From: a virus | Taxonomy: Duplodnaviria; Heunggongvirae; Uroviricota; Caudoviricetes | Strand: one strand, 5' to 3' | DNA length: 64,000 bases | Virus record (IMG/VR): IMGVR_UViG_3300037312_000757 | The notes under the pieces: model-generated | Told to the model about the DNA's origin: nothing | Databases searched by the model: none | The model's input: only the letters and a program-made list of their open reading frames with translations | Part shown: positions 1-64,000 of the stretch, one piece after another | Position numbering within the stretch: position 1 is the stretch's first letter | Layout: each line of letters opens with the position of its first letter | Program-made: the position numbers and the translations under genes

Positions 1-322
1 TTACTTTTGTAGGAACGGCTGAAGAGGTAATAAAACCACTATCATTTGTAAGTTGGCTAACGGCTGTTGGAACTGAAACTGTAGCCCATGACAGGTTACC
101 GCTTGCATCGGTCTTCAAATACTGACCGTTTGAGCCCAGTGATGTTGGCCAAAGAGCGCCGTTCAGAGCGATTGCTGTTGATGACAGCTTGAATGGTGAA
201 GAATTGCCAGCACCATCAACGACACTGCGCAATGTTGAGTCAAGTCCTGCACCAGTATTATCAAGCTTCAACAATTCCTGGTAAGAATCTTTTGGAGCAC
301 GATTAAAAAGTGATGAAGCCAT
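1..322 (-). CDS. Tail-fibre-like virion structural protein (3' end runs off the window)
   Basis: Manual translation from ATG at 322: MASSLFNRAPKDSYQELL...GQYLKTDASGNLSW...VPTAVSQLTNDSGFITSSAVPTKV, motifs typical of phage fibre proteins; AGGAG RBS and TAAATA at 351-356 upstream. Confidence 0.6.
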   Translation of the reverse strand, partial: MASSLFNRAPKDSYQELLKLDNTGAGLDSTLRSVVDGAGNSSPFKLSSTAIALNGALWPTSLGSNGQYLKTDASGNLSWATVSVPTAVSQLTNDSGFITSSAVPTKV

Positions 323-407
323 TTTCTCTCCTTAAAGAATGGTTCACTGATATTTATTGAAGTTGGAGAGGGAGAAAAAGCGCTCCAATTGAGCAGCCAG
401 ATGGTCG

Positions 408-436
408 AAAGGGGAACAGTGTTCCCCTTTGTTTTA
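408..436. terminator. Intrinsic terminator hairpin
   Basis: AAAGGGGAAC-AGT-GTTCCCCTTT inverted repeat with A/T flanks. Confidence 0.7.
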
Positions 437-553
437 CAGCTTGTCCCAAGTTGTGGTAGCTGAATTCCAAGTTGTAGAAATCTTGTTCCACATAGACTGG
501 ATCACGTAACCAAAGACCTTACCGAGGTTTGGTGCCAAGTGTGAAATCTTCAT
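434..553 (-). CDS. 39-aa small protein with periodic Trp, probably late-expressed
   Basis: MKISHLAPNLGKVFGYVIQSMWNKISTTWNSATTTWDKL; AGGGAG RBS; TAAATA at 588-593; below the ORF-track size cutoff. Confidence 0.6.
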   Translation of the reverse strand: MKISHLAPNLGKVFGYVIQSMWNKISTTWNSATTTWDKL

Positions 554-598
554 GCTCTTATCTCCCTGTATGCCACAGCGGCTCCGATATTTATCGTG

Positions 599-1012
599 TC
601 ACAGGCGAGAATAACTCGATGCAGAATCCGTATAAATGACTTTCTTGATATCGAATGCAGCGATTGCCATCTTACAACCGTCACAGGGGCAGCTGAAACC
701 CCAGCTACCATCTTTCATTACGCGCGCGACGTAAAGTGATGATTTCTTCAACTCGTCAGTTGAAAGGTGGTTAAGCGATTTCCGGATAGCACTTACCTCA
801 GCGTGAAGGAAGTATTTCTCTTCTTCCCGACTGAACTGTACCTGGAATGGATGGCTTTTGTATTCATTCCAGCCAATCGAAATGATTTCGTTCTTGTAGA
901 CGATCGCTGCTGCGTGTTTCGAGCCTTCATCTGGTGCGTTGTCCAGTGCTGCTCTTACCAATAATTGCATGATGCGGTCGTGCCTCTTCTGACTGGGCAC
1001 TTGTTCTGCCAT
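599..1012 (-). CDS. Zn-dependent cytidine/dCMP deaminase family protein
   Basis: HAE...PCDGC deaminase motifs. Confidence 0.85.
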   Translation of the reverse strand: MAEQVPSQKRHDRIMQLLVRAALDNAPDEGSKHAAAIVYKNEIISIGWNEYKSHPFQVQFSREEEKYFLHAEVSAIRKSLNHLSTDELKKSSLYVARVMKDGSWGFSCPCDGCKMAIAAFDIKKVIYTDSASSYSRL

Positions 1013-1078
1013 TCGTAGCTCCTTGTGCGCAGAAGTCTACGATTTGCCAGTTTGGAAAGCAAAATGCGCCACCTTATG

Positions 1079-1106
1079 TTGACAAGCTGCCAGACGCTAA
1101 TAGAAT
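1079..1106 (+). promoter_or_regulatory. Sigma70-type early promoter
   Basis: TTGACA-N16-TAGAAT upstream of the 1140 gene. Confidence 0.7.
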
Positions 1107-1139
1107 GCAAACAGTTTTACCTTTTATAAGAAGAACAAT

Positions 1140-1457
1140 ATGCCAATTTGTCTTTACCTTCCTGCGTTCGTTATTTCCTTCTATTCGATTCTGGCTTTTG
1201 CAACTGGTATCGACGGCTTCTCGACTCCACTCGAAACGTATTCACCTAAGAATATTGTCGAGCACCTCAAGTTCAGTCATCTGCTGATAGCGTTTGTGCT
1301 CAGCGCATTACCCTACTTGAATGTAGTGTTTGCTTTGATGGGGAGCGTCATCCTAGTTGCTGGTGCAGTCGTCGAAGCGTCCTTCTGGTTGTTCTCAACA
1401 AAGTTCATGTCACGCAAGGTCTTTCAGCCCAAGCGCAAGACCAGCAGGGGCGAATAA
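1140..1457 (+). CDS. Small membrane protein
   Basis: Hydrophobic segments, LPYLN motif shared with 1457..1756 and 21802..22032, basic tail. Confidence 0.6.
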   Translation: MPICLYLPAFVISFYSILAFATGIDGFSTPLETYSPKNIVEHLKFSHLLIAFVLSALPYLNVVFALMGSVILVAGAVVEASFWLFSTKFMSRKVFQPKRKTSRGE

Positions 1458-1756
1458 TGAATCAGCTTCTCTATGTCGCCTACATGGTGGTAGTTTGATA
1501 CGTTGCCGTAAACTGGGCAACGTCATGGACAGATCATTATCAACAAGAAACAGGCGATGATCGTATGCGGTTGTGGCTGACGATTCCCGAGTTTCAGCAA
1601 TTTGCCTCAGGTGGGTCGATCTTGTATGCAACGATCGTTTGTTTGATCCCTGGTATCAACATTCTATTCATGGCTGCTATGCTGATTACCTGGTTATTCA
1701 TGGGCAAACTCACTCACCGCTTTATATCTTGGCGACCATTCAAGAAAAAGCAGTGA
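1457..1756 (+). CDS. Small membrane protein with in-frame TGA at codon 14 (readthrough or nonsense allele)
   Basis: ATG overlaps the previous TAA; MNQLLYVAYMVVV*YVAVNW... is in frame with track ORF 1565..1756; TGA at 1496-1498. Confidence 0.6.
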
Positions 1757-1802
1757 TTGTATGGCACTTGCTCATCTGAACCGTTTATGTTAGAATGAAG
1801 AC

Positions 1803-2561
1803 ATGAAACTACATATCATGTCCGATCTGCACCTCGAACGCTGGAAGTTTGGTGACTACGAGCAGCCTGACTGCGATGCAATCGCTTTGGTTGGTGATAT
1901 CGGTCCCGGTTTCATGGGACTTGAGTGGATCAACCAAACGTTTGGTGGTGGCATCCCAGTGTTTTATGTGCCAGGTAATCACGAGTTCTATGGTGAACCG
2001 TTCAATCTGCACAGTGATCGGCTCGAGTTTCGTGCCAAAGAATATGGCGTGGAATTGCTGCAAAACCGTGCAGTTGAGCATAACGGCGTTCGTTTCATCG
2101 GCGCAACGTTGTGGACTGACTACAACTTGTACAACACCCGCGACCAAAGTATGATTGCTGCATCGCAAGTCATGAGTGACTACAAGGTGATTGATGTCGA
2201 CGACGAATGGTTTAACGGTCAGATCAAGCCGTACATGGTTCTGTCGGAACACGAATATTCGCGGAAGTTCATCATTGATGAATTGAATGCACCGTTTGAG
2301 GGGAAAACCGTCATATTGACGCACCATGCCCCTAGCGAACTGAGTGTCGGAGCAGAATACAAGGGTTCGAATCATTCACCCTATTACGCTTCTCGTCTCG
2401 AGAACTTGATGCTCGATCACAATATCGAGCTGTGGTGTCACGGTCATATCCATTCATCCAGTGACTACATGGTCGGCGATACGCGCGTTATAGCCAATCC
2501 TCGCGGTTCAGAACGTTCACCCAACCCGAATTTTGATTCCAAACTGGTAATTGAAATCTGA
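1803..2561 (+). CDS. Calcineurin-like metallophosphoesterase
   Basis: SDLH, GD, GNHE, THH, HGHIH motifs. Confidence 0.9.
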   Translation: MKLHIMSDLHLERWKFGDYEQPDCDAIALVGDIGPGFMGLEWINQTFGGGIPVFYVPGNHEFYGEPFNLHSDRLEFRAKEYGVELLQNRAVEHNGVRFIGATLWTDYNLYNTRDQSMIAASQVMSDYKVIDVDDEWFNGQIKPYMVLSEHEYSRKFIIDELNAPFEGKTVILTHHAPSELSVGAEYKGSNHSPYYASRLENLMLDHNIELWCHGHIHSSSDYMVGDTRVIANPRGSERSPNPNFDSKLVIEI

Positions 2562-2627
2562 TTACTGCTTGATTGCCATATCGTTCTCCGCAACAATATG
2601 GCAATCTTTCATTAGTCAGGTCAAATC

Positions 2628-2882
2628 ATGAATTGGGATTGGGTCGGGGTAGTTCTTGCCGTTTTCATGGTGCTAGTCATCATCATTGCTGTGCCGATGT
2701 CAATCGCATATACGGTCGAACTTGTCGGCAACATCGTTCACAAAGAGCCCTGGCGTCCTACATTCACCAAGCTAGGTGGGACGCTGCTGGTCATCGTCAA
2801 ATTCTGTTTCATCCTGCACAAAATCGTCGGCGTGATCTGGCACGTTTCGCCTTTGCTCGGTATCACGCTGTATATCAAGTAA
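2628..2882 (+). CDS. Hypothetical membrane protein
   Basis: Hydrophobic ORF co-oriented with neighbours. Confidence 0.55.
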   Translation: MNWDWVGVVLAVFMVLVIIIAVPMSIAYTVELVGNIVHKEPWRPTFTKLGGTLLVIVKFCFILHKIVGVIWHVSPLLGITLYIK

Positions 2883-2938
2883 CGCTTGCTGCCAGTTGTA
2901 GATGAATGTATCATCTGGCTAGTTAAAAATGCAAGGGA

Positions 2939-3343
2939 GTGTCAGTGGAAACGCCAACAGAAATCTTTCCGTTTGACTTGAGCAATGCTGTTGCTGAGCA
3001 TCTGTTCACGCAATTCATGCTCAACAACAAACGAATGACAGACCAGATTGAGCATCTCACCTGGTCGGAAGCCCGAGCCGTGGTCATCGATCATCAACAA
3101 GTACAGTTCGAAACGTTCACCGTCAACGTCAATTACGATTCGTACGACTTCGACAGGCGCGATAACGAACGTAGTTGGACCATGTTTTACTACAATGGCG
3201 AGCTCGACAAGTATATCAAAGAGCACAAGGTGCGGTTGGCTCTGCATGAGTTTGAGCGCCGCGAAGAAGAGCGCTTAAAAGCTGAGTTGCATGCTAAAGT
3301 TGCTCAAGTTTACCGCGAAATGTTTGGGGAGGACATAGCATGA
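2939..3343 (+). CDS. Hypothetical protein
   Basis: ORF with GGGAG RBS; ATGA overlap with the next gene. Confidence 0.6.
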   Translation: MSVETPTEIFPFDLSNAVAEHLFTQFMLNNKRMTDQIEHLTWSEARAVVIDHQQVQFETFTVNVNYDSYDFDRRDNERSWTMFYYNGELDKYIKEHKVRLALHEFERREEERLKAELHAKVAQVYREMFGEDIA

Positions 3344-3681
3344 CGCTTGATGAATTGATTGAAGGAATGACCCCCAAGTTCGCATTCCTGCTTGGTGGGC
3401 TGACAATTGCACACGGTGAACGCAAGCGTGCCCGCCAGATCGAAAAGGAACGCAAAGCAGAACGCGATAAGGCAAAGGAAGCACGAAGCAGACTGTTTGG
3501 CTTCTATGGTTCTGATGGTGAAATATCGCATTTGGATGATTGCGAGCAAAGACTCCGAGCTGCGGTTTCTGAGCGGGTAAGCAAAGAAAAGCACTTCAAG
3601 AAGCTCAGTCACGAATTCCAAGAAGCTGGTGGTGACCCTACTCTGATCGAAAAGTTGCAGGAAATTCTGAACAAGGCTTGA
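3340..3681 (+). CDS. Hypothetical coiled-coil protein
   Basis: GGAGG RBS, translational coupling. Confidence 0.6.
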   Translation: MTLDELIEGMTPKFAFLLGGLTIAHGERKRARQIEKERKAERDKAKEARSRLFGFYGSDGEISHLDDCEQRLRAAVSERVSKEKHFKKLSHEFQEAGGDPTLIEKLQEILNKA

Positions 3682-3737
3682 TCGGTTGCCAAATGGTTGT
3701 ATCATTTGGTACATGGTAAACAACAAGAGGGGTTTAA

Positions 3738-4094
3738 ATGTTCACACTTATTCTCGTTCTGACCGCAATGTACTTTCTGCTTACCGTCATCTGGGAGTCG
3801 AAAGATGCAAACATCGTGATCAAAGTTGGTCTCGGTATGCTCACTGCAATGGGAGCGGTGCTGATCGCAGCACACGAGTGCATCACAATCAACAACTTTC
3901 AGATGGCTGGGCTCTACAACAGGCAGTTGCTGCTCGGATACTTCGCAATGACCACGATCAACTTGCTGTGGTTTGCGATCATCTGGACACGTAAGAACTG
4001 GCTTAACCTTGGTATCAAAACCGGTTTTTTCTTCCTTGCATTCAGCACGATCTTTCAAATGGCCGTGATCACTAAGATTGTAACTATCGGCTAA
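3738..4094 (+). CDS. Hypothetical multi-pass membrane protein
   Basis: About 4 hydrophobic segments; early promoter/leader motif at 3678-3724. Confidence 0.65.
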   Translation: MFTLILVLTAMYFLLTVIWESKDANIVIKVGLGMLTAMGAVLIAAHECITINNFQMAGLYNRQLLLGYFAMTTINLLWFAIIWTRKNWLNLGIKTGFFFLAFSTIFQMAVITKIVTIG

Positions 4095-4103
4095 GGAGCG
4101 AAA

Positions 4104-4430
4104 ATGACACCGCTGATGATGATTTGCTTGCTGACAGTTGCATGTTTGCTCACGATGGTGTACACGACGCCAGGTTTTATTCTCGTGGGGTTCAAGCTGC
4201 CAGCAGCTATGGCTCTGGGTTTCGTGGGTGCGACCATCGTGATGTGCATTCACATGTTCGACTCGTACGGTGAGGCTCTGATCTGGTCGAGAGTGAACGC
4301 TACATTGATGTGGTGGCTGATCCCTAGTTGGCTTGTTTTGCTGACACCGTACAGCAAAAAGGTACGAGCCGCTCGCGCAGAGATCACGAAATCGGTCAAA
4401 GCCTACAAAGAGCAGAGACGACAGCGCTAA
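4104..4430 (+). CDS. Hypothetical membrane protein
   Basis: AAGGAG RBS, hydrophobic, basic C-terminus. Confidence 0.6.
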   Translation: MTPLMMICLLTVACLLTMVYTTPGFILVGFKLPAAMALGFVGATIVMCIHMFDSYGEALIWSRVNATLMWWLIPSWLVLLTPYSKKVRAARAEITKSVKAYKEQRRQR

Positions 4431-4531
4431 ACTGGCGAGAAGTTGAGTACAAAGATGGCACGCAACCAGCGTGCCATTCTGTTTTTCGTGTATCATACGT
4501 GCTCCCAACATAACAATAAAAAGAAAGGGCT

Positions 4532-6706
4532 ATGTTCGTACAAGGCAGCAATGTCGAGATCCAACGAAACGATCTCCTTCAAGAAAACGCGTTCAAGATC
4601 AAAGCAACCGGCAAGGCATTCAAAATCCTTTCGGATGGCTTGTATGCTGATAAGATCAAGGCAGTCATTCGTGAACTGAGCTGCAACGCGTTCGACGCTC
4701 ATGTGGCAGCGAAAACGACTGGTGTTCCTTTCGAGGTTCATTTGCCAAACCTGGTCGAACCGCACTTCACCGTGCGTGACTATGGTATCGGCCTGAGCAA
4801 GGAAGCGTGTCAGGAACTGTTCACGACATACTTTGAAAGTACGAAGACCACCAGCAACGATTTTATCGGGGCACTGGGGCTTGGTAGCAAGTCGCCTTTC
4901 AGCTATGTTGACGCATTCACTGTAATCAGCCGCTTCAATGGTATCAAGTACACGTTCAGCGCTTTCATCGGCGAAGATGAAATGCCGAAAATCGCGTTGA
5001 TGGGTGAAGAAACTACAACTGAAGGAAATGGTCTGGAAGTGTCGATGCCAGTTCGTCGCAATGATTTCAGTGTGTTTTCTGATCGCGCAATGACCGTGCT
5101 GAAGCGTTTCGACCCGATGCCAACAATCACTGGCAATGTGATCAATCTTCAGGTCGAAGAGCCGGTGATGCAAGGCTCGTGCTGGCAATTGATGAAGGGC
5201 ATGAACCATTATGGTTATTCGAACAAGGGTGCCGTCGCAATCCAGGGCAAGATCGAATACCCGTTGAACGTTGATGCGCTGCACGATTCGTTGACGCGTG
5301 CGCAGTTGACACTACTGCGTTATCCATTCGAACTTGATTTCGACATTGGTGATCTGGAAATTGCAGCCAGCCGTGAAGCGCTTGGCTACAAGCAACCAAC
5401 AATCAATGCGATTGCGAATAAGCTGGATGTGTTGATCGCAGAACTTCCAAAGGAATTCCAGACCAAGTTTGACAACGTCAGGACGATCTGGGAGGCACAT
5501 ATTGAATTCGCCAGCCTGTTCAACGGCAATACAAGTATGTCCTACATGCTGCGCGAGTTGAATTCGAGCAAAGCTCTGACGTTCACTGCACTTGGCAAGC
5601 AGATCGATTCGTCGAAGGTGAAGGTCAAGTACGCTGATTATCCTAGCATTGTGGTGCAAGAGTTTCATTCGTACGGACGCCCATCGACCACCACGTTCAA
5701 AGCTGCGGGCGAGGCAGCGAAGAACAATAGCCGCCATAATTCAGAATATTTCTCGATTGAAGCTGGCAATCATTGCTTGTTCTTCACGAACGATCTGAAG
5801 GTAGGTGCTGCTACTCGCGTTAGTCGCTTTACCAAGCAACGAAACAGCACGACAAGCTTCTTGGTGAGTGGTGATGAGGCAGACATCGAAAAGTTCTTCA
5901 AGGACCTTGGTGAGCCTCCTGTGCATGCCACGAGCGAGCTGCCAAAGCCAGTCAAATCGCAATCAACAAAGGTGAAGGCGCGTTCGTATTCATTGAAAGA
6001 TCGCCGCTGGTCAGTTGATAATGACATCGATCTGAACGACGATGAACCTGGTTTGTTCCTGTACTACGCTCGATGGACGTCGCACGTTGATATCAAGTCG
6101 ACTTGTGGCACGCTTACTGAACGTGTCCGCAGCTTGGGTGATTACGAGTTTGGGAACTTCGTTCAGATGCTGGTCGATTACAATGTAATCGACAAGGACA
6201 CGCGCATTGTTGGCTTGAACAAGATTACGTTCGACAAGCTTACTAAGAACGAAGATACGGAATGGGAAAACTTTGGCCACGCAGTCTCTGACGCATTTGT
6301 CAAGACTTGCCTTAGCAACCAGACCTATATGGATGAAGTGGCGGACATGAGCGCTGCTGACCAAGTTCGTGCTGATTATTACGTGACTCAGATGGTTGAT
6401 CGCTTCAAGGAACAACGTGGCAAGCTTGATGTGGCAAGCCCTATTCACGCGTTCATTGACAAGATCGAAACAGTGAAGAAGGTTGATTCATCGAAGGTCC
6501 GCCGCTTCCTGCAACTGGTTGATAACATGGGCCACACGCTGCAATCGTCGAATAAAGAATTCAACTACACGGACGATCTTGAAGCTCTCAAGTCACGTTA
6601 TGAAATGGTCACCGTGTGCGAGCCATATTACTGGGCTCGCCACATGGACAAGATTGTCAACTACGTGAACCAGATCGAAATGCTGCATCGTGCGCAGAAG
6701 GGTTAA
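4532..6706 (+). CDS. rIIA: RIIA-like protein (N-terminal GHKL ATPase)
   Basis: IRELSCNAFDAH, VRDYGIG, GALGLGSKSPF motifs; directly upstream of an rIIB-like gene. Confidence 0.9.
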   Translation: MFVQGSNVEIQRNDLLQENAFKIKATGKAFKILSDGLYADKIKAVIRELSCNAFDAHVAAKTTGVPFEVHLPNLVEPHFTVRDYGIGLSKEACQELFTTYFESTKTTSNDFIGALGLGSKSPFSYVDAFTVISRFNGIKYTFSAFIGEDEMPKIALMGEETTTEGNGLEVSMPVRRNDFSVFSDRAMTVLKRFDPMPTITGNVINLQVEEPVMQGSCWQLMKGMNHYGYSNKGAVAIQGKIEYPLNVDALHDSLTRAQLTLLRYPFELDFDIGDLEIAASREALGYKQPTINAIANKLDVLIAELPKEFQTKFDNVRTIWEAHIEFASLFNGNTSMSYMLRELNSSKALTFTALGKQIDSSKVKVKYADYPSIVVQEFHSYGRPSTTTFKAAGEAAKNNSRHNSEYFSIEAGNHCLFFTNDLKVGAATRVSRFTKQRNSTTSFLVSGDEADIEKFFKDLGEPPVHATSELPKPVKSQSTKVKARSYSLKDRRWSVDNDIDLNDDEPGLFLYYARWTSHVDIKSTCGTLTERVRSLGDYEFGNFVQMLVDYNVIDKDTRIVGLNKITFDKLTKNEDTEWENFGHAVSDAFVKTCLSNQTYMDEVADMSAADQVRADYYVTQMVDRFKEQRGKLDVASPIHAFIDKIETVKKVDSSKVRRFLQLVDNMGHTLQSSNKEFNYTDDLEALKSRYEMVTVCEPYYWARHMDKIVNYVNQIEMLHRAQKG

Positions 6707-6797
6707 TGAGTAAATAGATGGCAACTCGTAACAGCGGGTTGCCATCTAGATGCTTTAATTGGCAAAGTAGTAGAACACTCATAATAACAAGAATAAA

Positions 6798-7976
6798 ATG
6801 GCAAACGAACGTATCCCTTTCAGTGTCACGCCTACATCAGTCATCATCATGATGAATGGAAAGACGTACACACTAACCGAAGATTCACATATCAACTACG
6901 CCAAGATCCGCGAAGCTTTGAAAACCAAAGACTTCGACACGGTGCGCGAATTGATTGACGTTGCACAGTCGATCAATGTATTCGGCAACGGTAAGATCAA
7001 GGTAGTCAATGGCACTGTCATGTACGGTGACGTTGAGCTGCACAATGCTTTGACTGAGCGTTTGGTTCAGCAAATGGAAGAAGGCTTTGACGTCGATCCG
7101 ATGGTCAAGTTCCTTGAGAACCTCATGCAGAACCCGTCCAAGCGTGCGGTCGATGAGCTTTATCGCTTCCTTGAACACAACTCGCTGCCGATCACGGAAG
7201 ATGGACACTTTGTCGCATACAAGCGTGTGAAGTCCGACTACACGGACTTCTACACCGGCAAGATGGACAACTCGATCGGTTCAACACCAGAAATGCCGCG
7301 CAACATGGTTGATGACGACAAGGATCGAACCTGTTCGCAAGGTTTGCACTTCTGCTCGCTCGAATATTTGCCGCATTATCACAGCGGCCAGGGTCGCATC
7401 GTGATCCTCAAGATCAACCCAGCAGACGTGGTTAGCATCCCGACGGATTACAACAATGCGAAGGGCCGCGCTTGCAAGTATCTGGTGCTGGAAGATTACG
7501 AAGGCGACGAAACGACTGAGAAGTTCACATCTAGCGTTTACGAAACTGGTGATGATGCCAACACATCGAGCGAATGGGACAGCGAGTGGTATGCTGACCT
7601 CTACGCTAGTTCGTCGAGTGAAATGTTCGATGGTGACTACGTGGTTTGCTGGAGCTGCAACCATGAACTCACAGAAGACCAGCTGGCTGAGAACGATGGT
7701 TTGTGCCCTGCTTGTCACGCAGAAATCGAAGATGACGAAGACAAGGCAACGGTAAACGTCCAGGCTCCAGTAAGCACCACAGCGCAGTCTGGCACGCCGG
7801 CAGCCCAAGCTCAACACGCGGCTCAGAACACGCCCCCGCAGGGGATTCTGTACACCAAGGAACAAGCGGCAAAGCTGCTGAATATTAGCGCTGATGCCTT
7901 GCGCAAGCGTCTTGCTCGCGGTGTGTCAGTACAGCTCGTGGTTGTGAACGGTGCTGAACTTGTTCGCATTCTGTAA
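6798..7976 (+). CDS. rIIB: RIIB-like protein with extra Zn ribbon and C-terminal HTH
   Basis: ITEDGHFVAYK, CSQGLH, INPADVVSIPTDY...KGRACKY motifs; CWSC..CPAC; terminal HTH-like segment. Confidence 0.9.
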   Translation: MANERIPFSVTPTSVIIMMNGKTYTLTEDSHINYAKIREALKTKDFDTVRELIDVAQSINVFGNGKIKVVNGTVMYGDVELHNALTERLVQQMEEGFDVDPMVKFLENLMQNPSKRAVDELYRFLEHNSLPITEDGHFVAYKRVKSDYTDFYTGKMDNSIGSTPEMPRNMVDDDKDRTCSQGLHFCSLEYLPHYHSGQGRIVILKINPADVVSIPTDYNNAKGRACKYLVLEDYEGDETTEKFTSSVYETGDDANTSSEWDSEWYADLYASSSSEMFDGDYVVCWSCNHELTEDQLAENDGLCPACHAEIEDDEDKATVNVQAPVSTTAQSGTPAAQAQHAAQNTPPQGILYTKEQAAKLLNISADALRKRLARGVSVQLVVVNGAELVRIL

Positions 7977-7995
7977 GCTATAACACGCAACAACC

Positions 7996-8018
7996 TGGCA
8001 GGGGCAACCCTGCCATTT
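7996..8018 (+). terminator. Intrinsic terminator
   Basis: TGGCAGGG-GCAA-CCCTGCCA followed by TTT. Confidence 0.65.
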
Positions 8019-8023
8019 CTATC

Positions 8024-8785
8024 ATGATTTTCAAATTACTCGGAAAACTAGTCGATCGCTTTGAATGCAAACGCCCGCCATATGCTACTGGTGTGGAATG
8101 GGAAGAGTGGCAAAAAACTACAAAGAAGCAACAACCAATTCGTTACTTCCTGTTTGACACCATTCCGACCTTGTGCCGACGTTTGAACATTCGTCGCTTA
8201 CAACCGGTGAAGTATTGGTTCATTCATAGAACAACCAATCGTATGCATGTAGTAAAGCCAAAAACGTTGAAACCGGGCTATACCCATCGTGAAGATCGCA
8301 TGCTTCATACGTGCTTTCACGAGCTAACTACTTATGTTGAAGGTTCATTGGCTGCTCGTAACTTTTCATATTGGGAAGAAGGTCGTCCTGAAGGCAGGTC
8401 GGATCTGCGTTGGAAGTTTAGTTCAAAACGTAGACGGTCTACGCTTGCCAATCGCATTGAAGCTGGTGTACAGTATTTGGATTGGGAGATCAATGAGCCG
8501 ATGTGTGCTGGTTATCAAGCACAAGCCGCTAAAGAATTCAAGGATCTGTATTTGTGGTGGACTGTTCAACGTCCTCAACGTTTGGACGCGTGGAACGATG
8601 AGAAGCTAACCAGTCTCGAATCACCAGAAGATCGTACCCAACATGAAGGCCGGTTGTTCTCTAGTAACATACCGGCCTCTACGCGTTTGTATTGGGACTG
8701 CGCGACAGAACTGAATCAGTTTTATGAAGATCAAGATCAGAAAATGCTTGAAGCTCTGATCAAGGTTAGGCAGCGCCTGGATTAA
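8024..8785 (+). CDS. Hypothetical phage protein (Trp-rich)
   Basis: 253-aa ORF; no motif recognised. Confidence 0.65.
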   Translation: MIFKLLGKLVDRFECKRPPYATGVEWEEWQKTTKKQQPIRYFLFDTIPTLCRRLNIRRLQPVKYWFIHRTTNRMHVVKPKTLKPGYTHREDRMLHTCFHELTTYVEGSLAARNFSYWEEGRPEGRSDLRWKFSSKRRRSTLANRIEAGVQYLDWEINEPMCAGYQAQAAKEFKDLYLWWTVQRPQRLDAWNDEKLTSLESPEDRTQHEGRLFSSNIPASTRLYWDCATELNQFYEDQDQKMLEALIKVRQRLD

Positions 8786-10088
8786 GCAATTCAGACAAGA
8801 TAGCTGTCAAGTCACGACCCAAGGACTGGAATTCCACGAAATTGCCATTCTCATCAAAGATGGCATGCACAATCCAGTCTTGAATCTCTGTTACACCGTT
8901 CATCATCTCGAAGTGCAATTGGAAACGACCAGTTGGGCGGTGTGCATCCAAATTCATCAGCATGTCATGGTAACTTTGACGGTCTGATGCCGGGATACTT
9001 TCCAAAAAGTTCTTGCCAATCACCTCTTGCTCCGATACACCAAAGTGATCCAAGTAGGCTTTATTCACTCGCTTAATGATACCAAGCTTGTCATAGCTTG
9101 CAAACATGTCAACGCTGTTGTTCACGAAAGCATTATTGACACGTGTGGCGTGCCCCAGATCGTTTTCAAGCTTGCGAATCTCTGTGATGTCTTTCAGCGT
9201 GATGAGACTTGCATTGCTTGTTTCCCACTTGATTAGTGTGCTTGAAACCAGCAGCTCAACCGCTTCACCATTAGCTTTGATGCCTGTTACGACATAGTTC
9301 TTAGGAGAGCTATCACCGTTCATGCGAGCGGTGTGGTGGTCGTTCAGTGTCTTGATACTTTGCTTGTGGAAGAAGCCTGTTAGTGGCTTTGCGATGAAGC
9401 TCTCACTTGGATAACCAAGTACGCGAGTGATTGCTGGATTAGCGGCTACAATATGATAGTTCTGCACCACAATGATACCGTCGAAGCTTTGTTCAAATAC
9501 TGAACGGTAACGACTTTCGTTCAACTTCAGTTCACGTTGCATTTCCATAGTAGTGCTAACATCTCGAACCAAAAGCATTGAAATGTTAGAACCGTCCATG
9601 CGTTGCATATGAGTAATTGAACCGTCGATCCAGAACAGATCACCGGTCTTGCGCTTTCCACGCAAAGTCTCAAATGGCGTGTTCATCAACGCATCTGGGT
9701 GATACGCCGAGAACATGTCAAGGATTTCACGTGGTGAAATCGATGGCTCACCAATTTTACGGAACAGCAGATCGATTGAATGGCCTACAACGTCAGTTGA
9801 CTTCCATCCAAAAATCAACTCTGCCGCTGGGTTGAATGACTCAATCTTGCCGCTGTCTGAACAGACGATCAGTGCGTCTGCTAGAAGCTTGGATGTTGTC
9901 TCAATTTGACGCAAGCTGTCATCCAAGCGTTCCTTCAAACGGAAAGTCACGTCGTGTGCGGCATCGGCAGTTGACGTAGCTGCTTCAAGTAGAAGCGCTT
10001 GACTGTCATGAATCTTCGCCATTTGTTCAAGCTCACGATCCTGCTTGGCTTGTTTCTTCTTACGATTCCACATGGTAAAAATCCTCAC
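8766..10088 (-). CDS. Multi-PAS-domain protein (coiled coil + 3 PAS, no output domain)
   Basis: Three PAS S-box-like repeats (FNPAAELIFGW, ANPAITRVLGY, VNKAYLDHFGV) each ending in RD/KD-(V/I/L)-(S/T). Confidence 0.85.
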   Translation of the reverse strand: MRIFTMWNRKKKQAKQDRELEQMAKIHDSQALLLEAATSTADAAHDVTFRLKERLDDSLRQIETTSKLLADALIVCSDSGKIESFNPAAELIFGWKSTDVVGHSIDLLFRKIGEPSISPREILDMFSAYHPDALMNTPFETLRGKRKTGDLFWIDGSITHMQRMDGSNISMLLVRDVSTTMEMQRELKLNESRYRSVFEQSFDGIIVVQNYHIVAANPAITRVLGYPSESFIAKPLTGFFHKQSIKTLNDHHTARMNGDSSPKNYVVTGIKANGEAVELLVSSTLIKWETSNASLITLKDITEIRKLENDLGHATRVNNAFVNNSVDMFASYDKLGIIKRVNKAYLDHFGVSEQEVIGKNFLESIPASDRQSYHDMLMNLDAHRPTGRFQLHFEMMNGVTEIQDWIVHAIFDENGNFVEFQSLGRDLTAILSELLNPGAA

Positions 10089-10342
10089 AGCTTGCCTTTG
10101 ATCTCAAACAGAACGAACTTCAAGCTGTTCAACGCTTCACTTAGCGTTACGTTACCCTTAGTGTAGTCCTCAATGATTTTGTCGATCTTATCATCTTTCT
10201 TTTCGATCTCTTCAAGCAAACGCTTGCGTTCGTACCACAGGAACAAGATGATTATGATGAGAACTGCGATAATAGCAGCTGGTCCGCCTCCCAGAAGTAC
10301 GCCGAAAAGTTTTTCAAATAGTGTGTCCATATTGCCGCCCAT
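10085..10342 (-). CDS. Small single-TM coiled-coil protein (holin-like or membrane anchor)
   Basis: One TM helix plus charged coiled coil; overlaps the PAS gene start; TAAATA at 10361-10366. Confidence 0.65.
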   Translation of the reverse strand: MGGNMDTLFEKLFGVLLGGGPAAIIAVLIIIILFLWYERKRLLEEIEKKDDKIDKIIEDYTKGNVTLSEALNSLKFVLFEIKGKL

Positions 10343-10441
10343 CGCGAAAGGGGTTTATCGTATTTATGGGTCCCACTCGCTCACTTAAATCGCCTGTTTA
10401 ACTTACATAATGTAACACTCCAGATTCTTTAGCCAAAAGAA

Positions 10442-10467
10442 AAACGGCTAGGTTGCCCTAGCCGTTT
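10442..10467. terminator. Intrinsic terminator
   Basis: AAACGGCTAG-GTTGCC-CTAGCCGTTT. Confidence 0.7.
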
Positions 10468-10486
10468 AAACGAATCTTGTGTGCGT

Positions 10487-10792
10487 TTACATGAAACGCA
10501 GCTTGAAGAACATGGCCATGTCGCTGTCTACAAACTCGAATGCCAGTCCATGAAAGTACATTTTCTCCTTGCGATCGTCGAACAGCCCAAACATCCTGTA
10601 GTCTTTCGGAGTAAGTTCATTGTCCGAAAACCACTCTTTCAACTCGCTAACGCTGTGATCTTGCGTGATCACTACACGAAACTCCTGCAGATTTTGGTTA
10701 CGGGGGATGCGCGTTGCACACTTCCGAATCTTGTCAGCGTTGAAACGGCTTGCTTTTGCTTGATTCCAGTTGTAGTTAGTCTGTACGATCAT
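10487..10792 (-). CDS. Dispersed member of the D-x3-A-(V/M)-x-F-K-L small paralog family
   Basis: C-terminus DSDMAMFFKLRFM resembles 40368..40754 (DDTMAVDFKLRFM). Confidence 0.6.
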   Translation of the reverse strand: MIVQTNYNWNQAKASRFNADKIRKCATRIPRNQNLQEFRVVITQDHSVSELKEWFSDNELTPKDYRMFGLFDDRKEKMYFHGLAFEFVDSDMAMFFKLRFM

Positions 10793-10979
10793 TTCCCTTA
10801 TTGGCTCCGAAAGGGATTAAACAAAAACTGCGCTTGGGTGAACATCAAGGGTTTTGTGCTGCCGTCCGACTTTTCGATCTTGCCAGTAAGACTTACTGAT
10901 GTAACTTTTACTGGTCTCCCACGCGTCTGTCGTTGTTTTTGTGCATCACAGAAGCAAGTATAGCTGAGCTGTGGCTGCG

Positions 10980-11726
10980 TCAAAGCATTTGTAATAGTAT
11001 TATCCGCATCGATTTGCAATTCTGCAACACTACACATTCGCCAAGCGATTCAACATCCCAGTTCCCACCCAGTAAGAGTTGCAGCTTCTTGGCAACGAGC
11101 TTACCACCGTCGTTCATACTGACGGCAGCTTCGTTCAGATGGTACTGATTGAACAGGCGGTCCTTTTGACCGAATGACAAGAACGTGAGGTGTACAGATT
11201 CACCCGCGCCACACAATGACAAAGACGCACCTTCAAGAATAACATCATTAAGATCGCTTGCGTGGAAAAATTCATGTATTTGACTGCCCAATTCAGCAGC
11301 CATGACGCGTGCAACAAGCTTGACGTTAAACGCTTGGGTGCCTTTAACCGTGCGAAGGCGCATGCGCCAATCATTGATGCCGGCGAGGGCACCAACGTCA
11401 CGTAGAATGTTCTGAATGGCTTCTGCAAGCTTGTTATTCAGAGGCAATTCGACGAACACCATATAGTAGCCACGCACGTCGGGTGCGGGTGAAATATCGG
11501 TGTCGAGCAGATCAACATAGCTCTTCTGGATGAAGCGATTCAAGTCTTGTGCTGCGCTGCGGTCTTTCACATAGAACGCGAGCACAATTGCGGACTCGTC
11601 AATCTTGCTGTTGTATTCGTCAATGCTAACCACGTCGCTAACCAAGTTCTTGAGGTCATTGCGACGCAAGCCTTCATTCAGCAAATCGCTCGCAATTGAA
11701 TCGGGGCGTGCTTTACGTTCACTCAT
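10980..11726 (-). CDS. Hypothetical jumbo-phage protein
   Basis: Start moved to ATG 11726 (MSERKAR...), which has a GGAG/AAGG RBS. Confidence 0.65.
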   Translation of the reverse strand: MSERKARPDSIASDLLNEGLRRNDLKNLVSDVVSIDEYNSKIDESAIVLAFYVKDRSAAQDLNRFIQKSYVDLLDTDISPAPDVRGYYMVFVELPLNNKLAEAIQNILRDVGALAGINDWRMRLRTVKGTQAFNVKLVARVMAAELGSQIHEFFHASDLNDVILEGASLSLCGAGESVHLTFLSFGQKDRLFNQYHLNEAAVSMNDGGKLVAKKLQLLLGGNWDVESLGECVVLQNCKSMRIILLQML

Positions 11727-12228
11727 TGCCTTCATCTCCACCAGCTTCTGATGCGTCACTCTGGGTGGCATCAATGCCGTCATCCGCAGTGTGGTATGCA
11801 GTGTCAGCGTTTACACCATCATCGACTGAACTATTCACATCATCAGCGTCAATGCTTTGATCGTAGAAGTCGACGTCAGAATTGTTCATGCCGCCAAGCA
11901 ACTTGCGTGGAATCTCGATATCGAGAACCCAGCACAAGTGTTGATCGTCATTTTTAAGCTTTTCTACGGGGACTTTGTTGTACTTGACGTAGATACCGTG
12001 CTTGAGTAGTCGAAGCGCGGCACGAGGATCAGGCATCCCTTCGTAGTCGTATCTGAGTGATACAGTCACCCAGAACTTACGGATCTTTGGGCCCTGCACT
12101 ACTTCACCGTTGAACCAGTGCTTGAACACGTAGATGTCCAGTGAGTCAAGAATGTCCTCGACTTGGATGAGAATATCCAACAGGTGAGGTGTTTCTTCGA
12201 TTGTTTTGAGGTCTAGTTTGTAGTCCAT
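11719..12228 (-). CDS. Hypothetical protein with acidic tail
   Basis: 169-aa ORF; TAAATA at 12248-12253. Confidence 0.65.
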   Translation of the reverse strand: MDYKLDLKTIEETPHLLDILIQVEDILDSLDIYVFKHWFNGEVVQGPKIRKFWVTVSLRYDYEGMPDPRAALRLLKHGIYVKYNKVPVEKLKNDDQHLCWVLDIEIPRKLLGGMNNSDVDFYDQSIDADDVNSSVDDGVNADTAYHTADDGIDATQSDASEAGGDEGNE

Positions 12229-12328
12229 ATTAATTTCCCGCTTCAGCTATTTATGTATGCCGGAAATGAAAAGGAGGGTTGGCCCCTCCTGTTAAGCCAA
12301 CCCTCGGTCCACCTTAGTGGAGTGAAAC

Positions 12329-13168
12329 TTACTTAGCGAACTTCTCGAATGCTCGTTGGAAACGAGCAGCCTTCTCGTCAACAACTTCTTCGCCTTCGTC
12401 GTATAGCGCCAAGATCTCTTCGATAATTGGGTGACGTTCAACATCACCTGCATCGAACTCGAGAACTGAAATGTGGTCTGACTTCTTGTCAGCAAAGCGA
12501 CCGATGAAGTCCTTGAGACCGTTCTTTTCAAAACCACGATCGTGCTGGTTAACGTCACCAGTAATGATCATCTTGCTGTTTTCACCAATACGGGTAAGAA
12601 CCATCTTCATCTGATTTGGTGTTGAGTTTTGGCACTCGTCGAACAGAACCACAGCGTTTTTCAGTGTACGACCGCGCATGTAAGCCAGAGGAGCGATTTC
12701 GATCATTTCGTCTTCGATCATCTTCTCAATTTGCTGTGGTGTGTAGTATTCCTTGAACACATCCATGATTGGAATCACCCATGGGGCCATCTTTTCAATC
12801 AGTGTGCCTGGAAGGAAACCATGTTCTTCATCAACCGAAACTGCTGGGCGTGTGATGATAATCTTGTCTACTTGCCCTTCCTTCAATGCCTTGATCGCGT
12901 ACATTGTGGCGAGGAGTGTCTTACCAGAACCAGCTGGGCCGGTTGCGAACACGATGTATTGTTGTTCGTCTTCGAGAGCTTTGATGTATTTTTCCTGTGT
13001 GAGGCTTCTTGGGATGAGGTCAACGCGACGTTTGCGTGGGACATAGCGTTCGGTTTCTTGGACATCGTAACCAGGTTTGTACTGTTGGGTGTTACGATTT
13101 GCATTGCGTTCAGCGCGTGGGTTTGGTTTATCAGCGCGTTTAGCTCTTTTGGTCACTCCAGCCTCCAA
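12329..13168 (-). CDS. phoH: PhoH-family ATPase
   Basis: GPAGSGKT Walker A, ITRPAV, GFLPG, YMRGRT, DECQN, TGDVNQHD. Confidence 0.95.
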   Translation of the reverse strand: MEAGVTKRAKRADKPNPRAERNANRNTQQYKPGYDVQETERYVPRKRRVDLIPRSLTQEKYIKALEDEQQYIVFATGPAGSGKTLLATMYAIKALKEGQVDKIIITRPAVSVDEEHGFLPGTLIEKMAPWVIPIMDVFKEYYTPQQIEKMIEDEMIEIAPLAYMRGRTLKNAVVLFDECQNSTPNQMKMVLTRIGENSKMIITGDVNQHDRGFEKNGLKDFIGRFADKKSDHISVLEFDAGDVERHPIIEEILALYDEGEEVVDEKAARFQRAFEKFAK

Positions 13169-13383
13169 ATGCTTTAGGATGTGAATTTGTTTAAAACTAC
13201 TAACTTAATTGGCTGTTCTTCGTTATTTATGTACGCAGTTAACGACTTTTGTATAGCTTTATCTCAGCCAATTTCGTTATAAATGGAACCCTTGGTGGTT
13301 TCCACTTGGCAAAAAGCCAGCACCAACAGGGTTTCTGTCAGTTGCTGGCTTTTGTTTTACTGCTCGATTCTTCAAAGTATTGC

Positions 13384-13608
13384 TTATGTTACGTCTGCTA
13401 CTGTTTCATGTTCATACTCCCAATCATCACCTAGGAGTACATTTACGGCATCGAAAAAGCCTTCTGCTCTTTGCCTGCCTTTTTCGTGATAATGATCACC
13501 GTATTGTGCGACTAGCTCATCATCTTGAAATATTTCAATGTAACAGTAGTCGCCATTACAATCTGGGTCACTTTCCAGATAATGCACTACTTCTCTGAAT
13601 ACTGTCAT
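13384..13608 (-). CDS. Hypothetical acidic protein
   Basis: Coupled to the upstream gene (TAATG). Confidence 0.55.
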   Translation of the reverse strand: MTVFREVVHYLESDPDCNGDYCYIEIFQDDELVAQYGDHYHEKGRQRAEGFFDAVNVLLGDDWEYEHETVADVT

Positions 13609-14168
13609 TATTCAGCCTTTGCTTTTGCCTTGCGCTTTGGCTTTGCTTCGGCAATAGGTTCTGCTTCAACTACTTGGGCAACTTCAGCAGTTGTGCCCAG
13701 AGCGCGTTCAACCGTTTCGTCGGTGCCGCCTGTTTGCTTGATTACGGCTGCTACAGACTGCGCCAAATCCTCTGGTGCAATTTCCACAGCAGGGGCGTCA
13801 GACGTGAGATCGAGAGCTGGCAGGCCCTTTCTGGCGCGTTCCTGAGCTTGTTGCTCAACCCAGATACCAACAGCCTCGGTGGTCTCTTTGCGGTACTTTG
13901 ACAGGTAATGCTTCATCAGGTCGTCAGCCTTGATATCTGGGAAACCGTTCTTGACGACCGTTGCTTCCATAACGTCGATAACAACCACTGCGCGGATCAG
14001 GTCCTTTTCCTTTACGCGATCAACGAAGTTGATGCTTTCATAAACTGACCATTGCCCGCCGTTCAGATCGGCCCAACCCGGTTTTGCAGTGTTAGCACCT
14101 TGTGCTGGGCGGTACGAGTTGTACACCAGCATGAAGGGGCGCTTCGAGAGATATTTCTTGTTGTACAT
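13608..14168 (-). CDS. Hypothetical protein
   Basis: 186-aa ORF in a minus-strand operon. Confidence 0.65.
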   Translation of the reverse strand: MYNKKYLSKRPFMLVYNSYRPAQGANTAKPGWADLNGGQWSVYESINFVDRVKEKDLIRAVVVIDVMEATVVKNGFPDIKADDLMKHYLSKYRKETTEAVGIWVEQQAQERARKGLPALDLTSDAPAVEIAPEDLAQSVAAVIKQTGGTDETVERALGTTAEVAQVVEAEPIAEAKPKRKAKAKAE

Positions 14169-14181
14169 TGTTCTTTTTCTT

Positions 14182-14577
14182 TTAAAAGTCTTCGGTCACT
14201 TCGGAGAGGTCTTCGATATGAATGTCTTTCTCGAATCCTACCGAGCCGCCATAATAGCCATTGTGCGAGTTGCGGACTTCAATGTCAATATAACCATACG
14301 TCGTCATCAAAGTCCAAAACGCCGCTTCTTCGACTTCTTGGCGAGTTGATTCGCATGGCGTCCAATCTTTCTCTTCGATAAAGAGAACCACACAACCATT
14401 CATCCCATCATTAACAGGCAATGACACATGATTAAACCAAACGTCATTGCAGCAGGAATTCAAGGCCGTGAACACATAGTCGCCATCAGTAGTCGCAAAG
14501 ACTAGGTGATAGTTATTTGGATCAGTGTAGATACCAGTGATAGTACGGCCGATGATGGGATCAAATGCTGTTGCCAT
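14182..14577 (-). CDS. Hypothetical phage protein
   Basis: CCNDVW and SHNGYYGG motifs, seen in phage hypothetical proteins. Confidence 0.65.
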   Translation of the reverse strand: MATAFDPIIGRTITGIYTDPNNYHLVFATTDGDYVFTALNSCCNDVWFNHVSLPVNDGMNGCVVLFIEEKDWTPCESTRQEVEEAAFWTLMTTYGYIDIEVRNSHNGYYGGSVGFEKDIHIEDLSEVTEDF

Positions 14578-15504
14578 TTATTGCTTAGTGATGTTGATCA
14601 ATTCAACAATTGTTGCCGCCAAGTTGATCTCAATGTCTGCAACCAAGCTATGGTTCACCAGACCCTTGCGGATAACCAGCAGTGCATCGTTTTGTTGTTC
14701 TTCCGTGTTGCCCCAGAATTGCAGATTCTGGTACATGAAACGGTAGATATCGTTGTACTCTTCAGGCTGCGCTTGTGCGACTACCAACTTACGTGCTTCA
14801 GTGTATTTGCCTGATGCAAACAAGTTAGCCATTTCCAGCATGTAGTCTTTGCCGCCACTATCAGCTTTCTGCGGCGATTGCAGCTTACCGTCACGCACGT
14901 TTTGCTGAAGCAGGTTGATACACTTGCGCAAATCTGGGTGCGTCATATCAACGTATTCTTCCATCGTTTCGATGTCAAACTCAATATTTTCTGTTGCCAG
15001 AATTGTGCCAATGCGCACCATGAATTCGCTCACATCGAGCGCTTCAAAGTGGAAACCTTGGCAACGGCTATGAATAGCCGGGATGATTTTGTTTGGGTAG
15101 TTGCACGTAAGAATGAAGCGCGCCGTGTCGTGATACTTTTCCATTTCACCACGCAGAATACGTTGCGCAAGTGGTGACATTGAATCAGCTTCGTCAAGCA
15201 ATACATACTTGAAGTCGCCAAGCGGCCATGTGCTAACAAAGTTGACAATCTTGTCTTGCACCACGTCGGCATTACGTTCGCGCGACGCGTTGATCTCAAG
15301 AATGTCACCCTTGTTCACGTTCAACAACTTTAGCATCATCAACGCAAGTGACGTCTTACCGGAGCCTTGGACTCCACTCAGCAGCAAGTGTGGCAGTGCG
15401 CCATTCTTGAGCCATTGTTCAACTTGTTCACGTTGTGCGGGATCACGCCACACATACTCTTCGAGTGTTTGCGGGCGATAGGCCTCAGTCCAAAGCTTTG
15501 TCAT
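14578..15504 (-). CDS. Sliding-clamp loader AAA+ subunit (RFC small subunit / gp44-like)
   Basis: WTEAYRP, PHLLLSG..GSGKT, INAS, LLDEAD, SRC motifs. Confidence 0.95.
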   Translation of the reverse strand: MTKLWTEAYRPQTLEEYVWRDPAQREQVEQWLKNGALPHLLLSGVQGSGKTSLALMMLKLLNVNKGDILEINASRERNADVVQDKIVNFVSTWPLGDFKYVLLDEADSMSPLAQRILRGEMEKYHDTARFILTCNYPNKIIPAIHSRCQGFHFEALDVSEFMVRIGTILATENIEFDIETMEEYVDMTHPDLRKCINLLQQNVRDGKLQSPQKADSGGKDYMLEMANLFASGKYTEARKLVVAQAQPEEYNDIYRFMYQNLQFWGNTEEQQNDALLVIRKGLVNHSLVADIEINLAATIVELINITKQ

Positions 15505-15517
15505 TTTTTTGTTCTTG

Positions 15518-15874
15518 TTATTTGATCAGTTCAGATGTGTCAAGCGGGCAAGTATCTGTGACAACTTCTACGCTGTCTGGATACTCAACTTGCCATAGTG
15601 TAATGGTTTCCCCTTCCGGAGTCACATATTCAAAACCATTAGTCCAACGGCCATGCTTGACGTAAATCCACTGACCGGCTTGCAGATCGTCAACTTGTGG
15701 TCCAACGAGATAAACTTGGCACCAGCGTGGGCGAATGCCGTGTTCTTTCATATTGTCGTCACGCAGAATAATACCACCTGTTGAAACGCGAGCGCCCTTT
15801 TCCATGTTTGTGACATAGACAACATTGCGAAGGGGACGAAGTGTGCCTGTAACGGCTGATGAATGGGTTGCCAT
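15518..15874 (-). CDS. GroES-like co-chaperonin
   Basis: LRPLRNVVYV...STGGIIL...VYLVGP pattern of Cpn10. Confidence 0.75.
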   Translation of the reverse strand: MATHSSAVTGTLRPLRNVVYVTNMEKGARVSTGGIILRDDNMKEHGIRPRWCQVYLVGPQVDDLQAGQWIYVKHGRWTNGFEYVTPEGETITLWQVEYPDSVEVVTDTCPLDTSELIK

Positions 15875-16002
15875 CTTGTTATTTCTCCTAATCCCGCTAT
15901 TTTATGCCACATGTAATGGCATGTCAAAATTCGTGCCAGAAAAAGGATGGGTCGGTAATTGCTTACCGACCCCTAGGAGAGAAAGAACAATGGCCTTACT
16001 GC

Positions 16003-16365
16003 TTAATCGTTGAAGTCATCCTTCAAGATCTTCTTGCCGCTCTTCGGTGCAGTATTAACCGGAGCGGCAGTTTGTGACTCAGCTGACTTCTGGGCTAGAG
16101 CCTTAGCTTGGGCCATGACTTCAGCTGGGGTCAAAAAGGTATCGGGTGTAACTTCCTTCAGGCTGACGCGGCGGACAGCCTTCGGGTTCTGATTGTGATA
16201 TTCCTGTGCCACTTCTTCACGACGTTTCAGAATCTTACCACCAGGGCCGAGAATATCGCCACGGGCATTCATATTTGCGTTGCCGATCGCGATTTTTGTC
16301 TCGTTCTTGGTCAAGATTGGTGTGACATCAAGACTCTTACCTTTCATCGTTTTCACGCGGTTCAT
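16003..16365 (-). CDS. Hypothetical protein, probably late
   Basis: GNANMNARGDILGPGG; AGGAG RBS; TAAATA at 16394-16399. Confidence 0.65.
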   Translation of the reverse strand: MNRVKTMKGKSLDVTPILTKNETKIAIGNANMNARGDILGPGGKILKRREEVAQEYHNQNPKAVRRVSLKEVTPDTFLTPAEVMAQAKALAQKSAESQTAAPVNTAPKSGKKILKDDFND

Positions 16366-16412
16366 AGGAATCTCCTAAAGTAATCTACTGTTTTATTTAT
16401 AAAGGTGATTCT

Positions 16413-16949
16413 TCAGTCTCTGATGAATTCCTTGATATCCAGCTCATACAGGATGGAGTCAACCTTGTGTACACCGATCAAATAAAGAGCATAGCTGGCA
16501 ACTGAGGAGCCACGCCCTACACCCCACCACACGCCTTCCTCACGCAGGGTAGAGGTCATGTAGATCAAGAAGCTTAGAACGTCTTCCATGGCATGCTTGC
16601 GAAACAGGTCCATTTCCTCAGCGATCCTCGCTCGTTCAATGTCAGTTTTGCAGCGTTCCAGCAGCCAGGCTTCTACATCAACAACTTTTTCATCTTCTGG
16701 CATCAGCCAATGCCGTTGCCGTGCTTTGTGAAAGTCCTCGGGTGAGATATCAAGTGGTTGCGCAAAACTCATGCTCTTTTCGGGAGCGTCAAATGTTTTG
16801 CACCACTTGTTATAAGTCTCGATTTTCTCGGACTGTTCAGCTAGGGCGTCTGGTGTTTGGAAATGTCCGTTGTAGAACATTTCCAAAACGCCTTGTTCGT
16901 TTAGAACAACTCTACCCCAGTCATCAATCTTCTGTGTCGCTATTGTCAT
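16413..16949 (-). CDS. DNA polymerase III alpha (DnaE) fragment
   Basis: R..EE, WGVGRGSSVASYALYLIGVHKVD motif of the DnaE palm region; only 178 aa. Confidence 0.8.
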   Translation of the reverse strand: MTIATQKIDDWGRVVLNEQGVLEMFYNGHFQTPDALAEQSEKIETYNKWCKTFDAPEKSMSFAQPLDISPEDFHKARQRHWLMPEDEKVVDVEAWLLERCKTDIERARIAEEMDLFRKHAMEDVLSFLIYMTSTLREEGVWWGVGRGSSVASYALYLIGVHKVDSILYELDIKEFIRD

Positions 16950-17640
16950 CTAGTCCGCCACTAATGATACGTGGTTTAAATTCAGGTCTGATGATAATAG
17001 CAGCTTCTGAGTCTGTCTTCAAAAATTGCTTTTCGATAAAGCTCATATCGTAGCCAAAGCTTGGTGCCTTGGACAAGTCGGCATTCTCGCCAGGAATGAC
17101 GTCAAAGGTGGTACCATCATTGCGTTCCCACCATGGCTGTGGATGGAATGAACGAGGTCCCACCCATTCAACCATAGACGGCAAATACATTGATGCGTGA
17201 CCCGCGAAACCACAGGTCAGATTCTCACGCGAGTCGCTGTTGATTTCGACAAAACTGAACATAACGTAGCCACCACCAAGCGCATTCAGCTTACTTTGGA
17301 AGATCACAGCAAGGAAATCCTCTGTTGGATCTTCAGGCATAACCATTGGGAAATTGCCAGTACGTTGACGACCTTCATCATCGAACATCATGTCGAGTGC
17401 GAACTCGTTGTCACGGCTAAACATGATAGAACTGCTAACAATGTGGTCGAACCAGAAATGGATTTTCTCGAGTGCGACTGATAGTTGCTGCTCATTGCAG
17501 CTTTCTTTGACATGCACTTCGGTTTTGAGTGAGTGCATATGGGCTGACAAAACATTGTCAATTACTCGAAGAGTCTTGAACTTGAATGTCATCCAACTAA
17601 AAGAGTCTGGGAGTAAATCGTCGTCATCAAATCCGCTCAT
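16924..17640 (-). CDS. Hypothetical protein
   Basis: 238-aa ORF; AAGGA RBS. Confidence 0.65.
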   Translation of the reverse strand: MSGFDDDDLLPDSFSWMTFKFKTLRVIDNVLSAHMHSLKTEVHVKESCNEQQLSVALEKIHFWFDHIVSSSIMFSRDNEFALDMMFDDEGRQRTGNFPMVMPEDPTEDFLAVIFQSKLNALGGGYVMFSFVEINSDSRENLTCGFAGHASMYLPSMVEWVGPRSFHPQPWWERNDGTTFDVIPGENADLSKAPSFGYDMSFIEKQFLKTDSEAAIIIRPEFKPRIISGGLDDNSDTED

Positions 17641-17760
17641 AACATTCCTTTGTGCGGGGCAATCCCCAGATTGAAAGATAAACTTGATGACCGCCGCTGT
17701 GGTTGAACAGCCAATGGGGCAACGGTCATCAAGTTTATTTATTAACTACTCAGTTAAATC

Positions 17761-18144
17761 TTACTGCTTTTTGCCAGTAAGCGGATCGATTTGGTCGCCT
17801 GGTGTTTCAGCAGGCTTCTTGGTCTTCGGTGGGAAGAATGAGGCAAACTTACCACTATTGACACCTGACTTCTTCTTTGTCGTTGTCTCCACTTCCTTCT
17901 TTGGACGGAGATCAGGTTCCGTTTCGATGATGTCTGGAAACATGCGATCACGCATTTCATGCAAGCGAATCAACATGCGTTCTTGCTGTTCATGCTGAAG
18001 AGCTTCCAACATGGCTTGCATTTGTTCAACAATTTGATAGCTGCCCATACCGTAGGCAAACACCAATTTTCCTTGGAGATTCGTGATTTTCTTCACGATC
18101 TCGTCATCACTCATCTTTTTAGGTTCAAAGCCAGGTACGATCAT
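17761..18144 (-). CDS. Hypothetical protein
   Basis: ORF directly downstream of dut. Confidence 0.6.
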   Translation of the reverse strand: MIVPGFEPKKMSDDEIVKKITNLQGKLVFAYGMGSYQIVEQMQAMLEALQHEQQERMLIRLHEMRDRMFPDIIETEPDLRPKKEVETTTKKKSGVNSGKFASFFPPKTKKPAETPGDQIDPLTGKKQ

Positions 18145-18153
18145 TTCATGCGA

Positions 18154-18612
18154 TTACTTTTTGCCGGTCGAGCCAAAGCCGCCGGTGCCACGATCGCTCT
18201 TAGCAAAATTATCAACAACGTTAAATTCAACTTGTTGAACTGGAACGATAACCAGTTGTGCTAAACGATCAAGCGGGTTAAGTGTAAATGCTTCCTCAAC
18301 GCCACCAGTCTTGCGGTTCCAAACTGAAACCATCAGTTGACCTTGATAGTCAGCATCAATCAGGCCAACCAAGTTGCCAAGAACGATACCGTTCTTGTGA
18401 CCTAGACCTGAACGAGGCAGGATCATAGCAGCGAAACTTGGGTCACCAATATGAATTGCCAAGCCTGTTGGGACAAGCACGGTCTCACCAGGTTGAATTG
18501 TTATTGGAGCGTCAATGCAAGCACGCAGATCAAGACCAGCGCTACCAGGAGTTGCGTAAGTTGGCAGCATGTCGTTCATGCGTGCATCTAATACTTTCAG
18601 ATCGATTTTCAT
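18154..18612 (-). CDS. dut: Trimeric dUTPase
   Basis: [33 protein letters not shown] motifs. Confidence 0.97.
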
Positions 18613-18738
18613 AATTCTTATAGTTGATTGATCGCTGACAGCATCAGCGAGTATTTATTCTGGTAACCAGAAATGAGGATGGTTACAGTATTGCCACATC
18701 AAACAATACTGTAACCAGGGAGACGTGTCAAAATGCGC

Positions 18739-19014
18739 TTAACGCTTGTTTGACTTAGGCGGAGTTGAAGGTGCTGGTGTGAATGCCGGATTTGTGATAC
18801 GATGATATACACCGCATTTAGGGCAGTAAAAATCTATACTGCGGAAAATCAAGTTCTGAGGTTCGAACGATGACTTGTTACCGCAAGGGCATGTATAGGT
18901 GAATGGACCCAAATAGAGCTTGCCAAGATTGGTTGACGGACGCTCTTCAGTTTTGCGTCGGTCAACGTCTTGAGGGAACTTGATTACTTTCACGATGTGT
19001 CTCCGCGTGCTCAA
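18739..19014 (-). CDS. Small Zn-ribbon protein
   Basis: CPC...CPKC. Confidence 0.55.
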   Translation of the reverse strand: MSTRRHIVKVIKFPQDVDRRKTEERPSTNLGKLYLGPFTYTCPCGNKSSFEPQNLIFRSIDFYCPKCGVYHRITNPAFTPAPSTPPKSNKR

Positions 19015-19079
19015 ATATTTATTTGTGATTCCACGGAGACAAAATGCAGTTTTAACCTCCAGGTGAATCTTGCTATACC

Positions 19080-19442
19080 CTAAAAGTTGAAACTCTTACC
19101 ACACCCGCATGAACCTTTCGCAGCGGGTAGATCATATGTCAGTTTGTAGTTGAGGCCATCGCGCACGTAGTCAACGGTGCCACCATCAAGATAGACGGCA
19201 GTCAAGCTGTCATTGACGTGCAACCAATAAATTGGTCCATCAGGTTCTGCTTGTGGAACGCTCATTTCTACAGCGATCAAGCACCCATTACCATTGGTTG
19301 CGTTCCGCTTGAACACGTAGTCGATTTCGTAGCCGTTACAGCCAGACGATTTTGCTTTCAATTCGATGACGTTCTCGCCTGCTGCTTTCAATAGGCGAAT
19401 AAAGTGTGAACGCGCTGCTGGAGTTACTGTCAAGTGTTTCAT
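19080..19442 (-). CDS. IscA/HesB-family Fe-S cluster assembly protein
   Basis: SGCNGY and CGCGKSF motifs. Confidence 0.9.
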   Translation of the reverse strand: MKHLTVTPAARSHFIRLLKAAGENVIELKAKSSGCNGYEIDYVFKRNATNGNGCLIAVEMSVPQAEPDGPIYWLHVNDSLTAVYLDGGTVDYVRDGLNYKLTYDLPAAKGSCGCGKSFNF

Positions 19443-19515
19443 GCGGGTATTTAGTATGAAAAAGTGAAGCCCGCCATTATGATATGGCGGGCCCCAGTTG
19501 TAAGCAAGTGCCTAC

Positions 19516-19884
19516 TTAGATGAAGCTGTTGTTTTCGGTGTCGTCCTTGCGCACTTTACCGCTGAACTTTGCCAGCGTGAACTGCTTCTCGATGTAGTCA
19601 AGCAAGCCTTCCTGTATGGCGTCATAACCACGCGCACAGTGCGGGCCGTATTCGACGTAACCCTTCTTGTTAGCTTTCTCGCGTTGGCGACCTTCCAGCT
19701 CGTCCTTGCCCCACCATCCGAAGTGACGCTCGAATGTCAGAGTGCCACCGCGCTTGCCCCAAAAGTTATACAGAGAGCCGCGCTGCCCGTTGGCGCCGTT
19801 GTCGAACTCGATGAAGCCCCAGATCTTGTCGTTGTTCGTCGCTGGCCTGTAGCACCAACCGACGAAATGCACTTTGTACCCCAT
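19516..19884 (-). CDS. WGR-like domain protein
   Basis: DKIWG...FWGKRG...KANKKGY pattern. Confidence 0.55.
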   Translation of the reverse strand: MGYKVHFVGWCYRPATNNDKIWGFIEFDNGANGQRGSLYNFWGKRGGTLTFERHFGWWGKDELEGRQREKANKKGYVEYGPHCARGYDAIQEGLLDYIEKQFTLAKFSGKVRKDDTENNSFI

Positions 19885-20402
19885 ATCAAGACCTCCCTTA
19901 AAAAGAAGTGTTGTTTATCAGCAACATCATTCTAAATGTTTTTGAGTTCATTCGCAAGTGAATACTGACGAAAGTAACGTTACAAGATTGCAACATTTTG
20001 GTCGCCAATGCTTGACGTAGCAATACTTATTTTGTACATACGTTAAAAAACTGGTGGTCTACACGCTTACACCAAAGCAAGATGCCACAAGGTTTTATAT
20101 GAATCGATTGTAAAACTGCACACCAGTCTTGTAATTATGCAGATTGCAACTATATTAAAAGTGCGAGCTGTTCTCGCATGATGGTTGCAAGATCTTTACA
20201 CTTTGAACTACTGTATGGCTATACATATTTTCAATAAAATCCTGTACTTACGTGACGTTGAGAGTGTGATTGCTATAACTTTATAGCTAGTTTGTGTTGA
20301 CGCTGATGCCTGTTGTTCATAACATTGCTACACCTAACGAAGAAAACGCAGCAACACGTTAGCAAGCTTAGTCAAATTAAACCAGTTAAAGGAGTGTTTG
20401 AA

Positions 20403-20936
20403 ATGAAATTTGCTCTCACGTTCAACAAGCCGGCAGTGGCTAACTTCATCGACACGGACGTATATGAAGGCATGCGTGTCAAGATCGAAGGCGGTCAAGT
20501 GTTTTTCAAGCCGACCAAGTCGGCGCGCGGTAACGGCGTGTTCGCCATCGTGACACGTACTCGCGGGGGTACGGGAATCGAAATCAGCGGCAAGTTTGCT
20601 GAAGACTTCCTGAAGAAGACGGGCATGGAACGCGGCACTCACATGGTGCTGCACGCAACCAGCTACGGCTGGATGGTCGCAGAGCCGGTCGGCGCCCCTG
20701 GTGAAAAGCCCTCGAAGATCCACCCGTGCGCTCGCTTGTGGCGCTCGATCGAAGAAATGGGCGAAAAGTCCGAGAAGGCGCCGGCGAAAGCTGCACGCGC
20801 TCCGCGGGCGAAGAAGGCTGCTCCCGCAAAGGCTGCGCGAACCCCGCGCAAGGCGAAGGCCGAAACGGAAGCTGCACCGAAGCGTACTCGCAAGGCGAAG
20901 GCTGCATCAACTGAAGCTGCTGCGAACGCGGCATAA
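20403..20936 (+). CDS. Protein with histone H1-like Lys/Ala/Pro-rich tail (putative DNA-binding)
   Basis: Start moved to ATG 20403 after AAGGAG; C-terminal KAPAKAARAPRAKKAAPAK repeats. Confidence 0.65.
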   Translation: MKFALTFNKPAVANFIDTDVYEGMRVKIEGGQVFFKPTKSARGNGVFAIVTRTRGGTGIEISGKFAEDFLKKTGMERGTHMVLHATSYGWMVAEPVGAPGEKPSKIHPCARLWRSIEEMGEKSEKAPAKAARAPRAKKAAPAKAARTPRKAKAETEAAPKRTRKAKAASTEAAANAA

Positions 20937-21024
20937 CTTCAACGGTGCGGTAGTGGTCCTTCGATGGGGAGCCTGTGAGCTCCCCACTCTTACGTCTGGT
21001 GAAAATGAATACAAAAGTCAAACG

Positions 21025-21048
21025 AAAGGGGAGCTATAGCTCCCCTTT
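21025..21048. terminator. Bidirectional intrinsic terminator
   Basis: AAAGGGGAGC-TATA-GCTCCCCTTT between convergent genes. Confidence 0.75.
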
Positions 21049-21069
21049 ATACTGCGTTAAACGAACGCA

Positions 21070-21723
21070 CTAGCCTTTCTTGTAGAACACGTGGTCGCCA
21101 ATAACGGTCACTTTGTCGAGCTCTTTGCGCCATTTAGGTGCAACCTCTTGTGTATGGTACCACTTGATGTCGTTGTTTGCTTGGCCACCGGCCATCACAA
21201 TGAGGTTTACATCTGTTGACTTTGCTTTGCCATACTCAGTCATGACAAGATGTGCAACTTCCAACGCACGACGCCATGAGTCAAGCTCTTTTACTGGTTT
21301 TTTCCCCAATGGGAAATTGGTCCAACTGAACTGTTTGTGCCGCCAGACCGTTTTGCAGACGCTGTCGCCCGTTGCTTTGGCACGGTTCATCGTAGTCTTA
21401 GCAACCAAAATTTGCCCTGCCAGAGGCTGATCTCGTGATTCCTCGTAGATGTTGCACGTAAGGCAGATGAGATCGTCTTTCCGCACAGTCCCACAATCGA
21501 GATTGTGCGCGGTAACTTGCCGGCCGCCAATGTTGACATCGCGATACTGCACGACTTCAACTGGCTCGATCACCTCAGTGTGTTCGACTGTAGGCTTGAA
21601 CGAAATAAACCCGCAAGCTGCCAGACCTACGAGGATCGGAGTGGGTGCTATCAGCGCTACCCTCGCCGCGGTTCTTGACGTCTTAGACGTCAGTAACGCG
21701 TTGACAAGCTTTGCTTTTATCAT
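21070..21723 (-). CDS. SleB/CwlJ-like cell wall hydrolase (Hydrolase_2)
   Basis: CLTCNIYEESR, VA...MNR, QFSW, YH...PKW, IGDHVFY. Confidence 0.9.
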   Translation of the reverse strand: MIKAKLVNALLTSKTSRTAARVALIAPTPILVGLAACGFISFKPTVEHTEVIEPVEVVQYRDVNIGGRQVTAHNLDCGTVRKDDLICLTCNIYEESRDQPLAGQILVAKTTMNRAKATGDSVCKTVWRHKQFSWTNFPLGKKPVKELDSWRRALEVAHLVMTEYGKAKSTDVNLIVMAGGQANNDIKWYHTQEVAPKWRKELDKVTVIGDHVFYKKG

Positions 21724-21801
21724 TTGCCAACCTATCTCAGTAGTTAAGATAGGCGCATGGTAAATGAACTGGCGTTGCCAGTCAACACCTACATCATACT
21801 A

Positions 21802-22032
21802 TTACGTTCGTTTACCAAATCGTGCCCACAAAATCAGTGTGGCCGCCATCAGGTTTACGATTGGCAAGCATCCAGCAACAATGAACCAGAACAAGCTTGA
21901 CCGGTGATTGTAGCCAAACTTGGTGCAAGGGCCATGCACGGCATCGTCGTAAAACCCGCCAAGCATGATGCAGAATGTAAGCACCATGCTCAGCACTACA
22001 TACCAATGAAATATATGACCAGCTAGGCTCAT
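21802..22032 (-). CDS. Small membrane protein, apparent paralog of 1457..1756
   Basis: HWYVV near the N-terminus and CLPIVN near the C-terminus. Confidence 0.55.
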   Translation of the reverse strand: MSLAGHIFHWYVVLSMVLTFCIMLGGFYDDAVHGPCTKFGYNHRSSLFWFIVAGCLPIVNLMAATLILWARFGKRT

Positions 22033-23354
22033 GCTGTTGCGGTGAGAGTTGCAAGCTTGGCATTGATCGTATCGTAATACTTTTGATCACCGCCAGGACC
22101 AGTAATTGTCAGCGTTGGCTTGCGCGCGAGAATACGCTTGAATGCTGCGCGTACATCATCTGCTGTCACTGCTTCGATCTTTGCTAGTGTCTCGTGCGTT
22201 TCTGGGTGATAGCCATAGATGAACAGATTCTCGATCATGCTTTGCATCAAGCCGAAGCCACGCTCACCAGATCTGATCAACGAGACACGAAGTTGGTTCT
22301 TGGCACGTTGCAGTTCACGCGCATCAACAGCATCAATCAACTTCATCATTTCGTCGATCGAAACGCTCAGCACTTCTTCGAAGTTTTCAGGTGTTGTGCC
22401 AGCTGACACGTAAAACGAGCCGGTGTCTTCTTGCAAGTAGGTGAATGCGCCGATCGAATACACGAGGCCACGCTTATTGCGCACTTCGTTGAACAGCGGT
22501 GATGACATACCGTCGCCTAGCACTGTCGCTGCCACTGCTTCGGCATAATGCAGCGGATCGAGTGAGTCTGAGCAAGGGAACGACAGCATCAGCGAGCTTT
22601 GTTCGAATGGCAGGTCGTCATGGGCATAGCCACCAACGTATTGGGCACGGTTGAACGTGTTGACTGTGCCTTCTTCGATGTTACCGAAATATTTTTCGAT
22701 CATCTGTGCTGCTTCATCGTGATCGACATTGCCGACCATGCCGACAATCATGTTTGATGCCGTGTAATACTTCTTCATGTACCCCATCAGATCATCGCGC
22801 GTGAACGCTTTGACGTTGTCTTCCGTGCCGATGATTGGTCGGCCAAGTTCTTGATTGGGATACAAGATCGAATCGTGCAGGTGGTGTGCCATGCGATTGC
22901 GCGAGTCACGACCTTGTGCAATTTCTTGCAGGATCACACCACGTTCACGCTCGATTTCTTCTTCCGGGAAAATGCTGTTCTGCAGGACGTCGCTGATCAG
23001 ATCAACGAATGTTTCCGCGTTTTCTGCGAGACCTGAAATGTAATAGGCAGTACGGTCCTTGCCAGTGTAAGCATTCATGTCGGCACCGAGGAACTCGATC
23101 TCACTGTCGATTTGTTCGCCAGTGCGGGTTGGCGTTCCCTTGAATGCCATGTGTTCAAGGTAATGCGAGATGCCGTTCAGCTCAGGTGTTTCGTTGCGTG
23201 AACCAACATTTACGAATGCTGCTACCGTAACGCTTGCAACGTGTGGCAAATTGATGCTTACAACTCGCAAACCGTTCTTGAGACGGGTGATGCGTGAATC
23301 CAAACTGCTTCTCCTAAAACTTCTGTTTGGTACTACCTTGAGCGCGTTGGTCAT
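22029..23354 (-). CDS. M16 (pitrilysin/PqqL-like) zinc peptidase
   Basis: GSRNE, GISHYLEHMAFKGT (HxxEH), NAYT, R..RGLVY. Confidence 0.93.
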   Translation of the reverse strand: MTNALKVVPNRSFRRSSLDSRITRLKNGLRVVSINLPHVASVTVAAFVNVGSRNETPELNGISHYLEHMAFKGTPTRTGEQIDSEIEFLGADMNAYTGKDRTAYYISGLAENAETFVDLISDVLQNSIFPEEEIERERGVILQEIAQGRDSRNRMAHHLHDSILYPNQELGRPIIGTEDNVKAFTRDDLMGYMKKYYTASNMIVGMVGNVDHDEAAQMIEKYFGNIEEGTVNTFNRAQYVGGYAHDDLPFEQSSLMLSFPCSDSLDPLHYAEAVAATVLGDGMSSPLFNEVRNKRGLVYSIGAFTYLQEDTGSFYVSAGTTPENFEEVLSVSIDEMMKLIDAVDARELQRAKNQLRVSLIRSGERGFGLMQSMIENLFIYGYHPETHETLAKIEAVTADDVRAAFKRILARKPTLTITGPGGDQKYYDTINAKLATLTATA

Positions 23355-23915
23355 TTACACCCCCGCCTTAACAGGCACAGGGTAAAGATCAGCGCTCAAC
23401 AGCGTGAACATGGCTGCATTGTTTTCCAGATCGTGCATGTCACCCTGCGGGTCAAATTCACCCAAGAGTGCATACTGATTCATGTAGCGCGAAAGATCGC
23501 CATTCGCCCACATCGTGGCCGAAATTTGCTGTTGTACTAGTCGAAACTGCACGGACCACGTATCAGTCTGCAACTTGAACACTTCAAAGTTTGCGCGAGA
23601 TGCGAACCCTGGATGACCAGGTTGCACAAGCTCTAGCATGTATTCGGTGCCTGCAATCTCCATGAACCAACCGCACGTTAACACCTTCCTGATGCCAAGT
23701 GCATAGTCATCAACCTCAAACAGCTTGCCGTCATATTTTGTGACAGTGCAGCCCATATTCACGCTTGCCGTGTTGTAACGAACTACTTCAGCGATGCGCA
23801 AGGTTTGCACCAAACCCTTTAGGTACGGTGTGAGCATGCCATAGCCAGGGAGAGCATAACGTACGGCAAGAGTCTTCCTTGCGCGTTCATAAAACGTCAT
23901 ATTCGAAATTGTCAT
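23355..23915 (-). CDS. Hypothetical protein
   Basis: GGGAGG RBS; 186 aa. Confidence 0.6.
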   Translation of the reverse strand: MTISNMTFYERARKTLAVRYALPGYGMLTPYLKGLVQTLRIAEVVRYNTASVNMGCTVTKYDGKLFEVDDYALGIRKVLTCGWFMEIAGTEYMLELVQPGHPGFASRANFEVFKLQTDTWSVQFRLVQQQISATMWANGDLSRYMNQYALLGEFDPQGDMHDLENNAAMFTLLSADLYPVPVKAGV

Positions 23916-24031
23916 GCTTGCCTCCCATCAAAGTCATTACAAATTAATTATAACACCATTGTGCCAATTGCATTAGAACTGGCATGCCATATTACAACAG
24001 TATTACCACCTTTTCTAATTATGCAAAAGCA

Positions 24032-24056
24032 AACGGCCTCCGCATTGGAGGCCGTT
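24032..24056 (-). terminator. Intrinsic terminator
   Basis: AACGGCCTCC-GCATT-GGAGGCCGTT. Confidence 0.7.
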
Positions 24057-24072
24057 CACTCAGTCGTCTTGC

Positions 24073-25269
24073 TTATACAACCTTGCAGCGCGTCAGCACC
24101 GTGGACTTGGTGCCCTTGTATTCATCGTGCGACTTGACCGAACCCTTCAGCTTCAAGCTTGCGCCAGTGTTGAGACCCAGTGCCTTGCCCGTCATCCACG
24201 TGAACACGTTACCAGCGTCATCCTTAAAGCGGTAGATGAAGTACACGCCTGCATCGTTGTCACGTTCCCACTGGCCAACCAGCGTCACATTCACTTCCAG
24301 CTTGTCACCGACTGCACCGACGTGATTGCTGACTTGCTTTGCTTCACGCTTCGGAAACAAGTCCATCGCACGCATGTAAGCGCCAACAATGCTGCTTGCG
24401 TAGCCGATCGAACGCAGTTCGATCATACCGCTTGCTGCCAGTACCTTGATGTTGTGCTGATAGTCGTTCAGCGGGATGCCGTTTTCACCCAGGTTTGCTG
24501 CCCATTCGATCGCTTCTGCTGCGCGAGCAAAGTTAGTATCGCTAGGTACCGGTGCTTCATCTCGATACTTGGGGTTGGGGAACATCGTATTCAACGCGTA
24601 TGAGCTAGTCGGCGTCACCATCTCTTTCGGATCGATGATCGATGCGTTGATCTCTTTCGCACGGCTTTGCGACATGTAACCGTACTTGTCGATGTGCATT
24701 GCAACATGCGCCAAGTATTCTTCCAGGTCGATCCAGCGACGGTCAACACCAACTTCCATCGCACCACGCGCATATTCATTTGCGTAGCCAAGCAACTCGG
24801 CCATCTTGGCGATCTTTTCAGGATGTTGGTGGCCCAGGAAGTCTTTCAGGCAAGTGCTGCCGATCTGCTTGATCTCGCCCGTTTCTTCGTGCTGCACTAA
24901 GTACGTATCGCGCCGATAGCGCTTGATGCGGCAGTGATCGCAAACACTGCCGCGATCACGGTACATTTCAGGGACGATGAAACCGGGCACTGGGCGAACA
25001 ATGTTGCCGACTTCGTTCGCGTGATCGAGACGTGCAACAAACGACCAGCCGTTGAGCTTGGGAGCGTCGAAGCCGCTCAGCAAAACTTCAACGTACTCCT
25101 GCATATACCCGTCACCAAGCTTCTCAGTGATAGTGTTGAAGGGCACGAAGTAGATTTTCTCGCCCGTCAGCTTCTGGGCTTTCTTGCTGAGCTTCTCGAG
25201 GTTCTTGGTGAACTTGGCGAGATTCTGCTTGGGGATCTTGTAGATGCCGCGCTCGTGATTCTCGTTCAT
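24073..25269 (-). CDS. Early phage protein with Zn finger and C-terminal OB-fold-like domain
   Basis: Start moved to 25269 (AGGAGG RBS); CDHC..R.R...GSTCL; C-terminal LKGSVKSHDEYKGTKSTVLTR. Confidence 0.7.
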   Translation of the reverse strand: MNENHERGIYKIPKQNLAKFTKNLEKLSKKAQKLTGEKIYFVPFNTITEKLGDGYMQEYVEVLLSGFDAPKLNGWSFVARLDHANEVGNIVRPVPGFIVPEMYRDRGSVCDHCRIKRYRRDTYLVQHEETGEIKQIGSTCLKDFLGHQHPEKIAKMAELLGYANEYARGAMEVGVDRRWIDLEEYLAHVAMHIDKYGYMSQSRAKEINASIIDPKEMVTPTSSYALNTMFPNPKYRDEAPVPSDTNFARAAEAIEWAANLGENGIPLNDYQHNIKVLAASGMIELRSIGYASSIVGAYMRAMDLFPKREAKQVSNHVGAVGDKLEVNVTLVGQWERDNDAGVYFIYRFKDDAGNVFTWMTGKALGLNTGASLKLKGSVKSHDEYKGTKSTVLTRCKVV

Positions 25270-25280
25270 CGCTTCCTCCT

Positions 25281-25327
25281 GTTGTCTACCATAGTCATAT
25301 GGTATGTTCAAATGAACAGGCAGTCAA
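25281..25327 (-). promoter_or_regulatory. Early promoter with palindromic spacer and conserved 5' leader
   Basis: TTGACT-N17-TACCAT, GTTCATTTGAAC in the spacer, then ATGGTAGACAAC. Confidence 0.75.
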
Positions 25328-25337
25328 CAGATGAATT

Positions 25338-25955
25338 TCACCTACGCTTAACTTTCTTCACCACATATTTGTTGAGGCGATTCTTCATGCGATTCTTTGC
25401 ATTGTTCAGTTCACGACCCTTGTCTTTTTGCGCCGCACGATACGATTCAATCGCCGCCAGGTAATCCTTTTCAAAGTCCGTGAATTTCGTTTTAAACTCT
25501 GGGGGCAACGAACGCAAGGAGGGCAGCAACTCAGACTTGAATTTGTCAAACTTCCGCTTAGATGAATTGACGTGGCTGTTTGCACCGTCGCTCACCGCTG
25601 TGCTTGCATTGCGTTCCAGCTCACGGATCGTCTCAGCTTCGGCCATGATGTCATCCCAATCGGGATTCTCGAGAATCATCATGAGCTTCAGTTCATCTTT
25701 GTTCTGTTTGATAAAGGTGTCCTGAATCATCATAAACGCAAGCGCTTCACCATCGTCTTCGATATAGATGGTGAACGGATGCCACAATGTTTCCATCATC
25801 GCGACATTACAAAATGCGTCAAGCCGGTTTTTATCAACTTCCCGTTGCCACTTTGCATCCGGACACAAGCTCTTGAGCGCATCTAGATCGAACGAGCTTG
25901 ACGATGGAGTCGACCATCTCGAATACTGGTAATTGTAGATGAAAAGATGAGACAT
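25338..25955 (-). CDS. Long paralog-family member with C-terminal coiled coil
   Basis: IYIEDDGEALAF; similar to 25955..26560 and 27611..28297. Confidence 0.65.
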   Translation of the reverse strand: MSHLFIYNYQYSRWSTPSSSSFDLDALKSLCPDAKWQREVDKNRLDAFCNVAMMETLWHPFTIYIEDDGEALAFMMIQDTFIKQNKDELKLMMILENPDWDDIMAEAETIRELERNASTAVSDGANSHVNSSKRKFDKFKSELLPSLRSLPPEFKTKFTDFEKDYLAAIESYRAAQKDKGRELNNAKNRMKNRLNKYVVKKVKRR

Positions 25956-26560
25956 TATTTCTTGTTATATTTGTCGAGATACTTCAGCAACTCTTTGCGC
26001 TCTTTGTTGAGCTTAGCCAAAGATGGCTTCAAATTGTCATGGTGTGCTTTCAATCTTGCTTGAAGCACACCATTGAATTCTTTCCACAGCACATCAAGAT
26101 CATCACCCAAACCGCCGTTCAATCGGTTCATGGCTTGCGTAAAGTCGTATTCTTTGTTGCGAAGCTTAGACACTGCCATAGTTGCTTCGGTACGGCTAGT
26201 GTCGTGATCAATCAGCCACTTTAGTTCGGTACCTTCCTTGAGCGGTGTGACCAAGTCCATATCTTGAATTAGCCATGCCAACGAGGCGGATTCATCACGA
26301 ATGAATTTGTCAGAACACAAACGAAAAGCCAACGCTTCCATGTCATCATCAATTTCTATGATGAAAGAGCCTTCCAGGATTTCATCATTACATGCGCGGC
26401 CGATTGCATGAAGAGTATGCCGGGGATATTTGGTTGTGGCATGATACCAATTATATTGGCTGAAGATACGGAAACTACTCGCATACTCACCAATCAGATT
26501 GATATCATACGCTTTGTTGACGTCGTATTCTTTACCGCGCTTGTAAACGAAGGTGTACAT
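25955..26560 (-). CDS. Long paralog-family member with C-terminal coiled coil
   Basis: IEIDDDMEALAFRL. Confidence 0.65.
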   Translation of the reverse strand: MYTFVYKRGKEYDVNKAYDINLIGEYASSFRIFSQYNWYHATTKYPRHTLHAIGRACNDEILEGSFIIEIDDDMEALAFRLCSDKFIRDESASLAWLIQDMDLVTPLKEGTELKWLIDHDTSRTEATMAVSKLRNKEYDFTQAMNRLNGGLGDDLDVLWKEFNGVLQARLKAHHDNLKPSLAKLNKERKELLKYLDKYNKK

Positions 26561-27124
26561 TTATTTGAATATTGTTTTTCTTATTATGGAATTGTACTCA
26601 TCCGCCAACGCCATACTCTCACCAACCATTTCCATAAAATAGGTGAGTATGTCTGCTTCATCCAGCTGAAGCGTTGCTTCTGAAGCGCCGCACTCACTTA
26701 CAATTTTCATATTGTGAGTTTTGGCTATTTTCATCATAAACCCGTTTCTCGTCAAGCAGTAGCTCATTAGAATTTTCACTCGACGATTACGGCATACAAC
26801 CATTGCGCGTTCAAACAACTCGGTACCAAGACCTTTGCCACGGTGCCCTTCTTCAACACTTAGACCAATCTCGGCACGTTCTGCGAAGAATGAATGTGCG
26901 TCCCCTAGGAACGCAATCTCGCAAGCGGCAACAACATTATGATACTCGTCAAACGCTGCCAATACAAGACGCTGAATGCCATCTTTAGTATTGACATGGT
27001 TTAAAATCGCATCATCGGTTTGCTGACACCCAAAACGAAGATAGCGATCATCTGCATTTAATCTACACAAATGATCGCTATAATGTTTGAGCTCATGTGC
27101 ATAGAGCCTTCTTATAGTATTCAT
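26561..27124 (-). CDS. GNAT-family N-acetyltransferase
   Basis: DRYLRF, AEIGLSVEEGHRGKGLGTEL (acetyl-CoA binding motif A), N..M..IA. Confidence 0.88.
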   Translation of the reverse strand: MNTIRRLYAHELKHYSDHLCRLNADDRYLRFGCQQTDDAILNHVNTKDGIQRLVLAAFDEYHNVVAACEIAFLGDAHSFFAERAEIGLSVEEGHRGKGLGTELFERAMVVCRNRRVKILMSYCLTRNGFMMKIAKTHNMKIVSECGASEATLQLDEADILTYFMEMVGESMALADEYNSIIRKTIFK

Positions 27125-27129
27125 CGTAA

Positions 27130-27574
27130 TTCTCAGGTAATGCTTACCGCTGAGAGTAGGCGGCTATCTGTTGCTGGCCTTTTGTTGGATTATGCGCCAC
27201 CAACTCCCTATTTGGTGGGGTTCCCAACGTGTCCACTAGCAGCGCTCACTCCGCTAGTATCCAGCGCGACTGCCTTTTTAGACTGCGAGCAATGCAGTAA
27301 TGCTACGGCTACTAACCACTGATCATGTGGTGGAAACAAGGTGACAGCTTGCTTCCGTTAAGTCGCTTTATCGCCATAACACCGAGTAAATGTCTAGCCG
27401 CAATCTATGCAGCGCGTTCCATGGTTTGGCGTGGGCGGCCGAAACCAAGGGGATGAACGCTAGGTCACTGGGACCAAAGACCTTATGGTTTACTCTCGTG
27501 CTCCGCCCCTTATATGACGGAATACACTTGCCATATTAGTTGCGCCTTTGTTTCGGCGCGTCGTCTACATCACA
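27130..27574 (-). ncRNA. Putative large structured non-coding RNA or long leader, family unrecognised
   Basis: ~445 nt with no credible ORF in a gene-dense region; own promoter; at least 6 hairpins plus long-range complementarities. Confidence 0.6.
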
Positions 27575-27580
27575 GACTCT

Positions 27581-27608
27581 ATTCTATACAACTGGCAACC
27601 TACGTCAA
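27581..27608 (-). promoter_or_regulatory. Sigma70-type promoter driving the putative ncRNA
   Basis: TTGACG-N16-TAGAAT. Confidence 0.7.
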
Positions 27609-27610
27609 GC

Positions 27611-28297
27611 TTACTTTTTAGAACGTGAGTTATAGATGGCAAACTTAGACAGCTTCTGGCGAATCGAGACTTTGTTCTTGTTGGCTTCTTTACGCTCAGC
27701 TTTCACTTCATCTTTAATTGAATCATGAGTGGCGGTGAAGTCAACTGCCATTTGCTTCACGGTTTTCTTGAACTCATCTGTCACAAGATCACCATACGAA
27801 TTGAATGCGTTTTCAAAACGATCAAGTTCGCGTTTCAGAGAAGCAAGACGCTTCAACTTTCGCTTCTGTTCAAGTTTCTCTTTTTCCTTGTCTTCTGACT
27901 TGGACAGGATTTCGAAGATGGCTTGCGTTGACATGCGATCGTAATCAATGTCCTTGAACACATAACGCAATTGTGATTCGTAGCTTGACCAGTAGTATGA
28001 ATAACCACGGGTGGTTTGTTGATTTATCTTGAAATTGCCACCAGCATTTACAATAGCCATCAATGCTTCAGCTTCTTTATCGTCGGAGACTTCAAAGATC
28101 ATCGCATCTTTCATTTCATTTTCGATTGACTCGCACAGCTTGGCAAACTTATGTCGCTGACCATCTTCCCAGATGCAATGATATGTGCTAGTTGGTGCAA
28201 GCTTCTTGAACTTTTCAAAGTCAAAACGCTTTTTCAGCTCAGGGTAATTCCAGTTGGAAAGATCGCCGCGTTCCGGCAGGAAAACAAACAAATGCAT
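27611..28297 (-). CDS. Long paralog-family member with C-terminal coiled coil
   Basis: MHLFVF..FDFEKFKKLAP...FEVSDDKEAEAL parallels 25338..25955. Confidence 0.65.
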   Translation of the reverse strand: MHLFVFLPERGDLSNWNYPELKKRFDFEKFKKLAPTSTYHCIWEDGQRHKFAKLCESIENEMKDAMIFEVSDDKEAEALMAIVNAGGNFKINQQTTRGYSYYWSSYESQLRYVFKDIDYDRMSTQAIFEILSKSEDKEKEKLEQKRKLKRLASLKRELDRFENAFNSYGDLVTDEFKKTVKQMAVDFTATHDSIKDEVKAERKEANKNKVSIRQKLSKFAIYNSRSKK

Positions 28298-28351
28298 TTT
28301 CTAATTATTATTTTCAGCATGTTATAGCCCAGGTCTTGGCCTGGGCACCCA

Positions 28352-28783
28352 TCAGTTTTGCACTTGAGGGAAGAACTTCGGTACCAACGTGATCGGTACA
28401 AACGGCTCAATCAACTTGAAACCGTGCGCCGCAATGCAGGCGTTACTGTGAAAGGGCTTTGCACCCTTCTCACGATCGATACTCCACGTGATGTGGAAAG
28501 TACCATTATCAGGTCGATACAGCACGCCATCAACACGGACAACCAAGCATTGCACGCGATTATCGTCACAGGACACGCCTACAACTTCACCACGCGTCTC
28601 GGTCGGGAGCGGATAGTCCGCAGTGACGCCCGCTTTGAGCGTCACGTGGTGAGCTATTACGTCAGTATAAACAGGAGGGATGAGTTCCAGCAATTTATCG
28701 CGGTCGTAAGCTGGTAATTCCCATCCAACGTAACCACGTTGGGGTTTATCAGCCGTTACCGTTTGATCCATTGCTTCTCCCAT
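28352..28783 (-). CDS. 2H phosphoesterase family protein
   Basis: Two HxT motifs (HHVTL, FHITW). Confidence 0.7.
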   Translation of the reverse strand: MGEAMDQTVTADKPQRGYVGWELPAYDRDKLLELIPPVYTDVIAHHVTLKAGVTADYPLPTETRGEVVGVSCDDNRVQCLVVRVDGVLYRPDNGTFHITWSIDREKGAKPFHSNACIAAHGFKLIEPFVPITLVPKFFPQVQN

Positions 28784-29369
28784 TCACATTGAAGTCCGCG
28801 TCATACAACCCCATCTCTTGATTGATGGCAGTCATCTCTTTCAGCGGTGTATAGTCTTGCACAGCCAAGTGAGCATTGTCAAGGTCTTCTTGCGAACGGC
28901 AGTACACAACTGGCTGGATCTTATCGCCAGTCACTTCTTCGATGATCTTGGCGATGATACCCCAGTCACCGTTAGCCAAACCTGCACCAATCAAGGGCAG
29001 ACCAACTTCCATTGGTCCCACACTTAGGTATTCATCCAGCGCTTTGATCGTGTTTTCAAAAGCCTCACGAATGCCGAGGTATTTGACGTACACTACGTTC
29101 GGATCACGACCGTAGAACTCTTGCGTGATTGCGTTTAGCACGAGACGATCACCGCCAGAAATTGTATCTTTGCCAAGAGCAGATACAACTTCACCAACTT
29201 TCAGACCATTAAGTTGGTGATATTTGACGTAAGCTTCGTAAGCAAATGGGCAACGAACACGCATAGTTGCCGCAACGCCTGAGCCCATCACACCTTGAGC
29301 ATTACAGCCATGCATGATTGCAAGCCCAGAATGCTCGAACAAGTCTCCGATTCTGTATTCAATTTTCAT
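28749..29369 (-). CDS. Macrodomain (ADP-ribose / Appr-1''-p processing) protein
   Basis: GDLF, HGCNAQGVMGSGVA, PLIGAGLANGDW. Confidence 0.9.
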   Translation of the reverse strand: MKIEYRIGDLFEHSGLAIMHGCNAQGVMGSGVAATMRVRCPFAYEAYVKYHQLNGLKVGEVVSALGKDTISGGDRLVLNAITQEFYGRDPNVVYVKYLGIREAFENTIKALDEYLSVGPMEVGLPLIGAGLANGDWGIIAKIIEEVTGDKIQPVVYCRSQEDLDNAHLAVQDYTPLKEMTAINQEMGLYDADFNVNGRSNGSNGNG

Positions 29370-29608
29370 TTGATGAGTTTCCCAATAGATGGTATCAATG
29401 CGATATAGTCAGCTTCTTCGTAGCATCCCACGGTTTCGACCGCATCCTCATTGACGAATTCGTTGCCGATCATTATAGCACTACTTAGGTTTCGTACACG
29501 AATGAGTCCATGCACAACCCTGCCCGATTTTAGGTAGGCGATTGCAAACTGTTTGTTTGAATACTCCGCAAAATTGCAAGCGGTGACTAAGGCGCTGTCG
29601 CGGGCCAT
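29366..29608 (-). CDS. Hypothetical protein
   Basis: Coupled ORF. Confidence 0.5.
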   Translation of the reverse strand: MARDSALVTACNFAEYSNKQFAIAYLKSGRVVHGLIRVRNLSSAIMIGNEFVNEDAVETVGCYEEADYIALIPSIGKLIK

Positions 29609-29609
29609 A

Positions 29610-30005
29610 TTATAGGCAGGTTAATTTGAATTGAACTGCTTCTGCATCTGACACGTTTTCAAGTACAGTCAGAAATTCGAAACAATGAGTATCTTCGTAG
29701 AAGATCAAAGCAGATAGAAACCGCCAATCACCACCAGTCGCAACACCCATCTCGCTGTAATATCGACCAGCTTCCATTTCGACAGTGTCAACTGCCAGTA
29801 TTTCTTGCTGCAAAGTAATGAACGTATCGATATACCCAGTTGAGTCTTTCATTAAGACATTGGGTATGTTAATCGTAGAACGAATGGCCTCAGATGTACT
29901 CACGTTTTCTGACAACCAATCAACACAATTCATGAAATATGCATACCAATCCGCCCATGATGCTTCAACACCACAGATCACTTTCAAAGATGCCATTGCA
30001 TTCAC
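29610..30005 (-). CDS. Small paralog family member
   Basis: DWLSENV...DAEAVQFKL. Confidence 0.7.
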   Translation of the reverse strand: MNAMASLKVICGVEASWADWYAYFMNCVDWLSENVSTSEAIRSTINIPNVLMKDSTGYIDTFITLQQEILAVDTVEMEAGRYYSEMGVATGGDWRFLSALIFYEDTHCFEFLTVLENVSDAEAVQFKLTCL

Positions 30006-30049
30006 AACTCTAGTTCAAGAATGCAACATTGTAACATAGAACTGGCAAC

Positions 30050-30427
30050 CTAACTGACACTCAAAACCATTTCAGTTGCCACATAGTCATCAGGCATAAC
30101 TGCCAATACCCACCAATAATGTGCAATCTCAGGGCATAGGCTTTTGTCATCAGGTGCAGTATAAATCTCTGCGCTCTCGGCTAGATATAAATCCATGCCA
30201 GAATTCCGAAATCCCAAATGAAATATCGTTACACCATTCAATGCACTATCTGAAAGATCTACGTGTTCAGATATTGTTTCTGCTATTGTTTGACATTCAT
30301 GCACTGGTTTATTCAGTGTATTTGAATAATACTCATATTCGTAATTGGCATCAATCCATTTGCTATATCCAACAAATGTTTGTCGAGCAACAGTCATGCC
30401 AGTAAACTTTTTCTTTACGATAGCCAT
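30050..30427 (-). CDS. Small paralog family member
   Basis: KWIDAN...PDDYVATEMVL. Confidence 0.6.
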   Translation of the reverse strand: MAIVKKKFTGMTVARQTFVGYSKWIDANYEYEYYSNTLNKPVHECQTIAETISEHVDLSDSALNGVTIFHLGFRNSGMDLYLAESAEIYTAPDDKSLCPEIAHYWWVLAVMPDDYVATEMVLSVS

Positions 30428-30428
30428 C

Positions 30429-30782
30429 TTAGTCTTCAGTCAAACGAAATTGCACGGCAGTAGTAGCATCCGGAAAACCGATATACACTTCACGATGCCA
30501 TAAATTGTCTTGAGTGTATGACATGTGAAACACAAACCAATCATCACCACATGCAAAAACAGAAGACCAAAGATCATACCGATTAGTATACAAATCTGGT
30601 AGATGCTTTTGAATCAACGCCTCCAACCTGTCCCATTCATTGCTGCTAAAGGTATGAACTCTACAGTCAAATTCAGCACGTTCACGAACCGAACCAGCAG
30701 TCGCTTCTAACCATTCAATAGCATCTCGAACGTATTGATAACTCTCGTAATGATGGAACTCACGGTGCAGAATTTCGCTCAT
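30429..30782 (-). CDS. Small paralog family member
   Basis: EWLEAT...GDDW...PDATTAVQFRL. Confidence 0.7.
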   Translation of the reverse strand: MSEILHREFHHYESYQYVRDAIEWLEATAGSVRERAEFDCRVHTFSSNEWDRLEALIQKHLPDLYTNRYDLWSSVFACGDDWFVFHMSYTQDNLWHREVYIGFPDATTAVQFRLTED

Positions 30783-31159
30783 ATCGAACTAGCCACCAAT
30801 TTCAACTCAAGAGCAATATACTCATCTGGCACATTCAAGAACATTCGTATCCAAGAACCACCAGTCCATTGTGACGAAGTCAGAACAACCACTGAATAAC
30901 CATGTGTCGAGCAATCAATTGAATGAATGAAGTGAGCTATCTCCCAATCCTTTTTCTTTAGACCAACATTGGTAAGAACCCTAACCAATGACGAATCAAG
31001 ATTTTTCGAGACCAAAACATTATGGTCTTGAATAAAATGGCATCCTTCGTTACCAGTTTGTTCTTTATGTTTATGATATAACCACCCACGAACTCGTTGG
31101 TAATACCCCTTGCCAGATGGATGGTTCTCACCCATAGGATAGTGCAATTCAAATATCAT
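30779..31159 (-). CDS. Small paralog family member
   Basis: GWLYH...PDEYIALELKL. Confidence 0.7.
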   Translation of the reverse strand: MIFELHYPMGENHPSGKGYYQRVRGWLYHKHKEQTGNEGCHFIQDHNVLVSKNLDSSLVRVLTNVGLKKKDWEIAHFIHSIDCSTHGYSVVVLTSSQWTGGSWIRMFLNVPDEYIALELKLVASSI

Positions 31160-31168
31160 TTCATCATT

Positions 31169-31258
31169 TCCATAATCAACGATTATTCATGGAGGTTATT
31201 CACTATGTCGCCCCTTCGTGGGCTCTGATGGATAGCATTGAAACCCAGGTAGAAGGCC
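31169..31258 (-). repeat. Intergenic structured motif, copy 1
   Basis: Shares CTTCTRCCTGGGTT...TCCAT...ATAACCTYCATGAA...CGTTGA with 33462..33538. Confidence 0.6.
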
Positions 31259-31651
31259 TCAATAATCGCAGTCGTCATCTGGTTCATAATTTGCAAATGC
31301 TAACTTAGCCTGCACTGCTAACGTATCATCTTCAATGAACACGTAGACGGTACGATTGTGTATCTCGTAGAAATCATATGATTTGGAGGCGTCCTCATCC
31401 GGAATCATAGATCGCACCAGCGCCCATCCATCACCAACTTGTATGCAAAACGACGCGGGTGGTTTACCAGGGCCCATCAAGTGTCCATAGTAGATCAACC
31501 CTTCTTCGCGAGCTCTATTACCATGGTGGCTGTAATCTGACTTCAGAAGCAACTTCTGGGGACTAACATTGTTGCACAGCCATTTATTCACGTCGCTTGC
31601 TGTGAGCATAAGCTTCCACGCAGTTTTGGCTTGAATTTCAAATCTGTTCAT
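31259..31651 (-). CDS. Small paralog family member
   Basis: KWLCNNV...GDGW...EDDTLAVQAKL. Confidence 0.7.
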   Translation of the reverse strand: MNRFEIQAKTAWKLMLTASDVNKWLCNNVSPQKLLLKSDYSHHGNRAREEGLIYYGHLMGPGKPPASFCIQVGDGWALVRSMIPDEDASKSYDFYEIHNRTVYVFIEDDTLAVQAKLAFANYEPDDDCDY

Positions 31652-32072
31652 CTATTCTGTCCATCCATACCAATTTGCATTCCACCGCAATCACATCATC
31701 AGGAATATGAATGAAAATCTGATGCAAATGCTTTATTCTGTGACCTTTAGGCAACGTTAGGTCGATATCAAAATGTGAAGTCTCGATAATGTAATAGCCA
31801 AATCTCGTGCTCTTGACCCACTGAAATGTGCTGATGTTCCCAAGATCCAGATTGAACCGATTGATAACTGATTCCATTCGGTCTTTACTGGCAGTATAGA
31901 AAATGTCATATTCCTGGAAGTCAGGAATGTTGCCATATTTTCTCGCTTGTTCCTCAATATCAACTTCCATGAAGTAACGATCACGTAGCCATTCTTTTAT
32001 TTCTTGATAGCGCTTTATACTAACGCGGCCATCATCGTAGTTGATCGTAATCATGAATACATTAACCTGCAT
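31638..32072 (-). CDS. Small paralog family member
   Basis: EWLRD...PDDVIAVECKL; true start may be ATG 32054. Confidence 0.7.
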   Translation of the reverse strand: MQVNVFMITINYDDGRVSIKRYQEIKEWLRDRYFMEVDIEEQARKYGNIPDFQEYDIFYTASKDRMESVINRFNLDLGNISTFQWVKSTRFGYYIIETSHFDIDLTLPKGHRIKHLHQIFIHIPDDVIAVECKLVWMDRIDEQI

Positions 32073-32401
32073 TGAACAGCCAAAGACGGATCAGCAATGA
32101 AAACTTCAGTCTTGTATATAAGCTGTTCCGTCATATCAACACTTGATATCACGCAAATCATCCACTGATCACCCGCGACTACGTCGATTCTACCAAGCTT
32201 GAGTGGCAACGACGGCAAAGGCATACCTGTATGGTGTCTATAAATTTTGCTGGCTTCCACGTAATCAGATGCCTTTCGGTGAGAATACACATGATAATCA
32301 TGCAGGCAATAACCAACATTATCAGTCAACCAACTAAGCAATTCTTGTTTCTTGCTGAACTGATCTTCATACGATTGCTGAATGATTGTGAATTTATTCA
32401 T
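32051..32401 (-). CDS. Small paralog family member
   Basis: SWLTDNVG...GDQW...DPSLAVQCRL. Confidence 0.7.
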   Translation of the reverse strand: MNKFTIIQQSYEDQFSKKQELLSWLTDNVGYCLHDYHVYSHRKASDYVEASKIYRHHTGMPLPSLPLKLGRIDVVAGDQWMICVISSVDMTEQLIYKTEVFIADPSLAVQCRLMYS

Positions 32402-32739
32402 GTCAATGACAATCTCATCTGAACCTGAATTACATCACTGGCAACGACAAAGATCGAATACGCACTCCCCCGACTATGTAATACTTTGAATACATCCCAC
32501 TCGTCACCAGAATAAATGGCATATGACTCGACTTCTGGAATGGGTGCCATCCGCACCTTGTCGTGAAACAGCGATTCACAATGCTCCCACGCTAATGGAT
32601 CATGCGCAGCACGCATAGGACCAACCGCTTTATTCAACTCAATACGCGGTCCAATTTCCTGCTCCAACCAGTCAATAATACCATTCGCAACCGTTACCCA
32701 TCCACACGGTTCGTGATATAAAAATTCTTGAACACTCAT
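32398..32739 (-). CDS. Small paralog family member
   Basis: DWLEQEIG...GDEW...DVIQVQMRL. Confidence 0.7.
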   Translation of the reverse strand: MSVQEFLYHEPCGWVTVANGIIDWLEQEIGPRIELNKAVGPMRAAHDPLAWEHCESLFHDKVRMAPIPEVESYAIYSGDEWDVFKVLHSRGSAYSIFVVASDVIQVQMRLSLT

Positions 32740-33074
32740 GAAAATAACAACCTGAACGCTACAGCATGAACAACTTCATCAATCTGAACATGAAGACTGT
32801 ACGAATGCTTGGTCTCATAGAACGAACCACACACCCAGATTGACCATCCAGGACCACTCTCAACTTCAACTACATCAGGTCGATAACTCAATTTGAGTGT
32901 GGACTCAGCACGGCCATTTAGTCTCTGAGTAGCAAGCGCATATTGAGAATCACCACGATTGGATAGAACGCCATGAGAACAACTAACATTCTCCATCACC
33001 CAATACCGCATAGCGTCAATACGTTCTATTAACCATTCAACATTGTATTGCTCAGACCAATAATCAATCTGCAT
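32736..33074 (-). CDS. Small paralog family member
   Basis: YWVMENV...GPGW...DEVVHAVAFRL. Confidence 0.7.
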   Translation of the reverse strand: MQIDYWSEQYNVEWLIERIDAMRYWVMENVSCSHGVLSNRGDSQYALATQRLNGRAESTLKLSYRPDVVEVESGPGWSIWVCGSFYETKHSYSLHVQIDEVVHAVAFRLLFS

Positions 33075-33083
33075 CTCACCACC

Positions 33084-33443
33084 TCAAAATAACAACGCAC
33101 ACTGAACAGCTATTAACGGATCAGCAATAGCTACGTCAATGATAGAAAACCCTTCCCGATCACCATGAGAATAGAACACAGAACCAGCTAAACACCACTC
33201 CAAACCTCGAACCACTTCGAATCGATAATTCTTGCTAACATACTTCCTGATACAAGACCTACGACCAAATACTTCCTCATAGACTTCAAAGATACGGTGC
33301 CATGCTCTATGAGCACTATCATCAGTCTCGTATATGACACTGGCGTACTGTGAAAGGCCAATAATCGTATTCAACCAATTTTCCATCTGATCACACTGGA
33401 GATTGTATTGGCCTATAGGAACAACTCTCGTAAATGTTTCCAT
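33084..33443 (-). CDS. Small paralog family member
   Basis: NWLNTIIG...GLEW...DPLIAVQCAL. Confidence 0.7.
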   Translation of the reverse strand: METFTRVVPIGQYNLQCDQMENWLNTIIGLSQYASVIYETDDSAHRAWHRIFEVYEEVFGRRSCIRKYVSKNYRFEVVRGLEWCLAGSVFYSHGDREGFSIIDVAIADPLIAVQCALLF

Positions 33444-33461
33444 CTCTTCTTCTCTATCGCC

Positions 33462-33538
33462 AATTCTTCAACGAATAATTCATGAAGGTTATGATCGATG
33501 GCTGCGCCTTTATGGACGATGTGGAACCCAGGCAGAAG
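33462..33538 (-). repeat. Intergenic structured motif, copy 2
   Basis: See copy 1; compensatory differences in the inner stems. Confidence 0.6.
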
Positions 33539-33922
33539 TCATTGATTTTCCCACTCGAAAACCAATTTGAATTCGACTGCTACGGCTGTGTCCTTGATAT
33601 CGATTACGATGAAGTCATCCCAGTTGTCTGTTTCATATGCAATTTGCGCAACAAAGAATTCATCACCATAACTGTAATGGTTGATATACGCGAGTTCATT
33701 TGCAAATGCCTTATGCTCATCTGGCAACTGCCATCCAAATGATTCTGCAAATTCATATACACTGCGCAGTTCTTCCTTTTGTGAATCCAGATCGTATTCT
33801 TTGAAGATTAAGTCATCAAGCGTTATTTCAAATTTGGTTGCGAGCCAATCACGAACTTTGTAAACACGTTCTAATATGTCATCGGCACGACTGCCGTTCG
33901 TGTAATCAATGATCCGATTCAC
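33539..33922 (-). CDS. Small paralog family member
   Basis: Likely GTG start at 33922 (GAGG RBS); DWLAT...GDEF...DTAVAVEFKL. Confidence 0.7.
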   Translation of the reverse strand: MNRIIDYTNGSRADDILERVYKVRDWLATKFEITLDDLIFKEYDLDSQKEELRSVYEFAESFGWQLPDEHKAFANELAYINHYSYGDEFFVAQIAYETDNWDDFIVIDIKDTAVAVEFKLVFEWENQ

Positions 33923-34103
33923 GTTGCTGCCTCGCGATTGTTTCCAGATAGTTGATCTTCCAGTGAGCATGCTTCACGGCGTCAACCACAGAGGGATGGT
34001 TAGCTTGGTCTATGAAAAGAGGGTCGGTGTGTAGCTCGTCTAGCCAAGCTCGCCAATCGTCTATATTGCAGCTATCTTCAGGGGCGCGTGTGATGATATT
34101 CAT
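33906..34103 (-). CDS. Hypothetical protein
   Basis: 65-aa ORF in operon. Confidence 0.5.
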   Translation of the reverse strand: MNIITRAPEDSCNIDDWRAWLDELHTDPLFIDQANHPSVVDAVKHAHWKINYLETIARQQRESDH

Positions 34104-34178
34104 ATGAATCTTCCAGCCATAGAAATGGCACCTTTGTTTGGTGCCAGTTTAACATGTGTGTCTGGAAGAGTTGTTGGC

Positions 34179-34586
34179 TTATTGCCACTCTTCCAAGTGG
34201 TCTTCTTGCCATTCGTGCATGATGAGTTTGAAGAATACCGCTAGATTTTCATCTGTGAAGTGAAAATACGAATAATACATTGAAGTGCTGCGAGCGTGCC
34301 AGTCAATGGTTATCTCGAACCGCTCCTCATACTGCCACCCAGGCCCGCCCGTGTAACGAATATGCTCGTACAGACCGACCTCTTTGATCTTATATTCGGG
34401 AAGGTCCAGATAAGAATGAGTGCATAGCCGTTCGACTTTAGTGTAGCCATCAGGCTTCTGCACATACTTGAACAGCCGATACTTCGTTTCGCTTGGTACT
34501 CCGGTCTGCTCTTCGAGCCAAGCGATCAGGTGTTTCATATGCCAATGTGACGGGTGATCGACGCTGTGATAGTCAATGTCAATCAT
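34179..34586 (-). CDS. Small paralog family member
   Basis: AWLEEQTG...GPGW...DENLAVFFKL. Confidence 0.7.
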   Translation of the reverse strand: MIDIDYHSVDHPSHWHMKHLIAWLEEQTGVPSETKYRLFKYVQKPDGYTKVERLCTHSYLDLPEYKIKEVGLYEHIRYTGGPGWQYEERFEITIDWHARSTSMYYSYFHFTDENLAVFFKLIMHEWQEDHLEEWQ

Positions 34587-34621
34587 GACTGGCCTCTGTT
34601 GAAAAGTGCCAGTCTAGCACA

Positions 34622-35089
34622 TTATGCCAATTTGGCATGCACTTCCCGCGTGAGCGCTTGGATGCTTTCGGTGAGTGTTTTTACCGTCTGGGTCAGCTCT
34701 GTATTCTGCTTCAACAGGTCCATCATCTCACTCTGCAACTTGATGTTCTGTTGTGCCAATTCTTCACGATGCTGTGCGTCAGCATCAGCATGAGCTTTGT
34801 CACGGTCTGACTGGCGAGTTTGTGCCAACAGGATGAGCGGTGCTGCATAAGCTGATTGCAGACTGAATGCTAGGTTCAACAAGATGAATGGATAAGGGTC
34901 GAACTTGACGACCCCTAATACGTTGAGTATCACCCAGAACAGCACGATTAGAGTCTGCGTGATGAGGAAAGTTGGTGTTCCGAAGAAACGGGCGAATGCT
35001 TCAGCTTTCAGCGCAAACCAGTCGTCACCAAATACTGATGACAGATGCAAGTGTGGAAGATGGAAACGGAAATGGTGTTTGTCAGACAT
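34622..35089 (-). CDS. DUF1003-family membrane protein
   Basis: FDPYPFILLNLAFSLQSAYAAPLILLAQTRQ signature; start at ATG 35089. Confidence 0.9.
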   Translation of the reverse strand: MSDKHHFRFHLPHLHLSSVFGDDWFALKAEAFARFFGTPTFLITQTLIVLFWVILNVLGVVKFDPYPFILLNLAFSLQSAYAAPLILLAQTRQSDRDKAHADADAQHREELAQQNIKLQSEMMDLLKQNTELTQTVKTLTESIQALTREVHAKLA

Positions 35090-35153
35090 GGTGGTCCCCT
35101 GTTCATTTACCACTATTTATGGCAGATGAACAGGGGATTAAAACTTCAACAAC

Positions 35154-35549
35154 TTAGAACACTTTGCGCATGGCGATTGCACGGTCAAACGTGCTGTCTT
35201 GCGTGCCATCCGCGTACATTACGACGAGCTTACGGCCAATTTTGCCTTTTTCGTCGTTCCAAACTTGCTCCTTTACGAGCATGACTGCAATGTTCCCGCG
35301 GACGTCGTTTTTCTTGTAGAATACTTGGTTGATCTTGTAGCCATTCGACTCGAGTTGCGAGATTTTGTTGGCTTGCTTGTCGGTCATTTGCGTGAGCAAA
35401 CGGTCGTATTTTGCGTTGTTACGTGCAATACGTTCGCGGCGACGTTGCATTTCTGCGCGAGCAATTTCCATCAGCGCAGCATCAAGACCATCCGGGTGAT
35501 TCAGCAGCATGTCGATGAGTGCTTGCAGTTGACGTTGTTCGCTAACCAT
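35154..35549 (-). CDS. Early hypothetical protein
   Basis: Start at 35549 after GGAG; early promoter/leader upstream. Confidence 0.65.
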   Translation of the reverse strand: MVSEQRQLQALIDMLLNHPDGLDAALMEIARAEMQRRRERIARNNAKYDRLLTQMTDKQANKISQLESNGYKINQVFYKKNDVRGNIAVMLVKEQVWNDEKGKIGRKLVVMYADGTQDSTFDRAIAMRKVF

Positions 35550-35561
35550 TTGCTTCTCCGT

Positions 35562-35608
35562 GTTATCTACCATGTATCACATTCTACATTCATATGGCAG
35601 GCAGTCAA
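35562..35608 (-). promoter_or_regulatory. Early promoter with conserved 5' leader
   Basis: TTGACT-N16-TAGAAT then ATGGTAGATAAC. Confidence 0.75.
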
Positions 35609-35614
35609 CACTTT

Positions 35615-35953
35615 TCACATGGTGCTGATAATTAATTTTGCTGCGACTGCGAGTGAATCGTCCTCAATGTGTAGCTCGTAGAAGCTCCAATTTGCTTCAT
35701 ACGTGTCACGCCGAATCAAGCGCCATGAATTGGCAATCAAATGCACTTCCGAATACCACGCTTGTAGTTCGTTCGGAACTGAAGTCAAGGGTATAGGCTG
35801 ACGTCCTTCATGAATTAATTTCATGAATCCGAACGGTTCATCCGACGCGCCAAATCGATAGATGGTATCATTTTGTGGATCGTATTCGTCCAGCATCGAA
35901 TACAGTTTGTTGGACATCTCCGCGTCCATGCTGCCAATTTTGATAATGTTCAT
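35615..35953 (-). CDS. Small paralog family member
   Basis: EDDSLAVAAKL. Confidence 0.65.
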   Translation of the reverse strand: MNIIKIGSMDAEMSNKLYSMLDEYDPQNDTIYRFGASDEPFGFMKLIHEGRQPIPLTSVPNELQAWYSEVHLIANSWRLIRRDTYEANWSFYELHIEDDSLAVAAKLIISTM

Positions 35954-36336
35954 GGCATGTTCAACCTGAATAGAACAGCCTCGGCATCATCGTTAAAAAC
36001 CATCTTTGCTCCGTGTGCTATGTGCGTTGTTGACGTAATCGATGCATTTTTCTTCTCTTTAATGTGCTCGATGGTTTTTATGTACGTGATATTGTCACCA
36101 ACAATTTTGAGTTCGTAGAAGTAATGGCCCTCATCATAATTAATCAAGCGCTCATCGATTGGTAACAGCGTTGATGACTTAATTATCGTACTTCTGTACC
36201 CAAAGTCGTCAATCTCGAAAAGCGTGTGAGTGGTCTCACAGCTAGTAGAATTGTTCTTGATCCACTCTTTGGCGAAATGATGACGCTTCATGACGTCACG
36301 TGCCAAGCCAGTTGTTGGTATTTCGTATTCAATCAC
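35950..36336 (-). CDS. Small paralog family member
   Basis: EWIKNN...DDAEAVLFRL. Confidence 0.65.
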   Translation of the reverse strand: MIEYEIPTTGLARDVMKRHHFAKEWIKNNSTSCETTHTLFEIDDFGYRSTIIKSSTLLPIDERLINYDEGHYFYELKIVGDNITYIKTIEHIKEKKNASITSTTHIAHGAKMVFNDDAEAVLFRLNMP

Positions 36337-36700
36337 AAAACATCTCCAACTTCAACTGAACGGCATCGTTCACATGCGTATCATGAAAAATAACACTGAT
36401 TTCGTAAAACCCAAGATAATCGACTTTGGCGAGATACCATTCTCGGCAACGCAAAACATCGATACGACGCATCATCCAATGGCGCATTGCGATATCCCAT
36501 TCATTGAAACCATCTGGCACCAAACGTAAGTATTCACTTACAAAATGATTCATGTTATTGTAATCCTTGTAGTCAGGCAGCAGTACAACATCATGTTTGC
36601 TGTCTGTCATACCAGAATTCGTCATGAGCCATGATGTTACTTCATCATAGAAGTGCATGCGTTCAACTGGGCCAGTGAACATCTTCCGTATCGCTTTCAT
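36329..36700 (-). CDS. Small paralog family member
   Basis: SWLMTNSG...NDAVQLKL. Confidence 0.65.
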   Translation of the reverse strand: MKAIRKMFTGPVERMHFYDEVTSWLMTNSGMTDSKHDVVLLPDYKDYNNMNHFVSEYLRLVPDGFNEWDIAMRHWMMRRIDVLRCREWYLAKVDYLGFYEISVIFHDTHVNDAVQLKLEMFCD

Positions 36701-37359
36701 AGCGTGCTGAGCTCTAGTATTGTCATTTTTCTACCATAGACTGCGCCGGTGTCGATATAAAGCATATTGCCAAGTGCCAATACGTCGGTAACAGGAGTAT
36801 GGCCTACAATCATCTTGTACAGTCCTGCAACTGGCGTGTCATCCTTATACTGAATTCTAGCACGATCCCACATACAAAACTCAGCATTGTCCTTGGTGCA
36901 AACACCAGATTGAAGTTCAGTAGCAAACGCGTCCCAGTCATTATACGGGCAGTCAGCGTGGACAATGCCGATCATGCCCTTGTCTGTTTGTATTTGCATT
37001 GCGACAGGAAGCTGTTCCAGCTTCTTTGCGATGCGTTCGCGCGTGTTCTTATCTGAACGAATGAACCAGCCACCACCATTCGACTTGTAAAGGTTCACAT
37101 TGCATCGACCCTTTGCGTAGTCGATTGCCATTTGGTCGTGATTGCCACGCACGGCATGGAACCACGGTTCATCTAAAATGGTCTCCACATATTCGTTCTG
37201 TGGTCCACGATCAACCAAATCACCGACTGAAAATAGCCGATCGTTTTCAACATTGAAGTTGATATTTTTCAGGTGTGCGAGCAATAGGTTATAGCAGCCG
37301 TGAATGTCACCGACCACATAATCCCTGCCCTTTTCATTCTTCTCGTAATACTTGAACAT
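36697..37359 (-). CDS. Ser/Thr protein phosphatase (lambda NinI / PphA-like)
   Basis: GDIHG, GDLVDRG, RGNHD, GHTP, IDTGA; probable start at ATG 37359 (track start 37455 also possible). Confidence 0.93.
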   Translation of the reverse strand: MFKYYEKNEKGRDYVVGDIHGCYNLLLAHLKNINFNVENDRLFSVGDLVDRGPQNEYVETILDEPWFHAVRGNHDQMAIDYAKGRCNVNLYKSNGGGWFIRSDKNTRERIAKKLEQLPVAMQIQTDKGMIGIVHADCPYNDWDAFATELQSGVCTKDNAEFCMWDRARIQYKDDTPVAGLYKMIVGHTPVTDVLALGNMLYIDTGAVYGRKMTILELSTL

Positions 37360-37522
37360 GGTTGAGCCTTCTATTTTTATTGTTGTGCCCCGTCTCAGTA
37401 ACCAATACTTGATGCGAGGAAACCTATTTAGAATTCGTTTGTATGATTTCCACATTTTGTACTTCCAATGGCACGAAGCCTGATACTAAACGTATCAGGC
37501 TTATGGCAGCAAATAAAGCTGG

Positions 37523-37747
37523 TTATGCTTGCTTTGCTTCCATCTGGCGCGCGTATTGCTGAAGCTTAGTACCCTTCAGCATACTGACCGGGTAGCGGAG
37601 CAAGAACCACCAGAATACGAGCAAGTTAGGTCGTTTCTTGAGGTCGATGGAATAACCATCTTCATCAATGAAGATCCAGTTGCCGTAGATTGCAACTGCT
37701 GCGATTGCGATGAAAAACAGAGATAGCAGAATGCTGAATACTTCCAA
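37523..37747 (-). CDS. Small membrane protein
   Basis: AGGAGG RBS with TTG start; hydrophobic. Confidence 0.55.
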   Translation of the reverse strand: MEVFSILLSLFFIAIAAVAIYGNWIFIDEDGYSIDLKKRPNLLVFWWFLLRYPVSMLKGTKLQQYARQMEAKQA

Positions 37748-37756
37748 ATGAACCTC

Positions 37757-38019
37757 CTACACGACAATGTGACGGACGATGCGGTAATGATTCCAGGCAC
37801 ATTCACCCACCAGCTCTTTGCCGCCAGTGACAACTGCCATCGCTTGGCTGAACCAGCAGTCGCGTATCTGGTTGACCGTCATCGATTCCATGCCAAAACT
37901 GGCAAGATGCGCCGCGTTGGTTTTGAGAAACGTTTCAACCTTCTGTGCCTCGACTTGCGACAAGATGCAGAAGCGTTGATACCCGTCCTTTACGATCGTG
38001 ACTACTGTGACGTCCTGCA
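37757..38019 (-). CDS. Hypothetical protein
   Basis: MQDVTVV..., coupled to the upstream stop; start coordinate approximate. Confidence 0.45.
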
Positions 38020-38223
38020 TTACATCAGCCCTCGGATGCTTGCGGCACGGAGGCGGTCGAGCCGGTCCATCGCCCGCAGTACCGTACAACCAGCAGCAAT
38101 AACAGCCGCGTCGTGCAGATCTGGATTCGCACCGGCCGTCATCACAACCCCTAAGTCAACGAGGTTGCTGAGAAACGACAGGTACGAGATGTCGTCCATC
38201 ATTTGTTGATCGAGGTTATCCAT
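38020..38223 (-). CDS. Early hypothetical protein
   Basis: Start at 38223 after AGGAG; leader motif ATGGTAGACAAC at 38235-38246. Confidence 0.55.
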   Translation of the reverse strand: MDNLDQQMMDDISYLSFLSNLVDLGVVMTAGANPDLHDAAVIAAGCTVLRAMDRLDRLRAASIRGLM

Positions 38224-38277
38224 TCGGTTCTCCTGTTGTCTACCATATTCACATGGTAGCTTCAACTGGCAAATGAA

Positions 38278-39840
38278 TCAAGCCTTGCTGTCATCCTCGA
38301 CCATATCAAGCACGCGTTTGATTGCTGATGGTGTAACTGGCTTAGTCAGATGGTCATCGAAACCTGTGCTCAGCGAGCGCTGTCTCGCTTCTTCGCCACC
38401 AAAACCTGTCATTGCTGATATAACTGTGTGCGCAAGCTCGGGCATGTTTTTCAAGTACTCACGCACTTGAAAACCGTCTAAACCCGGCATAGCCAAGTCT
38501 AACAGAACTATGTCAGGTATAAAGGCTTTTGCGACAGCAATAGCAGTCCTGCCATCATATACAGCCCGCGTCTCATGCCCCATCATACCCAAGTAAAGAG
38601 CCATGCTGTCAGCCGAGTCCTTGCTGTCATCGACAACTAAGACCTTGTAGACAGGATGCTCTGAGACCTTACCGTTGCTATCTACAAAGGGGCCAGCAGC
38701 TTTTGGAATGTACTTAGGTAAGCGGATAGTGAACGTACTACCACGGCCCCTGCCAGGGCTCATTGCGTCAATAGCACCACCATGCATTTCAACTAGCGAT
38801 CGGCACAACGTAAGACCAATCCCCAGACCACTTTCACTTGGATTGATCTGAGCGTCTTCTTGCACGAATAGGTTGAATATTTCTTTCAACGCATCGACAG
38901 TCATACCACGCCCGTTATCAGTCACTTTGATGATAATACTACGCTCATCATCGTGTACAGTCAGGATGATATGACCCCCGTTTGCGGTGAATTTGCTTGC
39001 ATTATTGAGCAAATTGCTGATAACCTGAACCAATCGCGTCAGGTCACCATTAACAATGAAGTCACGCTCAGGCACGTCAACGTCGAATTGCTGTCCTTTT
39101 GCGCTAAAGTAATGACGTGTGGATTCGACGCTTCGTGCAACAGCTTCACGCACGTCAAGCACCTTGCGGTTCAACGTAATTTTGCCGGTAGTGATGCGAC
39201 CTACATCAAGCAAATCATCGACCAATCGCGTCATGTGCGAGAGTTGACGGTCGATTATATCACGACAGTTTCGAGTCGTTTGAGACAACGACGGCTCGAT
39301 TTGCATGATACTGATTGCATTACGTATTGGTGCTAAGGGGTTGCGCAGCTCGTGCGCGAGCATGGCGAGAAACTCGTTCATGCGAGCACCAGAAGCCTCG
39401 AGCTCTTCGAGGCGTTTTCGCTCACTCATGTCGCGTTCGATCTTCGCATAGCCCACCAACTCACGCTGGGAGTTGTGAATGGCGGTTATTGTTATCCCGG
39501 CCCAGAACATGGTACCATCACTTCTGACGCGCCACCCCTCGTCAGTAAAATAGCCCGTTTCAGCGGCTATTTTCAATTCATGTTCGGGCCACCCATCTTT
39601 TACATCGGTACTAGTGAAGAAAACTGAGAAATGCTTGCCGATAATCTCATCGGAGGTGTAACCGTTAATCTTCTGAGCACCGGCATTCCACGATGACACT
39701 ATGCCATCAGCATCTAGCATGAAGATTGCATACTCTTCAACAGTTTCCACAAGTAACCGATAACGATCTTCTAACGGTACTTGCATAACTTCTTGATTTA
39801 CTTCAGTGGGCGAGTTCTCGCGCTTGTCGGGAATCTCCAT
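38278..39840 (-). CDS. Hybrid sensor histidine kinase (PAS-HisKA-HATPase-REC)
   Basis: PAS (SWNAGAQKINGY), H-box LAHELRNPL, N-box NLLNNASKF, DNGRG, GLGIGL; receiver VVDD...LLDLAMP...KP. Confidence 0.95.
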   Translation of the reverse strand: MEIPDKRENSPTEVNQEVMQVPLEDRYRLLVETVEEYAIFMLDADGIVSSWNAGAQKINGYTSDEIIGKHFSVFFTSTDVKDGWPEHELKIAAETGYFTDEGWRVRSDGTMFWAGITITAIHNSQRELVGYAKIERDMSERKRLEELEASGARMNEFLAMLAHELRNPLAPIRNAISIMQIEPSLSQTTRNCRDIIDRQLSHMTRLVDDLLDVGRITTGKITLNRKVLDVREAVARSVESTRHYFSAKGQQFDVDVPERDFIVNGDLTRLVQVISNLLNNASKFTANGGHIILTVHDDERSIIIKVTDNGRGMTVDALKEIFNLFVQEDAQINPSESGLGIGLTLCRSLVEMHGGAIDAMSPGRGRGSTFTIRLPKYIPKAAGPFVDSNGKVSEHPVYKVLVVDDSKDSADSMALYLGMMGHETRAVYDGRTAIAVAKAFIPDIVLLDLAMPGLDGFQVREYLKNMPELAHTVISAMTGFGGEEARQRSLSTGFDDHLTKPVTPSAIKRVLDMVEDDSKA

Positions 39841-39944
39841 CAGAGGCCCTCAGTAGCTATTCTTTTACAAAATAACACCGAATGCATTTTAACAGCGTAC
39901 CAAATGAGTGTGCCTTGCGTAACACTTAGCAACAAAAAGCACGG

Positions 39945-40367
39945 TTATGCGTCCTGCTTAATGGAGTAGATGTGCTCAGTGAACAAGAGCTTGAGTTGCA
40001 CCGCAACAGCAAAATCATCTATGGTAAAAGCGGTGAACAACGGTTCGAGATCCTGGTTTGTATCGCCAACCTCGTACCTATACCACCCTTTTCCTTTGTA
40101 CTCCTTAATTACTGACCAACCATAATCAAGTGCGCCATATTCCTCTTTCATCAGCTCACGATTGAAATGATTATTGAGTGCGCGGTAGACGGCTTTGTCA
40201 GTATGTTCGTATTCTAATGCATAACTGGTGAAAATAACGGTGTTTCCAACCATGTATTTCAAGGTACGCTCGTGCGTTTCCGGGCTAATTGACGATATTA
40301 GCCATTGCATGATTTCATCGACTACTTCATAGCTGCTGAAGCCGTCTATAATGATTTGATATGCCAT
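39945..40367 (-). CDS. Small paralog family member
   Basis: QWLISSI...GKGW...DDFAVAVQLKL. Confidence 0.7.
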   Translation of the reverse strand: MAYQIIIDGFSSYEVVDEIMQWLISSISPETHERTLKYMVGNTVIFTSYALEYEHTDKAVYRALNNHFNRELMKEEYGALDYGWSVIKEYKGKGWYRYEVGDTNQDLEPLFTAFTIDDFAVAVQLKLLFTEHIYSIKQDA

Positions 40368-40754
40368 TTACATGAAACGTAACTTGAAATCCACAGCCAT
40401 AGTGTCATCGTCAATATGAATGGTGAGACGGCGATGAACAGTGGCAGTGAATATTTTGTCCTTTGAACTTGGACCCTTATTCACATAGCAGTTGACCCCC
40501 AGGTTTTCGAACGACCACTTCTTGCCCTTATACGTGACTGTTTCACCAACATATACCGCTGTAGCATAGCTAGGCACCTGATCAAGTAGATCGTACAACG
40601 TCTTGTATTCTACTGTGTCAGTAGCGCTGGAGACATAATACTTCTTGTAGTCGAAGAACGGACCGTGATTCAATTGAAGCCACTCTTCAATGTCCTCAAT
40701 CAGGTTTTCTGTTCGATCTAAGTCTGCACCGTCAAGTTGGAAAGTATGGCCCAT
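40368..40754 (-). CDS. Small paralog family member
   Basis: EWLQLNHG...GKKW...DDTMAVDFKL. Confidence 0.7.
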   Translation of the reverse strand: MGHTFQLDGADLDRTENLIEDIEEWLQLNHGPFFDYKKYYVSSATDTVEYKTLYDLLDQVPSYATAVYVGETVTYKGKKWSFENLGVNCYVNKGPSSKDKIFTATVHRRLTIHIDDDTMAVDFKLRFM

Positions 40755-41118
40755 AAGTAACCTGGCTCAATGTTAATTTTAGTTCTATGGCTAGGTACTT
40801 ATCTTCCACTTCTAGAACGTGACTTGCGATAATGTTTTCGCCATCGATCGAATGCTCATATCGATAGTCCATGCACCAGCCATCTCCACTATAGCGCAAT
40901 GCACGGTAAAAACAATTTACACCACGTTTTTGTGCTTCATTCCTGACCAGTACGACCTTTCGAGTAAAATCAAAATCACAAGCAGGCACGAAAGGCTTTC
41001 CATCAATCAGCCACAAACGCTCGCGCCTGAGTTCAGGAAAGCCTTTCTTAGTGAACCAGTCTATGATTTCGAAAAACTGGTCGCCTTCGAAATCACATGA
41101 GAAGCCTAGCGTATGCAT
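40732..41118 (-). CDS. Small paralog family member
   Basis: DWFTKKG...GDGW...EDKYLAIELKL. Confidence 0.7.
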   Translation of the reverse strand: MHTLGFSCDFEGDQFFEIIDWFTKKGFPELRRERLWLIDGKPFVPACDFDFTRKVVLVRNEAQKRGVNCFYRALRYSGDGWCMDYRYEHSIDGENIIASHVLEVEDKYLAIELKLTLSQVTYGPYFPT

Positions 41119-41429
41119 CGATAATGCAGCGGAAGATGATACGCTACCACGCGTTCAAGCAGCGATTGTTTGGAGTCAGGCGTGTTGGCAACTGAATGAT
41201 TCCAGATCCAAGCACCATTCACTGCGAGGTTCATGGTCGCGATGGTGCGGTTTTTGACTACCACACGCAGGTAGGGCTTCTCTGTGCTCTTGGTGAGGCT
41301 CTGGACAAACCCGCGACGTGCGATTTGCATGGACAGCTCATGCGGCTTGCATCGTTCCGTGCCATGCTCGATGGCCGGAATCACTTGCACGTCAAGCTCA
41401 CCAATTTTGAATGTTTCGGGTTTCATCAT
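41106..41429 (-). CDS. Hypothetical protein
   Basis: ORF with GGGGA RBS. Confidence 0.5.
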   Translation of the reverse strand: MMKPETFKIGELDVQVIPAIEHGTERCKPHELSMQIARRGFVQSLTKSTEKPYLRVVVKNRTIATMNLAVNGAWIWNHSVANTPDSKQSLLERVVAYHLPLHYRCIR

Positions 41430-41483
41430 GTCCCCGCAAATAATGTTTCACTTAGTGTAACACCATCTGAACGGGGATGCTAG

Positions 41484-42026
41484 TTAAGCATGAACGCTGT
41501 GGCGAACGTCGGCAATCTTGCGCCGTGCTGGGCGTTCGGCTGATCCGACACCATCAACAGCGTCTCGTGCTCGCTTCGTGTTTTGCGCAAGTGCATCAGC
41601 GTACTTCATCATCTTGCGATACACAGGCGATTGCTTTGCTTGTTCATCCGGCACAAGCAGAATGGGACGATACTCTTCGACTAGCTTTTGCCAGCCAATG
41701 CTTTTCTTCATGCCCTTCGCACCAAGCGAAATATGCCGATCACGAATCGCGTACTTCACGACCGCAAGCGTCATTTCGACAGGCAAGTTTTCACTAGTCC
41801 ACTCGACAAAGTTGTCGAAGTAGCGCACAAATTCATCAGCTTCTACCTTGCCCTGTTCTGAACGCAGTAGCTCAACCATAATGAGCGCGCTTTTCAGACC
41901 ATCCAGCCGGCGAATACGCATGCCCGTCTTCAGTGTGTCCATAAGACGGTCGTTGAACGAGTACCCCTCAGGCCGATGAGGAGAAGCACCATTTACTAAA
42001 ATGTTGAAGCAGTGATCGATAATCAT
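41484..42026 (-). CDS. Hypothetical protein
   Basis: 180-aa ORF. Confidence 0.6.
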   Translation of the reverse strand: MIIDHCFNILVNGASPHRPEGYSFNDRLMDTLKTGMRIRRLDGLKSALIMVELLRSEQGKVEADEFVRYFDNFVEWTSENLPVEMTLAVVKYAIRDRHISLGAKGMKKSIGWQKLVEEYRPILLVPDEQAKQSPVYRKMMKYADALAQNTKRARDAVDGVGSAERPARRKIADVRHSVHA

Positions 42027-42531
42027 CTCAAGTTGCGCAGCTACGCGCGTTCCTCGTGTAATTAGCGAATTCCTTCCGCGTTACGTTGCCTTCGCGTTGC
42101 ATGCAACTGTACAGACGTTTCATTAACTGTGCAATGCAACAAATGAGCTAAAACCTTCGTCCTGCTTTAGTATTACAAATCTGCAAGCGTTTGCGAGCCG
42201 ACCACTTTTGGCGAAAAAAGCCTTTAAAATCAAGCACTTATGATCCAAATGATCCTTGAATCAACTTCTTGATCTTTGTACGCCTATACAGTGTTGCTAG
42301 AACCATACGAATTTGCTACGTTTTGTAACTGGTTCACCAACTTGCTGAAAACTGTGTGCCTTATGCGAACTGTAAGCTTACCGCTCATTTGATATGTGTG
42401 CGCTACCGCACATAACTTCAAGAGTTGCTACCATACAACATTACACGATTTGCTTTACGATTCAGCATGCTTCCGCCAGTCAGCAAAAGAGCCCCAAGCG
42501 GGGCTCTAGCTGTTCTAGCTACCTACCTAGC

Positions 42532-42768
42532 TTAGACGCTTGTCTTAGCCTTGGCGATATCGTAAAATTTTATGCGATTGACACGGCCGTACTTTGTAAC
42601 AGCACCCTTCAGTGCAAGATTGGTGATGTGCTCGTTTACTGTGTGTGCCTTGACGCCCAGAACTTCGGCGATTTTCGCTTGTGTTGGAGCACGACGCGAT
42701 GAACGTTGCAAGTCGCGCATCGTGCGCAGAACTTCTGATTGACGTGCGGTGAGTGTTGCCTTTGCCAT
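42532..42768 (-). CDS. LexA-like N-terminal winged-HTH DNA-binding protein (no peptidase domain)
   Basis: LTARQSEVL...PTQAKIAEVLGV...VNEHITNLALKG matches the LexA DNA-binding domain pattern; start approximate. Confidence 0.75.
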   Translation of the reverse strand: MAKATLTARQSEVLRTMRDLQRSSRRAPTQAKIAEVLGVKAHTVNEHITNLALKGAVTKYGRVNRIKFYDIAKAKTSV

Positions 42769-43077
42769 AATGATTCCTTTATTGTTGTAATTGTTTAAAT
42801 GAACTACTTTCGGAACTCTGCTATTTGTTAATGTTCCGCAATAGTGCCATTTTGCAACCACAAAGAAATCACGTCAAAATTAATTTATGACATGGCGACA
42901 AGTTTTTTCAGCATCAAGCCTTCAAGATAATCTGTTTCAACTTATCGAACTTCCTTACCATCTCGGCAAAAATACCAGCGCATCTGGGTGAACGCATATG
43001 GACGATATTCTAGCGTGTTACGGTAACCCAGTTCATCAACACCGAGATCGACTACTGTGGGCATATCCTTCTCACCC

Positions 43078-43707
43078 TTACGCTTCTTGCTCATCCTCAG
43101 CTCCAACAAATACACCGTTCACATATTCGTAGATGACTGGCATAGAATTCTTCGCGTCAAGGAACGGCATTTTTACAGCAGAACCAACTGCGATATGTGA
43201 CATGAGCGCACGCATCACATAAAAGTGATTGACGCACAGCACGTTCTTGTCTTCTTCAAGATAAGGAACAATCAGTTGGTCAAACAGCGCCGAAGCTCGG
43301 TCGTACACTTGCTGTTGTGTTTCACCCAGAGCTGGATCACCAGGTACTGTATCCAGATGATCGTCCCAGCCTTGAATGACGCCACCACCATACATTTCCT
43401 TCAATGTACTTGATGGCACGTACTTTGTGAATCCGTATTGGCGTTCACGGAAGTCGTGAAACTGATGCAATTCAATTGGTGGGTGATTGGCACCACTCAG
43501 AAATGTCGCAGCAGTCAGGAAGGTGCGTGGATACGTTGAGCAGCAAGCGTAATCGAACACGATGCCGTGCTGCTGAAAGTCGATACCTGCTTGAATCGTG
43601 TCATGCAACCCTTTCTGGGTTAGAAAGTTAGCTTCGTTTGGTGCAGAACGATGGGCTTTTGCATTCGTGTAGCTTTGCCCGTGACGCATGAGAACTAGTT
43701 TTGCCAT
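43078..43707 (-). CDS. Histidine phosphatase / phosphoglycerate mutase family protein
   Basis: LVLMRHGQS, R...T, ERQYG, GE, NVLCVNH. Confidence 0.88.
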   Translation of the reverse strand: MAKLVLMRHGQSYTNAKAHRSAPNEANFLTQKGLHDTIQAGIDFQQHGIVFDYACCSTYPRTFLTAATFLSGANHPPIELHQFHDFRERQYGFTKYVPSSTLKEMYGGGVIQGWDDHLDTVPGDPALGETQQQVYDRASALFDQLIVPYLEEDKNVLCVNHFYVMRALMSHIAVGSAVKMPFLDAKNSMPVIYEYVNGVFVGAEDEQEA

Positions 43708-43888
43708 ATGTATTCCTTTTTATGTGGCAAGTATAAAGCCATTCTGCATACGAATGCAACATTCATAAAGAAAGGCACGGTTTACGTGCCTTTCATTAAA
43801 GCATAAAAAGCGGGTATGCCTTGGCTTGGAGGAGTGAAACAGGCACACCCCGAACGGATGACTCGAGTATCATCCGGAGGAGACGTGG

Positions 43889-44113
43889 TTAGTGACCCTT
43901 AAAAATATTAGGGTCAGCCATTCGATAACCTGATTGCGTAGCGCCCTGTGTACTGGGGCCGTATCCTGTTTGATCTATCGGCGCAGTCTGCGAAGGCTGC
44001 GGCGGCGTGGTTGTTTTGGTGGCGATCGGCGGAGAATAATCATTCTCATGATCACCTTGTTCTGCGAGTGCGGGAACTGCTACCAATGCTGCCACCAAGA
44101 GGACGTATTTCAT
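43889..44113 (-). CDS. Small secreted protein
   Basis: Signal peptide (VPALA), low-complexity Q/T/P/G region, GGAGG RBS. Confidence 0.6.
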   Translation of the reverse strand: MKYVLLVAALVAVPALAEQGDHENDYSPPIATKTTTPPQPSQTAPIDQTGYGPSTQGATQSGYRMADPNIFKGH

Positions 44114-44318
44114 ATGCCCTCCATTTAAGTACAGTTGGGATTCGTTCCGCTATCGAAACGAGACGTAAACGATGGTGAACCGGTCCTTAAAAATGTAGGC
44201 TGGTTTAGTTTAGTGCGTTGCAGGGATTATGCAAGGTAAATTTTGCGCATTACAACATATCAGCAAAATTTACTTTTGCTTGTAGAGCCAGCGGTTCATC
44301 TCCGATGTGAATTGTGCA

Positions 44319-44324
44319 TAAATA
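44319..44324 (+). promoter_or_regulatory. T4-like late promoter core (TAAATA)
   Basis: TAAATA just upstream of the tail fibre RBS; motif recurs before at least 13 genes. Confidence 0.6.
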
Positions 44325-44343
44325 TTCAAAATAGGAGACGGCC

Positions 44344-47300
44344 ATGCCTACAATGTCAAGCGGCAACATCACACCGGGTACGGGAAAGATCACATTCCCG
44401 GACAACAATACACCAACTTCAATCTCGGATTCATCCACTAGCGAATCAGGAACAGATGCATCTGGAAATGCATCCGGAGGGAATGGTTCCGGCTCATTTA
44501 TCAAAAGCGTAACTGGCCACAACATTTCTATCAACAACAGTAGTGCGGTTGGGATTTTGCAGGGTGTGACGACTGGTGAAGATATCAACTTTGCATTCAA
44601 GGCAATTATACCAGGTGATGGTATTCAACTTGCCTCTGATGGCCAGTCAATCACAATTACAGCGACTCACACCGACGATACGTTGGCGCGTGTTGCTTAC
44701 ACTGGTTCATATCAAGATCTGATCGATCTACCAAATCTTGCGAAAGTCGCAACGTCAGGCAACTATCTCGATCTGATTAACCAACCACAATTGTCAACCG
44801 TTGCATTCACTGGTCGGTATACAGATTTGTTGAATCTCCCAACAATTCTGCCACAAGTGAATTCAGACTGGCTCGCGACAACAGGCACAGCCCAAATCCT
44901 CAATAAGCCGATCTTGGCTGCGGTTGCCACATCAGGTGCATACAATGATTTGACTGGCCGCCCAAACCTGGCCACCGTTGCAACCACTGGCTCCTATAAC
45001 GATCTTAGCGATACGCCGCCAATTATTCCACAAGTAAACTCAGACTGGAATGCAACAACAGGTATTGCGAAAATCCTTAACAAACCAAACCTGGCTACGG
45101 TTGCAACCACTGGTTCTTATGCCGATCTAACAAACACACCAGCTCCATACGAACTGCCTATCGCATCAACCACTCAACTGGGTGGCGTGATGCTGAGCAA
45201 TCAATTTGCGGTCGATGAGACTGGCGTCATCACGATTGCTGCTGGTTTTGGTAGTGTGAAGTCTGTTGCGATGGCAATGCCATCAATCTTCTCAGTACAA
45301 GGTTCACCAGTCACATCAACTGGTACTTTGACCGCAGTTCTATTGGGTCAGCCAGCTAATACGGTTTTTGCTGGGCCAGCTTCTGGTTCGGCAGATATTC
45401 CAGCATTCCGCCAGTTGACTGGTGCAGATTTGCCTGCCGCAACAAAGACGAGTTTGGGTACTGTTTACGTTCCTGCAAGTTCTGGTTTGACTATTGGTAC
45501 AGATGGTGCAATTGGCTTCAATGTTAACTCATTGGTAAGCTCAACGACTGGTTACTTCGTTGTTGATTCGCCAGTCTTTAATGGTACTCCAACGGCCGTC
45601 AATACGCCAGCGACAAGCGATAATTCAAATGCATTGGCAACAACTGCATTTGTTAAGAGTGCTCTGACTGCATTCAACCTTCCACCAGCAACAGCAACAT
45701 CTATTGGTGGGGTTATTGTTGCCAACCCAGATTTTTCTGGTTTGACCGTTGATGCAAGTGGTAACTTGGCCGCGAACGTTATTTCGTTCATGGATCGAAC
45801 TGGCAAAGTCAGGGTGCAAGGCTCTGATCTAGTCAACCCAGGTAATGGTCTTTTCATTGTTGATTCGCCAGTGTTTAATGGCACTCCATCAGCAGTCAAC
45901 ACACCAATTATCACTGACAATTCTGGTAATCTGGCGACTACCGCCTTTGTCCACAATCTGGTTAATGCTTCAGGCGTTGCTACATTCAACGGACGTACGG
46001 GCCAAGTAACGTTGGGATGGGGTGATCTTACCCCTCTTGGTGTTGCTCCACTGGACAGCCCAGTGTTCACTGGTAATGCATCAGCAGTAACACAAGCGAA
46101 TGCTGATAGTTCAACATTGTTGGCAACAACTGCATTCGTGCATAACCTAGTTAATGCTTCTGGTGTTGCTACATTCAATGGCCGTAATGGCGTTGTCACG
46201 CTACAAGCTTCAGACTTGGTTGATGGTACTGGGCGATTCCTGCTTCAATCGCCAAACATTGTTGGTACCGCTACTGTAGCAACACCCACAACCGGTGATA
46301 ATTCTAATGCGATTGCAAACACCGCATTCGTTCAGAACACATTGAACAGTGTGGCCGTTACCAGTGTGGCTGGTAAGACCGGCGCAGTGACGTTGGATTA
46401 CACCAACATTAGCGGTGCTGCTCCTATCAACAGCCCAGTGTTTACTGGTTTGCCATCAACTGACGGTGTGACGCCATTCCTTCTTGATCAAATCGATCAT
46501 ACTCTAGCAACAACACAATGGGTCTATGAGGCTTTGTCAAGTGCTCAAACAGTTGATGTTCATACTTGGAACCCAATTCCAGCAAAGTATTACAACTCAC
46601 CAATCTTGAATTTGGTTGGTAACCTTGTAGTAGATACTACGGTGACTTTGCCATCTTCAGGTCGATGGGTAATCGTAAACAACGCGGGGCCAAGCAATCT
46701 GACATTGAGCTGTGGTACTGGTCCAACATTGCAGATGGTTCCAGGTGCGTTCTATGACATCGTTGCTGATGGTGGTATCTACATTGCTGGCCAGATGGGT
46801 GTAACTCGTCCATTCAATGACAATACCACATATTTGGCGACAACTGAATTTGTGCAAACTGCACTGGGTAATCTGCAGACCGGCGTTACATCATTCAATA
46901 CACGTACTGGTATCATCGTTCTGCAACCAAGCGACCTGCAGAAAACGGACGGTAGTGGTGACTTCCTATTGGATTCAGCGTCATTCAAGGGTGTTCCAAC
47001 AGCACCAACAGCCACATTTGGTACGAACACAACGCAAATCGCCACCACACAGTTTGTGACAACTAACTTCGCTCCACTTGCTAGTCCAGCACTGACAGGT
47101 GTGCCAACAGCACCTACACCAGCCCGTGGTGATGATTCTACTACGTTGGCGACTACTCACTTCCTGCAACGCTACATGAGCAGTATTGTGACCGTTGACG
47201 TCTCCGATGTATCTCATGGAACAACGTTCACATTGACACCAGCGCAGTACGGTACTGAGATCATACAGTTTATTGGTGTGATGACTGCTTCAGTCATCAT

Positions 47301-48924
47301 CAACATGCCAGCTTCTGGCCAGTGGATCATGTACAACAACACTAACGGTGATTTCACCGTTACGTTGTCAAACGGCGGCGGAGCCACATATGTAGTACCG
47401 CAGAACGAATCCGCTTCCGTGTTGTCACAAACTGGCCTTGGTATTATCAATAGCAACGTTGCTGGTGCGGTGTTTACGCCTGCTACTGTGTCTACACTCG
47501 GTGGCGTTATTGTTCCAAACGGTGGCGGAATCACAGTCGATGCAAATGGTAATATCGGTGTGGCTGCTGGTAGCGCTTCTAATCTTGGTGGTGTAAAGCA
47601 AGGTGCTGGCGTAACTATTGCTGCTGATGGTTCATTGAGTGCAAATGTCACAACCGTTGCTGGCCGAACAGGTGACGTGGTCTTGGCTGTCGCTGATGTG
47701 ACAGGTGCTGCCCCTCTTGCCTCACCCGCGCTAACCGGTACACCAACAGCACCTACGCAAGCTGCAAACGACAATTCGACAAACATTGCCACAACCGCGT
47801 TTGTGAAATCTGCTATCAGCGGCGCGTCAGTCACATCATTCAATACTCGTACTGGTGCCATCACTCTACAAGCATCTGACATCACAAGTGCTGGTGGTGC
47901 ATTGACTGCCTCACCAACATTTACCGGTGCAGTGACGTTGCCCGTTCCACCAACCTATACTGCAAGTGACTTGCATGCGGCAACCACATCATTCGCATAC
48001 CAGGCAGGTCAGGGTGTTACCCAAGTTTCAATCGCAGGATTGGTTGGTACACAGTCGTTCGCTTTGACACCAGAGCAATATCGTTTCCCTGTTATTGAAA
48101 TTACTGGGGCTCCAAACGATACAAACGTGGTTGTTACTTTCCCGGCAAGCGGTCATTGGTGGGTATATAGCACAGTCGATACCCGTACTCTTGGTTATTA
48201 CGTTACAGTCAAGGGCCAAACTAGCACATCATACGCATTGACCGCTGGTCAATGGTATGAATTTGTTGCTGACGGTGCGGCAAATACAGGTCTGCTCTTG
48301 GTTAACCAATCTGGTGGTAACGGCATCAACGCTGTCACATCATTCAACGCACGCCAAGGTGCTGTCACATTGACAGCATCAGATGTGAACACCGCATTGA
48401 CTTACACTGCGGCAAATGCTGCGACAACTGCACCGCTCGCTTCACCTGCATTTACTGGTACGCCAACTGCACCTACAGCAACAGCGGGAACGAACACTAC
48501 ACAAGTAGCAACCACAGCGTTTGTTCAAGCTGCGTTGCCAAATACAAGCATATTTGCACCAAAGGCTTCTCCAACATTCACAGGTGTTGCGACTATCCCT
48601 GCGGCAGTTTACGGTGTGACGAGCTTGGGTAATGTGTCAGGTACTGTGACCATGGATTTGACTACATCGTCCCAGTGGACGATGACTATTACTGGTGCAA
48701 CCACATTTGCGTTCAGCAATCCACCAGCATCAGGCTCATGGGAAGTTGCATATCTGCGTTTGACTAATGCTGGTTCGGCTACGATTACGTGGCCAACATC
48801 TACGAAGTTCTCTGCTGGCACTGCACCAACATTGACTGCGGCGGGTGTTGACTTGCTTGGTGTATTCTATGATACCGTAACTTCAACCTACATGATCTTT
48901 GTGATTGGCTTGAACATCCAGTAA
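44344..48924 (+). CDS. Long tail fibre / receptor-binding structural protein
   Basis: 1526 aa, T/G/A/S-rich; repeats LA.VAT(S/T)G.Y.DL, SP.(F/L)TG.PTAPT...ATTAFV, V.SFN.RTG.V.L. Confidence 0.88.
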   Translation: MPTMSSGNITPGTGKITFPDNNTPTSISDSSTSESGTDASGNASGGNGSGSFIKSVTGHNISINNSSAVGILQGVTTGEDINFAFKAIIPGDGIQLASDGQSITITATHTDDTLARVAYTGSYQDLIDLPNLAKVATSGNYLDLINQPQLSTVAFTGRYTDLLNLPTILPQVNSDWLATTGTAQILNKPILAAVATSGAYNDLTGRPNLATVATTGSYNDLSDTPPIIPQVNSDWNATTGIAKILNKPNLATVATTGSYADLTNTPAPYELPIASTTQLGGVMLSNQFAVDETGVITIAAGFGSVKSVAMAMPSIFSVQGSPVTSTGTLTAVLLGQPANTVFAGPASGSADIPAFRQLTGADLPAATKTSLGTVYVPASSGLTIGTDGAIGFNVNSLVSSTTGYFVVDSPVFNGTPTAVNTPATSDNSNALATTAFVKSALTAFNLPPATATSIGGVIVANPDFSGLTVDASGNLAANVISFMDRTGKVRVQGSDLVNPGNGLFIVDSPVFNGTPSAVNTPIITDNSGNLATTAFVHNLVNASGVATFNGRTGQVTLGWGDLTPLGVAPLDSPVFTGNASAVTQANADSSTLLATTAFVHNLVNASGVATFNGRNGVVTLQASDLVDGTGRFLLQSPNIVGTATVATPTTGDNSNAIANTAFVQNTLNSVAVTSVAGKTGAVTLDYTNISGAAPINSPVFTGLPSTDGVTPFLLDQIDHTLATTQWVYEALSSAQTVDVHTWNPIPAKYYNSPILNLVGNLVVDTTVTLPSSGRWVIVNNAGPSNLTLSCGTGPTLQMVPGAFYDIVADGGIYIAGQMGVTRPFNDNTTYLATTEFVQTALGNLQTGVTSFNTRTGIIVLQPSDLQKTDGSGDFLLDSASFKGVPTAPTATFGTNTTQIATTQFVTTNFAPLASPALTGVPTAPTPARGDDSTTLATTHFLQRYMSSIVTVDVSDVSHGTTFTLTPAQYGTEIIQFIGVMTASVIINMPASGQWIMYNNTNGDFTVTLSNGGGATYVVPQNESASVLSQTGLGIINSNVAGAVFTPATVSTLGGVIVPNGGGITVDANGNIGVAAGSASNLGGVKQGAGVTIAADGSLSANVTTVAGRTGDVVLAVADVTGAAPLASPALTGTPTAPTQAANDNSTNIATTAFVKSAISGASVTSFNTRTGAITLQASDITSAGGALTASPTFTGAVTLPVPPTYTASDLHAATTSFAYQAGQGVTQVSIAGLVGTQSFALTPEQYRFPVIEITGAPNDTNVVVTFPASGHWWVYSTVDTRTLGYYVTVKGQTSTSYALTAGQWYEFVADGAANTGLLLVNQSGGNGINAVTSFNARQGAVTLTASDVNTALTYTAANAATTAPLASPAFTGTPTAPTATAGTNTTQVATTAFVQAALPNTSIFAPKASPTFTGVATIPAAVYGVTSLGNVSGTVTMDLTTSSQWTMTITGATTFAFSNPPASGSWEVAYLRLTNAGSATITWPTSTKFSAGTAPTLTAAGVDLLGVFYDTVTSTYMIFVIGLNIQ

Positions 48925-49040
48925 TGAAAAAAGGCGCGAGTGAGAAGTGGCCACAACCCACTCGCGCTTAACATAAAGGACCGGGGAGTCCTTTGAGAGA
49001 CCAGCAATTACTCTAACAAAAATAGAATGAAAAACAAGAG

Positions 49041-49088
49041 TTGACACCAGGTTCATTTGATCATAGAATGTGAAACATGGTAGACGAC
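49041..49088 (+). promoter_or_regulatory. Early promoter with conserved 5' leader
   Basis: TTGACA-N17-TAGAAT, GTTCATTTGATC spacer, ATGGTAGACGAC. Confidence 0.8.
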
Positions 49089-49103
49089 AAAGGAGAAACG
49101 AAC

Positions 49104-49319
49104 ATGGCAACGACTAATCTGCTCAATAAGGTTCTCGAACGTGCAGCAGCTAAGGGTTACGATCGGTTCGATGCTCTGGTTTTGATCGCAAAGCTTACGG
49201 ATACGAAGGGACTATATCAAATGGCCAAGCACTGGGGCGTCCTGGTGCAAAATTCGGCAGCTGATTTTGCTTGCGAGTTTTATTCAACATACAATCGCGA
49301 GATCGCAGTTCGCTATTGA
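49104..49319 (+). CDS. Early hypothetical protein
   Basis: AAGGAG RBS before ATG 49104. Confidence 0.6.
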   Translation: MATTNLLNKVLERAAAKGYDRFDALVLIAKLTDTKGLYQMAKHWGVLVQNSAADFACEFYSTYNREIAVRY

Positions 49320-49337
49320 ACGAAAACGTTCTAAACT

Positions 49338-49362
49338 AAAGGGGAGCATTTGCTCCCCTTTT
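49338..49362 (+). terminator. Intrinsic terminator
   Basis: AAAGGGGAGC-ATTT-GCTCCCCTTTT. Confidence 0.75.
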
Positions 49363-49419
49363 CGCCACCAGATTCAAATACAGTCATAAATAGTAGGTAT
49401 TTAATTCTTTGGGATTTTT

Positions 49420-50094
49420 ATGCATAATTCAACTAGTAGCATGCGCCTGCTGATGAAGCTCTGTGAGGCACCTAGCGCAATGAAGAAGGGCGACAAAATA
49501 CAACCAGATCAGATGGTGGAAGGCGATTTGGTTGAATTGAACGGCAAAACTCTTGTTGTAGTCGCAAAGAAAATGGGTCGAAAGTTCTACGAGATTTCTC
49601 TCTCAGAACCAAGCACTGGCAAGACCTTTACTTGGAAGCCATTTATTGGCAAGGATACCCAGCAAAAGCTGATTTTCTTGGGCAAAGCAGCAGATGGTGA
49701 TATGCAGGCTGGTGTGCAAAAGCGCAACGACCGTGCAGATGCAAAGTACGATCAATTGCGCCAGAACCAGGATGCGCTGGACAAAATGGATCTGAAACCA
49801 GGCATGGAAGTCCTGATTAAGTTCCGTCAAGGTAACTACTGGAAGACAGTTGATGGCGTTGACTACAAGTCAGGCCAAGTATCCGTCGTTGATGATCACA
49901 CACTGAACGCAAACCCAGATCTGTATCGCAATCCACATCGCCAGAAACGAAAGCTGATTCCTGCAAACTTCATTCTTGATAAGCGTGAAGGTTCAGAACA
50001 CACATCACAACGAGCGGCTGATTACGCTGACAAGTTGGATCAAAACCGTGATCAGGCTGCTATGAAGCGAGAACTGCGTAAACGCATGTGGTAA
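49420..50094 (+). CDS. Late hypothetical protein, possibly an internal head protein
   Basis: TAAATA at 49387-49392; N-terminal MRLLMKLCEA. Confidence 0.6.
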   Translation: MHNSTSSMRLLMKLCEAPSAMKKGDKIQPDQMVEGDLVELNGKTLVVVAKKMGRKFYEISLSEPSTGKTFTWKPFIGKDTQQKLIFLGKAADGDMQAGVQKRNDRADAKYDQLRQNQDALDKMDLKPGMEVLIKFRQGNYWKTVDGVDYKSGQVSVVDDHTLNANPDLYRNPHRQKRKLIPANFILDKREGSEHTSQRAADYADKLDQNRDQAAMKRELRKRMW

Positions 50095-50168
50095 AACATG
50101 ATGGGGAGCAAAGCTCCCCATCATTTTGGGCTTGATTTGCAACCAAGTGAATGTAGACCCGCAAACGA

Positions 50169-50843
50169 TTACCACAACAAGTTGAAATTACCCGCCATCA
50201 CTTTATCGACGGATGCCGACTTGCCACTATTGTGATCCTTCACAATATCATCTTGAAAACGATACGTGCGGATCTTGTCACCACGCATACCAGAACCCGT
50301 TTGCGCTTTGCGTTCGGCTGACTGCGCTGCATTGTGCTCCGCAGTAGCTTTACCGTTCAAACGATCGATGATTGCGACCTTTGCTTCATCAAGTGAGTTC
50401 TCACGACTACGGCATTGCGCGGTAGCAACGGTGCCTGTTGGAATGTGTGTGATGCGACACGAGTTCTGATGCTTATTGCGGTGTTGGCCCCCTGCACCAG
50501 TACCAGAGTACCACTCAATGCGGAAGTCACGCTCGTTCCAGGAGACGCTTGGTGCGTCTTGTGGGTCAATTACGGCTACAGTAACGGTCGAAGTGTGAAC
50601 ACGTCCGCGCCGTTCGGTTGGTGGAACGCGCTGGATTCTATGTCCGCCTGCTTCGTTTATGAGTTGGGAAAGATCGGTGCCTTCTACGGTAATGCTGACA
50701 CCAGAGTCGCCGTTATCGGCGTATTGAGTGAGTCAGCCGACTCGTGTGAAGTGCTTGATGTATGCGTTTGCCAGGTCTTTAGCAAACAGCTTTGAATCTT
50801 GGCCGCCTTCGGCCCCTTTGATTTCGATGATGCGTTTCATCAT
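50169..50843 (-). CDS. RF1-type class I peptide chain release factor (domain 1-less) with in-frame TGA at codon 37
   Basis: Manual translation: MMKRIIEIKGAEGGQDSKLFAKDLANAYIKHFTRVG*LTQY...EAGGHRIQRVPPTERRGRVHTSTVTVAV...GTGAGGQHRNKHQNSCRITHIPTG...RGDKIRTYRF; AAGGAG RBS; TGA at 50733-50735. Confidence 0.9.
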
Positions 50844-50892
50844 GTTCTCCTTTAAGTGAGGACCTACATTCTATTGCCATCTTAACTGGTAG

Positions 50893-51294
50893 TCAATAGC
50901 GTGTAAGCCCGGGATATTTATTGCTGTGAAACTCAGGTGACAGTGGACGCGCCCGCCATGACGTCTTGTTACTCACATCGTTGAAATAACGATCATCGCG
51001 AAACTGGCTGTTCACAATCTGGTTGAGCTCACGCGTTGATTGTGGGATCAAGCCATTTCCATCTTTGCCATCAAACGTCATTCCATGTTCGACGACATAT
51101 TTTTCCAGCGCTTTCCATTTGCGAACGTTTGATCGTCGTGGAGCGCGGAAATGATGACCAACGTTTACCATCTCTTTGCCACATTCAGGGCAAGGACGTT
51201 CGGCAGTTTTGACATGTGCATCATGAAAAACGATGCGGCACTTGAAACATGCACATCGGAATGAGAATGCAGTTCGCCTACGTTTCATGAACAT
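50893..51294 (-). CDS. Zn-ribbon protein
   Basis: CFKC...CPECG...FRAP. Confidence 0.65.
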   Translation of the reverse strand: MFMKRRRTAFSFRCACFKCRIVFHDAHVKTAERPCPECGKEMVNVGHHFRAPRRSNVRKWKALEKYVVEHGMTFDGKDGNGLIPQSTRELNQIVNSQFRDDRYFNDVSNKTSWRARPLSPEFHSNKYPGLTRY

Positions 51295-51363
51295 GACTGT
51301 ACTCCAAGCCTAAAAGCTCAGCATACAGTCATATGAACTACGAGTCAACAGATGAATCAGGTA

Positions 51364-51597
51364 TTACGTACCGATCAGCGTCAGTTTACCCATGATCATC
51401 ATCGGGAATTCGTTTTCGCCACCAGCTTTGTACACCGCATCTTGCATGACTGCTTCGGGCAGTTGCATCTCGGTGACCTTCATCAACACTGCTTGATCGA
51501 ACTTGAGACGCAGATCTTCTGGCAGTCGATCGGTCTCGATGATGTCCGACCATGCGTCATTGCCCAGCTTGTAGAAATGTGTGACTGCAACTTTCAC
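51364..51597 (-). CDS. Hypothetical protein
   Basis: Coupled ORF. Confidence 0.5.
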   Translation of the reverse strand: MKVAVTHFYKLGNDAWSDIIETDRLPEDLRLKFDQAVLMKVTEMQLPEAVMQDAVYKAGGENEFPMMIMGKLTLIGT

Positions 51598-51929
51598 TTG
51601 ATTTTCCCCTCTGCGTTTGCCTGTTTGATTTTCTCAATCCATTTGTCCAGCTTGGGCTGAGCAATGGCAACCAATTCTTGCTCGTTCAAGGTATCGCCAT
51701 TGTTCTTGAACAACAGGTCGAGACCCGAACAGATGAGGTCAATTGCCTCACCGTTGACACCATCAGGGCCAGGCGTCTTATAGCTATCACCGCTTGCAAT
51801 AGCAATCTCTTCGGCCACTTCGCCCAATTCAGCTTGCATAGCTGAACCGATCGAATACAGGGATCGCGTGCTGTGATATTGGTTGGCTTTCTGGCATGCC
51901 GCCAATACAGTTTCTACTAGCGACTTCAT
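51594..51929 (-). CDS. MazG-like nucleotide pyrophosphohydrolase
   Basis: ELGEVAEE...GEAIDL (ExxE/ExxD). Confidence 0.7.
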   Translation of the reverse strand: MKSLVETVLAACQKANQYHSTRSLYSIGSAMQAELGEVAEEIAIASGDSYKTPGPDGVNGEAIDLICSGLDLLFKNNGDTLNEQELVAIAQPKLDKWIEKIKQANAEGKIK

Positions 51930-52142
51930 TTAGTTCTCCACATCAAATTCCAAAAGTTCTTCGATCAACAGCTGGTAATGACACTTGACAGCATGTAATT
52001 GATCGAGCAACTTCTGCGTGATTTTTCCTGTCTTGCGACAAACGTCCAAAGCCTTTTGTAATTCGGCATCTAGCGCTTCGGACCGCAGATGGAACCATGT
52101 TTCAGTTCCATCTGCATGATAGCCTACAACAGAAACGACCAT
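51930..52142 (-). CDS. Hypothetical protein
   Basis: Coupled ORF. Confidence 0.5.
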   Translation of the reverse strand: MVVSVVGYHADGTETWFHLRSEALDAELQKALDVCRKTGKITQKLLDQLHAVKCHYQLLIEELLEFDVEN

Positions 52143-52612
52143 CAGCCGATCAGTTTCCCCAGCACGTCGCTTGCCAGCTTGCCGTCATACTGGCCGTTGT
52201 AGTTGGCCTTCAGAATGGCCATTGCTTTGCCGCGTTCCTTGGCCGTAATGCCATCCGGGAATTCGGCGCGGAAGATCTGTTCCAGTTGATCTGCCGTCAG
52301 TTGTTGTGGCAGATAGCCGTTCAGGATCTCGGCTTCCTTGCGTGCATCCGCGAGTGCCTGTTCGTCCTTGACATTCGCCTGCACTTCGGCGTTGCCCTTC
52401 AGGAACTTGCGCACAGTTGCGATGATTTCATCGCTCGTCGGATCGCGCTTGATCACGCGGCCGTCAGCATCACGTTGTTCCTTTTCGGCGGCAGCATCAG
52501 CGAGCGTTTTTGCTTCGCCGATCAGTGTCGTCAGCAGCGAAGCGACGATAGTGTTTTTGTCCTTGCGGGCCTGCAATTGGTCCGCTTTAATCTGTTCTAG
52601 CGTTACCGCCAT
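52142..52612 (-). CDS. GatB/YqeY domain protein
   Basis: LEQIKADQLQARK...EAEILNGYLPQQL...GKAM...GQYDGK. Confidence 0.85.
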   Translation of the reverse strand: MAVTLEQIKADQLQARKDKNTIVASLLTTLIGEAKTLADAAAEKEQRDADGRVIKRDPTSDEIIATVRKFLKGNAEVQANVKDEQALADARKEAEILNGYLPQQLTADQLEQIFRAEFPDGITAKERGKAMAILKANYNGQYDGKLASDVLGKLIG

Positions 52613-52691
52613 CACGTTCTCCTTTTTCTTCACTAATGGTCTTAGATGATACATTCATATAGGACCATCAGCAATGTTTATTGCTTATTGT

Positions 52692-53747
52692 TTATTGGGT
52701 CCCGCACGTATCTTTGCCTCCCAATTGATTGGGAACAATCGGCTTGCCGTGCATCCAATGCTTGACCGTTTGCACATGATTGGGGCGAACATACTTGGCT
52801 ACACTGTGGCGGAAGTCCGCATACGAGAAGCCGTCAGCAATACGCAGCACGTAACCTTCTTCGGTTACGGTGTCAAGATCAGTAGCCAGCTTACGCAGCT
52901 TTTGTTCATCGTAGATGCCATCGTAAATGACTTCTACGGGCGTGATGCTCATCAGCTCAAAATACTCTAGCGTGAGGTTCCAGGGCAAACAGAAGTTCTT
53001 GTCATCCCAGATCGAGAAGCCATAGAAGTACGACTTCAAGTCAGGATAAAAGATCGAATGCTCAGCGAACAAGTTTTCACCGCAGACGCGCCATCCCTCT
53101 GGAATGTCACCACAGATCTGACCCCAGAAGTTCTTCACCCAGTTGCGGCTAGGGTGATTACGACTGTCCACGCTACGTGCATGGATGTAGTCAGGATACA
53201 TGGTTGTATTCTCGCCATCCATTTTCTTGGTGGCAATCACACGCTTGCCTGCGAAGTTGGCATTGCAAACATTCGGCGGCAGAACACGGTCATCGCTCGA
53301 TGGCGTTGGTGACCAGGGCAGATGATATGTGCGCTGATACTTGACGTAGTGGGAGAACAACCCCAACACGCCACCTTGGGTAAGAATCTTCTGCACGCTT
53401 TCATCGTTGAACAGTTCGCCCTTCAGCCGTGTACCGTTCGGCTGAACCGGGTTGCCCCACTTGTCGTAGACTTGATCGTCGTACAAATGCGGCGGAATGA
53501 TCACCTTGGTGATACCGCAAGCATGACGCACGTCTTCGACACTGATCTCAGTGGTCTCACACTTGATGTGATGTTCACTACAGACCGAGGCTCCATTGTC
53601 CAAATAATAGCCACCGTCCGGCCATAGCCGACGTTCGAGAATGTGATGTGCGTCCTGCGCAGGTTTGTCGCAGAACACGCATTTGTTATTGTCACGCGCA
53701 AAAACTCCTTCGCGAAATTGATCACGCGTCAATAGCTTTTGACTCAT
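52692..53747 (-). CDS. HNH-like domain fused to ATP-dependent RNA ligase
   Basis: N-terminal RD..KCVFC...DAHHI...NGASVC..HH; ligase motifs KMDGEN, GEN, EGYVLR, KYV. Confidence 0.85.
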   Translation of the reverse strand: MSQKLLTRDQFREGVFARDNNKCVFCDKPAQDAHHILERRLWPDGGYYLDNGASVCSEHHIKCETTEISVEDVRHACGITKVIIPPHLYDDQVYDKWGNPVQPNGTRLKGELFNDESVQKILTQGGVLGLFSHYVKYQRTYHLPWSPTPSSDDRVLPPNVCNANFAGKRVIATKKMDGENTTMYPDYIHARSVDSRNHPSRNWVKNFWGQICGDIPEGWRVCGENLFAEHSIFYPDLKSYFYGFSIWDDKNFCLPWNLTLEYFELMSITPVEVIYDGIYDEQKLRKLATDLDTVTEEGYVLRIADGFSYADFRHSVAKYVRPNHVQTVKHWMHGKPIVPNQLGGKDTCGTQ

Positions 53748-54138
53748 TTTCTTTTCTCCATTCACGTGTGAGACCCAGCAGATATTTGGCCTCATCACGC
53801 ATAACACCCCAGATTGGTGTGCAGTTATGTTGTTCAACGTGCTTGATGAAGTTTTCGAGCTCGCAAATCAAGACTTCATTTGATGGATTCTGGTGAGCAC
53901 GATCGAGAACTGCGCTGTAAGTTGACAGCACGGCAGCACAATCAAGATGACCGTCACGATGATTTGTCGCACTGACTTCTTGCTGTTTGTTGCGAATCAG
54001 GAAGTACACAGGAAACTTGGCATAAAGAACTACCTTCCGTGAATCCTGATTCGCCAACTTTTCAGGGTTGTACCACAGCTTGAAGCGGCGCAACTTGATG
54101 TCGTTCAGCCTATTGTCGATGTCTTTGAATGTGGTCAT
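53722..54138 (-). CDS. Hypothetical protein
   Basis: MTTFKDIDNR...; start approximate. Confidence 0.5.
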   Translation of the reverse strand: MTTFKDIDNRLNDIKLRRFKLWYNPEKLANQDSRKVVLYAKFPVYFLIRNKQQEVSATNHRDGHLDCAAVLSTYSAVLDRAHQNPSNEVLICELENFIKHVEQHNCTPIWGVMRDEAKYLLGLTREWRKENESKAIDA

Positions 54139-54157
54139 GATATTCTCACCAGTTACT

Positions 54158-54475
54158 TCATGCTTGAAGCAACGCGGCTTTCGGCTCATATACTTTCTCT
54201 AACGTCACGATGATGTGATCGAGCTGCGACAGCGCCATCGCCATATGAGACGGCAACGTAAACAGACCATTCACGTGCGAGTACGCGCTCTTTGCGGCAC
54301 GAAGCAGCGCTTCATCTGTGTGCTTTGCTTTGTTCCGGTCCATCTCGCCGAAGAGCATGCTGAGCGCGGTGTAGCGCGCAAACAGCAGAGGATTGCCGGC
54401 CATGTAGCCACGAATAACTTGTGCGTCCAGTGCATCGAATTCAGCTTGCAACAGCTTAACAAGTTCGTTCTTCAT
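54158..54475 (-). CDS. Early hypothetical protein
   Basis: MKNELVK... after GGAG; TTGACG promoter with GTTCAAATGAAC spacer. Confidence 0.55.
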   Translation of the reverse strand: MKNELVKLLQAEFDALDAQVIRGYMAGNPLLFARYTALSMLFGEMDRNKAKHTDEALLRAAKSAYSHVNGLFTLPSHMAMALSQLDHIIVTLEKVYEPKAALLQA

Positions 54476-54538
54476 GAAAATGGCTCCAACGTGTTTAGTT
54501 GAAGCCAGTCTACGTTCATTTGAACGGCACGTCAAGCA

Positions 54539-54754
54539 TCATGAATGATTGATATTCCTCGGCGAGCCGTCATCGTTGTAATAACGAGCTGAGATTGGAA
54601 CCTTTTGATGCAAGCGCACATCATCCCGTATGAATTCCTCAGCACGTTCCAATGATCCAAAAGTTGGCGCATTCATAGGCCAATATATGCCCAGCTTCTT
54701 CTTTAGCACCTGAAAGGTACCAGGTGCGATCTCATCAATCCTGTACATGATCAA
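54539..54754 (-). CDS. Hypothetical protein, resembles 54751..55032
   Basis: YRIDE...G..W...SLE.A. Confidence 0.5.
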   Translation of the reverse strand: MIMYRIDEIAPGTFQVLKKKLGIYWPMNAPTFGSLERAEEFIRDDVRLHQKVPISARYYNDDGSPRNINHS

Positions 54755-55032
54755 TAATCAAGTGGTTTGCCATTTTCTTGAAACCAGTACTCACGTTTCT
54801 TAAACTTGGCCTTTTCCTGCTGTTCAGCCTTTTGTGCTAAACGCATTTCAGCATGATTTCGCAATGCTTCTCGTGCGTCCTCTAATGTTGAATAGACAAT
54901 CACATGTTCGCCGGCGTACGAGTTTTCTGTCACCTTGAACCAAAGGCCAAACAAACCCCTCTCTTTAATGTAGTAGCGATTGGGTTCAAATTCAACAATA
55001 CGATATTCGACGCGACTGTAGCTTCCTGGCAT
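54751..55032 (-). CDS. Hypothetical protein
   Basis: YRIVE...GLW...TLEDA. Confidence 0.55.
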   Translation of the reverse strand: MPGSYSRVEYRIVEFEPNRYYIKERGLFGLWFKVTENSYAGEHVIVYSTLEDAREALRNHAEMRLAQKAEQQEKAKFKKREYWFQENGKPLDY

Positions 55033-55433
55033 CAGTAGAGCCTCAAGTGTGACGTGATGCCTTCAAACTCTTCGTTGAAAGCAGGACCGATCGCAAGGCA
55101 GGTTACGGTTGGTTGACCGTTAAACACAGTCTTACCACTGTCGGTGATGCGACATACTGGCAAACCCGCTGCAATCGCTTTTGCTTCGATCGCCTCGAGC
55201 TCAGCCAAGTCCTTGCAACCCAGAACAGGCTTGGTGAAAATACCTTCCCACCATTCGGCCAACGCAGTGTCGTTTTCCACGACAAGCGTGTATTCACGCT
55301 GTTCTTCGGTAGCCGTTACCAGCATTTGAGACTTGATTGCGCCCATTGCGGCGTGGGCAACTTGCGCAGCCAATTTACCTGGCGGCATGTTGAGGTCGCG
55401 ACGTGCGACGATTACTTGTTTTGTTGGCATCAC
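55032..55433 (-). CDS. Peptidyl-tRNA hydrolase, Pth2 family
   Basis: KQVIVARRDLNMPPGKLAAQVAHA, DSGKT, TCLAIGP. Confidence 0.93.
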   Translation of the reverse strand: MMPTKQVIVARRDLNMPPGKLAAQVAHAAMGAIKSQMLVTATEEQREYTLVVENDTALAEWWEGIFTKPVLGCKDLAELEAIEAKAIAAGLPVCRITDSGKTVFNGQPTVTCLAIGPAFNEEFEGITSHLRLY

Positions 55434-55666
55434 TTTGCTCCGAAATACGTTTCCAGCTGATGGCGCAGCTTGCAGATGTTGTCTGTTTCACGATACGTGC
55501 TGATATACCCCTTACTGTCATGAAGGGACCATTGCATCACGATCTTCTTGCGTGGCTTCCACCACTTGCGAAAATGCAGAGTGAAAATAGTCTGAATGCC
55601 AAAATAGTGACGTTCAGTCTCAGTGTAATACTTGACTTCTTTGAGAAGTTCTTGTGAGAGGATCAT
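55430..55666 (-). CDS. Hypothetical protein
   Basis: Coupled ORF. Confidence 0.45.
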   Translation of the reverse strand: MILSQELLKEVKYYTETERHYFGIQTIFTLHFRKWWKPRKKIVMQWSLHDSKGYISTYRETDNICKLRHQLETYFGAK

Positions 55667-55959
55667 TGTAGTTCTTTCAACAGAAAGTCGCGAAGCTTGG
55701 CTGCTTTCTCGACGGTGTCCTTGTACATTTTCTCGATGGCTTCAGCATCAAGCTTCTTCGTGCGATAGTCGCTCGCAGTATCAGCAGGACGTGTTTTGAT
55801 AACACCACCACGCCCATCGACAATGCGTTCGGAACGATACGTGAACCATCCGTAATTACCAGCGTCTGTCCACGTCACATTTGTAACCTTGTGAATCTGG
55901 TGTCGATGATTGATAACCAGATCACCTGCTTGATACATTTGTTTATCGCGTTGCCTCAC
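55663..55959 (-). CDS. Hypothetical protein
   Basis: Coupled ORF. Confidence 0.5.
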   Translation of the reverse strand: MRQRDKQMYQAGDLVINHRHQIHKVTNVTWTDAGNYGWFTYRSERIVDGRGGVIKTRPADTASDYRTKKLDAEAIEKMYKDTVEKAAKLRDFLLKELQ

Positions 55960-56540
55960 TTGATACCCCGCACCAGGTTGAATGCATGTTGATGCACTTG
56001 AAGAATACGTTCAAGCATTTCATCCTGCGTCATGCGCTTTAGCGTCTGTCGATGGAACTGTTCATCTGGGAGAATGATGTCCAAAGCATTGCTGATGTCT
56101 TGCGGTGTGCATGCCATTTCGTGAATGATCTCGAAACGGAATGCGGCCAGTCCTTCACCCAGGTAATTTACAGCGCAATACGTGTCCAAGTCCACGATTT
56201 CTTTGTTCATCGTGGTCCAATAAGAACTTTGTGTTCCAGTCTGGCCGTGTGCAGCTGGCGTGATCTTTCGGTCAGCCATCAAGTCGAGCAGGATGCCCGA
56301 ATGTTTGTGTTCGTCTTCACCGATGTTTGCAAATACGCGACGAATGCGATCATCTATCACGAACTGATCAGGAGCGGCCATTTGCTGTTCATACGTGTGG
56401 TTGAGCAGCATGTCGTAGTCCAAACCACCTTCGATCTCAGTGATCTGAAGCTTTTGAAGCCAACGAGCCATCTTCACCGGATCTGCGCAGCACTTTTTCC
56501 ACCATTCCTTGGTGAATTCAATATCGTCGTTCGAGTACAT
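55956..56540 (-). CDS. Ferritin-like di-iron protein
   Basis: Paired E...DExxH motifs (DEHKH, DEQFH). Confidence 0.75.
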   Translation of the reverse strand: MYSNDDIEFTKEWWKKCCADPVKMARWLQKLQITEIEGGLDYDMLLNHTYEQQMAAPDQFVIDDRIRRVFANIGEDEHKHSGILLDLMADRKITPAAHGQTGTQSSYWTTMNKEIVDLDTYCAVNYLGEGLAAFRFEIIHEMACTPQDISNALDIILPDEQFHRQTLKRMTQDEMLERILQVHQHAFNLVRGIK

Positions 56541-57040
56541 CAGCTTGCGGCCTCTTCGTAGTCATCAGAATCGTCTATAAAGCGACCGCGTGGTGTCGGT
56601 GTACGCTTTACCTTCTTGCGTGATTGCTCAGGGTCCACAGTCGTTACCGTGACCACTGCATGATTCTTTACCACTGCAAACGCACCGTTACCGAGTGGCA
56701 CCTTTGCATCACCCAGAGTGGCAACAACGTTTTCAACCTTCTCACTTGCAATCAGCTGGCGAATTGCATCAACATCCACACCCATAACGCGCTCGATGTA
56801 ACGCAAAATGGCATGATCAGAAACGGTAAGCTTCTTGGGAATCAGCGTCTCGATCAGATCCTCAAGTCGTTTCTTCTCCTCAAGCAGCTCGTTCATACGA
56901 GCGGTGAGCTGACGTTGTTCTGCCTTCATTTCGTCAAGACTCACGTCGATCTTTGCGAGTCTTTTCTTCAGCGAGGTGATTTGTTCACCTTTATCAACGT
57001 ATGCCATTTTTGTAGGTGTAATTTTTGCAGTGCTTGCCAT
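56540..57040 (-). CDS. Coiled coil + HA..RY.ER domain protein (possibly RelE-like nuclease fold)
   Basis: VSDHAILRYIER...VVKNHAVVTV. Confidence 0.5.
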   Translation of the reverse strand: MASTAKITPTKMAYVDKGEQITSLKKRLAKIDVSLDEMKAEQRQLTARMNELLEEKKRLEDLIETLIPKKLTVSDHAILRYIERVMGVDVDAIRQLIASEKVENVVATLGDAKVPLGNGAFAVVKNHAVVTVTTVDPEQSRKKVKRTPTPRGRFIDDSDDYEEAAS

Positions 57041-57105
57041 TATACACAAATGGCAAAGGCCGGGAACGCTAATTCCCGGCCTTTTTACCAGTTTGAAGTG
57101 GTGAT

Positions 57106-57329
57106 TTACCGCTTTTTCTTCTTCTTTTTCTTCTCATGCTCCCATTCACCAAACAAAACAAGCGCCAATACGGCAACGCCAATCCAAATTTCTTCGGTCG
57201 TTGTTAGATGAATCGAGATAGGATGAACGGCAGGCGTTGCTGCAGAGTTAGGGGCATTCGCTGCTTGATGCTGCGCAAACGCTGAAAATGAAAGAACTAG
57301 GAGTAGTGTGGCGAAGAGCGTTTTCATAC
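57106..57329 (-). CDS. Small secreted/membrane protein with poly-Lys tail
   Basis: Signal peptide, TM segment, KKKKKKKR; start approximate. Confidence 0.55.
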
Positions 57330-57675
57330 CACTATTTACGATTTCGCCTACGAAGGTACGTGTCAAGCACGACCCATGCCACTAATACCGCAGTGACAGC
57401 GAACCACAAAATAATAACATCTCGTGCGTTGTCTGGCATGTTGGCCTCGTATTCAGTTGCCACATGTTACTGCATCGCAACATGCCAGTCAAGCAAATGC
57501 CTACAGCTTTATAATCACGCGTTTGCCGATGTGACCCACTTTCTCTACGCCGACTTTGCTGATCTCGTCGAGATAGTTTGTGCGCTGACCCTGAACATAC
57601 ACGACGGTATCACCGTCAATGCGTCCTTCGGTAATACCCTTCAGCAGCTTGTTGATTAGATCGTTGACTGTCATT

Positions 57676-57780
57676 TTATTTTTGTTCATATTTCTTCATC
57701 AAGCGATCAACTTCGATTGATGCATGTACGGTGAGAACGATACAACCTACTATCACGATCAAACCCAGACAAACCCACAT
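57676..57780 (-). CDS. 34-aa membrane peptide
   Basis: MWVCLGLIVIVGCIVLTVHASIEVDRLMKKYEQK, TAATG-coupled; not in the ORF track. Confidence 0.45.
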   Translation of the reverse strand: MWVCLGLIVIVGCIVLTVHASIEVDRLMKKYEQK

Positions 57781-58106
57781 TACGTATTCTCCAGATCTTT
57801 CTGGGTGATCTTGATTGCTGGCGGAGTTGGGAAGTCACTGACGTCGTACTCTTCGCCATTTTCATCCAAGTATTCCTTGAATGCCTTGACGTAGTCAACT
57901 TTGCGATAAGCCTTGACGAAGTTCACAACGGTCGTTGGATGGCCGAAATGCTTCGACAGGTGCTCGATTGCATCAGCAGCCGCTTCCATACGATGCATGC
58001 TTTCAGTGCAGTCATGCACATAAAATGGAATAGCGTTGGAGATCCATTGTGTAGCCAGCGCGTCAATCACTTCATGCAGAGTGACCGTTTTATCTTGTAG
58101 TGCCAT
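57780..58106 (-). CDS. Hypothetical protein
   Basis: MALQDKTV... follows the upstream stop. Confidence 0.5.
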   Translation of the reverse strand: MALQDKTVTLHEVIDALATQWISNAIPFYVHDCTESMHRMEAAADAIEHLSKHFGHPTTVVNFVKAYRKVDYVKAFKEYLDENGEEYDVSDFPTPPAIKITQKDLENT

Positions 58107-58107
58107 G

Positions 58108-58380
58108 TTATTTTGTGAGAGCAGTGAATGCGCGAGAAATTTCATCACGTGCTACTTCAATTGCACGATCGGTCTTGCGCGTCCATTCGGAGTCGTTGTA
58201 ACCAAGAGCTTCGCCCAGCGCATTATTTGCACGGCGGAGGGCACCGCAAACTTCCTGCTTGGTCTGACTAAAATCAATGGAGCCAGCCTTCTTGCCAAGA
58301 TCGAGAGCGAGTTGCGCTTCCGCATTGCCAGCAGCGGCAAGACGCTCTAAGACGCTCTTGTAGATGAGCTCTGCGTTCAT
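58108..58380 (-). CDS. Hypothetical protein
   Basis: Coupled ORF. Confidence 0.5.
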   Translation of the reverse strand: MNAELIYKSVLERLAAAGNAEAQLALDLGKKAGSIDFSQTKQEVCGALRRANNALGEALGYNDSEWTRKTDRAIEVARDEISRAFTALTK

Positions 58381-58556
58381 TGCTCTTCTTTCCCGTTGAA
58401 AATACAGGTGGCTTCTACACGATCTGACCTTTCACGTTTGCTGATCCACGACGCAACAGCTTGGCATCGCTCTTGTGTTTTGAACTCTTGGAACGAATAT
58501 AGGTGATCATACGCTGCATGATTGTAGAGCGTACTCATTACGATTAGAAGCCACAT
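58377..58556 (-). CDS. Small phage protein
   Basis: MWLLIVM...QEFKTQERCQAV...ATC; start moved downstream of the tRNA terminator. Confidence 0.55.
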   Translation of the reverse strand: MWLLIVMSTLYNHAAYDHLYSFQEFKTQERCQAVASWISKRERSDRVEATCIFNGKEEQ

Positions 58557-58574
58557 TTTCTTGTTCTTATTGTG

Positions 58575-58599
58575 AATGAGCCGCAAAACGCGGCTCATT
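58575..58599 (-). terminator. Hairpin 3' of the tRNA
   Basis: AATGAGCCGC-AAAAC-GCGGCTCATT. Confidence 0.6.
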
Positions 58600-58607
58600 G
58601 GGCTATT

Positions 58608-58692
58608 TGGTGCCCCGGGACGGACTCGAACCGTCAAGCCTTTCGGCGGCAGATTTTGAGTCTGCTGTGTTTTCCAGTTTCACCACCGGGGC
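58608..58692 (-). tRNA. tRNA-Leu(CAA)
   Basis: GCCCCGG acceptor stem, anticodon arm GCAGA-CTCAAAA-TCTGC, long variable arm, GGTTCGAGTCC, encoded CCA; 85 nt. Confidence 0.97.
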
Positions 58693-58699
58693 ATACAGC

Positions 58700-58879
58700 T
58701 TACTTCGCTGCGTCTTCCTTCTTGTCCTTGCCGCGCGAACGAGCACGAACTTCGTTCGCGTGAATCGCTGCCGCTTCCGAGCGGATGACCGACTTCTCTG
58801 CCGTGCGATCGGTCGGGTGGCGCAGTGCTGCCATGATCTTCACCGACGTCGGAACCTTGATACCTTTTGCGAGCTTCAT
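58700..58879 (-). CDS. Small basic protein
   Basis: MKLAKGIKVPTSVK... after AGGA. Confidence 0.55.
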   Translation of the reverse strand: MKLAKGIKVPTSVKIMAALRHPTDRTAEKSVIRSEAAAIHANEVRARSRGKDKKEDAAK

Positions 58880-58958
58880 GTGTCTTTCCTGTAGAACAGT
58901 TTGTTTCGAGAGTTCGTATTCTACATTTGGCATGCCAGTTGTCAACAAAAATATGGCA

Positions 58959-58983
58959 AAAAGGGGAGCAATGCTCCCCTTTT
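58959..58983. terminator. Intrinsic terminator
   Basis: AAAAGGGGAGC-AAT-GCTCCCCTTTT. Confidence 0.75.
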
Positions 58984-59001
58984 CATTTAGCCAATTGAAA
59001 C

Positions 59002-59319
59002 TTAGGCGATTGTGTGCTGGTCGAACATTGCGACATTGTACTGGCCAACGTACTGTGTCTTGTATGCATCCCATGAGTCGATGTCTGCCTTGTTGGCATT
59101 GTAGAATGCCATGTAGTCAGCTTCTGAATCCCATGTTGAGATGTATGACAGTTGCAGGTTGTCTGATGATGTTGATGTTGTCTCACCACGGAAACCTGTT
59201 GCTGAAGAACGCAGACCTTCAATCTTGTCGTGCAGTGTCTTCATGTCTGCTGTGATAACGTCCATGATGAATGGAACAGTTGTGTGACGACGCTTGTATG
59301 TCAATGTGCGTGTAAACAT
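59002..59319 (-). CDS. Late hypothetical protein
   Basis: MFTRTLTY... after GGAG; TAAATA at 59362-59367. Confidence 0.6.
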   Translation of the reverse strand: MFTRTLTYKRRHTTVPFIMDVITADMKTLHDKIEGLRSSATGFRGETTSTSSDNLQLSYISTWDSEADYMAFYNANKADIDSWDAYKTQYVGQYNVAMFDQHTIA

Positions 59320-59364
59320 TTCTTTTCTCTCCAAATGAACCAGAGATGATCCCTGGCTCAATAT

Positions 59365-59691
59365 TTATCTGTAGAGATCGCGATTTGAAGTGCCTACTTT
59401 TGGCGTTTCCTCATCCAAACTCGACCAATCGTTCTTGATTAGTTCTTGGAGCAGCACATACTTGCCATCAATTTCCGTCACCAATTCATAAATTCGGCCA
59501 TCAATCCAGTACATGTGAGAACAAACATGAGTTCCACAGCTCGCTTCGTTTGGCCGAATGTGCTTGATTAATTCTCGAATGAATTCTTCTTCCTTACCTT
59601 CAAGCTTTCGAGTTGAATATGGCACAATTTTCTCCATCAAAGCAGCAGATGGCCTGAAATCTTTGTAGGGATTATCGCTCAGTTTAGTCAT
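59365..59691 (-). CDS. Hypothetical protein
   Basis: MTKLSDNPY... Confidence 0.5.
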   Translation of the reverse strand: MTKLSDNPYKDFRPSAALMEKIVPYSTRKLEGKEEEFIRELIKHIRPNEASCGTHVCSHMYWIDGRIYELVTEIDGKYVLLQELIKNDWSSLDEETPKVGTSNRDLYR

Positions 59692-60061
59692 AGCAGATGA
59701 GGACGTAGACACCATAGGTGATGGTCACATAAGTTAGTTGATGCACAAGCTGGTCCATACCCATCTCATGCCAGAAGCGTTGTTCGCCAGGATTCTTCGA
59801 ACCGTACTTCATTTTGACGAAGTCACAGTGATAATGAACGACACCGTCAAACAACGCCAGAAGCAAAAGGCCGACCGGATATTCGATGAAAAGGAAGGGC
59901 AACAGAACAACCATCGTTCCTAGCACATGCTCAAGTGTATGCCCAAGTCCCACCAAGTTACCATAGCATCCCTTCGTCTGCACTTGCGCGGTAGTCTGCA
60001 AGTAGAAGTCAGCAAAGAAATGCTTCACCTGCATGAGCAGCATGAGAAAAATGAGGCTCAT
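59684..60061 (-). CDS. DUF3307-family membrane protein
   Basis: KHFFADFYLQ, H..EH, HYHCD, DQLVH. Confidence 0.8.
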   Translation of the reverse strand: MSLIFLMLLMQVKHFFADFYLQTTAQVQTKGCYGNLVGLGHTLEHVLGTMVVLLPFLFIEYPVGLLLLALFDGVVHYHCDFVKMKYGSKNPGEQRFWHEMGMDQLVHQLTYVTITYGVYVLICYD

Positions 60062-60351
60062 GACAGCACCATGTACAACCCTTTCTGCAGGTAGCCCATA
60101 GCTGCCAAATCATCCATAATGATTTGAATACTGTCTTCCTTCGTATCTGCTTCGCCACGTTGAACTAACTCTTCAACGTCTGCTGGTACCGCATGGCCAG
60201 TCACATTGATCGGAAATGCCATGTGGCGAATAGTACTCGTTACACCGAATTCATCCACATCGTAAACTTCTTGAATGAGCTGGCAGAGATCATAAATGCG
60301 AATCACCAATGCCTGTTCAGTTGGCACTTTCGGGTCTTCGATGATGTTCAT
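60058..60351 (-). CDS. Hypothetical protein
   Basis: MNIIEDPK... after AGGA. Confidence 0.5.
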   Translation of the reverse strand: MNIIEDPKVPTEQALVIRIYDLCQLIQEVYDVDEFGVTSTIRHMAFPINVTGHAVPADVEELVQRGEADTKEDSIQIIMDDLAAMGYLQKGLYMVLS

Positions 60352-60445
60352 TTGCTTCCTAGAATTGTTATTGTTGTGTTGCCAATTATTGCATTGGCGC
60401 ACCAATCTGTAAATAGAGGGAATAACCACTGTTTTAATCAACGAT

Positions 60446-61849
60446 ATGCGTTACAACGAAATTTTAAATGAACTGAAGATGAACCCGGGCCATTTGGCAA
60501 AGTTTGCAGCCAAATCAGGTGATGAAATCGTAGGTGGCTTCGAAGCAGAATGTATTTTGGCTGACGTCCGTGATGCGGAAAGTGGACCAGATTATTCTGT
60601 GGATGGACGCTTTGGCTACCGAGTTGACATGAGTGACATGGAATCATTCTTTGAGCTAGATTCACGCACTGATGCTGGTATGCGTAAACTTGAGCAAAGT
60701 TACGACGAATGGAAAGAATCATCGGTCAAAAACTTCATCGACGAACACGTTGAAGATTTGGCTACGGAAATGGCTGAGGATCACAACCATCGTCATGATG
60801 AAGAAGATCACATGGATCCCAAGGAGTTCGAATATGAAGCTCGTGAAGAGCTCAAAGATCGTGCAGAAAACAAGTTGGATTTGAGCTTGCATCAGTTCCT
60901 TTGGGAACATGGCCATATCACTGATTGGCGTGAAGTATCAGATGAATTCGATATTCCTTGGCCGCATATGCTTGAAGCTCCTGATGGTTCTGCGTGGGAT
61001 GAAGACATTGCTTTGGATGCCGCAGAACAGTTGAAACGATATCTGAGTAAACCAATCAAAGTCAATAACGAGTATCATGGTGAACGCAAGGCTGGTTCCT
61101 ACCACATTGAACCAGACACCAGTTTGACACCAGAAGATGGGACCGATATGGGCATCGAAATCGTTAGTCCCCCTATGAAATTGGACGAGATGATCGAAGA
61201 TCTCGAGAACGTCATGCAGTTCATCGACTTCAACGCGTACACGAACGATTCCACTGGTTTGCACATCAACCTAAGTATTCCTAACACCGAGGTTGATTAC
61301 ACTAAGCTGGTTTTGTTCATGGGTGATGCTCATGTTCTCCAAACTTTTGGACGTCAAGCGAACACATATGCTCAGAGTTCATTACGTGACTTGAATGGAT
61401 TAGTGCAGCGAGGTGAAGCGAGTCGTGCGTTTGATCTGTTAAAACAGGGGTTGCTTGATACTGCTGGTAAAACGTTGCGCGATAGAAATTTGGGCAAATA
61501 TTTCAGCGTCAACATGCAATCTGGTTATGTTGAATTCCGTAGTATTGGTGGTGACTACATTATCATGTGGAACGATATCAAGAACACAATTCTTCGATTT
61601 GCTCAGGCATTGAAGGTGGCTACTGATCCAATGGCAGAACGTAAAGAGTACGCATTAAAGCTCTACAAGCTTCTGTCACAAGGCGGAAAGTATGATGGAT
61701 ACAAGGACGCAGTCCAGGTATTCTCAATGTATGGAAGTGGAGTGCTGTCGAAAGACAAGATGCGCGAATACTTGCGTACCCGCGCACAGGATAGAAATAC
61801 TATGAAGCAGACGTTGTTGAGTCCTGACCAGCAGCAGTTGAAGCAGTAG
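60446..61849 (+). CDS. Putative amidoligase (COOH-NH2 ligase, Amidoligase_2-like)
   Basis: GFEAE, EPDTSL, EIVSP, TNDSTGLHINLS, KYFSVN, VEFRSIGG; TAAATA at 60410-60415. Confidence 0.8.
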   Translation: MRYNEILNELKMNPGHLAKFAAKSGDEIVGGFEAECILADVRDAESGPDYSVDGRFGYRVDMSDMESFFELDSRTDAGMRKLEQSYDEWKESSVKNFIDEHVEDLATEMAEDHNHRHDEEDHMDPKEFEYEAREELKDRAENKLDLSLHQFLWEHGHITDWREVSDEFDIPWPHMLEAPDGSAWDEDIALDAAEQLKRYLSKPIKVNNEYHGERKAGSYHIEPDTSLTPEDGTDMGIEIVSPPMKLDEMIEDLENVMQFIDFNAYTNDSTGLHINLSIPNTEVDYTKLVLFMGDAHVLQTFGRQANTYAQSSLRDLNGLVQRGEASRAFDLLKQGLLDTAGKTLRDRNLGKYFSVNMQSGYVEFRSIGGDYIIMWNDIKNTILRFAQALKVATDPMAERKEYALKLYKLLSQGGKYDGYKDAVQVFSMYGSGVLSKDKMREYLRTRAQDRNTMKQTLLSPDQQQLKQ

Positions 61850-62312
61850 TCGTATCAGTAGTCGAAGCAGCCGTTGTTGAATCAGCGGCTGTCGTCGTTT
61901 CTGGCGGGGTTGTGGTGCCTTCAGATGTGACAGTAGAGGTCGTACCGTCATCCTTTGTCACAGTACCGGTAATAGTAGGCTGAACAATCGTACTGGCTTG
62001 CGCAGCAGCCATTTGGCCGGCTGATACGGTTTGAGACGTGATCGTTGGTATTTGTGTCTTCAGCACTGGGGTAACAGCAACGGTGCAATCCTTGCTTACA
62101 AAGGTGGCCATACTGATAGGTGAATCCTTTGGATCAACATAGGTATAGTCAGCCAATGCGGTAGTCAGGGCATCCAAGTCTGTCAGTGAACCGCTCGACA
62201 TTTCACACTTGGTACCACCATTACCATCACTTTCATAGAGCATGAAATAAATGGTTGCAACACCAACTTCAATCTGTGATGCGAAAATTGTTTGGAGATC
62301 AGTCTTTGTCAT
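61800..62312 (-). CDS. Thr-rich hypothetical protein, probably late
   Basis: GAGG RBS, TAAATA at 62334-62339, T/S/A-rich tail. Confidence 0.55.
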   Translation of the reverse strand: MTKTDLQTIFASQIEVGVATIYFMLYESDGNGGTKCEMSSGSLTDLDALTTALADYTYVDPKDSPISMATFVSKDCTVAVTPVLKTQIPTITSQTVSAGQMAAAQASTIVQPTITGTVTKDDGTTSTVTSEGTTTPPETTTAADSTTAASTTDTTTASTAAGQDSTTSAS

Positions 62313-62336
62313 ATCAACCTCAAATTGTATGATTAT

Positions 62337-63680
62337 TTAGCGACCGATTGCCATGTACATAAAGCCAAGATCAGTAAGCATTTCAGGCTCAAACAAGTTC
62401 CGACCATCGAAGATCGCCGCTTCGCGCATACGTTCCTTCAGAACCTTGAAATCTGGTGACTTGAATTCCTTCCACTCTGTCACAATAAACAGACCACACA
62501 CATCGTACGCCGCATCATTTGCATAGCTGCAGAAGTCGATACGTGTGAGCTCTTCGGCAGTCAGATCGAGTGCCAACACACGTTTTGCTTCATCAGTGGC
62601 CACAGGATCGTAGACACGGACCTTACAACCAAGATCCAACAAGTCCTTGATGATTGTGCGACTTGGTGCTTCGCGCATGTCATCTGTGCCTGGCTTGAAG
62701 GCAAGACCCCAGATTGCCAACGTCTTACCGGCAATCGACTCGCCATAATAACGCTTTGCCTTCTCAACCAGGATATGCTTCTGTTCCTCGTTGACTTGCT
62801 CAACGGCCTGCAGAATGCGTAGATCGACGCCATTGCTGTCTGCCGTTCGAATCAATGCCTGGACGTCCTTTGGGAAACAAGAGCCTCCATACCCGCATCC
62901 AGCGTACAGGAAGTGATATCCAATGCGAGGGTCGGATCCAATTCCACGACGTACTGATTCAATGTCAACATCAGTAGCCTCAGCCAAACGTGACAATTCG
63001 TTCATAAACGAAATACGTGTGGCGAGCATGGAATTTGCTGCGTACTTTGTGAATTCGGCCGAGCGAATGTCCATCGTGATGATGCGGTCGTGGTTGCGGT
63101 TGAATGGTGCATACAACTGCTTCATCATGTCAAGCGCTTTGGTCGCATTGGGGTTGGCACCAAGAATGATGCGATCAGGACGCATGCAGTCATCAATAGC
63201 CGCACCTTCTTTCAGGAATTCCGGGTTGGACACAACATCGTAGTCAACCGAGAAGTTGCGCCTCAGCAGTTCACCCATAATCGCGTCCTTGACTCTGTCA
63301 CCTGTACCAACTGGCACGGTCGACTTGTTGACAACCACTTTGTATCCGAGCATGTGTTTGCCAATGTTCTTTGCCGCGTGCAAGACATACTTCAAATCAG
63401 CTGAGCCGTCTTCATCTGGTGGGGTACCAACTGCGATGAATTGAACGTCGCCGTGTTCAACGCTTTCTTCGATGTTGGTTGTAAACCGGAGCTTACCACG
63501 TTCAACGTTGCTCTTGATCAGTGCATCAAGCCCTGGTTCGAAAATTGGTACACCACCGTTGTTTAGGATATCGATCTTTCGATGGTCAAGATCAAGACAC
63601 AATACGTCGTTGCCAACTTCAGCCAAACATACGCCAGTCACGAGGCCAACGTAGCCCGTTCCAATCACTGTTACTTTCAT
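62337..63680 (-). CDS. ugd: UDP-glucose 6-dehydrogenase
   Basis: [50 protein letters not shown]. Confidence 0.97.
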
Positions 63681-63842
63681 TGTTATTCTCTTGGGATGGA
63701 GAGGTTAAGTGCTTGTATGGTAACGCATTTATGCCAGAAAGAATATTATAAAAATGTTACAGAGGGTGGCAACCGTGTAATAAAACCGTAACATGCCATT
63801 CATAAAATACGGTTGCCAATTCGTAATGGCTACCGGACCCAT

Positions 63843-64000
63843 ATGAAACCAAAACTTAATCACTTCCGTTCGATCTTTGTATCGGACATACACCTTGGCA
63901 CACGCGGCTGTCAGGCAGAACTACTAAATGATTTCCTCAAGAATCATAGCTGCGACAATCTCTATTTGATCGGCGACATCATTGATGGCTGGCGCATGAA
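63843..64000 (+). CDS. UDP-2,3-diacylglucosamine hydrolase-like metallophosphoesterase (partial)
   Basis: Manual translation MKPKLNHFRSIFVSDIHLGTRGCQAELLNDFLKNHSCDNLYLIGDIIDGWRM. Confidence 0.8.
   Translation, partial: MKPKLNHFRSIFVSDIHLGTRGCQAELLNDFLKNHSCDNLYLIGDIIDGWRM

What the first reader, a model, noticed from the sequence alone, without database searches (positions are those of the whole stretch)
27130..27608. ~445-nt promoter-driven, densely structured non-coding RNA upstream of a GNAT gene
Seen: an ORF-poor gap in a tightly packed minus-strand operon, preceded by TTGACG-N16-TAGAAT and starting with a variant of the early leader (ATGTAGACGAC). Hairpins occur at 27542-27559, 27422-27447 (enclosed by 27414-27419/27455-27460), 27282-27298, 27235-27258, 27197-27218 and 27131-27155. 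Long-range complements: 27491-27497 with 27152-27158 and 27503-27507 with 27159-27163 (crossed, pseudoknot-like); 27395-27401 can pair with either 27305-27311 or 27160-27166 (mutually exclusive). The last hairpin ends 6 nt before the GNAT start and competes with the long-range pairing. I did not recognise tmRNA, RNase P or group I/II intron signatures. Inference: a novel large phage ncRNA (ribozyme, scaffold or protein sponge) or a riboswitch-like leader controlling the acetyltransferase.
Basis: partly seen in the sequence, partly recalled or inferred. Interest (0 to 1): 0.8.

Follow-up and report, generated by a model that had tools for sequence, protein, structure and literature searches.

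The report
Compact GOLLD-like RNA in megaphages
The gene-free gap in this 524-kb phage encodes a real, conserved folded RNA of about 440 bases. It is a stripped-down relative of the giant cage-forming GOLLD RNAs, it always sits in front of an acetyltransferase gene, and it keeps the GOLLD core while lacking the parts that build the cage.

Summary
A 486-nt ORF-free gap (27125-27610, minus strand) starts with TTGACG-N16-TAGAAT and folds better than shuffles (z = -3.4). The seventh hairpin and the long-range "pseudoknot" pairings are not conserved.

It is not an unrecognised class. Rfam's GOLLD model hits it below threshold (44.7 bits, cut-off 150, E 2e-10). I found nine distinct homologues in related uncultured phage contigs. 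All lie in a 470-600 nt gap directly upstream of a 59-64 % identical GNAT gene, and all hit GOLLD below threshold (36-81 bits).

Covariation supports the fold. In the 3' half 90 % of cells pair (24-49 % when slid) and 19 of 41 pairs change on both sides. In the 5' half 98 % pair.

The family keeps the GOLLD P17 junction, with J17/18 and GAGUA, and the P24-P27 hub. It lacks the P20-P22 arm and the ~400-nt 5' cap domain. It is not in a tRNA array.

A 15-17 bp hairpin inside GNAT codons 15-28, with frozen synonymous sites, probably ends or processes the RNA.

Verdict: a new compact variant of a known kind. Its function is unknown, as for GOLLD. No transcript data could be obtained. The scan had not noted this family on other DNA.

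The parts
27581..27608 (-). Sigma-70-type promoter TTGACG-N16-TAGAAT (-35 at 27608-27603, -10 at 27586-27581). RNA numbering n=1 is 27580.
   Evidence: The same hexamers and spacing occur in 7 of 7 complete homologues. The same promoter class stands in front of phage tRNA genes.
27146..27580 (-). Compact GOLLD-like RNA, from the predicted 5' end to the end of P27 (about 435 nt)
   Evidence: Rfam GOLLD 44.7 bits, E 2.3e-10. Homologues are aligned in A1. Covariation is shown.
27384..27559 (-). Lineage-specific 5' half. It holds hairpin Ha (27559-27542) and hairpin Hb (27527-27498). Junction helix Hc (27495-27489 with 27390-27384) encloses H1 (27475-27463, P14-like, after the conserved AAGUCUUUGG), H2 (27460-27414, with an extension found only in this phage) and H3 (27413-27397).
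   Evidence: On A3, 97.9 % of cells pair against 29-45 % when slid, and 11 of 25 pairs change on both sides.
27300..27382 (-). GOLLD P17 junction. It consists of P17 (27382-27373 with 27309-27300), J17/18 GAUAAAGCGACUUAA (27372-27358), P18 (27356-27332), P19 (27331-27315) and UAGUA (27314-27310, GAGUA in relatives). The P20-P22 arm is absent.
   Evidence: In P17, 6 of 10 pairs change on both sides. All 9 members fold P18 and P19 as two adjacent hairpins of different sequence. The Rfam alignment of relatives places P17, J17/18 and GAGUA and deletes 71 nt of P20-22.
27272..27298 (-). Hairpin S1 (27298-27282). Its loop GCY pairs with the downstream RGC (27290-27288 with 27274-27272). This is the P23 equivalent, drawn as an H-type pseudoknot with an A-rich third loop.
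   Evidence: S1 covaries within subgroup A. The loop and downstream trinucleotides are complementary in all 9 members but nearly invariant, so the pseudoknot itself is inferred.
27146..27265 (-). Conserved GOLLD hub. It consists of P24 (27265-27261 with 27177-27173), P25 (27259-27234), P26 (27228-27184) and P27 (27164-27146, loop CUACUCUCA). P26 carries an inserted hairpin (27218-27197) whose loop AUAGGGAG resembles a Shine-Dalgarno site.
   Evidence: GUGGA, GGGAA, AUAAU, AAAG and UA.UC.CA are invariant across 25 compact and canonical sequences.
27031..27081 (-). Conserved long hairpin (27081-27041) with a U-rich tail, inside GNAT codons 15-31. It is a candidate terminator, attenuator or RNase III site of the RNA-GNAT unit.
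   Evidence: It is flagged terminator-like. A perfect 15-17 bp stem occurs in all 9 loci. Synonymous sites are frozen in codons 15-31 only. It is absent from the distant GNAT homologues L265 and L267.
26561..27124 (-). GNAT acetyltransferase gene, always immediately downstream of the RNA
   Evidence: Pfam Acetyltransf_1, E 7e-7. Homologues of 59-68 % identity all have the upstream gap.

Best explanation
The gap encodes a stable structured RNA that is a reduced, divergent relative of GOLLD RNA. It is transcribed from a conserved consensus-like sigma-70 promoter of the same class that drives this phage's tRNA genes.

The RNA folds into two halves. The 3' half (about 240 nt) is the GOLLD P17 junction, with J17/18, two short hairpins P18 and P19 and the GAGUA linker, followed by the P23-P27 hub. 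In solved GOLLD structures this hub is the intramolecular core organised around loop L27. The 5' half (about 200 nt) is a lineage-specific multi-stem junction.

The RNA lacks the roughly 400-nt 5' cap domain (P1-P12). It also lacks the P20-P22 arm, which carries the loops and receptor that join GOLLD protomers into rings and cages.

No terminator separates it from the GNAT gene, so the two are co-transcribed. A conserved 15-17 bp hairpin with a U-rich tail, 44-94 nt into the GNAT reading frame, most likely ends or processes most transcripts. That would release a stable RNA of about 0.45-0.55 kb and let only a fraction continue as GNAT mRNA.

Inferred: it acts in trans during infection through the conserved hub, as GOLLD does. 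GOLLD's own function is unknown. The usual GOLLD contacts for joining copies into a ring are not available to it.
For: Homology to GOLLD:
- Rfam CM 44.7 bits, E 2.3e-10. It is the only hit in the 524-kb genome.
- All nine homologues hit GOLLD, E 2.7e-6 to 1.1e-19.
- In L262, L250 and L258 the CM alignment itself assigns P13/14, P17, J17/18, GAGUA and P23-P27, and deletes P20-22.
- An HMM built from 70 canonical GOLLDs hits only this locus. The family HMM hits the cores of canonical GOLLDs.
- In a cross-family alignment, P26 and P27 pair in 90.8 % of cells, with covariation 0.59 against 0.11 or less when slid.

Reality of the RNA:
- There are nine distinct homologues with a conserved promoter.
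- Covariation is shown. P18 and P19 refold with different sequences.
- No ORF is conserved, and most indels are not multiples of three.

No room for a 5' domain:
- The promoter lies 97 nt before the P14-like hairpin, and a real paralogous ORF ends at 27611.
- No sequence like a 5' domain occurs elsewhere in the genome.

Co-transcription and 3' element.

Literature: an isolated 375-nt GOLLD 3' domain folds and assembles on its own (PMC12990946). Its contacts between copies use L14, L15, L20, L21, P21 and L24 (PMC12990946, PMC12286853).
Against: - The score is far below Rfam's gathering threshold for every member.
- Three defining GOLLD traits are missing: the 5' domain, the P20-22 arm and the tRNA-array context.
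The 5' and 3' ends, stability and abundance are therefore inferred.
- The U-tract after the hairpin is interrupted, and the flanks can extend the stem. It may be a processing or translational element rather than a terminator.
- The strict linkage to GNAT would also fit a cis-acting role.
- The homology of the 5' half to P13-P16 is unclear in this phage's subgroup.
Confidence: 0.75

Rival explanations
1. It is mainly a cis-acting leader (riboswitch-like or protein-sensing) that controls transcription read-through or translation of the GNAT gene. The hairpin in the ORF would be its expression platform.
For: The RNA is immediately upstream of the GNAT gene, on the same strand, in every member, with no terminator in between. 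A terminator-like hairpin specific to this lineage sits early in the ORF. A contig of a 50 %-identical GNAT also shows a ~670-nt gap upstream.
Against: Its homologues, the GOLLD RNAs, are stand-alone RNAs with no GNAT nearby. In the distant relative L265, two genes separate the RNA from the GNAT. The RNA is far larger and more elaborate than known leaders.
Confidence: 0.15
2. It is a decaying remnant of a full GOLLD gene, or an unrelated RNA that shares a convergent motif, with no function of its own.
For: The RNA is reduced in size, scores low against Rfam, and lacks the cage-forming parts.
Against: Nine diverged members keep the promoter, invariant blocks and 30 pairs with compensatory changes. 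Meanwhile the neighbouring protein has drifted to 29 % identity. Similarity to GOLLD covers several helices and linkers in the same order, not one motif.
Confidence: 0.05
3. The gap encodes one or more small proteins.
For: ORFs of 26-60 codons can be drawn on either strand of the gap.
Against: Their positions, frames and lengths differ between homologues. In the A2 alignment, 43 of 61 gap runs are not multiples of three. Substitutions are compensatory in helices.
Confidence: 0.02

Closest known systems
GOLLD RNA (Rfam RF02032). Solved examples: env-38 14-mer cage (PMC12286853) and the S. agalactiae full-length 12-mer (PMC12990946).
   Same: It is phage-encoded. It has the P17 multi-stem junction with J17/18 GA(U)AAG..CUUAA and the GAGUA linker. 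It has the P23-P27 hub with invariant GUGGA, GGGAA, AUAAUCC, AAAAG and the UCUCA loop. Like canonical GOLLD, its 5' part is variable and its 3' part conserved.
   Different: It is about 435 nt, against 700-830 nt or more. It has no P1-P12 cap domain and no P20-P22 arm, so L20, L21 and P21, which make the contacts between copies, are missing. P18 and P19 are short. It has an extra hairpin S1 at P23 and an extra hairpin in L26. It is not in a tRNA array and no tRNA is embedded. It is fused to a GNAT transcription unit. Its score is 37-81 bits against the 150-bit threshold.
Isolated 3' domain of S. agalactiae GOLLD (375-nt laboratory construct, P14-P27, decamer, PDB 9LMF as listed in PMC12990946)
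   Same: It is similar in size, and it shows that a GOLLD 3' domain can exist without the 5' cap domain.
   Different: That construct keeps P20-P22 and assembles through them. The phage RNA is natural, lacks that arm and has a different 5' junction.
L265 RNA (NCBI GCA_040384165.1, contig JAWVHB010000405.1)
   Same: It is a sub-threshold GOLLD relative (77 bits) in a phage-like contig that also carries a GNAT homologue (48 % identical) nearby.
   Different: It keeps P13/14 and part of P20-22, lies in an 877-nt gap, and is separated from the GNAT gene by two genes. Its GNAT lacks the hairpin in the ORF. It looks like an intermediate form.
ROOL RNA and other large ornate phage RNAs
   Same: They are large structured phage RNAs of unknown function.
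   Different: No Rfam match to ROOL or to any family other than GOLLD was found.

Membership tests
GOLLD RNA (RF02032) | Covariance-model score at or above Rfam's gathering threshold (150 bits) | tested here: not met
   The window RNA scores 44.7 bits. The nine relatives score 36.5-81.3 bits. Canonical controls score 143-272 bits.
GOLLD RNA (RF02032) | Statistically significant match to the model | tested here: met
   E is 2.3e-10 and 3.1e-11 in the whole genome. Relatives reach 1.1e-19. A sequence-only HMM of 70 GOLLDs gives E 1.4e-7 genome-wide, with this as its only hit.
GOLLD RNA (RF02032) | 3' hub P24-P27 with invariant GUGGA, GGGAA, AUAAUCC, AAAAG and the UCUCA loop | tested here: met
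   P24-P27 covary within the family. P26 and P27 covary across the compact and canonical sets.
GOLLD RNA (RF02032) | P17 helix closing a multi-stem junction, with J17/18 GAAAG..CUAAU and the GAGUA linker | tested here: met
   The Rfam alignment places them in L262, L250 and L258. In P17, 6 of 10 pairs have compensatory changes. J17/18 and (G/U)AGUAGC are invariant blocks.
GOLLD RNA (RF02032) | P20-P22 arm, which carries L20, L21 and P21, the elements that make ring and cage contacts | tested here: not met
   Only two hairpins lie inside P17 in all 9 members. The Rfam alignment deletes 71 model positions there. The interface roles are taken from PMC12990946 and PMC12286853.
GOLLD RNA (RF02032) | P13/P14 hairpin with a UCAAAAG-type loop before the linker | tested here: inconclusive
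   It is recognisable in subgroup B (L262: GGUAUUCU..UGAAAA..AGAGCC). In this phage only AAGUCUUUGG and a 4-bp hairpin remain.
GOLLD RNA (RF02032) | Large 5' domain (P1-P12, about 300-420 nt) | tested here: not met
   The conserved promoter lies 97 nt before the P14-like hairpin, and a real ORF ends at 27611. An HMM of 54 canonical 5' regions finds nothing in the genome. That HMM uses sequence only, so its sensitivity is limited.
GOLLD RNA (RF02032) | Location in or beside tRNA arrays, sometimes with a tRNA embedded | tested here: not met
   The nearest tRNA is 31 kb away, and the 389-402 kb tRNA island is 70 kb away. The promoter class is nevertheless shared with tRNA genes.
GOLLD RNA (RF02032) | Assembly of identical copies into a ring or cage | not testable with these tools
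   This needs mass photometry or cryo-EM of the transcript.
Riboswitch or cis-regulatory leader | Conserved, mutually exclusive pairing that links the sensor to the start region or a terminator | tested here: not met
The ORF hairpin is conserved, but no competing partner for it was found.
Group I/II intron, RNase P, tmRNA | Match to the Rfam models | tested here: not met
   No hit appears even at E up to 10 in the 901-nt search. The phage's tmRNA is elsewhere.

The most novel reading that the evidence does not exclude
This is a natural 'core-only' GOLLD that does not form a cage. It may stay single or assemble in a new way. It works together with the acetyltransferase it is transcribed with, for example by guiding or regulating acetylation of a component of the translation machinery. 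That would point to the P17 and P23-P27 hub, not the cage, as the functional heart of all GOLLD RNAs.
Probability: 0.15. Interest if true: 0.8.

Novelty: new variant of a known kind. Interest (0 to 1): 0.6.

Why it matters
GOLLD RNAs are among the largest bacterial and phage non-coding RNAs. They were recently shown to build RNA-only cages, yet their function is unknown. A natural lineage that keeps the junction and hub while discarding the cap domain and the arm that joins protomers has three uses.
- It defines the minimal conserved core.
- It separates what the core does from what the cage does.
- It supplies a fixed genetic partner, a GNAT gene with a dedicated hairpin in its ORF, which canonical GOLLD loci lack.

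It also shows that Rfam's gathering cut-off hides a clade of GOLLD relatives in very large phages.

Tried and rejected
- blastn of the RNA against 50,697 phage records found no match.
- The search for related loci with the GNAT protein in viral contigs found nothing.
- My first motif patterns used the wrong spacing (N4 instead of N3 after AUAAUCC) and returned mostly chance hits.
- The corrected patterns returned about 90 canonical GOLLDs but no compact ones.
- The single metagenome scan, aimed at variants with an insertion in L26, gave full-size GC-rich GOLLDs and chance hits. None resembles this RNA outside the core.
- A family-specific pattern gave one chance hit in viral contigs and 33 chance hits in prokaryotic genomes. 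None was confirmed by nhmmer.
- No DNA could be fetched for the sister 523,572-bp contig (P0002) or for the P0012 contigs. Only their gene maps, which show the gap, were available.
- I did not build a covariance model. The 240-nt 3' half exceeds what can be calibrated, and nhmmer was sufficient.
- A kissing interaction between C-rich P18/P19 loops and the GGGAG loop of the L26 insert was rejected. L252 and subgroup B break it.
- A palindromic P19 loop as a dimerisation site was rejected. It occurs only in this phage and in L261.

Full report
WHAT IS THERE. The window is part of a complete 523,836-bp virus record with terminal repeats. The record carries 59 tRNA genes and a tmRNA.

On the minus strand, a 228-codon ORF ends at 27611 and a GNAT acetyltransferase ORF starts at 27124 (Pfam Acetyltransf_1). 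The 486 nt between them hold no conserved reading frame.

The gap opens with TTGACG-N16-TAGAAT (27608-27581). This is the best promoter-like site in the region and is unique in the window. The gap folds to -167.4 kcal/mol, z = -3.37 against dinucleotide shuffles.

I number the RNA from n=1 at 27580, so window position = 27581 - n.

WHAT IT RESEMBLES. At Rfam's gathering thresholds only a tRNA is found in the window. With E-value reporting on 901 nt, the only meaningful hit is GOLLD (RF02032): 27147-27357, 44.7 bits against a threshold of 150, E 2.3e-10. It is also the only real hit in the whole genome.

The matched motifs are those of the 3' end of GOLLD: UAC..GUGGA, GGGAA..AUAAUCC, AAAAG and the UCUCA loop. 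An independent sequence-only HMM, which I built from 70 canonical GOLLD 3' domains collected from viral contigs, hits this locus alone in the genome (E 1.4e-7).

HOMOLOGUES. DNA searches found no close relative, so I went through the neighbouring protein. The GNAT has homologues of 59-68 % identity, one of them on a 523,572-bp contig. Every contig that could be read or mapped has a gene-free gap of 470-600 nt directly upstream of that gene.

Those gaps align with the window RNA and give nine distinct sequences in two subgroups:
- Subgroup A: this phage, L252, L251, L264, L260 and L261.
- Subgroup B: L250, L258 and L262.

All seven complete members keep TTGACR-N16-TAGAAT followed by AGAGUCUGU. 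The protein upstream has drifted to 29 % identity, whereas the RNA keeps long invariant blocks.

All nine hit Rfam GOLLD significantly but below threshold (36.5-81.3 bits, E 2.7e-6 to 1.1e-19). For L262, L250 and L258 the Rfam alignment itself assigns the following elements:
- P13/P14.
- The long-range helix P17.
- The linker J17/18 (GAUAGCGACUUAAU against the consensus GAAAGgugaCUAAU).
- Short P18 and P19.
- GAGUA, and P23-P27.

It deletes the 71 model positions of P20-P22. The window RNA is colinear with these sequences. In the window RNA's own hit, the local alignment had simply used hairpin P18 in place of P13.

STRUCTURE AND COVARIATION. RNAalifold recovers P17, P25, P26 and P27, with 14 of 31 predicted pairs changed on both sides.

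A structure drawn by homology to GOLLD for the 3' half (P17, S1, a P23-like pseudoknot, P24-P27) was tested on alignment A2:
- 90.4 % of cells pair, against 24-49 % when the partners are slid by 1-3 columns.
- 19 of 41 pairs change on both sides.
- No shuffle out of 500 reaches the observed values.

Between J17/18 and GAGUA, all nine sequences fold into exactly two adjacent hairpins of unrelated sequence.

The 5' half of subgroup A holds hairpin Hb and a junction helix Hc that encloses H1, H2 and H3. It gives 97.9 % pairing against 29-45 % when slid, with 11 of 25 pairs compensatory.

Across 25 sequences, compact and canonical together, P26 and P27 pair in 90.8 % of cells with covariation 0.59, against 0.11 or less when slid. 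GUGGA, G.GAA, UAAU.C, AAAG and UA.UC.CA are invariant.

The loop of hairpin S1 (GCY) is complementary to RGC just before GGCAGUC in all nine members. This corresponds to the two strands of canonical P23. Both sides barely vary, so the pseudoknot is an inference.

WHAT IS MISSING. Canonical GOLLDs are 700-830 nt or longer (PMC12286853, PMC12990946). They have a 5' cap domain (P1-P12) and a 3' domain in which P20-P22 carries L20, L21 and P21. Together with L14, L15 and L24, these make the contacts that join protomers into rings and cages.

In this phage the promoter lies only 97 nt before the P14-like hairpin. The upstream ORF is a real member of a paralogue family. No sequence resembling a canonical 5' domain is found anywhere in the genome (this was a sequence-only test of limited sensitivity). 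P17 encloses only two short hairpins.

The RNA is therefore about 435 nt. It keeps the elements that the cryo-EM paper describes as gathered around loop L27 (P23, J24/26, J17/18, P18), with the exception of P22. It lacks the known assembly interfaces.

It is also not in a tRNA array. The nearest tRNA is 31 kb away and the tRNA island 70 kb away. Its promoter nevertheless belongs to a class of about 20 TTGACx-N16/17-TAGAAT promoters in this genome.

THE 3' SIDE. Many canonical GOLLDs have a U-tract right after P27. The compact family does not, and no terminator-like site lies between P27 and the GNAT start.

Instead, a 15-17 bp perfect hairpin followed by CUUCGUUUUGG lies at 27081-27031, inside GNAT codons 15-31. 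It is present in all nine loci.

Third codon positions are invariant or nearly so in 13 of these 17 codons. They vary freely in codons 1-14 and 32-70, including at conserved Asp, His and Ala codons.

The distant GNAT homologues L265 and L267 keep much of the peptide motif but not the hairpin. The element is therefore under RNA-level selection and is tied to the arrangement in which the RNA is fused to the GNAT unit.

I read it as the terminator, attenuator or RNase III site that sets the 3' end of the stable RNA. That step is inferred. The flanks can also extend the stem, which would fit processing or translational control.

AN INTERMEDIATE FORM. L265 is a 96-kb contig in an NCBI assembly. It carries a 453-nt GOLLD match (77 bits) with P13/14, P17-P19 and part of P20-22. 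The match lies in an 877-nt gap, two genes upstream of a 48 %-identical GNAT. This suggests that the link between GOLLD and GNAT is older than the reduction.

RIVAL READINGS. A purely cis-acting leader is the main alternative, given the strict linkage to GNAT. However, the homologous GOLLD RNAs are stand-alone RNAs, L265 breaks the adjacency, and none of the proposed switching pairings is conserved. A decaying remnant is contradicted by purifying selection with compensatory changes. Coding is contradicted by the frame-breaking indels. No intron, RNase P or tmRNA model matches.

LIMITS. The transcript's ends, abundance and oligomeric state are inferred. Two independent assemblies (L259 and L264) begin within four bases of the end of the -10 box. 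That would fit RNA-derived contigs, but I could not learn the sample types. GOLLD's own function is unknown, so the function here is unknown too.

VERDICT. This is a real, conserved, promoter-driven structured RNA. It is a new compact variant of the GOLLD kind rather than a new class, with an unusual fixed partnership with an acetyltransferase gene.

Noticed in passing
window 27031-27081 (minus strand), inside the GNAT ORF: A perfect 15-17 bp hairpin with a U-rich tail is encoded within the conserved peptide YSDHLxRLNxDDRYLRFG. Synonymous sites are frozen only there. It is conserved in 9 of 9 compact-family loci and absent from the distant GNAT homologues.
   Followed up: yes
whole genome (G000); for example 190465, 337632, 410261 and 472715 in genome coordinates: The genome has about 20 promoters of the form TTGACx-N16/17-TAGAAT. 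Several lie directly before tRNA genes (Sec, Val, Cys), and many are followed at about +10 by a shared leader, (C/G)AUGGUAGAC or GAUGUAGAC. The leader's role is unknown.
   Followed up: partly
L259:1 and L264:1: Two contigs from independent assemblies begin 2 nt after the end of the -10 box (L259) and 4 nt before it (L264), at the predicted 5' end of the RNA. Both run through the GNAT gene into the next gene. They may be RNA-derived assemblies, but the sample type is unknown.
   Followed up: no
window 27204-27211 (loop of the hairpin inserted in L26): The loop carries a Shine-Dalgarno-like GGGAG or GGAGG in this phage, L251, L264, L260 and L261, but not in L252. Subgroup B lacks the insert. 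Published pull-downs report that GOLLD binds ribosomes (cited in PMC12286853).
   Followed up: partly
L265:792-1669: An NCBI-assembly contig (JAWVHB010000405.1) holds a sub-threshold GOLLD relative (77 bits) with a 71-nt insertion in P25 and a partial P20-22. It lies two genes upstream of a GNAT homologue and looks like an evolutionary intermediate.
   Followed up: partly
L246:4005-4962: This metagenome contig carries two GOLLD RNAs in tandem. The second is cut off by the contig end. tRNAs follow them.
   Followed up: no
L188:635-987 and L188:2471-2558: A viral contig with a GC-rich GOLLD, which has a tRNA embedded in its linker, also encodes a tmRNA and a weak tRNA-Sec-like match within a long tRNA array.
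   Followed up: no
genome 182959-183462 and 190515-190591: The megaphage encodes its own tmRNA (tag ANDNVFAMAA, proteobacterial in style) and a tRNA-Sec, besides 58 other tRNAs.
   Followed up: no
window 25338-26560 and 27611-28297: The ORF upstream of the RNA and the two ORFs downstream of the GNAT gene are paralogues. The same arrangement is syntenic in relatives, although the proteins are only about 29 % identical.
   Followed up: partly

Follow-up and report, generated by a model that had tools for sequence, protein, structure and literature searches.

A release factor gene with a stop codon inside its own coding sequence raises the question of whether the gene is damaged or whether the stop governs its expression. 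A gene of this kind was located on the minus strand (50843..50169) of the window, that is, the whole 64,000-nucleotide stretch of viral DNA analysed here. It consisted of a single 225-codon frame, and the only internal stop was the TGA at codon 37 (TGA37, or UGA37 in the mRNA). The window belongs to one virus contig of 523,836 bp, denoted G000, which has direct terminal repeats and 47% GC. The contig carried 59 genes for tRNAs along with a tmRNA of the permuted type, and these features, together with its size, indicated a huge phage. Only one gene with an RF-1 domain was present in G000. The gene encodes an RF1-type factor without domain 1, whose production is probably gated by programmed readthrough of UGA37 with insertion of tryptophan, so that RF2 and a tRNA would compete for the same codon.

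Release factor gene and predicted product

The features of the locus and the neighbouring genes of the same strand are given in Table 1. The first-pass annotation of this DNA had described the 225-codon frame, the AAGGAG ribosome-binding site, TGA37, the PPT and GGQ motifs and a 63-aa ORF, and all of these were verified at their positions. The ORF list of the locus held just one entry, namely this 63-aa ORF with a TTG start (50169..50360) at the 3' end of the gene. The absence of an in-frame ATG between TGA37 and the GGQ motif had also been claimed correctly; moreover, neither GTG nor TTG was found in that interval of the window gene. The GC-rich hairpin beyond the terminal stop is, as judged from its sequence, a likely candidate for a bidirectional terminator, and the Rfam matches at this hairpin were all sub-threshold.

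Table 1. Positions of the release factor gene, its sequence elements and neighbouring genes in the window
Feature	Position	Strand	Remarks
Short RF1-type class I release factor gene	50169..50843	-	224 aa if UGA37 is decoded; terminator TAA
Shine-Dalgarno AAGGAG	50847..50852	-	From sequence; precedes the ATG ATG start at 50843-50838
In-frame UGA, codon 37	50733..50735	-	Context GGC TGA C; conserved Trp of the RF1 'GW' segment
PPT (PxT recognition motif, RF1 type), inside HRIQRVPPTERRGRVHTS	50616..50624	-	Sequence and conservation
GGQ catalytic motif	50484..50492	-	Translation and alignment
Terminal stop TAA of the release factor gene	50171-50169	-	From sequence
GC-rich hairpin GATGGGGAGC-TTT-GCTCCCCATC	50100..50122	.	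From sequence; separates the release factor gene from a convergent 224-aa ORF
YqeY-like gene	52142-52654	-	Upstream of the release factor gene, same strand
RNA ligase PF09414	52692-53837	-	Upstream of the release factor gene, same strand
Second Pth2 paralog, ungated	55035-55421	-	Upstream of the release factor gene, same strand

The class of the read-through product was evaluated with profile models and structures. Pfam returned PCRF with 76.2 bits and RF-1 with 66.3 bits. The NCBIfam prfA model (TIGR00019 / NF001859) gave 187.8 bits over model positions 107-332 of 347, a score that lies below the equivalog cut-off of 400, and the NCBIfam prfB score was 108.9 bits, also under its cut-off. The prfA match began at model position 107, indicating that domain 1 is missing and that the product is an RF1-type factor with domains 2-4. 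The best matches in the PDB search were RF1 chains with 132 bits, and the top RF2 reached 77 bits. Residue 37 was aligned with the Trp of 'GW' in the solved RF1 chains 1zbt and 2fvo, which bears out the earlier assignment of the UGA to the Trp of the RF1 GW segment.

An AlphaFold (AF2) model of the product was built from a 39-sequence alignment and had a pLDDT of 88.9. In the Foldseek comparison, the TM values of the model against RF1 on the 70S ribosome were 0.87-0.88 with an rmsd of 2.7-3.0 Å, whereas the TM against the closed free forms was only ~0.53. The model is confident, and its predicted domains 2-4 are folded like those of ribosome-bound RF1. P74, P75 and T76 were at least 90% conserved, the Q and H-T residues that flank the motif in RF1 were kept, and G118, G119 and Q120 were invariant in the 39 aligned sequences. 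The PxT motif in the sequence predicts specificity for UAA and UAG, not for UGA.

Conservation of the in-frame stop and gating among short phage release factors

A scan of viral contigs gave 253 relatives, and the best 80 of the 253, with full-length identities of 61-73%, were analysed together with the window gene as a family of 81 genes. TGA occupied the homologous codon in 81/81 genes and was the sole in-frame stop in 80/80 relatives. Two further Trp columns of the alignment were invariant and were written as TGG in every one of the 81 genes, whereas the gate column was TGA throughout. Mixing of the two codons in the gate column would be expected if TGA and TGG were interchangeable, and no mixing occurred. 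Synonymous differences among the 81 genes were near saturation (pS 0.73-0.76), and pN/pS was 0.28 upstream of the gate and 0.31 downstream. The gene lengths fell within 220-226 aa, a Shine-Dalgarno sequence with an ATG start was found in 79/81 genes, and the terminal stop was TAA in 77/81, TAG in 2 and TGA in 2. No ATG lay between the gate stop and the GGQ motif in 75/81 genes. The codon preceding the gate stop was GGN, and the base 3' of the gate was A in 51 genes, G in 22, C in 8 and T in none; in six related genomes, T comes next at about 32% of the TGA codons that truly terminate genes.

The retention of TGA in 81/81 genes and the purifying selection on both sides exclude a sequencing error and a private pseudogene. 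At the sequence level, TGA37 is hence to be regarded as a programmed expression gate and not as damage. Programming had been expected to show itself in a TGA kept among relatives under purifying selection on both sides, and this was the pattern found (80/80 relatives, pN/pS ~0.3). The first-pass annotation had also anticipated alternation of TGA with TGG at this codon; none occurred, and the presence of TGA in all 81 genes is stronger than the pattern it had called for. A blastn search of the release factor locus against the phage collection gave no matches.

Remoter short release factors of huge phages also lacked domain 1 and were gated, by other means. One variant contained a single in-frame TGA in an 'SI*L' site, and another contained two in-frame TGAs. 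A further clade (L191 and L197-L205) carried a frameshift cassette of the prfB type, composed of AGGGG, one base and CTT TGA. Read in the +1 frame, the genes of this clade encode a complete factor, PPT and GGQ included, and the CTT was aligned with UGA37. The cassette stop was TAG in L202 and L203 (about 1590-1610; AGGGG-T-CTT-TAG). In L292 (2125-2142), GGGGG-CAC-CTT-TGA-C was found at a different codon, on a contig from the bin of a Hydrogenophilales MAG. Apart from this short frameshift-type gene, the bacterial genomes scanned yielded ordinary prfA genes of full length (34-43% identity) and no clue to the host.

A tree built in quick mode, with 28 short phage release factors sampled, placed the short phage factors in a single clade (support 100), distinct from the full-length RF2 of phages. 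Its subclades were the family of the window gene (96), the frameshift clade (97) and the clade with readthrough at the other site (94). Among the sampled short factors, 27/28 were gated, and the differing means of gating indicate that selection acts on gating as such. By analogy, the RF2-sensing cassette of the prfB type in a sister clade supports a role of UGA37 as a sensor of termination efficiency. The earlier proposal that a codon of RF2 gates an RF1-type factor likewise gains support from the CUU-UGA +1 cassette at the same position. The logic of sensing varies, however, since two members of the frameshift clade use UAG. The UGA of other clades lies at non-Trp positions.

The window gene resembles bacterial prfB in that a class I release factor gene contains an early in-frame UGA and its yield would be tied to termination there; the cassette itself is shared with prfB by the frameshift clade and L292. 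Unlike in prfB, the frame of the window gene is continuous, as for readthrough, and has neither an element like the Shine-Dalgarno sequence nor a CUU. The gate is located in domain 2, whereas the prfB site is in domain 1. Moreover, the product of the window gene is of the RF1 type (PxT), for which UGA is not its own codon, and the control would be cross-regulation instead of self-regulation. A survey of >12,000 bacterial genomes reported no programmed frameshift in prfA, and TAG occurred in none of 8,164 bacterial prfB cassettes (PMC12421855).

Two hairpins at the gate, GAGTC/GACTC and CGCCG-ATAA-CGGCG, had been pointed out in the window gene. Both exist, with a local MFE of -27.3 kcal/mol and a z of about -2.4, but they were not conserved across the family. 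The consensus structure of the family was empty, and the z-scores downstream of the UGA were no different from those of the control segment, on which grounds a conserved stimulatory RNA for readthrough was rejected. No Rfam cis-element was detected within the release factor gene.

Readers of the gate and the proposed mechanism

The tRNA genes of G000 and its relatives were explored for potential readers of the UGA. A tRNA(UCA) of 77 nt with a G73 discriminator and a short variable loop was located at G000:190515-190591 (+). It was scored by Rfam as a canonical tRNA and labelled 'SeC' by ARAGORN. In a comparison of 302 tRNAs taken from six genomes, tRNA-Trp(CCA) genes were its nearest neighbour as well as its best matches in the core and the anticodon arm; with 78% similarity and these core matches as the basis, the best match for its identity is a Trp-like tRNA. 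A BLAST search against E. coli genomes returned weak tRNA-Arg matches only. Neither a tRNA-Trp(CCA) nor a TrpRS was found in G000. The first-pass annotation had looked to a tRNA-Trp(TCA) elsewhere in the genome as a possible reader, and the Trp-like tRNA(UCA) is such a gene.

Eleven genomes with the release factor family were compared. tRNA(UCA) was present in 2 (G000 and G009) and tRNA(CUA) in 8 (G001-G005 and G010-G012); a pattern search of the remaining genome revealed no suppressor. G009 (locus L278:994-1206) held two copies of tRNA(UCA), which had A73 and were not Trp-like. The gate of the release factor gene was UGA in all 11 genomes, irrespective of the anticodon of the suppressor. The suppressor tRNA was a few kb from the tmRNA gene in, for example, G000, G003, G004, G005 and G009, whereas G001 and G002 had it ~11-36 kb away. 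None of the suppressor-carrying genomes of the family looks recoded. Two further observations concern the tRNA genes. ARAGORN called a tRNA with a four-base anticodon (caca) at G001:215231-215318, in the complete relative nearest to G000; it may be frameshift-suppressor-like or a mis-called intron. A tRNA-Leu(CAA) stands isolated in the window (58608-58692, minus strand), and the main tRNA array is at G000:388-403 kb.

Since 9/11 genomes were without tRNA(UCA), a phage suppressor cannot account for the reading of the gate across the family. The earlier suggestion that a suppressor tRNA is supplied is thus consistent with G000, where tRNA(UCA) is present, but does not extend to the family. For most lineages, a near-cognate tRNA-Trp(CCA) of host or phage origin is the one plausible reader. 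A near-cognate tRNA-Trp inserts Trp, which would explain the placement of the gate on a Trp codon.

In the mechanism we favour, termination at UGA37 by host RF2 would leave a 36-residue fragment only, and decoding of UGA37 would introduce Trp, as in RF1 proteins at the same position, and give the full factor. The output of the factor would be the result of a contest between RF2 and the Trp-inserting tRNA. In most relatives, the gate would be read by near-cognate tRNA-Trp(CCA) and would report low RF2 activity, a form of cross-regulation analogous to the prfB switch. Such reading would mean a low yield, and most lineages have no cognate phage suppressor. In G000, the phage's own Trp-like tRNA(UCA) would be cognate for the gate, and the factor would be switched on when this tRNA is expressed. 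We infer the readthrough, the inserted residue, the sensing of RF2 and the biological role of the factor from the comparisons described here.

In phage Q-beta, the coat protein is extended to A1 by low-level decoding of UGA as Trp by the ordinary tRNA-Trp, and a purine after the stop favours it. The window gene is similar in that a phage product would depend on low-level insertion of Trp at a UGA. In Q-beta, the protein that is extended is already complete and the UGA is its normal terminator, whereas the stop of the window gene lies inside a domain at codon 37, and the truncated product would be useless. The class I release factor gene of Mimivirus and Megavirus requires both a readthrough and a frameshift for its expression (Jeudy et al. 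2012, PMC3521657), and it is comparable to the window gene as a viral termination factor whose own mRNA is recoded at internal stops. It is the nearest viral analogue, although it is an eRF1-type factor of a eukaryotic virus with two events in one gene, whereas the window factor is of the bacterial RF1 type, has no domain 1 and would depend on one UGA readthrough at a Trp position.

Control by recoding is known for the release factor genes of bacteria (prfB) and of giant viruses (eRF1). A survey of huge phages lists RF1 and RF2 among phage genes and leaves gating unmentioned (PMC7162821). No description of a UGA-gated RF1-type phage factor was found in the literature searched, nor one of a phage superfamily of release factors without domain 1 that uses readthrough, double readthrough or prfB-like frameshift at UGA or UAG. 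The gating suggests that huge phages monitor or rebalance the termination capacity of the host. The genes also offer natural and compact switches for synthetic biology, based on UGA readthrough and on amber frameshift. Furthermore, an apparently complete RF1 without domain 1 represents a natural test of the need for domain 1.

The UGA may instead be a pure attenuator, that is, a programmed stop which senses nothing and limits a potentially harmful factor to a few per cent of the initiation events. The diversity of the gates (UGA readthrough, double UGA, and +1 frameshift with UGA or UAG), all of them early, would suit generic throttling, and so would the missing conserved stimulatory structure. 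The overexpression of a release factor lowers the fitness of B. subtilis (PMC12421855), which is in line with a potentially harmful product. However, a weak Shine-Dalgarno sequence or promoter would suffice for such a purpose, yet the Shine-Dalgarno sequence is strong (AAGGAG) and the stop invariant. The true prfB sensor cassette in a sister clade points to sensing, and the cognate tRNA in G000 would largely abolish attenuation. Attenuation alone is therefore considered unlikely.

A smaller probability is assigned to self-regulation, in which the short factor would read UGA as well, with broadened or omnipotent specificity, and would exert a prfB-like negative feedback on its own production. 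The exact prfB cassette in a sister clade is suggestive of such feedback, and the use of UGA or UAG among close relatives would be simplest if both codons were read. In RF1, a Glu contacts U1, and the invariant D16 of the short factors was aligned with this residue by eye, which also speaks for a changed specificity. Nevertheless, the RF1 decoding site is conserved in its P-x-T motif, in the Gln that precedes it and in the His-Thr that follows, and the product is nearer to RF1 than to RF2 in both sequence and fold. Self-regulation is improbable in view of this decoding site, and cross-regulation through RF2 remains the preferred reading of the gate.

Genetic code, the Pth2 gate and the gene neighbourhood

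The genetic code of G000 was evaluated through its ORF ends and through a census of in-frame stops. TGA terminated 37-39% of the G000 ORFs, and in-frame extension beyond TGA was no commoner than beyond TAA. For the census, five complete relatives (G001-G005) were compared for in-frame stops spanned by homologous alignments. A stop had to lie in the best-scoring coding frame, because antisense and shifted-frame HSPs otherwise swamp the counts. The census reached stops at least 15 codons from either end of the gene in genes with relatives in the five compared genomes. In G000 and G001, the release factor gene was the sole case of an in-frame stop that is conserved and lies in a genuine coding frame; the census found no TGA/Trp site in other coding frames of G000 and no in-frame TAG in G001. 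A scan for a Shine-Dalgarno sequence with ATG, a few codons, a stop and a long ORF recovered two Pth2 gates and revealed no excess for any stop. The usage of stop codons did not clearly track the type of suppressor among the genomes. G000 is not recoded, and TGA is an ordinary stop outside the release factor gene; the first-pass annotation had likewise held that recoding is not genome-wide, and the ORF ends and extensions agree with it.

A code with UGA as Trp (code 4), genome-wide or in a block of late genes, would make the release factor gene one recoded gene. The tRNA(UCA) and the RF1-type factor recall the 'code change module' of the TGA-recoded Jade phages, which consists of a suppressor tRNA-UCA, TrpRS and RF1 and is itself written in the standard code, with adjoining lysis genes that contain in-frame TGA (preprint 10.1101/2021.08.26.457843). 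The Jade phages and G000 are alike in the combination of an opal-reading tRNA with an RF1-type factor. They differ in that the release factor gene of G000 itself holds the UGA, the remaining genome is unrecoded and TrpRS is missing. The ORF ends and extensions, the census, the lack of a TrpRS and the relatives with the same gate but without tRNA(UCA) all stand against code 4, and this reading of G000 is very improbable and largely refuted. A pseudogene, a sequencing or assembly error, a selenocysteine codon or two products through reinitiation, readings invited by the lone internal stop, by the assembly of the genome from a metagenome and by the 'SeC' label, are refuted at the level of sequence by the conservation of the TGA under purifying selection, by the 77-nt canonical tRNA with its short variable loop, by the lack of a conserved downstream structure of the SECIS kind, by the Trp of RF1s at this position and by the missing start codon ahead of GGQ.

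A second stop-gated gene was found outside the window. The Pth2 gene of G000 (peptidyl-tRNA hydrolase; 186162-186602, plus strand) sits between the tmRNA and tRNA(UCA), and it begins with a Shine-Dalgarno sequence and ATG, six codons and a TGA, followed in frame by the Pth2 domain. Together with G000, the orthologs at G001:49752-50177, L226, L227 and the distant L228 had an in-frame stop at codon 3-8. The gate was TGA beside tRNA(UCA) in G000 and L226, and TAG beside tRNA(CUA) in G001, L227 and L228. The gate codon thus corresponded to the anticodon of the local suppressor in 5/5 loci, which represent about three lineages, suggesting that the suppressors probably work. From this correspondence, the tRNA(UCA) of G000 is likely an active opal suppressor, and, if so, UGA37 of the release factor gene would be read too. 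The codon after the Pth2 gate was GTG in the TGA cases and a non-start codon in the TAG cases; reinitiation at GTG is a possible alternative for the TGA loci, as judged by sequence. In G009-G013, Pth2 was represented by just one ungated paralog, in G009.

The YqeY-like gene, the RNA ligase and the second Pth2 paralog (Table 1) are a loose cluster of translation and RNA-repair genes, and the arrangement is not conserved in relatives. The distance from the PF09414 ligase to the release factor gene was 3 kb in G000 and 10-12 kb in G002 and G003, within a range of 10-170 kb in relatives; it exceeded 100 kb in G001 and G004, and the ligase was absent from G005. These distances bear on PrfH, the release-factor homologue of the RtcB2-PrfH system for ribosome repair and rescue, which resembles the window factor in its lack of domain 1. 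The likeness to PrfH that had been proposed did not amount to membership, since the PrfH model (TIGR03072) gave 46.6 bits against a cut-off of 166.65 and covered the GGQ domain alone. The possible part in ribosome rescue, suggested together with this likeness, likewise gained no support. Unlike PrfH, the window factor keeps the RF1 decoding motifs and has no conserved ligase partner (PF09414). A fixed ligase pairing as in PrfH was also rejected, given the variable spacing or the absence of the ligase in relatives.

The release factor gene adjoined the tmRNA gene in G004 (261189-263545) and G005 (160426-161598), with tRNA(CUA) 3-6 kb off, and this proximity hints at a module for termination and rescue. 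A wider idea can be put forward tentatively, namely that the short release factor, the suppressor tRNA by the tmRNA and the stop-gated Pth2 may form one circuit which reprogrammes termination in infection. In G000, the suppressor would have changed from CUA to UCA (Trp-type) and the Pth2 gate from TAG to TGA, the RF1-type factor would be on as UGA is read as Trp, and the phage would be an intermediate towards a UGA=Trp code of the Jade type. The idea is doubtful; if it were true, a path to UGA=Trp would have been caught prior to the recoding of structural genes. In G000, a release factor is linked with an opal suppressor encoded by the phage, and early stop-codon reassignment is thereby open to experiment. 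Elsewhere in the window, a 1526-aa ORF (44344-48924, plus strand) without a Pfam match is convergent with the release factor region, and G001 and G004 contain only short segments similar to it.
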